The notes beneath the pieces were generated by a model that had not been told where the DNA came from, ran no database searches, and saw only the letters and a list, made by a program, of their open reading frames with translations. The position numbers and the translations under genes are program-made. This document shows positions 1 to 64,000 of a stretch of 64,000 nt of DNA, one piece after another (positions within the stretch are counted from its first letter, which is position 1; each line of letters begins with the position of its first letter). Source of the DNA: Scyliorhinus canicula (taxonomy: Eukaryota); assembly GCF_902713615.1 (NCBI RefSeq), contig NC_052165.1, positions 9,998,348-10,062,347 on the forward strand, given 5' to 3'.

Positions 1-245
1 CAGGATTCGATTCCGGCCTCGGGCGACTGTCTGTGGAGTTTGCACGTTCTCCCCGTGTCTGCGTGGGTTCCCTCCGGGTGCTCCGGTTTCCTTCCCCAGC
101 CGAAAGATGTGCAGGTTAGGTGGATTGGCTGTGATAAATTGTCCCTTAGAGTGGGGTTGCAGGATTAGGCCATGATAGGGTGGACTATCGAAAGGTCGAT
201 GCAGACACGATGGGCCGAATGGCCTCCTTCTGCACTGTCGGGATT
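1..245 (+). mobile_element. HE1-like V-SINE, 5' end cut by the window edge, CR1-type tail
   Basis: B-box-like GATTCGATTCC, V-core CCTCCGGGTGCTCCGGTTTCC, tail GGGCCGAATGGCCTCCTTCTGCACTGT. Confidence 0.85.
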
Positions 246-1711
246 CAATGATCCGAAAGGTCTTCGAGCTGAAATGTTAACTCTGTTTCTGTATTCACTG
301 ATATCAACAGATTTCAGAACTGATGGCAGGATGATTTGTTTTTTCTAACTTCAATCTTAAACGCATACTGGCTTTGCGACTGATGTCACAAGGAACAGAG
401 GTTTAGATGGTCATTTTTTAAATCTCCGTATGGTCGGCAATCATTTCTAGACGGTTTGAGATCATATAATAGAAAGTATTAACATGCCTCCCCTTGACTA
501 TAATTATCCTGTTTAACATTCATTGAAAAAAAAATCACACCTCAAATGCTTTATAAACAGAACTCTAGCTAATTGGAAATGATGGAATATCTAGTGCATT
601 TAGTGAATGATAAAGACCTTCATAACTCATGGATGATCCCATCATTTGTTTATCGTCAAGTCCACCTCACTCAGTAAGTGAGCTCGACGTGGTGAACACT
701 GAAACTGACTGGAGGATATTTAAACCCTGCAGTAACGTCTGGGAGGGCAGACACGAGGAATAAAGTCTGAAATGGCCTCTGGAATTGCTGCAATTTGACT
801 CTTCGCTGAGAACAAGACTCCAGCTGTTCACAGAGGGATTTCATTTTTGGTTAAAGCGTTCCCAGGTGCGGGTGCCTGCTTTAAAATTGAATAGATTGGA
901 CAATTTGGTGATTAGCAAACAGCTGATCTGAAAACACCCGCCCATATGCTTAGCAAACGTGGAATAAACTAAATTGCAACCAAGAAATGTGTCATTATCG
1001 ACAAGGCAGTGTACATTTCAGCTTGTTATTGAATGGATTGCAGAAACACCATACGTAGTGCATGCTGTCAACAATTTATTTGTCTTTATGGTTGCCAACC
1101 CTGGTTGAAGGTATTCCTGGAAGCTCAATCAAGTGATTTCTAATCACTTGTCAAAGCCAGTCGGCTCTTATGTGATCTCTCAATTTGGTTCATAAGTTAA
1201 TCATAAGGGGTAACAGGCTCATTGTTTAAAGCACATCATCCTAAACTCAGTTCAACAGCAACGTCACTTAACCACTCTCTGGTTTGGATTCAGTAAAGCA
1301 GAGTTCTCAGAGAATAATATAATTTATTGCACAGGAAGCCAACATTCAGCTCTGCTGCTTTCTTCTGCAATCGCAGTTCCTCCAGATTCTTTTTATATTC
1401 ATCCTCTTCAAATCCTGTGCCCCATTTATTCCCTTTTAAATTATGTTCTAGTCTCGTGCTCAATAGGCATTCGGGGTGTGGCATTTCATGACCTAACAGC
1501 TCTTCACTTCCCTTCACCTCCTTATTCTAGCGAGAATTGTGACACTTTTCCTCCTTCTTGATCCCCATTTTCCCAACAATCCGTATGTTTCACAGTTGAC
1601 CCAAAATATATTTTTCTCTCACCCCTTTTCAGTCACCCCTTTACTGGCCACTCCTCTCGCCACTTGGGTCTATCACTTTGTTGTTGCTTCTTGTTCTGCG
1701 TGAAAGCTGGC

Positions 1712-2885
1712 CATAAGACCATAAGACATAGGAGCAGACTTAGGCCACTCGACCCATTGAGTCTGCTCCTATATTCAATCATGGCTGATATTTTCTCATC
1801 CCCATTCTCCTGCCTTCTCCCCATAACCCCTGATCCCCTTATTAATCATGAACCTATCTTTCTCTGTCTTAAAGACACTCAGTGAATTGGCCTCCACAGC
1901 CTTCTGCGGCAAAGAGTTCCACAGATTCACCACCCTCTGGCTTAAGAAGTTCCTCCTCATCTCTGTTTTAAAGGATTGTCCCCTTAGTCTGAGATGGTGT
2001 CCTCTGGTTCTAGTTTCTCCAATAAGTGGAAACATCCTCTCCACGTCCACTCTATCCAGGCCTCACAGTATCCTGTAAGTTTCAATAAGATCCCCTCTCA
2101 TCCTTCTAAATTCCAACAAGTACAGACCCAGAGTCCTCAAACATTCCTCATACGACAAGTTCTTCATTCCAGGGATCATTCTTGTGAACCTCCTCTGGAC
2201 CCTTTCCAAGGCCAGCACATCCTTCCTCAGATACGGGGCCCAAAACTGCTCATAATACTCCAAATGGGGTCTGTCCAGAGCCTTATACAGCCTCAGAAAT
2301 ACATCCCTGCTCTTGTATTCTAGCCCTCTCGACATGAATGCTAACATTGCATTTGCCTTCTTAACTGCCGACTGAACCTACACATTAATCTGAAGAGAAT
2401 CATGAACAAGGACTCCCAAGTCCCTTTGTGCTTCGGATTTCTGAAGCATGTCCCCATTTAGAAAATTGTCGATGCCTAAATTTCCCCTTCCAAAGTGCAT
2501 AACCTCACACTTTTCCACATTGTATTTAATTTGCCACTTCATTGCCCACTCTCCCAGCTTGTCCAAGTCCTTCTGCAGCCCCCTTGCTTCCTCAATACTA
2601 TCTGTCCCTCTACAGATCTTTGTATCATCTGCAAACTTAGCAACAGTGCCTTCAGTACCTTCTTCCAGATCATTCATGTATATTGTGAAAAGTTGTGGTC
2701 CCAGCACAGATCCCTCAGGCACACCACTAGTCACCGGCTGCCATCCTGAAAAAGACCCCTTTATCCCCACTCTCTGTCTTCTGCCAGTCAGCCAATCCTC
2801 TATCTTTGCCAGGATCTTACCCTAAACATCATGGGCGTCTAACTTATCTAACAGCCTCCTATGCGGCACCTTGTCAAAGGCCTTG
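1712..2885 (-). mobile_element. CR1-clade LINE 3' fragment (RT C-terminus and 3' UTR), frameshifted
   Basis: ORFs 2378-2770 (SGVPEGSVLGPQLF, KFADDTK), 2063-2347 (LEYYEQFWAPY, ERVQRRFTRMIPG) and 1796-2050 (RNFLSQRVVNLWNSLP). Confidence 0.93.
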
Positions 2886-3460
2886 GGATTTGGAGGCCAC
2901 CCATATATGCCAAGGGCTGAGAATCTTAACAACTGGTGGATCATATCAAACAGGACGTCCCTTCAGCTGTTCGCAGTAGGCAGACTACTGACCATACTCA
3001 ACATACCCTTGCTTGCAAAACTCAGAACATAATGTCTAACGTCACATGTGGTTCTGTGATTGGGCAGCACTTACTGAACAATCCTGAGTGTGCTAGCAAT
3101 TACACTAACAGCCAATTTAAGATTATTACAAAAGGTTCATAGTGTAGCTTGCTAGATACTACATGTGTCCATATGCAGGGACCAGTCATCTGCAAGCCAA
3201 AGGAATATGCAACACATTGCACCTTCTTTGAATAAAGAAATACATGGGGGACATTAGCTGTAAGGTGCATTTGTCATGCCAAAATCTTGACCAATCAGAA
3301 CTGAGTTGCCAAACAATTAGTACCCCTGTTCACATGCAGGACAAATTGTTCTTGAAATTTGGAATACTTGTGTATGCCCTGATGAGTCCTTGACAAAAAG
3401 CTTTGACGGCATTTTTTTCCCAGCAATATTCAAGCTCTGTACTACTAAGCGACTCTTTAA
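2886..3460 (+). mobile_element. Penelope-like element 3' fragment: GIY-YIG-type endonuclease remnant and terminal repeat with a degenerate hammerhead
   Basis: Peptide VIGQHLLNNPECASNY resembles the C-terminal part of Penelope endonucleases; CTGATGA-GTC-CTT-GAC-AAAAAGCTT motif at 3379-3403. Confidence 0.6.
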
Positions 3461-4199
3461 TACACATTCTTGGGATAGAGTGGAACTTTTATTCCACCTT
3501 GGAATAAATCATAAGACACGGAAGTCTTAGTTATGCCAAATGATACGATACCTTAAAGATATTTGACTCCTGGTTTTGATATCCCATTGTTTGAGTAATG
3601 CAAATGTTATTGCAAAAAAAAAACATGCTTTATCTGACATCATTTTGTTCAAACCAAAAACTTGCTTTTCTATAACAGTCTTTACATAGAGAGGCATAAA
3701 GTCACAAAGTCAAAGCTGGAGATATTAGGAGCAGTAGCCAGAAGCTTGTTCAAAGAGGTGGGTTTTACACAAGGTCTGTTGGAAGGAGGCGCGGTTTCGA
3801 GGCAGAATTTCCCAGTGTGGGGCCACGTCAATTGAAAACACAGATGCTAATGGTGGTGTGGAAGGAGGAGGGAAGCCAGGTTCAAGAAACAGAGATTGTG
3901 GGAGGAGATTGCAGAGTAAGGCAGGAGCATGGCGATAAATTGTGACAATAATCCACGCAGGTTTGATAATTGGGTGGTCGGGGAGCAGGGGTTGGTGTGG
4001 GATAGGGCCTTGCAGCCAGAGTTTAACTGAGCTGAAGTTTACACAGGATGGCTTATAGGAATCAAGGATTCATGGAAACATGTGGCACAGAAGGAGGCCA
4101 TTCAGCCGGGCATGCTTCTTACTAGCTCTTTGAAAGAGAATTGTGCTTACTCCTGCATCCCCATTTTATCGTCTGTCCACCTGTAAGCTGTTTTATTTA

Positions 4200-4600
4200 C
4201 GTATTTATTATTTTGTGGGACCTAGGTGTCACTGGCCTGGCCAGTATTTGTTGTCCACCCCTAATTGGACTGAGTTGCTTGGAAGGCCATTTCAAAGGGC
4301 AGTGAAGAGGCGTAGGCATTTCTGTGGGCCTGGTGGCTGGCACATGTAGGCCAGACCAGGTAAGGGTTGGAAGATTTCCTTCCCAAAAGAACATTAGTGA
4401 ACCAATTGGGTTTTTGCAATAATGAGTAATGGATCACGGTTGCATTTACTGAGAATAGCTTTCGTTCCCAGATTTCGTCAACTGAATTTGAATTTCGCCA
4501 CCTGCCCGCGTGGGATTTGAACCCATGAGCCCACAGTATAGGCCTGGGCCTCTGGATTACTAAGCGGGTGACATTACCACGATGCCATCATCTTCCCCTC
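4200..4600 (-). mobile_element. LINE 3'-end-derived repeat; related copies at about 18410-18735, 29600-29960 (-) and 31460-31655, 32480-32560 (+)
   Basis: Shared blocks GGCCAGCATTT..GCCCATCCCT, GGCCAGACCAGGTAAGG and GGGATTCGAACCC..CTCTGGATTACTAG recur across copies. Confidence 0.7.
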
Positions 4601-4962
4601 ACATTACATTTTATATTATATTAAACATTATGTAGGATTATGTGGGATAAACAGCACAAAAACGGCCATTGAAACGAGATTGAAACAGTCCATGCAGCGT
4701 CTATACTCCACTCGAGCCGCCTGTTATTTTTCATCTAACTTTATCAGCAATAGTCTCTATTCCCTTCCCTGTCTGTACTTATCTAACATCCCATTAAATG
4801 CATTTATCCTATTCACTGCAACGATTCCCTTGTGGTAACAAGTTCCACATTCTCACCACCCCCTGGGTAGAAAAGCTTACTCTGAATTCCCTGTTTGATT
4901 TCTTGCCGTTATGTTGATGGCCTCTAGTTTGGCTCTGCCGCACCAGTGCAAACATTTACTTT

Positions 4963-6031
4963 GGGCGCGATCATACGGCTCCGTTCTGCCCGACTCGGTG
5001 ACAGGACGAGGTTGGTAAATCTCGCGAGATGTACAACGCTCTGAACGCCACACGAGATTGAACGAGACCTCGGTTACAATCTGGATCTCACCATCACTGG
5101 GCAGAATCCGGATTTGCATGTTCATGTGAGCAGTTAGCCACACTTGAGTGTGTCTGTGCTGGAGTTTTCCAAGGCAAGGATTTGGATGCCCACGCCTGGG
5201 AGACCTGGCCTTGGCGCCGTGGTTTCCACAAACATTGGCCAGGCGTAACGGCACTTTGGGGGGCCTCCCAAGCGATCGGAGGCCGCCGAGTGGTCCATTT
5301 CTGGAAAGGATGATACCCTGACACGCCCAATGCCATCCAAGCACCTTGCCACTGCCACCCTGGCACCCTGGAAATGCTACACTGGAACTGCTAGGGTGCC
5401 TGGCTAGCACTGCCAGGCTGGCAGGGGCACTGCCAGGGTGCCTGGACACCAGTGCCTGGGTGCCAGTTTGCCTGTAGGCCATGGGGTTCCCTGCTCTTAT
5501 GAGGTGGGGTGAGGGGCTCAAGGACCCCCAATCAGTAAATTTTAAAAGTTTTTAAATTTGGAGTAGCCAATTAATTTTTCCAATTAAGGGGCAATTTAGC
5601 GTGGCCAATCCACCTACTCTACACATCTTTGGGTTGTGGGGGCGAAACCCACGCAAACATGGGGAGAATGTGCAAACTCCACACGGACAGTGACCCAGAG
5701 CAGGGATCGAATCTGGGACCTTGGCGCCGGGAGGCAGCAGTGCTAACCACTGCGCCACCGTGCTGCCCACCCCAATCAGTAAGCTGGGGCATTGGGCGAT
5801 CTGGAGGCCATGGTGAGGACTTGAGAGATCAGGGCGGCATTTATAAATGGCGGCTCAATCTCTTCCTCCTCTGAGCTGAGCTGATCAGTGTAAGAAATTA
5901 AACTAACTGCGGCCTTGATGGGGCCCAAAAAGGAAGCAGATTTCGATGATTAGTGGGGTGCATTGCCGAGAAACACCCCCACTAAACGCGCCCAAAACAG
6001 GACTCTGTTTCTTTTTCATTAAATCGCCCCC
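4963..6031. mobile_element. GC-rich non-autonomous TIR element (PIF/Harbinger-type MITE), TSD TTT, with a nested SINE
   Basis: Ends GGGCGCGAT...ATCGCCCCC; TTT on both sides (4960-62, 6032-34). Confidence 0.75.
5539..5769 (-). mobile_element. HE1-like SINE, short A/T-tailed form, 13-bp TSD
   Basis: CCCCAATCAGTAA duplicated at 5526-38 and 5770-82; tRNA-like head on the - strand. Confidence 0.9.
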
Positions 6032-6960
6032 TTTATATTTACTTCGTCAAAACCTTTCCAAATTTTAAAGGCAACCATGAAGTCACTCCTCCGCCTGCTC
6101 TTCCCAGCAGGAAAGTAACGCAGTAACCTGTTCATCCTTTCCTGCTATTATCATCATCGTAAATCTCTTTTGCACCCTCGTGCCTCCACATGTTTTTTTT
6201 ACATTATGGTGACCAAAATTGCACATCGTGCTCTATGTGTGACCTAACAAAAGCTCAATACATATTTAGCATAACCTCTCCATCCCTTTAGAATTAAGCC
6301 CGATTGCTTGGTTTTCTACTTTTATGGCCTTGTTAACCTATGTTATTACTTGTAGTGATTGTGCATTTTTACTCCCTTTTTTCTTCTACCCAATTTAGAT
6401 TCTTCGGCTAGGATGGGTGGGCCTGCAAATTCCTGCCACAAAGTCAATGGACTTGTGTGGTGGACTAAGTCAAAGGCTGCAGAAATGTCACGGTGGGGGG
6501 ATGCCAAGAGGCAATGCACAAGGTCATAGTCACATATGATACAATTTATACACAGTTTAAAGTTACTTTTGCTTTTTCATAATCTCCACCTCTGGGTTTA
6601 TAAAAATGTATCTCCATTCTGGTTAAGTAAGGCCTCAGTTGTAAAATTGTCATCATTATTTTCGAATTCCTTCAGGCCCTCCCTGCCTTTCTCTCTCATT
6701 TCTTTCATCCCCACAACATTCCAAGACGTCTGAGCTTGGACAGGTGTGGCCGCTTGAGCACCCGGATGTATGCCTTCAGTCGCTTCGGCCCTGAGCTCCA
6801 GATTTTCCAACCCTCAACGCCTTTGCCTCTCTTTTCTCCTTTGATGGGCTCCTGAAAACCTATCTCTTTGAACAAGCTTTTGGTCTGTGTCGCTCGATGT
6901 CACATTGCTTTACGCTCATGCAAAGTCTGTTGGGACATTTTATTCTGTTATAGGAACCAT

Positions 6961-7310
6961 GGGCTGGATTCTCCGATTGTGAGGCTATGTCCTCACGCCG
7001 GCGTGGGAACGGTGGCATTTTACGTCCGGACATTCAGCGCAAAATGGCCACCGATCCTTCATGTAGCTGGGGGCTAGCATGCCGGCAGCGTAGAGCACCC
7101 GGCTATAGTTGCTGATACGGCCTGAGAATTGCTGGGTCCATGGCCATGCATGCGCATGGCGGTGGCCTGCAGCTGCTGCACCGTGCAACATGGCGCCGGC
7201 CGCTCGTGAACCCAGCCTGCGAAATAGTGCCCGCCCTTTTGCCGGCTCGCAAGCCCCAGCCCCAGATCGTTGAACGTTATTTCAGCAATGGCGACTGGAG
7301 AATCCTGCCT
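6961..7310. mobile_element. GC-rich TIR element, TSD CAT
   Basis: GGGCTGGATTCTCC...GGAGAATCCTGCCT; CAT at 6958-60 and 7311-13. Confidence 0.8.
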
Positions 7311-9684
7311 CATATGTTTACAAGTTTTTACAAATATAGATGAATTCAGTGTTTTCGATTGACTTTTTGCAACATCTGACCATTGTTGACTTCTTTCAAT
7401 ATAATTCATAGAGTGCAGCCTCGCAATAATTGCATCATTATGTACTAATTTAGAATGAATACATTTATAGAATAACATGAAGCCTGTTTGCATGTTAAAG
7501 ATGAAGTATTTCTATACTTCCAGAAATAAATGCAATGTAATATTGTCCAGTTTTTTGAAAATAGCACTTCTGTTCACTGTAAAACAGCATCACAATTTAG
7601 TCTGTGTAACATTGGACTCCAGGAGTAAAAATGCAATATACAGGGGCAGATTTATACACATGCCTATTTTACACTGTCTGTGACCTTTGAGATGTACAGT
7701 ATTAATTTATTTTTGGACTCACTACATTGTGCATAATATGGTGAACATATTCAGGTTCATTAATATGTCCTGAAATTTATTTCACCCATTAATGAGAGGT
7801 GACTTATAGTGCATTACCCATCCTTTGATTGGATCCACTATGTCACAGAGTCTCTCAAGTTGAGCGTGCATGTGTTTCAACAAATCCGTTTAATAATGAA
7901 GTGTATTTTGCAATAATGGAGATTATAAAATGTAGCTTATACATACATTAATGCATCTCTACAAAGCACAAATGTAAATTCAAAATGCCTGTGAAGGGTA
8001 AATTCGTACCCTACTTTCTGCTGTGCTCATCCATATGTGTTGTGCTAGTATTTGCATAATGTGTCAGTGGCGTAACCCTCGGGAGCCCTTAATAAACACC
8101 ACCTTCTTGCTGTGAGCCCCCGGTGTCACCACATATAACGTTTACAAGCATACAACTGTTTTCCAACATATTGGCCCAAAGTTTCTCAATTCCAGAGCAA
8201 CAGAAATCTGGAATTAAGTTTTCCCTGTATTGGAACTCTGCAGATGTCCTGGTTTGCGCATTTGCGTTATACTTCCCCAGGAAGTTTAAACTTTCGATGA
8301 GCTGATTTGCACAGTGTAATGCCCTCCGTGAACGTTGGACTCAGTGTCAGAGATATGGGCCAGATATGCAGGACTTACCCAGATAATTATGCAGGAAATG
8401 TTAGGATTAGGATTTGTTTATTGTCACGTATACCGAGGTGCAGTGAAAAGTATTTTTCTGCGAGCAGCTCAAGCAGATCACTAAGTACATGAAAATAAAA
8501 AGAAAATACATAATAGGGCAACACAAGGTACATAATGTACATAAGGTACACAATGTTACGCTGGTTAATATCTGGCATTACCCAGAGAACAGCCAGTGCA
8601 ACTGAACTGAGCACTGTAACCAACCTTGGCCCCTCCCTGACCCATAGGAGCAGGAGTAGACTATTCGGCACCTCAAACCTGTACACATTTCAAACTGATC
8701 ATGGCTGATAATCTACCTCTGTGCCTTTTTTCCCCACTATCTCCATATCCATATGTGTTATTAATATCCCAAAATTTATCAATTTCGACTTTGAACATGC
8801 TCAATGATGGAACATACGCAGCCTTCTAAAGGTGTGGAAAATTCTAAAGATATATCGCCCTCCTCACCTCTGTCTTATATGGCCTGCCACTTATTCTGAG
8901 ACTGTGTTCCCTGGTTCTGGACTCGTCGCTAGGGCAGCCAAAGTGACATCTACTCTTTCACGTCCTGTAAGAATTTTGTAAGTTTCAATGAAATCACCTC
9001 TCATTCTTTGATTCAAACAGATCTGACCCAACTGTCTTTCCCTCCAAGACTCCCAAACTTCCCGGGCATCGATAGCACAAGTACTCACATCTGCAGGGTT
9101 CCGACACAAGGCAAACTCAAGTCCAGATTCCTGCTGCTCTGGAATTGCGAAAATTTCAATGTGTTGGAAAACAGTTGTGCGCTTAGAAACATTACATGTG
9201 ATGACTGAGAACTAGGGGCAGGATTAGACAATTCCGCCCCACGAGCCTATACCACCATCCAATACGATAAAGGCTGATCTCATCTTGGTCTCAACTCCAT
9301 TTTCCTGCCTGTTCTCCATAACCCTTCAACCCATTGCGAATTAAAAATCTATTTCCTGAAATTTACTCAATAGGCTCGATTCCACTAATTGGAAACAAAG
9401 TTCCATAGCAAGTGCATATAGCCGTGGTTTCCATCATATGGCTGTACAACACAACTCACGTTGTATAAGGGGACTCAACGGGGACCGCGTTTAGATAACA
9501 GATTGCTCACCTAACCTGACCTCTCCCACCAACCCAACTACCCACCTGATAACCCTCTGACCTGATTACCCTACCTGACCCGACTACCCACCCAATCCAA
9601 CAAACGCCCACCTGACCACCCGCCTCAACCACCTGCCCTGACTATCCCACTCGAAAGCGTTCCCACCCAACCCAACAAACTCCC

Positions 9685-10006
9685 ATAGAACCATAGAACC
9701 CCTACAGTGCAGAAGGAGGCCTTTTGGCCCATCGAGTCTGCACGGACCCTCTGAAAGAGCACCCTACCTAGGCCGACTTGTCTACCCTATCCCAGTAACC
9801 CCATCTAACTTGCACACTAAGGGACAATTTATCATGGCCAATTCACCTAAGTTAGACTGTGGGAGGAAACTGGAGCCCCCGGAGAAAACCAATGCAGATA
9901 TGTGGAGAATGTACAGACTCCGCACAGACAGTCATCCGTGGCCGGAATTGAACTCGGGTCCCGGGAGCTGTGAGGCAGGAGTGCTAACCACTGTGCCACC
10001 ATGCCG
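9685..10006 (-). mobile_element. HE1-like V-SINE with CR1-type tail
   Basis: CATAGAACCATAGAA tail, V-core, GTGCTAACCACTGTGCCACC head. Confidence 0.85.
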
Positions 10007-10173
10007 CGCATTCAAAAATAGTGCGAACCCAACTCAACCAACCCACTGACCAAACTACCTTCCTGACCTGACTGTCCACACACCCTTTCACTTACACACT
10101 CGCCCACTCACTCACTCAGCTACTCAATCACCCAGTCACTTACTCATCCACTTACTCACTCACCCACTCAATC

Positions 10174-12295
10174 TGTAACTCCAGCCGCGGCAAGGTAAAT
10201 ACAAAACTCAGGTTTATTCCTTGAACAAAAAGCAACCAGAGCGTACAATACGGGTGTCCCACCCAGGGATCATGGGAAACCCCAGTCCGAGTGTGGCTTA
10301 CACATTTTGAAGTCTGCCAGTGAGGCCCTATTGGGCGAGCCTCTGCCCACTCACTACAGGAACTCGTAAACCACGAACCCCACAGGGAGATCAATTGAAG
10401 ATTCCCCCGTGGTCTTCGTGGTCATCATAACATCCCTCACCTCTCAGGTTTGTTTCATCCCTGGTGCTCCCATGACGATGAGATCGCTCCCATCTCTTTG
10501 CGCATGATCTCGAGTCCGCGACAAGTAGAGCGGATCGAGAGGTGACCTTAACTTCCTCAAAGAGCATCTGAGGGTCACCAACAGAGGTTCCTCATCAGTA
10601 CCGGCCACCGGGGACAAACCTGATCCCTCAGTCCCTCATGTCAGAACCTCACTCGACACCACTGGGGAGTCCCCCAGTCGGTCGTAACCCTGTGCCAGAG
10701 ATGGCCAAGACTGGGGTTAGAGGTGTCATTTTATTGGGAGTGGGCTCCCTATTTTTAGGTTGATCGAGGTGCTTCCTCGGTATATTCCCTTGGACCTTCA
10801 CCTTGTAGGAGACGTGCCCTGTCTTACCCGGTGTGACTCCAGGGACTCAGCTGGAACCATCTTCAAAGTTCCGCACGTTGACGGCGTCCCCAGTCTTGAA
10901 CACCCTCTCGGGCATCATGGCATTGTGATTTCTTTTTGGATTCTCCTGTTTGGATTCTACTCTCCCCGAAATTCGGAAAGAGCAGGCTCAGCCTGGTACA
11001 AAGTCCCATCGATAGCTCTGCCCGACGACTCCTCTTGGATTTTGCGGCGTGGTTATGTAATCAAACAGTAATCGTGTCAACCTTATCTCCATGGATATGG
11101 CCGGCTGCTTCTTCATGTCGCCTTCGAAGGTCTGCACTGTCCGCCCTGCCGGAACATTGGGTGATGGGTGATATGGCACTGTTGTTATATGTTTGATGCC
11201 ATTCAGTTTCAGAATAGCCTGGAACGTCTCACTAGTGAAGGATGTACCATTGCCAGAGACTAAGACTTCTGGCATGCCCTGAATGCAATCGCTCTATTCG
11301 AGTTTCTCAATTGTGGTGTGGGATGTTGTAGAGACCATGCATTGTACTTCCACCCATTTGGAATGGGCATCCACCAAGATTAAAAATGTGGAACCTTAAA
11401 ACAGATCAGTGAAGTCGACATATATCTACACTAATGGTCTGTATGGCCACTCCCATGAGTGCAGGGAGTCCGAAGGGGGGAGATTCTGGTTCCCTTGGTG
11501 CAAACATACACCAAAGATGACCACCAAGCCCTCCTTCTCAATTTGTGAGCAGCGCCGGTCTGTATCCATAAGGGTCCTGGACTCGTAGGCAATGGGCTGT
11601 TTTGTTCCATCTTTCCAATGGTGCGAGAATATCACCCCAACTCCAAAGTGAGAGGCGAGACATATCAGTATGAGCTTCTTCTTGGAATCATAATGGGCTA
11701 GTACGTTAGCTGATAATAGCTACCATTTTACTTTCTCAAAGGCCTCGTCTTGTGGCACCTGCCAAGACCATTTCCAGTATTTCTTCAAGAACAGATGTAA
11801 AGGTGACGGTAGAGATGCCAAGTTAATGATGAATTTCCTGTAATATTGACCAGTTCCAGGAAGGATTTCAGTTCTGTGGTATTTCATGGGACCGGAGGTT
11901 CTTTAATAGCCTTGACCTTGTCCTCCACAGTGTGTACGCTTTTCTTGTCCACCCGGTATCGTACATAGGTTACCTCGCTCGCTTGGAATATACTCTTTTC
12001 TCTTTGGAGATCTGCACTCCTGCGTTTAAAAGCTGCCGCAAGACCTCTTCTCGGTTTGCTAGATGCTCCTGCTCTGCAGTCCCTGTAATCAATACGTCAT
12101 CAAGGTACCCTACCACCGTGGGCAATCCTTGGAGTATCTTCTCCATAACTTGCTGAAATATGGCACATGCTGAGGAGACTCCAAAGGGCAGGCGTGTACA
12201 TTTGTTCAGGCCCTTGTGTGCGTCAATCATGACGTATTTACAGAACAGTTCATCTAGTTCAAGCTGGAGGTAGTCGTGGCTTGTGTCGAGTTTCA
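10174..12295 (-). mobile_element. Gypsy/Ty3 LTR retrotransposon remnant: RT, RNase H, integrase, PPT and 3' LTR (10174-10432)
   Basis: RT motifs PFGVSSACAIFQ and YLDDV (11970-12296), RNase H PIAYESRTL..QIEKEGL (11426-11635), integrase SGNGTSFTS..PYHPSPN (10988-11275). On the - strand a purine tract GAGAGGTGAGGGA abuts a 259-bp TG...CA LTR containing AATAAA. Confidence 0.9.
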
Positions 12296-12949
12296 ATTCC
12301 AGATTTATGAACTGAATTTAAATTCCACCAGCTGCTGTGGTGAGAACCTATAATCCCACAAGGAGAACCTGGGCCTTTGGATTTATAGCCCAGTGACATA
12401 ACCAGGATGCCACCACCCTCTGTCCAATTTGTTGATGTACTACCTACGGTAAATAAGAATAAGACGTTTATTATATGATATAATTCATTATTGCTAAGAT
12501 AGAGCAGCATGTATCCCGCCTGTCACTGTAACACCTCGGATATAATTGTTGCGAATGGTTCCATCCTGAGGGCAATTAAGAGTTAATTCCTTTTGTAAAT
12601 TTCCTGACGTTCGTTATTAGATCGTCATTTCTCTGTAGAACAATTGTTCTTGGCTCCTGCCCTGACCAAATTTGGAATCCCAGCAAGATATGATATTTTG
12701 AACATACATGTAAACGGGAAAGGAACCAGCTTGGAACTGGATATTTCCATTTTATGAAATTTCCCATCGTAACTAACTTATGGAAAATGGCTCCTCGCGT
12801 GAGGGAGAATGCAGGGCCCAGAGCGTGGGGGGGGGAACTCCACGATCATCCTGCAACCCAGAGAGCCATTCCTGCTACTTCTTGTCCGCAAAAAAAGTAA
12901 ATGAAAACCTGCCTTGCAATGGCCTCTTCTCCTGGATACTCATCCCATA

Positions 12950-13786
12950 GGGTGCGATCCAATGGCCAGACTGCGCCGGAAAAGGAATTCGCCTCACCGC
13001 TGCGTGACCGGTGAAAGCCAGGAGCCCACGCTTCCGGGATCCACCCGGCTCGCAACGCCTCGTGACTCAACTCGATCACGCGAGATGTTGCAAGGAGATT
13101 CCCGCCCACAATGGGCGGGATCACCTTTTGGCAAATCTGCATATTAGAGCGAGGTAGCTAGCCTCACTCTAATGTGCAGATTCCTGAGGTAACTGAGTCT
13201 TTGGGAAGCAGCTCCTTTGTCTCAGAGACCTTGGGCAAGGGCAGTTCAGAACTGGTCCCCACTAAAGGATGGAGCAGCACCTGTGAGGTTCCCCCAGCTG
13301 TTCGGAGGGCCCCAGCTGCATGCCCTTTGGTGCCACCTGGGTATCCTGGAAGTGTCAGCCTGGAACCATGGCAGTGTCACCTGTGTTGCCAGCCTGGTGG
13401 TGCTCAGGTGGCACTGCCAGCTGTCAGGGGCAGTGCCCAGTTGGTACGGCCGAGGTGCCTCGCTGGTATTTGTTTGGGTCTGTGATCAGGCCAGGGTTGC
13501 CCGGCGTGGATGAGAGGGGAAGTGTAACCCTCCCATTGTGCATTTGGGCTGGCGGGGAGTGGGAGGAGGTTGGGGATTGTTTCAGAAGTCTTGAAGATCA
13601 GGACACCATTTAAAAATGGCGTCCCGATCTCGCGCTACAATGGGGCGTTCTGGCGAGCGAAGCTCCCCACTGTACAAAATGGGGCGGTGTGCTGCCTTGA
13701 CCACGTGTTGCCCATTCAAGTTCCTTATTCGCTGTGAGAGCTGGGAAACATGGGGGACTATGTGCCTTTTTGGGAATATTGCGCCC
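12950..13786. mobile_element. GC-rich TIR element, TSD ATA
   Basis: GGGTGCGAT...ATTGCGCCC; ATA at 12947-49 and 13787-89; internal blocks shared with 4963-6031 and 19694-20715. Confidence 0.75.
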
Positions 13787-26870: not shown

Positions 26871-27740
26871 ATAATACAAACAAAACACGCCGAGGTAGTT
26901 AAATTGATCAGCAGGTATCGTGGACACTGTCTTCAAGAGACACATTATGCAAACGTACAGGAAACAGCGTTGACCTCCTGAGGCATTGTTTCTGTTTGGA
27001 TTTGTGAACAGAATTTCATACAGCCATCAAATATGGAATAGAAATTGCTCCCTTATTTCTCCTGAGGCCCTGGGCCATCCACATGACTTGCTCCATTATG
27101 CAGCCTGTTTTCCAGTGAGTGCATCAGAAGTTTTGCTTTTCCCCAAACTAAAGCAAAAAGGTCTTCCACAGCAGCTTGTCTTCCTCTGAAGTGTGACTGC
27201 CTTCTCATATCCTCTTGAGCCCAAGAACTCCAGTTTGTCTTGTAATGCCTCACAAAAAATTGGAAGTTAGACGCTTTCCTGTAATAGGGCACTTCCCCGC
27301 CTTGAATGTATTCCCAGTTTTAATGTATTCCGACAAGAGAAGAAAAGAAAGCTAACAGGGCAATGCTATGAGGGCTACATCCCAGTTTACTAATAGATCA
27401 CTTGAGACCATATTCATGGGCCACTAAGGACTAAACTTATTCAGCTGCAAAAGCAGCATTGACTATAAAGATCTACTGCTGTGAAGATTTTATACAATGG
27501 GCATGGATAAGTTTAATGTTATAGGTGACCTTAGCATTTTAGGGTTTTTGTTTTGAGAGCCGAAATCAGTTGTCCTAATCTTTACAAAATAACATTTAGT
27601 AAGTATTCCCAAAAATTATGTGGATTTGTGTTTTTGCCACGGCTTACTTGAGTTGCATTAACAAATTAGTCCTTATGACATGTTTGTTAAAGAGATGTCA
27701 TGTTTAGGAAAATCATTTGACAATTTTTTTGGGTTTGTTC

Positions 27741-27812
27741 AGATCATATGAATAAAAAAGATCATATTGATAAAAAAGATCATATTAATAAAAAAAAGAT
27801 CATACTAATAAG
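27741..27812. repeat. AT-rich minisatellite, about 4 copies of AGATCATATTAATAAAAAA (18-20 bp)
   Basis: Direct tandem units visible in the sequence. Confidence 0.85.
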
Positions 27813-28566
27813 TTTAAAAAAAGGATATTAATCAGAAAAATCATTGAAATGTTACATCATGTCATTTGCATATACATGAGCATAACACCCATCTCTTCCA
27901 GATCTTCTCGCTCTCCAAACACAAACAGATTAGTCACTCTGTAATGAAGGCGGTGCCAATTAAACTGGAAGGAGGACAGTACCGGAGTTTCTTGTTAGTG
28001 GACTGAGACACTTAATTATAAATCAAGCAATATTTTGAGTAAAAATTTTTATTCTTGCACAAATTGCTCCTCTCACTGTACACCCAGAAATTAGTATTAC
28101 AGTGAACAGTTAAATCGTGAAAAAATATATTTGAAAATTTCAAAATGACGAACAGGCATAATGACAAGTGTCTTGGTTGGCATATAGAGTTGAATGTGGC
28201 ATGTGCCATATTGTTTTCTAGTTGCTTTTCTCTTTCTAACAATCCTGACAACATGGAGATGACCGTCTGAGAGTGGGTTTTTGATGCCCGCTTTGAAAGT
28301 TAGCGTGCGTTCCGCCTTGCAAGAGCAGCACCAATGACGGTTAGCACGTCATACAAGGGGCAAAAAAAGAGCATAAGATCTCACTGCTTATCGTAAAAAC
28401 ATTTAACGTTTTAAAAGTGACCCCCATCACGGATAAATAAAGCTTGAATTCATCACTATTACTGGTCGAGGGCATTGTTCTTCTGAAGTCATGAGGTTTG
28501 CAATTGTTTACCTCTGTGGGTTTAGTCCCTGTTTTACATTGTATGATTGGATGTATCTTTCTACAG

Positions 28567-28720
28567 CAGCAGTTGGCAGCCCAACAGATTGTCTTCCAAC
28601 AGCAACTTCTCCAAATGCAACAAATCCAGCAACAGCAGCATTTGATGAACTTACAACGTCAGGGACTCATCACTATCCAGCCTGGTCAGCCCTCCCTTTC
28701 AGTCCAGTCTCTGCCACAAG
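28567..28720 (+). CDS. FOXP2: FOXP2 exon 6 equivalent, 154 nt, [51 protein letters not shown]
   Basis: Acceptor ctacAG at 28565-66 (tandem CAGs make 28570 or 28573 possible starts) and donor GTactg at 28721; phase 0/1. Confidence 0.95.
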
Positions 28721-30803
28721 GTACTGGATGGCAAATCCTACTTAAAGCTGCAATATTGTGATTTAGCTATCTATTTATCTATTGTGAATGTTTGTGTGGA
28801 ATAACATTTAAAGTACTGAAAGTATAACATGCAACAAATTTGTAGCAAATTCTGAGCATGGTCACAAATTCTGAGCATGAGTTCTATAAGAAAAGTTAAA
28901 AGTAAACATGTGCAGTAACAATAATATTGTTTCTTTCTATTGTGACAATTTCCTCCCGGAAACAGTTAGGGTGACGAAAATCCAAATAATGCAGCCCCAA
29001 CTTTGCTATGATTAGAGCTTCTATTTAATAAGGGTTTAATAAGACTCCACCTTTCAAGGAGCGTAAAATACTGGGCTTTCAATGAATTGCCAAGAAGATG
29101 AAAGTGAATAGTTATATCAATGTATCCAAATGCAGTATACAATTTTTCCAACAGTATCATATTGGAATCTTAGCGGTGAATGAGGATCTGTTAGAAGGAA
29201 ATGGGTTCACTTTCTACTTTTTTGTTCTGGTGAAGAAACTTTTGAATCAAAAAGCAAAATCGATAAATTGAATCTGATGGTACAATAATGTTGCAAACAA
29301 TTCAGTTACCAAGGCAATTTCTTATGTCTGCTGAAGTGTATCATCCAACAGTACCAGCACGTCTGCAGAAACTGTCACTGATGCTGGGACTAGAAAATCA
29401 TTTTTAATAGTTTGACATTTAAAAAAAAAATCATACAAATATGAGATTCTGGGGCAAGGTGCAATCAGACCAGTTTGCGGTAAAATGGACAGGAATAATT
29501 TCATGCTTTGGATTTTTTTCCATTTGAATGTTTTATTGGAGGCTAGGCAGAATTTTCGTTTAAGTAATGTTCATTTTCCTGAATCCTTTTCTTAAAATTC
29601 ATACTTGGGATGTGGGGGTCGCTGGCTAGGCCAGCATTTATTACCCAGCATTTATTACCCATCCCTAATTGCTCTTGTACTTAGTGGGGGGGGGGGGGGG
29701 GGGGGGGGGGGGTGGAGACAGTTAAGAGTCAACTGCATTGCTGTGTGCGTCTGGAGTCATTTGTCGGGAAGGCCGGGTATAAGGGCGGCAGATTTCCTTC
29801 CCTGATGAGCATGAGGGAACCAGAGGGATTTTTATCGTTAGACCTTTAATCCCAGACTTTTATTGAATTCAAATTTCACCATCTGCCGTGCTGGGATTCG
29901 AACCCAGGACCCTGGGTCTCTGGATTACTAGTCCAGTGATGGTACCACTATGACCGCCTTATTGTCGTCAAATTATAGTAAAATGAACTGAGCTTAAACC
30001 AGTAAATGGTCAATGATAGATTCCAACAGATGACTGCCCAGTAAAGCTAAACATAACATGTGATCACATATACTTGAGCAATCTACTGTAACCTACTGAT
30101 TTACACAATATGCATTTTACTCTCTTTTTATTCAATATGGCCAATGTTACATGGCAGTAGGCAGCCTCTACAACTGAGAAGATGGTTGAGAATGAAGCAT
30201 AAATAGTAGCGTCGTAGTGTGACTCAGAGAGTAAGGCCTGAATTTTCACTCCTGATTCAGGAGCGCAAGGTCAACTTTACAAAGCTGACTCAGGAGGAAG
30301 TGCTCCGCATGGTCTGATTTTCTTTCTGACGAGGTGGCATGGTTGTTAGCAGGAGTCAGGCCTGTAGCGTAAGGGTCTGACACAAATACGGCCTGATCTT
30401 CCAGCTGTTCATGCCGGTGGCGCACCCCCACCATGGGTTTCCCATTGGCGTGGGGTGGATTCAATGGGAATTCCCATTGACAGCGGCGAGAACAGAAGGT
30501 TCCGACACCTGCCGCCGAGAAACAGGCTGTGGGAAGCCTAAGAATCTCGCCCGTAACATTTGTGTGGGATTAAGTACAGTGCCACCCACACAGCGATGTA
30601 AGAGAACACATGACCAGCACCAAGGTGCCAGTCAAACGTTGGAGAGAGCCATGTGCACAAATAAGGAAGGAGACAACTTCCAGTTAGAACCCTTAATTAT
30701 ACATGTGTATATAGTTCTCAGAGATAATAAATAGATGCAGTTAACCTACTTAAGAGTATGAAGATTTCATTATGACCTATCAAATGATAATCTACAACAT
30801 GGT

Positions 30804-31008
30804 AAGAAGTCTTACAACCCCAGGTTAAAGTTCAACAGGTTTGTTTCAAACACTAGCTTTCGGAACACTGTTCCTTCCTCAGGTGAATCGTAAATCAGCA
30901 GTGCTCAGAAAGCTAGTGTTTGAAACAAACCTGTTGGACTTTAACCTGGTGTTGTAAGACTTCTTACTGTGCTCACCCCAGTCCAACGCCGGCATCTCCA
31001 TATCGTGG
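30804..31008. mobile_element. Penelope-derived palindrome, copy 2, 12-bp TSD
   Basis: CTACAACATGGT duplicated at 30792-803 and 31009-20. Confidence 0.8.
30851..30885 (-). ncRNA. Minimal hammerhead ribozyme motif (Penelope-type)
   Basis: The - strand reads CAC CUGAGGA A GGAAC AGU GUUCC GAAA GC UA GUG: CUGANGA and GAAA cores, 5-bp stem II, palindromic AGCU stem III, NUH triplet CUA, CAC/GUG stem I. Confidence 0.7.
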
Positions 31009-31310
31009 CTACAACATGGTGGCAGTGAATGGAAAACCTCAAACCTCGCAGAAATTGCAGGGAAAATCTAAAATTCTGGAGGACTTCAAGAAAAGTCAAA
31101 GACGCATTCTGACCTGAAGAAAAGCTTGAGAAGCAGACGTGAGGAGGACAATTATCAGGGATAAGCTCCAAAGGAAGGCTTGGAAGCTGAAGGCAGAAAT
31201 TGAAAATTCCTCAGTGCAGCAGAGAGTTCCACAGGATCACTTGGAGGTCCACCTTCAATTTCAGATTGCCGAGTCGGCAGATCCAGCAGGGGTGAGCGAA
31301 AGCTAGGATT

Positions 31311-31460
31311 CGGGCAACACGGTGGCGCAGTGGGTTCGCCCTGATGCCTCATGGAGCGAGGTCCCAGTTTTGATCCCGGCTCTGGGTCACTGTCCGTGTG
31401 GAGCTTGCACATTCTCCCCGTGTTTGTGTAGGTTTCCCCCCACAAAGATGTGCACGCTAA
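31311..31460 (+). mobile_element. Truncated HE1-like SINE
   Basis: GGGCAACACGGTGGCGCAGTGG head and TCTGGGTCACTGTCCGTGTGGAG core. Confidence 0.8.
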
Positions 31461-31654
31461 ATTTATTCAATGAATAAATCTGAAATTGAAAGCTAGTCTC
31501 AGTAATGGTAACATTGAAACATATCGTCAATTGTTATAAAAAGCCATTTGTTTCACCAATGTCCTTTAGGGAAGGAAATCTGCTGTCTTAACCTGGTCTG
31601 GCTTAAATGTGACTCCAGACACACAGCAATGTGGTTGACTCTTTACTGCCCTCT

Positions 31655-32482
31655 ATTACGAGCTGAACAGTGGTTAGGATGCTGGACCGAAACCCCAATA
31701 TTTTATTTCAGTTTTGTAAGACTGTGAGGAAAGGATACTTCATTCCAGGAGTGATTTCATCCAAAAATCGGGATATGGTGTATTAAAACAAACTTTATTA
31801 CCAACACAATATTAAAATGTCTTTTCACATCACTGAAGAAAAGTAGCTTGCCTCTTAAACAATGCTAATCAATACCCCTAAACTACTATCTTTATTTCTA
31901 CTCAAACAACAGAAAGAAAAACATCTCAGCTCTTAATCCACTTTCAAATACAGTTAGCACTCAGGAATACCTGCTGTGCAGAAATGTCTGCCTTGAGAGA
32001 GAGAGCTTTTTTGCCACTGTTTTAAAGAAAAGATCTGAATCCTGTCAGACCCATACAGAAACTCTGACTCTATTTCTTCAGTATCTGCTTCTCGGCTTAT
32101 TTCAGTAACTTTCAGCTAATCTGTCTACAGATATCTCTTTAACTGAACTGTAGTGAGAGCGAATGTTTGGCTTTTGCTCACATCTCAATCTAAAACTCAC
32201 CTGAAACTGGTTTTCTGCAAAATGCCTGATACCCTAGCTCCTCCCATTAATTAGATCATCTTCCAAAACTGAACTCCAATTAACCCCATAGGGAACTCCC
32301 CTAATCCAAACAAAACTCTATTAACCCAAGCTTTTACAGTGCCTTAATTGCACCTCCGGGTCCCAAAACCTTTCAAACCAGGATTTTTAAAAACACAACT
32401 GCAGCAGTCATACACACACGAACCCAGACTTTTAACACTTACTGCACCTTAATAAAATACATCCGAAATTCCTACTTCATCA
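31655..32482 (-). mobile_element. Probable solo LTR inserted in a LINE-tail fragment
   Basis: An insert of about 830 bp splits the LINE-tail sequence at CCTCT; it ends CTTCATCA and has AATAAA on the - strand near 31795. Confidence 0.45.
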
Positions 32483-33269
32483 AACCTCTGAAATAGCGTA
32501 GCGAGACACTCAGGTCAAGGGCAGTTATGGATGGGCAACAAATACTATTCTAGCCGTTGACACCGATATTTCATGAAAAAATAACGAAAACCATATGTCT
32601 TCAAATGAACAGGAGCAGCACCATCTTGAATTTCTGTAACATCTTACAGCTGAGTCTACAGATCAAAACTTTTAAAATATGGATCAAAACTTCAACTTAC
32701 CAGATCAGTTTGGACTTTTTAAAGCGTTGGAGCACATCACATTGAAGTAGAATGTCAGGGAAGCCCAAATTAATATCTTTTTATACTGTTTTACTGAATT
32801 TGCTGATGAAGTAATTGTAATGCAGTACATTGATGAATCCTCACCCAGGATCAACGAAATATTAAAGGCCTTTGATGATTATTTTAATCTTGAAGTTTAA
32901 GAGCGCACAGAGATTACAAAGAGACACAGAAAACTTCCTATAAAGTGCCAAAAAGGTAGAAGACAATTCTCGAGTAAACCACACAAGGAAACTTTCTAAA
33001 AGTCTTGAAACGGTATCCTTTTGTAAATCCTGACGCACTACCTGAACTGCAACAGCAGGTGACAGTACAGAGTGAGCAGCTGGCTGTGAATGAAGGAAAG
33101 CTATCTTATGAATATCTTCTGAAAATAAACAAATCCTACAAAGGGAAAATAAAATAAGGTTGGAAGAGTTTTGTATCGGAACTAAATTGGAAAATCAGAA
33201 AATCAAGATTCAAGCTGAGTATATACCTTGCAAAAGCATGTGATTCAGAAGTCATTAATGCACCACCTG

Positions 33270-34330
33270 TTCATGATCTGAACAAACTAAATTTTGAGGT
33301 GGTGCAGAGGTACAAAAAAGGTCTACAGAGCTGAAGAAGGTGACTGTATATTTGGAGGAATGCTTGGGTGAACATTACTTTTCCAAGGAGATGTATGAGG
33401 AGATAAAATCAAAAACTTAGAATGGCAAGAGGAAATAGACATTCTCACAAAAGAGTGAGGATTCTCAGAAACAATTAGAAGCACAATTTCATAATGTGAG
33501 GTTGAATGAAAGAAAAACTGATGTGTGTAGAGAATCACCTTTCATTTAAGAAAGATGATTTTGATAAGAAAAATCAGAACTAATGAGAACATTGGAATGT
33601 TGCTCACAGGAAGTAGAGCACTTGAAAGAGAACGTGAACTGCTTAAATGATGAACTTGTATGAACAAATTCAACAAAAATCATTTAAAATTGATGAACTT
33701 CAAGCATTAGAAGTATTTAGTAAGCATGGTGCAAGATGCCAGGAACTGGAGAAGGAATTGCTAGAAAGCAGAATTAACAACCAAAACTGATGAATTTCTT
33801 GAAATTTGGTCCAATCTGAAGAACATGAAGGATGGAATGCATATTGTGGAGCAGCAAATCCAGACTTTAAAAGCAGAAAAAAAATAAACTCTACAGATCA
33901 GATTGAAGATCTAACAAATTTAATGAATTGAAAGAATCTAAGGAGCAGTCAGTAATCGTGGAAGAACGATTCGCAAAATAGCTGAATGCTTATGTGAAGC
34001 TGTTGAATTTATACATGAGATCTGCAGATAACTCTGAAACAGAAACAATTCAACTTACCAGAGTTGTTGTTGAGCTGAATGAAAAGATTCATAAGCTCAA
34101 AAAACAACTGGAAAAGAAGAAAGTAATGAGACATTTGGTTAAAATTGCAAAACAAGTGGGAATGAAGGTCCCGTTGTTGAAACGTGAACTTCCACATGCG
34201 CTGTGGCGAGCGCATGGCAAAAGCTGAGGAATAAATGCTGTGGGGGTGAGCACAGCGTTCATATACCTTGGAAAAAAACTGGAGAAATTAACAAATGCCT
34301 ATCATCTCAACTGCCAAATTAACAAAGAGC
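33270..34330 (+). pseudogene. TPR: Intronless, decayed copy of the nucleoporin TPR N-terminal coiled coil
   Basis: Collinear peptides across frameshifts: KSELMRTLECCSQEVEHLKENVNCLNDEL, KIDELQALEV..ELEKELLES, AELTTKTDEFL, KESKEQSVIVEERFAK*LNAYVKLLNLYMRSADNSETETIQLTRVVVEL. Recalled human TPR: [108 protein letters not shown]. Confidence 0.8.
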
Positions 34331-34834
34331 AGTTCAATACCAAGGAATGGAAAAAGAAGATGAACAGCTATCTAGCCATCAGGAAAACCTCCAAATCAGC
34401 AGAGCCAACCATACCTTCAACAATAGTGGGTTATGTGGTAGTAGCATAAATGATGTAAATACATGGTGTGAACTAGAATAACTTGAAATACATTGGCTAA
34501 AGTCTTAGGGGAGGCATAGAATAAGGGTTTGGCATATATAGGGTTAATGACATAAAATAAAAGGAAATTCAAAGTGTCCCCGTTAATAATTTCAGTATTT
34601 AAAAAAAATATTTCCATCAATAAAAACCCATTCACTATATTTAAATTCCTACAATCCATTATAAAACAAATAATTAAATTCATAGCCCACATCAAAGACT
34701 TTCTAACCACTTGAACATGTCGATCAAACTATGAACTGACAGGCACCCCACTGTGATAATGATAGGTTATGGAACAGTCATGCAGCATGAAACTTATTAT
34801 GATAACCTTCAGGCTTCTGTCAACAAACAGAGTG

Positions 34835-35025
34835 AACACTGCCGCCTCACAACGCAGAGGACCCGGGTTTGATCCCGGTCCCGGGTCACTCTTTGTGTGG
34901 AGTTTTCACATACTCCCCATCTCTGCGTGGGTCGCACCCCCATAACCCAAAGATGCGCAGGTAGGTGGATTGGCTACGCTACAATTTCCCCCCAGTTGGC
35001 AAAAAACTTTAAATTAAAAAAAAAC
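34835..35025 (+). mobile_element. 5'-truncated HE1-like SINE
   Basis: Core GGGTCACTCTTTGTGTGGAG..., A-rich end, flanked by CAGAGTGAA repeats. Confidence 0.8.
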
Positions 35026-35571
35026 CCAGAGTGAAATAGCATGCATTGTTTTATTCAAATTGCATAATAATGGCTCCCTGACTCGGAAATGTGAAATGTA
35101 CATTGTTCACAGTTTCATCCACAGCAAACATCCCTAACTTTGCTGTCCTCTCTAAGATGATTACCTTCTAGTTTTCCCAAAACATTCTTTCCTATTTTCT
35201 GCACCATTGGTTGCAGAGTTTTTAGTCACCTCAACCGCATTCTCTGAAGCTCCCTCTCTAGTGCACGCGCTTTCGTCCCTCTCCTACATTGAAACATTTC
35301 TTAAACTCATCTGTACGATTAAGTTTTTAGTCATGCTTCTCCGTCTGTTCCATGATTATCTTTTCCCTTGTGAGCACCCTGGGACAATCTTCTTTTTCAT
35401 GGGTGCGATTTAAGTGCAAGTTGTTGTTGTTTATGTTATTAAATGTTTACTTTAGGGGTGACAAGTGGCAAATAAGAAATACACAAGTAACAGGTGATGA
35501 CCATTTCCAACAAGAGAAAAGCTGACCTTCTCTCCTTGACACTCAGTAACATTAGTATTGTTAAATATTCT

Positions 35572-36149
35572 GGGCGGGATTCTCCAACCCCCCCGCGGCC
35601 GGGCTGGCGAATTGCCGGAGAGGGGCGCCGTGAATCCTGCCCCGATGCCGGCTGCCGGATTCTCCAGCGCCAGTTTTTCAGCGGGGACGAGAATCCTGCC
35701 GCGCCAGTCGGGGGCCATTGGCCGCCCCCCCCCCCCCGACGACTCTCAGGCCCGCGATAGGCGTAAAATACACCAGGTCCGTACCGGCAGGACCTGGCTC
35801 TGCGGGCTGCCTGCGGAGTCCTCGGGGAGGGGGGGGGAAACTGTCCCTGGGGAGGGCCACCATGGTGGCCTGGCCCGCGATCAGGGCCCACCGATCCGCG
35901 GGCGGGCCTGTGCCGTGGGGGCACTCTTTCCCTCCGCGTCGGCTGATGTAATGGTCTGCCATGGCCAGCGCGGGGAAGAACCCCCCTGCCCAGGCGCTGG
36001 GATGATGCCAGCATACGCCAGCCCCGCCTGCCTGGCCCCTGATGGAGCAGAGGTTTCCGCACCTTTCGGGCGGCCCGACACCGGAGTGGTTCACGCCATT
36101 CCTCGGCGCTGGTACGGCCCACCCCGCCGGTTAGGGGAAAATCCCGCCC
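35572..36149. mobile_element. GC/CpG-rich TIR element, TSD TCT
   Basis: GGGCGGGATTCTCC...GGAAAATCCCGCCC; TCT at 35569-71 and 36150-52. Confidence 0.85.
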
Positions 36150-36152
36150 TCT

Positions 36153-36790
36153 ATCTTCAACATTCTGAAGGTCACCATTGACCAAAAGCTGAACTGGACC
36201 AGCCATATAACTACTATTACCACAAGGGCAGGTCAGACGTTTGGTGTTCTATGGCACCTTTTTACTTCCCAAAGCCTGTCCACCAACTAAAAGGCACAAG
36301 TCACGTGTATAATAGAATACTCTCCACTTGCTTGGATGAGTGCAGTTCAACACTCTAGAAGCTCAATATTATCCAGGACAAAGTAGCCCGCTTGAATAGC
36401 TCCTCAGCCCCCAGTTGAACATTAATTCCCTCTGCGGCTGGCGTACATTGGCAGCAGTGTATACCATACACAAGATGGACTGCAGCAGTACATCGAGGCT
36501 ACTTCACCAGCACCTTCCAAACCTGCAGCCTCTACCGCCGAGAAGTAGAAAGGAACATGCGCGTGGGAACACCGCCAACTAGAAACCTCCCTCCAAGTCG
36601 CACACGATCCTGACTTGGAACTATGTTGCCAATCCTTCATCATCAACGAGTTAAAATCCTGGAATCACCCCAGAAGTGCTGCAGTGCTTCAAGAAGAAAT
36701 CTCAGCTCCACCTTTTTAAGGGCAATTAGAGATGGACAAAAATGCTGGTCCAGCCAATGATGCCCATGTTCCTTGAACAAATTTAAGAAA
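36153..36790 (+). mobile_element. LINE (CR1/L2 group, second family) RT C-terminus and 3' UTR
   Basis: Decayed KAQVTCIIEYSPLAWMSA..IIQDKVARL motif near 36291-36395; tail GGGCAATTAGAGATGG..AAATGCTGG. Confidence 0.7.
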
Positions 36791-37445
36791 AACAATTATT
36801 TTATCTATGTGGTAACTTTTTATCTTTATTGACTGAGTATTAAGCATTGCTAAGGCAGAGCTAGGAAAACAACACAATGCAGAGAGGATTGTCTGTCACT
36901 ATTGGACCCTGCTTGATTTCCCTTTGGTTGGAGACAGACGGATCTGTAACAAACATGTGACCATCTGTTTTCCTCTTTTGCACTTCCCCCTGACAATGCT
37001 TAACACCCAGATCATAAAAGGAAGAAATCCACGCAAATGTCTCTTCAACGTAGTGTCGACACATACCCTTTAAAGTTTGAGGCAAGGCATTGTAAAACAT
37101 GTGCATTGAGGGCCGATGGTTTGGAACTCAATCTGAGGTATAAACTTAGACTACTGTTCGGAAATCCATAAATCTTACACTTGAGTTAGCAAAAAACTAT
37201 TGTGTAGGGTCACAGCCTTTGGCAGGGAAAGCCCAAAGGACTTTTACACCTATATTAGAAGAGCTTGCCGAGGTCATGATGAATGGTGTTAGCGAAGAAA
37301 AAGCATTAGAATTCAAGTGAATATTTGGTCATTGTTCATAGGTACTGATCCAGATTTGGCATGATTAATAGATAGGCTACATTACCCAACGAGTGCAGAC
37401 CTTATCTATTGATTTCTCAATCATATCTGTGCTGTAATTTTTCAG

Positions 37446-37656
37446 GTTTAAGTCCTGCAGAGATTCAGCAGCTCTGGAAAGAAGTGACCGGGGTGCACAA
37501 TATGGAAGACGGTGTTTTGAAGCACAGTGGGCTGGATCTCTCTACCAATAATTCTTCCTCTACTACCTCCACTACCACTTCCAAAGCATCACCACCAATA
37601 ACTCATCATTCGTTAATGAACGGACAGGCTTCAGTCCTCACAACGAGAAGAGACAG
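37446..37656 (+). CDS. FOXP2: FOXP2 exon 7 equivalent, 211 nt, (G)[69 protein letters not shown](S)
   Basis: Acceptor ttttcAG at 37444-45 and donor GTaaat at 37657; phase 1/2, in frame with both neighbours. Confidence 0.97.
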
Positions 37657-38859
37657 GTAAATATCTCAGATAGATTAAAGTGACCTCTATGTGCACAGGT
37701 ACAAAGGGGAGATGTTTATCCCCAGAAAATGGTTGGCTTGGACCAGGTGGGAGGTTAATTTACTAAAACCCTGAACCCAACCCACCTTCGAACCACTTCT
37801 GGTTTGCACAACGGTGGGATGGATTGCTTGGGGGGGGAGGGGGTGCAGTTGTGCGGGGAAAACCCACCTTCAGGGTTTCCTATGTGCTACTAGACACCAT
37901 CATCCCAAGACCCTGGATCTATCTGAAACTTCAGCAGTCACCAACTTCTAGTAGTTTTAGCTCTCCTGCTACTTCGCTTGGAGGCCCAAAATTATTTTTC
38001 AGATAGTGCTCAGGAATATTTCTGTGTGTGACTGCCTTACAGTAAATGTTGCCCCAGCCCCAGAAGGCCAGAGGCTGCTGGGCCATTTGAGAGCTGACTG
38101 GTGGTGATTTAACCTGAGGGTCACCAAGCTTCAGGCAAGGGGCAAAGTTGAGAAGACAGGGCCTTCATGGATAACCTCAGCAGGTATAGGAATTGAACCC
38201 TTTGCATCACAAACCAGCCGTCTGGCCAACTGAGCTAAATCCATGATATAATCCCTTCAATTGCATTCAAACATGTCACCCTTGTTTGAAGTGAATTGAT
38301 TGTCTCCTCTCTTAAAAAAATAGTCTTCCCTTTCTTCCTCCAAACAACAAAAGCTAAACCCCATCATAGCTCCATAGGCCATTGCTGCAACAACTACCTT
38401 TTAAGAGCTCTATTCTAGTATGTTTATTTCTTTGTATTTGCTAAGGACATTTTTAAGATGTGAACCAATGGAGGGAGCTGATGAGCATTTCATGTGATTT
38501 AATGAGAAATATTAAACCAATCACCCGAGGTGAGCAGCTCTCACTGCAAAGAAATTAATTTTATTCAAATGAGCTATTTTACTTTTTTTAAATATATACT
38601 TGCCGAAAAGCGAACATTTTAATGGAGATTTTTTTCCACTCTGGGAATGTCTTTGTGAACTCATTCATGGGATTTTATTTATGTTTCCTATTTTTTCCCA
38701 GTTCTCTAGATCTTGCACCTTGAGCTGCTGACAAAATGGTTAGCCAGTTTGCTGAGGCCCCAATTTGTGTTAACTTTGAACCAGCCACTAGGAGGCATAC
38801 AACTGGTCTCATTCTCCTGACTACCATCACCAGCACACTTTTTTGCCTTTAGCACTCCG

Positions 38860-39563
38860 GGACAGGATTCTGCCGTAATCGGCGGGTGGGCAACTCCAGC
38901 GGGACGGAGTGACGTGAACCACTCCGGCGTCGGGCCTCCCCAAAGGTGCGGAATCCTCCGCACCTTCAGGGGCTAGGCCCACCCCGGAGTGGTTTGCGCC
39001 CCGCCGGCCAGCGGGAAAGGGGCTTGGCGCCACACCAACCAGCGCCGAAGGGCCTCCACGGCCGGCGCTAGTTGGCGCATGCGCAGGAGCACCAGCATGT
39101 GCTGGCGTCATCCCCGCACATGCGCAGGGGGCTTCGTTTCCGCACCGGCAATGGCGGACTGCTAGAGCCACCGGTGCGGAACAATAGAGTGCTCCCACGA
39201 CACAGGCCTGCCGGGCAGATCGGTGGGTCCCGATCGCGGGCCAGGCCACCTTGGGAGCACCTCCCGAGGCCAGATCCCCCCCCAAGAACCCCGGAGGCCG
39301 CCCGGGCCACCAGGACCTACTCCAATTTACGCCGGCGGGACTGGCAAAAAACGGGCGGGACGTCGGCCCATCGCGGGCCAGAGAATTTGGGCAGCCCCGG
39401 GGCCCATTGAGTCGAGCCAGTCCCCGCCATTCTCTGAGGCAGGCGGCACGATTTACGCCAGGCCGATTTTTGGGGGTAGGAGAATTTTGAGGACAGCGGG
39501 GGCGGGATTTACGCCGACCCCCGGCGATTCTCCAACCCAGTGGGGGTTCGGAGAATCCCGCCC
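38860..39563. mobile_element. GC/CpG-rich TIR element, TSD CCG; inverted relative to 35572-36149
   Basis: GGACAGGATTCTGCC...GGAGAATCCCGCCC; CCG at 38857-59 and 39564-66. Confidence 0.85.
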
Positions 39564-39650
39564 CCGATGTCTAATCGGTTGTACTTGTGTCCTGCACAAT
39601 CATAGACCTTGCAGTATTGTTCTGGTACACAGTTACCACAGCTCCACAGT

Positions 39651-39885
39651 TGGGCAGCATGGTGGCACAAGTGGATAGCACTGTGGCTTCACAGCACCAG
39701 AGTCCCAGGTTCGATTCCCCGCTGGGTCACTGTCTGTGTGGAGTCTGCACGTTCTCCCCGTGTGTGCGTGGGTTTTCTCCGGGTGCTCCGGTTTCCTCCC
39801 ACAGTCGAAAGACGTGCAGGTTAGGTGGATTGGCCATGATAAATTGCACTTCGTGACCAAAAAGTTTAGGAGGGAATATTGTGTT
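39651..39885 (+). mobile_element. HE1-like V-SINE, 3' truncated
   Basis: tRNA-like head plus V-core GGGTGCTCCGGTTTCCTCCCACAG. Confidence 0.88.
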
Positions 39886-39964
39886 TAATTTTATCATCTA
39901 TCATGTTACAGGACCTGAGAGCCACAAAATATTTTTGGTCAAATTGGCATACCTAACTAATTCC

Positions 39965-40620
39965 GGCATTGCATCCACCATTCCCATAGCACAACTCTAA
40001 TGCCATCTTCTCCTCCCATGCCATTTCCATCCCATGCCATTCCTTCCTTCCCATGCCATTACTCCCATGCCAGCTCTCCCATCAATGCCATCCCAATTCT
40101 ATACCACTGCAACCTTCCTGTGACCCTCTCATGCCATCCCTTTTTTCCTATGCTAATCTAATCCCATGACATTCCATTTTCTATGCTATCCTTTGATGCC
40201 ACCACTTCCCTCCCACTTCTCCCACTTTGATGCCAGCCCGTTTCGTGTTATTCCGTGCTTTCCAGGCAATCCCTCCCATTATATTCACACCCCATCATAC
40301 TCTGCTGATATTCCGACCATACATCCCCGCCCTTCCATGCGATCCATCTCCATGCTTCCCAACGTTCCCTCCTTCCGTAAAATGCTATCTTCCTCTCCCT
40401 CCTTTGCACTCGCTCGCTGCGGCCCCGATTATCCAAGACTGCCCAATCCCTGTGCTGCTGGGCTCCCCTTACTTTCTGCTGTTCCTTTTCTCTGCCACCT
40501 CCTTGCTGCTTCCACCAACACTGCCAACTATTGCCAGCCACATATGTCATCCAGCCGAGTCCTCCATGCCCACAGGTCTCTCCGTGTGCACCACGTGCCA
40601 CAAACCAAATCAACCCATCA
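39965..40620. repeat. Degenerate C-rich low-complexity repeat (CCATGCCATTCCC-like units)
   Basis: Recurrent CCATGC/ATGCCA units and strong C skew. Confidence 0.65.
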
Positions 40621-40944
40621 ATCAAAGTGCAGACGGACAGAGACGTTATTATTATGGATGCTGTAAAGACTCTGGGTACAAAATTCAGCTCCATCTTGCT
40701 TTTGACACTGGCTCAACGAAAGCATGAAACTCAAAAGATTTCTGGAAACACTCACTGCATATTCCATGCAGCACATTCTGACTATTAGGAGGTTAGGACA
40801 GGTGTGCTATCCATGCATTGGAAAATATCCAGAGTGGCCAGATCATGCTGTCAAACAGCCCCGCACACTAATATGAAGTGAAAGCTGAAAATGCTGGATA
40901 TACACAGCAGGTCTGGCTGCCTCTGTGGAAAGAGAAACAGAGTA

Positions 40945-41955
40945 CGCGATCTAACCAAATTGTCACAGAGTCCCGTGTCAAGCGCGTTTAGCCGGGTATT
41001 TCTCGCAGCACAGAGAAAGACCACTATATTGAACGGGACTTTGTTGCAATCTGGGGCCTCAACGGGAAGGCCCTGCCAAGGCCGCACTTAGTCCTGTTTC
41101 CTGCACCAAGGTGTTCCGCATGCCGTGCTGCGACCCTCAACCCCCAAGGAGCAGCAAAGCAGCACAGTGGGAATCACTGTTCCTTCACAGCTTCAGGGTC
41201 CCAGGTTCGATTCCTGGCTTGGGTCACTGTCTGTGCGCAGTCTGCACATTCTCCCCGTATCTTCGTGGGTTTCCTCTGGGTGCTCCGGTTTCCTCCCACA
41301 GGAAGACGTGCTTGTTAGGTAATTTGGACATTCTGAATTCTCCCTCTGTGTATCCGAACAGGCACCGGAATATGCCGACTAGGGGATTTTCACAGTAACT
41401 TCATTGCAGTGATAATGTAAGCCTATTTGTGACAATAAAGATTATTATATTATAAAGCCTCAACTCATTTATAAGGGGGTCCTCCATTCCCCCCCCGCAC
41501 TCTGCCTCACATGGACAAGGCACCCACGGGCCCAATCCCTGATGCAGGCAAAAGGCCTCAAACCTTTGTACTACCAGCCTGGCACTGCCCCTGCAAGGGT
41601 GCCAGGCTGGTGGTGCCACGGTATCTGGGTGGTACCAGTAGTGCGAGGGTGCAACCCTGCCCAGACCAGTGGGCCTCCAATCCCCTGGGAGAACCCACCC
41701 CCCCCGCCCCCTCACCAAGTGCTGTCCCACCCAGCAGCAATACTGAAAGACACTTGCCTAAAGTTCCTAGGTACTCACCCAAACATGCAGATTCGCCACA
41801 TACTGATCCCGTCCACAATGGCAGTGTCCCGCGAGATCCCATTAGGTCTCGCGAGGCGTGGCGAGTCGGGTAAATGCCAGAAAGGCCTCTCACGGCATCG
41901 ACCACCCACATCGCACCCCTGTTCGGGCAGCAGATGGCCGGGACATTGCACCCAG
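40945..41955. mobile_element. GC-rich TIR-family element with a nested V-SINE
   Basis: Shares GGCACTGCC/GTGCCAGG and TCCCGCGAGATC blocks with 4963-6031. Confidence 0.6.
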
Positions 41956-42003
41956 AGATAATGGGTGAAGTTCTCTGTTTGGTAGACTATGTTCTCCCAC
42001 CAG

Positions 42004-42602
42004 AGGCGAAATTCTCCGACCCCCAGCAGGACAGAGATTCTCCGCCACCCGGGAAGTGGCGGGGGCAGGAATCTCACCAGTCCGATCGGAGAGGCCCCTG
42101 CAGTGATTCTCCGGCCCGGATGGGCCGAAGTCCTGCCGCTGGGAGGCCTCTCCCGCCGCCGAGGTTTGAACCACTTCTGGAACGGCGGGATTAGCGGCGC
42201 GAGCAGGCCCCGGGGTCCTGGGAGGGGCGGGGGGCGATCGAACCCTGGGGGGTGCCCCCACGGTGGCCTGGCCCGCGATCGGGGCCCCCCGATCAGACTC
42301 CGGGCCAGTGCCCTGGGTGCACTATTTTCCTCCGCGGCCGCCACGGCCTTCGCTATGGCGGAAGCGGAAGAGAACCCCACATCGCGCATGCGCCGACCGG
42401 CGAAAGCCTTTCGGCCAGCCCCGCTGCCGGGGACGCCGGTTTTTTGCACCAGTCTTCTGGTGCAAAGCCGCTCTGGCGCGGGGCAGGCCCCCAAAGGTGG
42501 GGAGAATTCCCCACCTTTGGAGAGGCCTGACCCCTGAGTGGTTGGCGCTACTCCCTCTACGCCGGGACCCTCCGTCACACCGGGTAGGGGAGAATGCCGC
42601 CC
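42004..42602. mobile_element. CpG-rich TIR element, TSD CAG
   Basis: AGGCGAAATTCTCC...GGAGAATGCCGCCC; CAG at 42001-03 and 42603-05. Confidence 0.88.
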
Positions 42603-44240
42603 CAGAGCTGTATTGCACCTGATTTGCGATCTTAATTCCCAGAATAAAGAGAGCACACAAAGACCCCTTAAATGTAGGAGACATTCCCACGGAATGGGGC
42701 CATGATGTTTCACTGTAAGGTGGACAGCGACCACAGGGATTACGCTTGCATGTGATTTTGAAATTAGCTTTATGTTGCATTTTGGGCTTCTAACTTGTGG
42801 TTTCTAATTTCTTCTGTGGATCTTAGAATCTGCTGCCTGGGTCCTTCAATTTCTGCCAGGTCTAAGTGATAGACATGATTGTGGTCACCCTATCATGCAA
42901 TTTATATATTATATATGATACCAGATACATCAAGTGCTGTTGGGAGGGATTATAAACTAGATTGACAGAGAGAACACAGTGTGCTAATGTAGTAGGACAC
43001 AGCATGTCGAGTTTCAAAGGACTAAGGTAAGACTGGATGGCCTCCACTTAATGGCAGGAGTGCCGTAGGTAAGACAGCCATAGGTAAGACAGATGAGTTA
43101 AGAGCGTGGATTGACATCTGGAGTTGCGATGTTGTTGCCATAACAGAGACATGGTTGAGGGAGGGCAGGACTGGCAGCTCAGCATTCCAGGGCACAGGAT
43201 CTTCAGGCAGGACAGAGAAGGGTGTAAAAGAGGAGGTGGTGTTGCAGTATTAATTAAGGAGTCTGTTACTGAAGTGAGGACGAACGATATATTGGAAGTG
43301 TCTTTGAATGAGGTTTTGTGGATAGAGTTTAGGAATAAAAAGGGGGCAGTCACATTGCTGGACATGTATTCTTGACCAGCAAATAGTCAGTGGGAAGTAG
43401 AGGAGCAGATATGTAGACAATTCACTGAGGTGGGCAAAAATAATGATAGACTAATTTATATTGGGGGATTTTCACTCCCCCAACATTAATTGGGATGGTC
43501 ACATTGTAAAGGGATTAGAAGGAGCAGATTTCTTGATATATATTCAGGAGAGCTTTTTAATATCAGCACGTTGAAGGTCCAACAAGGGATGGTGCAGTGC
43601 TGGACCTATTTCTGGGAAACGATGCCCGATAGTTGTTCGCGGTAGCAGCGGGGGAGCATTTTAGTGACAGTGACCACAATACAGTTTGTCAAGGAAAAAG
43701 GAAAAAGATGGTCTGATTTTGCAAAGGAAGGAAAAGTGATGCGTTTAACAGGTACAAAAGGAGTAAATCCACAGAGGCCCTTGTGGAGTATAGAAAGTGC
43801 AGGGGATAACTTTTAAAAAAAACAGTTAGGAGGACAAAGAGGAGCCATGATAAAACACTGGTGGTTAAGACTAGGGAAAATCCCACGATAGTCACTAAAT
43901 ATGTGAAGGGGAAGAGGATAACCTGGGAAAGAGTAGGAAGGATCCATTAGGGACCATGGGGATAATCCGCGTGTCGGGCTGGATGATATTGGTCGGGTAT
44001 GAAATGAGTACTTCACATCTGTCTTCAGTTTGGAGAAGGAGGATGTGGGAAATTACAGGGGCTCTGACCCAAATTTTTTATTCCTCTCTGGCCACAGGGG
44101 AGATACCAGAGGGCTGGAGCACAGCTAATATGGTTCTACGTTCCAAGATGGATGGTAAAAATAAACCAGGGAGTCTCACATCAGTGGTAGGGAAACTAAA
44201 ATTCAGAAGGACATAATTAATCCCCACTTGGAGAGGCAAG

Positions 44241-44427
44241 GGGCGAGATTCTCTGTCCCGTCGCACCCGTTTTCTGGTGCGGTGTGCATCTGGCAGTGGC
44301 ATCCTCCATCCTGCCAGCCGGCCAATGGAATTTCCCATTGTGGGCACCCCCCACGCCGTCAGGAAATTGGCGGGTGTGAGTGAGCTGCCGGTGAAGTGAA
44401 GGATCCAGTCCACGGAGATTCCAACCC
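44241..44427. mobile_element. Short TIR element, TSD AAG; relatives at about 19244-19410, 30410-30552 and 61984-62130
   Basis: GGGCGAGATTCTC...GGAGATTCCAACCC with central palindrome CAATGGAATTTCCCATTG. Confidence 0.8.
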
Positions 44428-44858
44428 AAGGTTTGGTCAGAGACAGTTAGCAAAGCTTTGTCAGAGGGAGGTCATGCCGAACAAATCTGATTGAGGAGGT
44501 GACCAGGTGCGTAGATGAGGGTAGTATAGTTGATGCAGTTTATCTGGATTTCAGCAACACCTTTGACAATGTCCCACACGGGAGACTGATAAAGAAGGTA
44601 AAAGCACATGGGATACAGGGTAACGTGGCAAGTTGCATCCAAAATTGGTTTAGGAGATAGAGGGTGGTGGTAGAAGGCTGTTTGTGTGACCAGAGGCAGG
44701 TGTCCAGTGGCGTTCCACAGGGATCAGTGCTCGGCTCCTTATTATATGTGATTATATATAAACAATATAGAAGAAAATGTGGGAGGGATGATAAACAAGT
44801 TTGCAGATGACACGAGGATTGGTTGGGTCGTAGACAGGTTACAGGAGGATATCGTCAG

Positions 44859-45029
44859 AAACCAATAAAGGGAGGACTGTGAGACGGAGTATTTACATAG
44901 ACCATGCTGGTTGGGGTCTGTGTTTGGGGGGGAGATGGCTATTGTAGTTTTTTTGTCTTTGTTGGATTTTTCTGTTTAAAAGTGTTAAGTTTTATAAATG
45001 CCTTAATAAAATATTTTCTAAAAAAAAAG
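44859..45029 (+). mobile_element. 5'-truncated L1/Tx1-like 3' tail with AATAAA and oligo-A
   Basis: GT-rich 3' UTR, AATAAA at 45005-10, A-run, imperfect TSD GATATCGTCAGA/GATACCATCAAA. Confidence 0.6.
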
Positions 45030-45276
45030 ATACCATCAAATGGGCAGATGGGTGGCAGATTGAATTTAACCCTGAAAAGTGTGAGGTGATGCACTTTGGA
45101 AGGAGTAACACAACAAAGGAGTGATCAATGAACGGCAGGACACTAGGAAGCTCAGAGGAAGAGAGAGATCTTGGCTGTTTGCCCACAGATACCTGAAGGT
45201 GGCAGGACAGGCCAAAAGGGTTGTTAAGGAGGTACACGGGACACTTGCCTTTTTCAGTCGTGTCATAGATTATAAG

Positions 45277-45446
45277 TCATGATGTGGAGATGCCGGCATT
45301 GGACTGGGATGGGCACAGTTAAAAGTCTGACAACACCAGGTTAAAGTCCAACAGGTTTATTTGGAATCACTAGCTGTGCTACGAAAGCTAGCGATTCCAA
45401 ATAAACCTGTTGGATTTAGATTGGTGTTGTAAGACATCTTACTAGT
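45277..45446. mobile_element. Penelope-derived palindrome, copy 3 (opposite orientation, hammerhead core deleted)
   Basis: TSD TTATAAG at 45270-76 and 45447-53. Confidence 0.75.
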
Positions 45447-45693
45447 TTATAAGAGCAGGGAGGTTACGTTGGAGGTTATGTTGGAGCTGTGCAGGAGTTT
45501 GATTAGGTCACAGCTGGAGTACTGTGTTCAGTTCTGGTCACCGCATTATAGGAAAGATGCGATTGCACTGGAGAGGGTGGAGATAAGATTCACCAGGATG
45601 CTGCCTGGGATGGAATATTATAGTTATGCAGAGAAGCTGGATAAGCTCAGGTTTTTTTCTTTGATGCAGAGGTGGCTGAGAGGGGACCTGATT

Positions 45694-46022
45694 AGACATA
45701 GAACAGTACAGCACAGAACAGGCCCTTCGGCCCTCGATGTTGTGCCGAGCAATGATCACCCTACTTAAACCCACGTAACCCGTATACCCGTAACCCAACA
45801 ATCCCCCCATTAACCTTACACTACGGGCAATTTAGCATGGCCAATCCACCTAACCCGCACATCTTTGGACTGTGGGAGGAAACCGGAGCACCCGGAGGAA
45901 ACCCACGCACACACGGGGAGGACGTGCAGACTCCACACAGACAGTGACCCAGCCGGGATTCGAACCTGGGACCCTGGAGTTGTGAAGCATTGATGCTAAC
46001 CACGATGCTACCGTGAGGCCCC
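45694..46022 (-). mobile_element. HE1-like V-SINE inserted in the LINE
   Basis: CCTGATT duplicated at 45687-93 and 46023-29. Confidence 0.9.
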
Positions 46023-46193
46023 CCTGATTGAGGTGTATAAGATTATGAGAGGCATGGACAGGGTGGATAGGAAGCAGCTGTTCTCCTGAGTTGAAGGGTC
46101 AATAACAAGGGGGCATAATTTGAAGGCGAAAGGCAGGAAGTTTTGAGGGGGTTTGAGGAAAATAATTTTCACTCAGAGGGTGGTGAGAATCTG

Positions 46194-46922
46194 GGGCTGG
46201 ATTCTCCCCTACCCGGCGTGACGGAGGGTGCCGGCGTAGGGGAGTGGCGCCAACCACTCAGGGGTCGCGCCTCCCCAAAGGTGGGGAATTCTCCCCACCT
46301 TTGGGGGCCAGCCCCGCGCCGGAGCAGTTTGCACCAGAAGACTGGCGCAAACACCCGCCGCTGTCGGAAGCGGGGCTGGCCGAAAGGCTTTCGGCGGTCG
46401 GCGCATGCGCCGGCAGTGACGTCAGCGGCAGCTGGCCGCTGACGTCACTGCCGGCGCATGCGCGATGCGGGGTTCTCCTCCGCGTCCGCCATGGCGGAGG
46501 CCGTGGCGGCGCGGAAGGAGAAAGAGTGCCCCCACGGCACTGCCCCGCAGAGTGAGCGGGGGGCCCCGATCGCGGGCCAGGCCTCCATGGGGGCACCCCC
46601 CCGGGTCCGATCGCCCCCCGCCCCCCCAGGACCCCGGGGGCCCGCTCGCGCCGCTGAGCCCGCCGTTCCAGAGGTGGTTTAAACCTCGGCGGCGGGAGAA
46701 GGCCTCCCAGCGGCGGGACTTCGGCCCATCCGGGCCGGAGATTTGAGGTAAGTTTTTTAAAAAATGAAATCCCGCCGGCGCCAGCTGTTTTCACAGGCTG
46801 CCGGCGGGATTTACACAACGCCGGTTTATGACCGGCGGGAGAATTACAAACCCTGCGGGAGCGGAAATAACGCCGCTTCCCGCCTATTCTCCGACCCTGC
46901 GTGGGGTCGGAGAATTTCGCCC
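46194..46922. mobile_element. CpG-rich TIR element, TSD CTG; inverted close relative of 42004-42602
   Basis: GGGCTGGATTCTCC...GGAGAATTTCGCCC; removing it restores the LINE text GTGAGAATCTGGAGTGCACTG. Confidence 0.9.
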
Positions 46923-47874
46923 CTGGAGTGCACTGTCCGGGAGGCCAGTTAAGGCAAGTAACCTCACAATCCTGAAAAAGTTCTTGGATGAGTCCTTGAA
47001 ATGTCGTAACAATCATGGCTGTGGGCCAAGTGCTGCGAAGTGGGATTAATGTAGATTAGAGTCGGTGCTTTTTTGTCTGTGTAGGCTTGATGGGTCAAAG
47101 GCCTCTCCTGTACTGGATGATTCAATTATTTTTCAACTTATCTAATTTATCTACACATTAAAATTGTTTACAAAACTTAAGATAATTTATTAAATACATA
47201 CAATGGGTTGGATTTTACCAGCCCTCTGGGGACAAGCTGGGAGGAGAGCAGCCCATAAAATGGCAAGGGAAGGCAGCCAGTGGAATATCCATCACTTTCC
47301 CATTAGCAAGCCACCTTGCCAATGCCAAGAAAGGTGGCAGACCACCCTCCTGCCCAAAACTCAATTGCGCCACTGAAATGGACAAATAAGGGACACTTCC
47401 CTCTTCGACTGGCATTCGGTCAAAGGCAGGGAAGTCCTGCGGTGTGCAGGGAGAACAGTGGGGCGAGGCCTTGTTCAAGGCACTCTTTGGTTCCCTCCCA
47501 CCATGTCCTCAGCAATAGTGCCACTTACCCTCATCATGTTCACCTCCCTGTTGCCAGCCAGGGCTTGTCTGACTTGCTGGCCCCAGCATTCCAACAGCCA
47601 GGTTCTGAGAGCATCAGTGATGCGTGCTCTTCGTCCTGTTAAATCCGAGCAGTGGCCACCACTCCCAATGGCTGCCGAGCCGCCAACCCTCCAGTTGTCG
47701 TCTCCTGAAGTGACACAGCACCAGATTCTAATGACCGCCAAAGTGAAGGATTGCCCTGCTATTTCCAGGTAGGCCGGCAGAGCCACCTCCACCAGCACGA
47801 AATTCAGTCCAACATATCATAGCTCCTTACTGTTTTCTGAAGAGGACAGAAAAGATTCTAAGACAGTAGTCGAT

Positions 47875-48082
47875 AGAGGTGTCCTCTTTGTGTCCTGATT
47901 GAAATCTATCCCTGAATCAACGCTTAAAACAAATGATCTGGTAATTTGTTTCATTGCAGTGTGTGGTAAACACCCTTAGCACAAATAGCTGATACATTCC
48001 CCACATTACAACAATGACTATGTTACTTCATTGGTTGGGTGATCGTAAAATTGTGAGAGGCGATATGTAAATGGAAGTCTCA
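47875..48082 (+). mobile_element. Old Deu-domain SINE remnant (SacSINE1/DeuSINE-like)
   Basis: Degenerate GTCCTG..TATCCCT..GATCTGGT..CATTGC..CACATTACAACAATGACTA..CTTCATTGG..AGGCGATATGTAAATG. Confidence 0.55.
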
Positions 48083-48170
48083 TTTTAAACAACACAAAAA
48101 AATTGCCTACACCTACAATTTCCATTCCTGGTTTGCCATTTCACTCTCTTGAAGTGAAACAACGTATTAT

Positions 48171-48994
48171 GGCCGGGATTCTCCGACCCCGCGTGGGGTC
48201 CGACGCCGGCTCCCTGATTCTCCAGCGGCGATTTTTGGGCACCCGTGGGATCGCCGCCGCGCCAGTCGGGGGCCGTTGAAAGTGCTCCCCGGCGATTCTC
48301 CGGGCCTCAACGGGCCGAGTGGCCACTGGGTTCGGCCAAGTCCTGCCGGCACGGGTTACGTATGGTTCCACCCTGCGGGACCTCGCCGTTCTGTCTGCGG
48401 GGGCTGTCCTGGTGTAGGGGCGGGGGTTCAGATCCCCGGGGCGCCTCCACGGTGGCCTGGTCCATGATCGGGGCCTACGGATCAGCAGACGGGCTGGTTC
48501 CGTGGTGGCCTATGTTCCTCCGCGCTGGGCCCCCGTAGGGCTCCACCATATTGCCGGGGCGGAGACAGGAACCCACCCGCATGCGCGAACACGCGCCGGC
48601 CGCGGCGTGCCGGTTTTCGAGTGCCGGAGCTGCGGAGACCACTCCAGCAACATATTAGCCCCTGGGAAGTGGTGGGTAGCTGCCAGGTGAAGCCCACTTT
48701 TCATTTTTTTTTATTAATAAAAATTTTGATTACCCAATTATTTTTTCCAATTAAGGGACAATTTAGAATGGCCAATCCACCTACGCTGTACATTTTTGGG
48801 TTGTGGGGGCGAAACCCACGCAGACACGGGGAGAATGTGCAAACTCCACATGGACAGTGACCCAGAGCCGGGATCGAACCTGGGACCTCAGCGCCGTGAG
48901 GCAGCTGTGCTAACCACTAGGCCACCGTGCTGCCCTGAAGCCCACTTTTCATGCCGGCTTCGGAACTTGGCCGCAGGATTGGAGAATCCTGGCC
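48171..48994. mobile_element. CpG-rich TIR element (TSD TAT) with a nested - strand SINE at 48705-48935
   Basis: GGCCGGGATTCTCC...GGAGAATCCTGGCC; the SINE has a perfect 17-bp TSD TGAAGCCCACTTTTCAT at 48688-704 and 48936-952. Confidence 0.88.
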
Positions 48995-49473
48995 TATATT
49001 CCTCAAGTGAGGAGTTTATAACAAAATGCATAAGCCACCCCTTACAGAGCTGTTTTCTTTTAGCTTGAATGCCCCAAAGAAATATAACAAGGACTAAGGA
49101 ACAACAACAACATTCTGACTTTTGTCCCTTAATTCCTTCGAAGGAGAAAGCATCTTCATTGATGTGGAAACCCAATCGTTCTCGGGCAACATTACCCATT
49201 TATGAAAAAATGACAAACCTTATTTAGTTGATCCTGGAGAATTAGGTGCATTAATATTTAGGATGAAACTTGACCTTCAGTCAGTTTTCAACCAATTGAC
49301 GGGTGATTTTCCAGCATGGGTTCCACTACCATTGACAAGCCTGGGAATTGGTCGGTACTGAACAAAATGTAAAGAAGTATTTTTATCTGTTTGAAAAGAG
49401 TAAACAATAGAAAGTGATTCACAAGGTGCAAATGTGGTGGTATACATGAAGTTAAATGATCAGAACTCATCAC

Positions 49474-49810
49474 AGGATGGCACGGTAGCACAATGGTTAG
49501 CACAGTTGCTTCACAGCTCCAGGACCCCAGGTTCAATTCCTAGCTTAGGTTACTGTCTGTGTGGAGTATGCATGTTCTCCCCATGTAGGCGTGGGTTTCC
49601 TCCAGGTGCTCCTGTTTCCCCCCCCCACAGTCCAAAGGTGAGCGGGCTTGGTGGATTGGCCAAGCTAAATTGCCCTTAGTGTCCACAAAGGTTAGGTTGG
49701 GTTGCGGGGATGGGATGGAGGTGTGGGCTTGGGTTGGGTGCGCTTTTGAAGGGCTATGGCAGACCTGATGGACCAAATGGCCTCCTTCTGCACTGTAAAT
49801 TCTATGATCA
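49474..49810 (+). mobile_element. HE1-like V-SINE, full length, CR1-type tail
   Basis: Head, V-core and tail GGCCTCCTTCTGCACTGTAAATTCTATG. Confidence 0.88.

Positions 49811-64000: not shown

What the first reader, a model, noticed from the sequence alone, without database searches (positions are those of the whole stretch)
30552..34450. LTR-retrotransposon-like element carrying a Gag-like segment followed by a captured TPR coiled coil
On one strand the order is: LTR-like segment, PBS-like TGGTGGCAG, a Gypsy gag-like peptide (QINIFLYC..ADEV..IDE..EILKAFDDYF, 32760-891), then about 1 kb of intronless sequence collinear with the TPR N-terminus, with no pol. The TPR part has clean internal deletions (VVEL joined to NEKIHKLKKQL joined to EKKKVMRHLVKIAKQV..PLLKR). 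It is far more diverged at protein level than expected for a simple recent retrocopy of a conserved gene. Inference: a non-autonomous LTR family captured TPR mRNA and may once have expressed a Gag-TPR fusion. This matters because the TPR N-terminus is a dimerising coiled coil (the fusion partner in TPR-MET) from the nuclear basket, which gates export of unspliced RNA. This copy is dead (stops and frameshifts).
Basis: partly seen in the sequence, partly recalled or inferred. Interest (0 to 1): 0.78.

Follow-up and report, generated by a model that had tools for sequence, protein, structure and literature searches.

The report
Dead TPR-derived repeat copy in shark
An intron of a shark FOXP2 gene holds a dead member of an old repeat family (dozens of copies or more) built around an intron-free, shortened copy of the front end of the nuclear-pore basket gene TPR; the proposed LTR and primer site are unrelated repeats, and the "Gag" piece could not be confirmed.

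Summary
The TPR-like stretch is real. It is about 1.6 kb of intron-free coiled-coil coding sequence (32898-34480, + strand), broken by stops and frameshifts, in FOXP2 intron 6 of a shark.

It is not a lone processed pseudogene.
- **Many copies:** contigs from three shark species lay many diverged copies (80-87% alike) over 32636-34812.
- **Shared deletions:** these copies, and a 153-aa Scyliorhinus torazame hypothetical protein (the only database relative, E 2.4e-13), cross both internal deletion junctions without a gap.
- **Age:** a sister species holds this copy at the same place, about 5.6% diverged.

The LTR part of the model fails for this copy.
- The "LTR-like" segment is a roughly 200-bp palindromic repeat found twice more in the window.
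- The "PBS" 9-mer occurs at chance frequency.
- Three unrelated repeats lie between the "PBS" and the "gag".
- No LTR pair exists.

The gag-like ORF is in frame with TPR but has no Pfam, PDB or Atlas support.

TPR ancestry rests on my own knowledge of TPR; no tool could fetch a TPR protein.

The scan found this family before on other DNA of this genome (s1-203758, s1-207488).

The parts
32606..32897 (+). 5' non-TPR part of the repeat unit. It starts just after the tail of repeat R.
   Evidence: R-family similarity ends at about 32603-32605. Paralogous contigs are laid from bin 32636 onward in all four runs.
32751..32897 (+). 'Gag-like' 49-codon ORF, in the same frame as the start of the TPR-like part, with one stop codon (32898-32900) between them.
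   Evidence: No gag family in Pfam, none in PDB, no usable Atlas hit. The bin 32762-32887 is multi-copy.
32898..34480 (+). Intron-free, decayed copy of a coiled-coil coding sequence. It is collinear with about residues 8-545 of nucleoprotein TPR (own knowledge of TPR). At least 5 frame changes and at least 6 in-frame stops.
   Evidence: Paralogue P0001 aligns to 33810-34215 (E 2.4e-13). Many diverged contigs lie here in three species.
34075..34113 (+). The two internal deletion junctions relative to TPR, at about 34078 and about 34111. Both keep the reading frame.
   Evidence: P0001 crosses both without a gap. Organism C contigs 13-16 and organism A contig 23 span 34023-34199 with 1-7 gap letters.
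33107..33203 (+). 97 bases present in this copy but skipped in other copies of the family.
   Evidence: Joint 33106>33204 is seen in 3, 1, 4 and 5 contigs of the four runs.
33266..33391 (+). Segment where almost only the locus's own contigs are laid. It is either private to this copy's lineage or too diverged to match other copies.
   Evidence: 5.07 in X1 (the level of one locus contig) and 0 in X2. It is present in the organism B orthologue (contig 29).
34481..34830 (+). 3' non-TPR part of the repeat unit. Holds a purine-rich run at 34507-34527, an AATAAA-like signal at 34556 and an A8 run at 34607-34614.
   Evidence: Read from the sequence. Paralogous contigs lie here (13, 22 and 32 contigs show a variant at 34507). 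The last bin is the most populated. A contig of organism C resumes at 34812.
31465..31653 (+). Flank, not part of the unit: 5' half of dispersed repeat R.
   Evidence: Copies at 4296-4475, 18464-18579 and 29719-29835. Joints 31643>32507 and similar show R copies without the insert.
   Evidence: depth table and joints.
32465..32605 (+). Flank: 3' half and A-rich tail of repeat R, abutting the unit.
   Evidence: Matches 4205-4322 and 18384-18461, which are contiguous with the other half of R in those copies.
31298..31462 (+). Flank: tRNA-derived SINE copy.
   Evidence: At least 8 copies in the window.
34832..35010 (+). Flank: SINE copy of the same kind, bounding the unit on the 3' side.
30802..31008 (.).
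   Evidence: Rfam gives only sub-threshold miRNA-hairpin matches.
31017..31025 (+).
   Evidence: 2 matches in the window against 0.92 expected by chance.

Best explanation
Bases 32606-34830 are a dead copy of an old dispersed repeat family of sharks. The core of the family is a reverse-transcribed (intron-free) copy of the first 1.6 kb or so of the TPR coding sequence. That core carries two in-frame internal deletions and lies between short non-TPR sequences.

Shown:
- The stretch is intron-free and broken.
- Many diverged copies exist in three species.
- The deletions are common to the copies, so they arose once, before amplification.
- This copy sat in FOXP2 intron 6 before organisms A and B split.
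- The claimed LTR and PBS are unrelated or chance features.

Inferred:
- The source gene is TPR. This rests on my own knowledge of the TPR sequence.
- The fragment was captured on RNA by a retroelement and then copied in trans as a non-autonomous unit.

My preferred mechanism, at about 40-45%, is template-switch capture by an LTR retrotransposon (LTR-mediated retroposition, PMC5131818). In that case this copy has lost its LTRs. A LINE-driven route comes next, at about 30%. Nothing indicates present function.
For: **Intron-free and decayed:**

**Multi-copy:**
- Distinct contigs at 80-87% likeness lie over the stretch. Examples are X13 records 9-16 and X2 records 21 and 23.
- Variant letters are carried by 13 (A), 22 (B) and 32 (C) different contigs at 34507, and by 6 to 18 contigs at 33178.
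- Locus contigs of organism A are 98-100% alike.

**Shared deletions:** P0001 (S. torazame GCB67842.1) is the only relative among 1.84 billion representatives. It aligns without a gap across both junctions at 47-54% identity. Contigs of organisms A and C span the junctions too.

**Orthologue:** a 1279-nt contig of organism B covers 32518-33793 with 71 mismatches and 15 gap letters, bridging the R tail into the unit.

**Host part 3'-truncated with non-TPR family sequence on both sides:**. This matches the features listed for LTR-mediated retrocopies and their secondary spread (PMC5131818).

**Context:** FOXP2-type exons at 26143-26318 and 28567-28720.

**Leads from the scan:** other windows of this genome were noted to hold intron-free TPR-like copies.
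Against: - **TPR ancestry lacks a significant tool result.** No TPR protein could be fetched, because of the length filter and because PDB holds only residues 1-142.
- **Pfam hints are weak.** They are Nucleoprot-TPR at E 0.038 for one of 14 pieces, and TPR_MLP1_2 at E 0.0015 for P0001, listed among generic coiled-coil families.
- **The read data are Logan contigs.** Summed depth is not copy number, and short contigs do not show that the gag-like, TPR-like and 3' parts are joined in other copies.
- **No hallmark of any transposon class was found.** There is no LTR pair, terminal inverted repeat, target-site duplication or clear poly-A.
Confidence: 0.65

Rival explanations
1. One reading: a non-autonomous LTR retrotransposon whose Gag N-terminal part was fused in frame to TPR residues from about 8 onward, and which once expressed a Gag-TPR protein.
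For: - The gag-like ORF is in the same frame as the TPR start, with one stop between.
- From my own knowledge, its pattern recalls the N-terminal region of metazoan Ty3/Pao Gag proteins.
- The gag-like bin is multi-copy at a level like the TPR part.
- The host part is strongly 3'-truncated, without poly-A at its end.
- A purine-rich run followed by TG lies at 34507-34532, and the 3'-most bin is the most populated.
- The general mechanism is known in animals (PMC5131818).
Against: - No LTR pair anywhere in the window.
- The named LTR is a palindromic repeat and the named PBS is at chance frequency.
- No gag hit in Pfam, PDB or the Atlas.
- The non-TPR/TPR boundary lies at about TPR codon 8, so the upstream 290 bases could simply be the TPR 5' UTR.
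- No intact copy or expression has been seen.
Confidence: 0.3
2. A LINE-driven family. A short, alternatively spliced and prematurely polyadenylated TPR transcript (5' UTR, first exons, read-through into an intron) was retrocopied. A transcribed master copy was then re-copied many times by LINE machinery.
For: - No LTRs.
- The unit abuts the A-rich tail of another retroposon.
- A GTAAAT motif sits where TPR likeness ends (about 34457). AATAAA-like signals and an A8 run follow at 34556-34614.
- Laid contigs tend to increase toward the 3' end.
- Another agent reported LINE template-switch chimeras in this genome (s1-278437; a lead only).
Against: - Family contigs continue beyond the A8 run to about 34812.
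- No target-site duplication is recognisable.
- In-frame deletions and a common 3' end would require one particular isoform.
- Dozens to hundreds of copies from one gene is unusual for plain processed pseudogenes.
Confidence: 0.25
3. An ordinary single processed pseudogene of TPR that happened to land among repeats.
For: It is intron-free, decayed and sits in an intron.
Against: - Many diverged copies in three species share the same deletions.
- The 3' part of the mRNA and a poly-A tail are missing.
Confidence: 0.03
4. Not TPR-derived: the coiled coil is a transposon's own protein (for example an ORF1 or Gag coiled coil), and the likeness to TPR is compositional.
For: - No significant tool match to TPR.
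- P0001 hits many generic coiled-coil families at similar weak E-values.
- The Atlas returns tropomyosin-like clusters.
Against: - From my own knowledge, the collinear match to TPR from about residue 8 to 545 includes a run of about 19 identities in 32 residues around 33982-34077. That is too specific for composition alone.
- Two independent readers of other copies reached the same gene (leads only).
Confidence: 0.07

Closest known systems
LTR-mediated retroposition and its secondary spread as non-autonomous LTR elements (Tan et al. 2016, PMC5131818)
   Same: - A partial host retrocopy with strong 3' truncation.
- No poly-A at the end of the host part.
- Non-host repeat sequence on both sides.
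- A possible in-frame junction.
- Several dispersed copies sharing one structure.
   Different: - No LTRs, PBS or recognisable retrotransposon ORF could be shown here.
- Copy number is far higher (dozens to hundreds, against 2-3 insertion sites in the paper).
- The family is old and is shared by several shark species.
Retroviral transduction of host genes (acutely transforming retroviruses with Gag-onc fusions)
   Same: A 5' viral gag part fused in frame to a spliced, truncated and internally deleted host cDNA would be the same architecture.
   Different: - Those are single defective viruses, not germ-line families.
- Gag identity is unproven here.
- No kinase or growth gene is involved.
L1/LINE-made processed pseudogenes and retrogene-derived repeat families
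   Same: RNA-derived, intron-free, dead and dispersed.
   Different: - The host part keeps its 5' end and lacks the 3' end and poly-A.
- The copies share internal deletions and flanking non-host sequence.
Gene-fragment carriers among DNA transposons (Pack-MULEs, Helitrons)
   Same: A host gene fragment amplified as passenger of a mobile element.
   Different: - Those capture genomic DNA with its introns.
- No terminal inverted repeats or Helitron ends are found here.

Membership tests
Copy derived from nucleoprotein TPR (N-terminal coiled coil) | Significant collinear protein similarity to TPR | tested here: inconclusive
   - No TPR protein could be retrieved: word searches are limited by length.
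- PDB holds only residues 1-142 and gave no hit.
- Pfam gave Nucleoprot-TPR at E 0.038 for 33568-33660 and TPR_MLP1_2 at E 0.0015 for P0001. Both are below the cut-offs.
- The assignment rests on my own knowledge of the vertebrate TPR sequence.
Copy derived from nucleoprotein TPR (N-terminal coiled coil) | Spliced (intron-free) arrangement of what are many exons in the gene | tested here: met
   The coding remnant is continuous over 32898-34480, with only small frame shifts. The exon count of TPR is from general knowledge.
LTR retrotransposon / LTR-mediated retrocopy | Two long terminal direct repeats flanking the unit | tested here: not met
   No direct repeat pair was found in 26-40 kb or in the whole window for either flank. 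The named LTR is a palindromic dispersed repeat.
LTR retrotransposon / LTR-mediated retrocopy | Primer-binding site next to the 5' LTR | tested here: not met
   The 9-mer occurs at chance frequency. It lies 1.7 kb upstream of the gag-like ORF, with three unrelated repeats between them.
LTR retrotransposon / LTR-mediated retrocopy | Flanking sequence recognisable as retrotransposon gag or pol | tested here: inconclusive
   No hit in Pfam, PDB or the Atlas for 32751-32897. The piece is short and decayed, and no transposon library was available.
LTR retrotransposon / LTR-mediated retrocopy | Partial host retrocopy with 3' truncation and no poly-A or TSD at its ends | tested here: met
   TPR likeness ends at about 34480, roughly codon 545, with no A-run there. 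Target-site duplications cannot be judged because other repeats occupy the flanks.
LTR retrotransposon / LTR-mediated retrocopy | Several dispersed copies that share one structure (secondary spread) | tested here: met
   Dispersal to other scaffolds is known only from earlier scan notes.
LINE-made processed pseudogene | Complete 3' end of the mRNA with poly-A tail and target-site duplication | tested here: not met
   The 3' three quarters of the TPR coding sequence are absent. Only an A8 run lies 130 bases past the end of TPR likeness, and family contigs continue beyond it.

The most novel reading that the evidence does not exclude
A shark retroelement once made an in-frame fusion of a Gag N-terminal part with the dimerising N-terminal coiled coil of the nuclear-basket protein TPR. 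This passenger helped the element (particle assembly, docking at the pore, or escape of unspliced RNA from basket retention), which would explain why the chimera out-multiplied its parent to hundreds of copies across species.
Probability: 0.08. Interest if true: 0.75.

Novelty: new member of a known kind. Interest (0 to 1): 0.4.

Why it matters
Host-gene fragments captured on RNA and then multiplied as passengers of retroelements are known in flies, fish, birds and mammals, usually at one to a few copies. A family of dozens to hundreds of copies carrying the TPR dimerisation coiled coil, shared by several shark species, would be an unusually successful example.

It would also be a useful marker family for shark genome annotation. 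At least one copy is already annotated as a hypothetical protein in S. torazame.

If the upstream ORF proved to be Gag, it would be a germ-line analogue of Gag-onc fusions involving a nuclear-pore protein. As it stands this copy is a dead fossil, with no sign of effect on FOXP2.

Tried and rejected
**Tried without result**
- PDB sequence searches with six pieces and with P0001 gave only chance coiled-coil hits and no TPR chain.
- Word-index protein searches found P0001 itself or nothing. One search was a parameter slip.
- The ESM Atlas gave generic coiled-coil clusters for P0001 and no usable hit for the gag-like ORF.
- Fetching the S. torazame locus of P0001 failed: no DNA was served and no neighbouring genes were listed.
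- Rfam and tRNA scans of 29500-36000 gave only sub-threshold hairpin hits, no hammerhead family and no tRNA.
- Searches for LTRs, terminal inverted repeats and target-site duplications around the unit found none.
- Pfam on ten ORFs of 150 aa or more in the window, five of them within 10 kb of the stretch, found nothing.
- Looking for printed TPR peptides in papers, to replace my memory of the sequence, found none.
- The bacterial promoter/terminator scan is irrelevant here.

**Rejected explanations**
- A single ordinary processed pseudogene is contradicted.
- A Helitron or TIR transposon carrier is unlikely, because no such ends were found and the fragment is spliced.

- I did not read the broken frame through stops.
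- I built no consensus.
Full report
**Context.** The window is shark DNA. Bases 26143-26318 encode a FOXP2-type poly-glutamine exon ([10 protein letters not shown]...HPGKQSKE). Bases 28567-28720 encode the next exon. This agrees with first-reader notes on the same window. The finding therefore lies in FOXP2 intron 6, on the gene's strand. The intron is packed with dispersed repeats.

**Observation.** Translating 32500-34600 in three frames shows the quoted 49-codon open stretch at 32751-32897. One stop codon follows, and then, in the same frame, a coiled-coil coding remnant begins. The remnant can be followed through frames 0, 2, 1, 2, 0, 1 to about 34480, with at least six in-frame stops. No intron-like interruption occurs. 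From my own knowledge of vertebrate TPR, the remnant is collinear with residues from about 8 to about 545. The clearest block is 33982-34077, with roughly 19 of 32 residues identical to the human protein as I recall it.

**Why TPR ancestry stays a knowledge-based inference.** I could not confirm TPR with a tool.
- PDB holds only TPR 1-142, and none of the pieces hit it.
- The word-index search cannot see proteins over 1.75 times the query length.
- Pfam gave only sub-threshold hints: Nucleoprot-TPR at E 0.038 for one of 14 pieces, and TPR_MLP1_2 at E 0.0015 for the catshark relative.

I rate TPR ancestry at about 0.9.

**The claimed LTR and PBS.**
- Bases 30802-31008 are a palindrome with 69-nt arms, 94% complementary. 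Copies at 20464-20656 and 45275-45443 have nothing TPR-like next to them. Rfam sees only weak miRNA-hairpin likeness.
- The 9-mer TGGTGGCAG (31017-31025) occurs twice in the window, against 0.92 expected.
- Three unrelated repeats lie between it and the gag-like ORF:
  - a tRNA-derived SINE (31298-31462);
  - a dispersed repeat R, split into 31465-31653 and 32465-32605, halves that are contiguous in R copies at 4205-4475 and 18384-18579;
  - an 810-bp very high-copy insert nested in R.
- No direct repeat pairs with either flank of the unit anywhere in the window.
- No terminal inverted repeats exist.
- No ORF of 150 aa or more in the window has a Pfam domain.

**One copy or many.** The exhaustive protein search with the 81-codon piece found a single relative among 1.84 billion representatives. 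It is P0001, a 153-aa 'hypothetical protein' of Scyliorhinus torazame (GCB67842.1), with E 2.4e-13 and 54% identity. It aligns to 33810-34215 without any gap, so it has the same two deletions.

I then laid Logan contigs of four DNA runs on 31250-35000 at 80% likeness.
- **Organism A.** This is the window's species: its locus contigs are 98-100% alike.
- **Organism B.** One 1279-nt contig covers 32518-33793 with 71 mismatches and 15 gap letters. This is the same insertion at the same place, next to the R tail, about 5.6% diverged.
- **Paralogous contigs.** Beyond these, many different contigs at 80-87% likeness lie over 32636-34812 in A, B and a third species, C.
  - Five separate C contigs lie over 33922-34199, and three over 32986-33225.
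  - Two A contigs (records 21 and 23) are laid at about 81% likeness.
  - One variant letter at 34507 is carried by 13, 5, 22 and 32 contigs in the four runs.
  - Four of the C contigs and one A contig span both deletion junctions with only 1-7 gap letters.
- **Summed depth.** Summed contig depth is tens of times the single-locus level in A and B, and hundreds of times in C. The tool warns that this figure is not a copy number.
- **Differences between copies.** Other copies lack 33107-33203 (a 97-nt joint seen in all runs). Bases 33266-33391 are laid almost only by the locus's own contigs.

Earlier notes of this scan, on other scaffolds of the same genome, report intron-free TPR-like copies and 'dozens of copies' (s1-203758 and s1-207488). 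I treated these as leads, and bears them out. If organism A is a Scyliorhinus species, as those notes suggest, then P0001 at 54% identity is a paralogue and not the orthologue.

**Reading.** A single, already deleted, spliced 5' fragment of TPR was amplified to many dispersed copies before these sharks diverged. The copy in this window is a decayed member.

**How the family spread is not shown.**

For an LTR-type capture by template switching:
- The host part keeps its 5' end but loses three quarters of its 3' end, with no poly-A there.
- Non-TPR family sequence lies on both sides.
- The upstream ORF is in frame with the TPR start.
- The 3'-most bin is the most populated.
- Exactly this architecture, including secondary spread as a non-autonomous element, is described in animals (PMC5131818).

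Against it:
- No LTR, PBS or recognisable gag could be shown.
- The boundary between non-TPR and TPR sequence falls at about codon 8. The upstream 290 bases could therefore be nothing more than the TPR 5' UTR, with a chance ORF. A 49-codon open stretch is unremarkable among the 62 ORFs of 30 aa or more in these 6 kb.

For the LINE route, starting from a short, prematurely polyadenylated isoform:
- A GTAAAT motif sits where TPR likeness ends.
- AATAAA-like signals and an A8 run follow at 34556-34614.
- The unit abuts an A-rich retroposon tail.

Against the LINE route, family contigs continue past the A-run.

My odds are about 40-45% LTR-type, 30% LINE-driven, and the rest other or unknown.

**Novelty and limits.** This is a new member of a known kind: a retro-captured host gene fragment multiplied as a transposon passenger. 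It is notable for its copy number, its age and the identity of the passenger. The scan has already met the family elsewhere in this genome.

Steps I did not take:
- I did not build a consensus of the family or a repaired frame (referred).
- I did not read the frame through its stops by reference.

Noticed in passing
window 30802-31008 (also 20464-20656, 45275-45443): A palindromic repeat of about 200 bp (69-nt arms, 94% complementary), present three times in the window. Another first-reader note calls part of it a minimal hammerhead ribozyme. Rfam at E up to 1 gave only sub-threshold miRNA-hairpin matches and no hammerhead family.
   Followed up: partly
window 31654-32464: An 810-bp repeat nested inside another repeat.
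   Followed up: partly
window 31465-31653 + 32465-32605; copies at 4205-4475, 18384-18579, 29647-29835: Dispersed repeat 'R' with an A-rich tail. It is very abundant in all three shark species. Loose ends show that full copies extend further 5' than this one.
   Followed up: partly
P0001 (GCB67842.1, Scyliorhinus torazame): An annotated 153-aa 'hypothetical protein' is most likely an open remnant of one copy of this TPR-derived repeat family, not a gene. No other gene is called within 10 kb of it.
   Followed up: partly
window 35561-36149 (also about 39095-39574, 46181-46681, 42170-42602, 48200-48580, 52184-52444): A GC-rich repeat with at least six copies in the window. It carries long ORFs on both strands that have no Pfam domain.
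   Followed up: partly
window 26143-26318 and 28567-28720: FOXP2-type exons: the poly-glutamine exon with about 35 Q, and the following Q-rich exon, which has a GT donor at 28721.
   Followed up: no
window 16849-16980: A run of 132 N (gap or masked).
   Followed up: no
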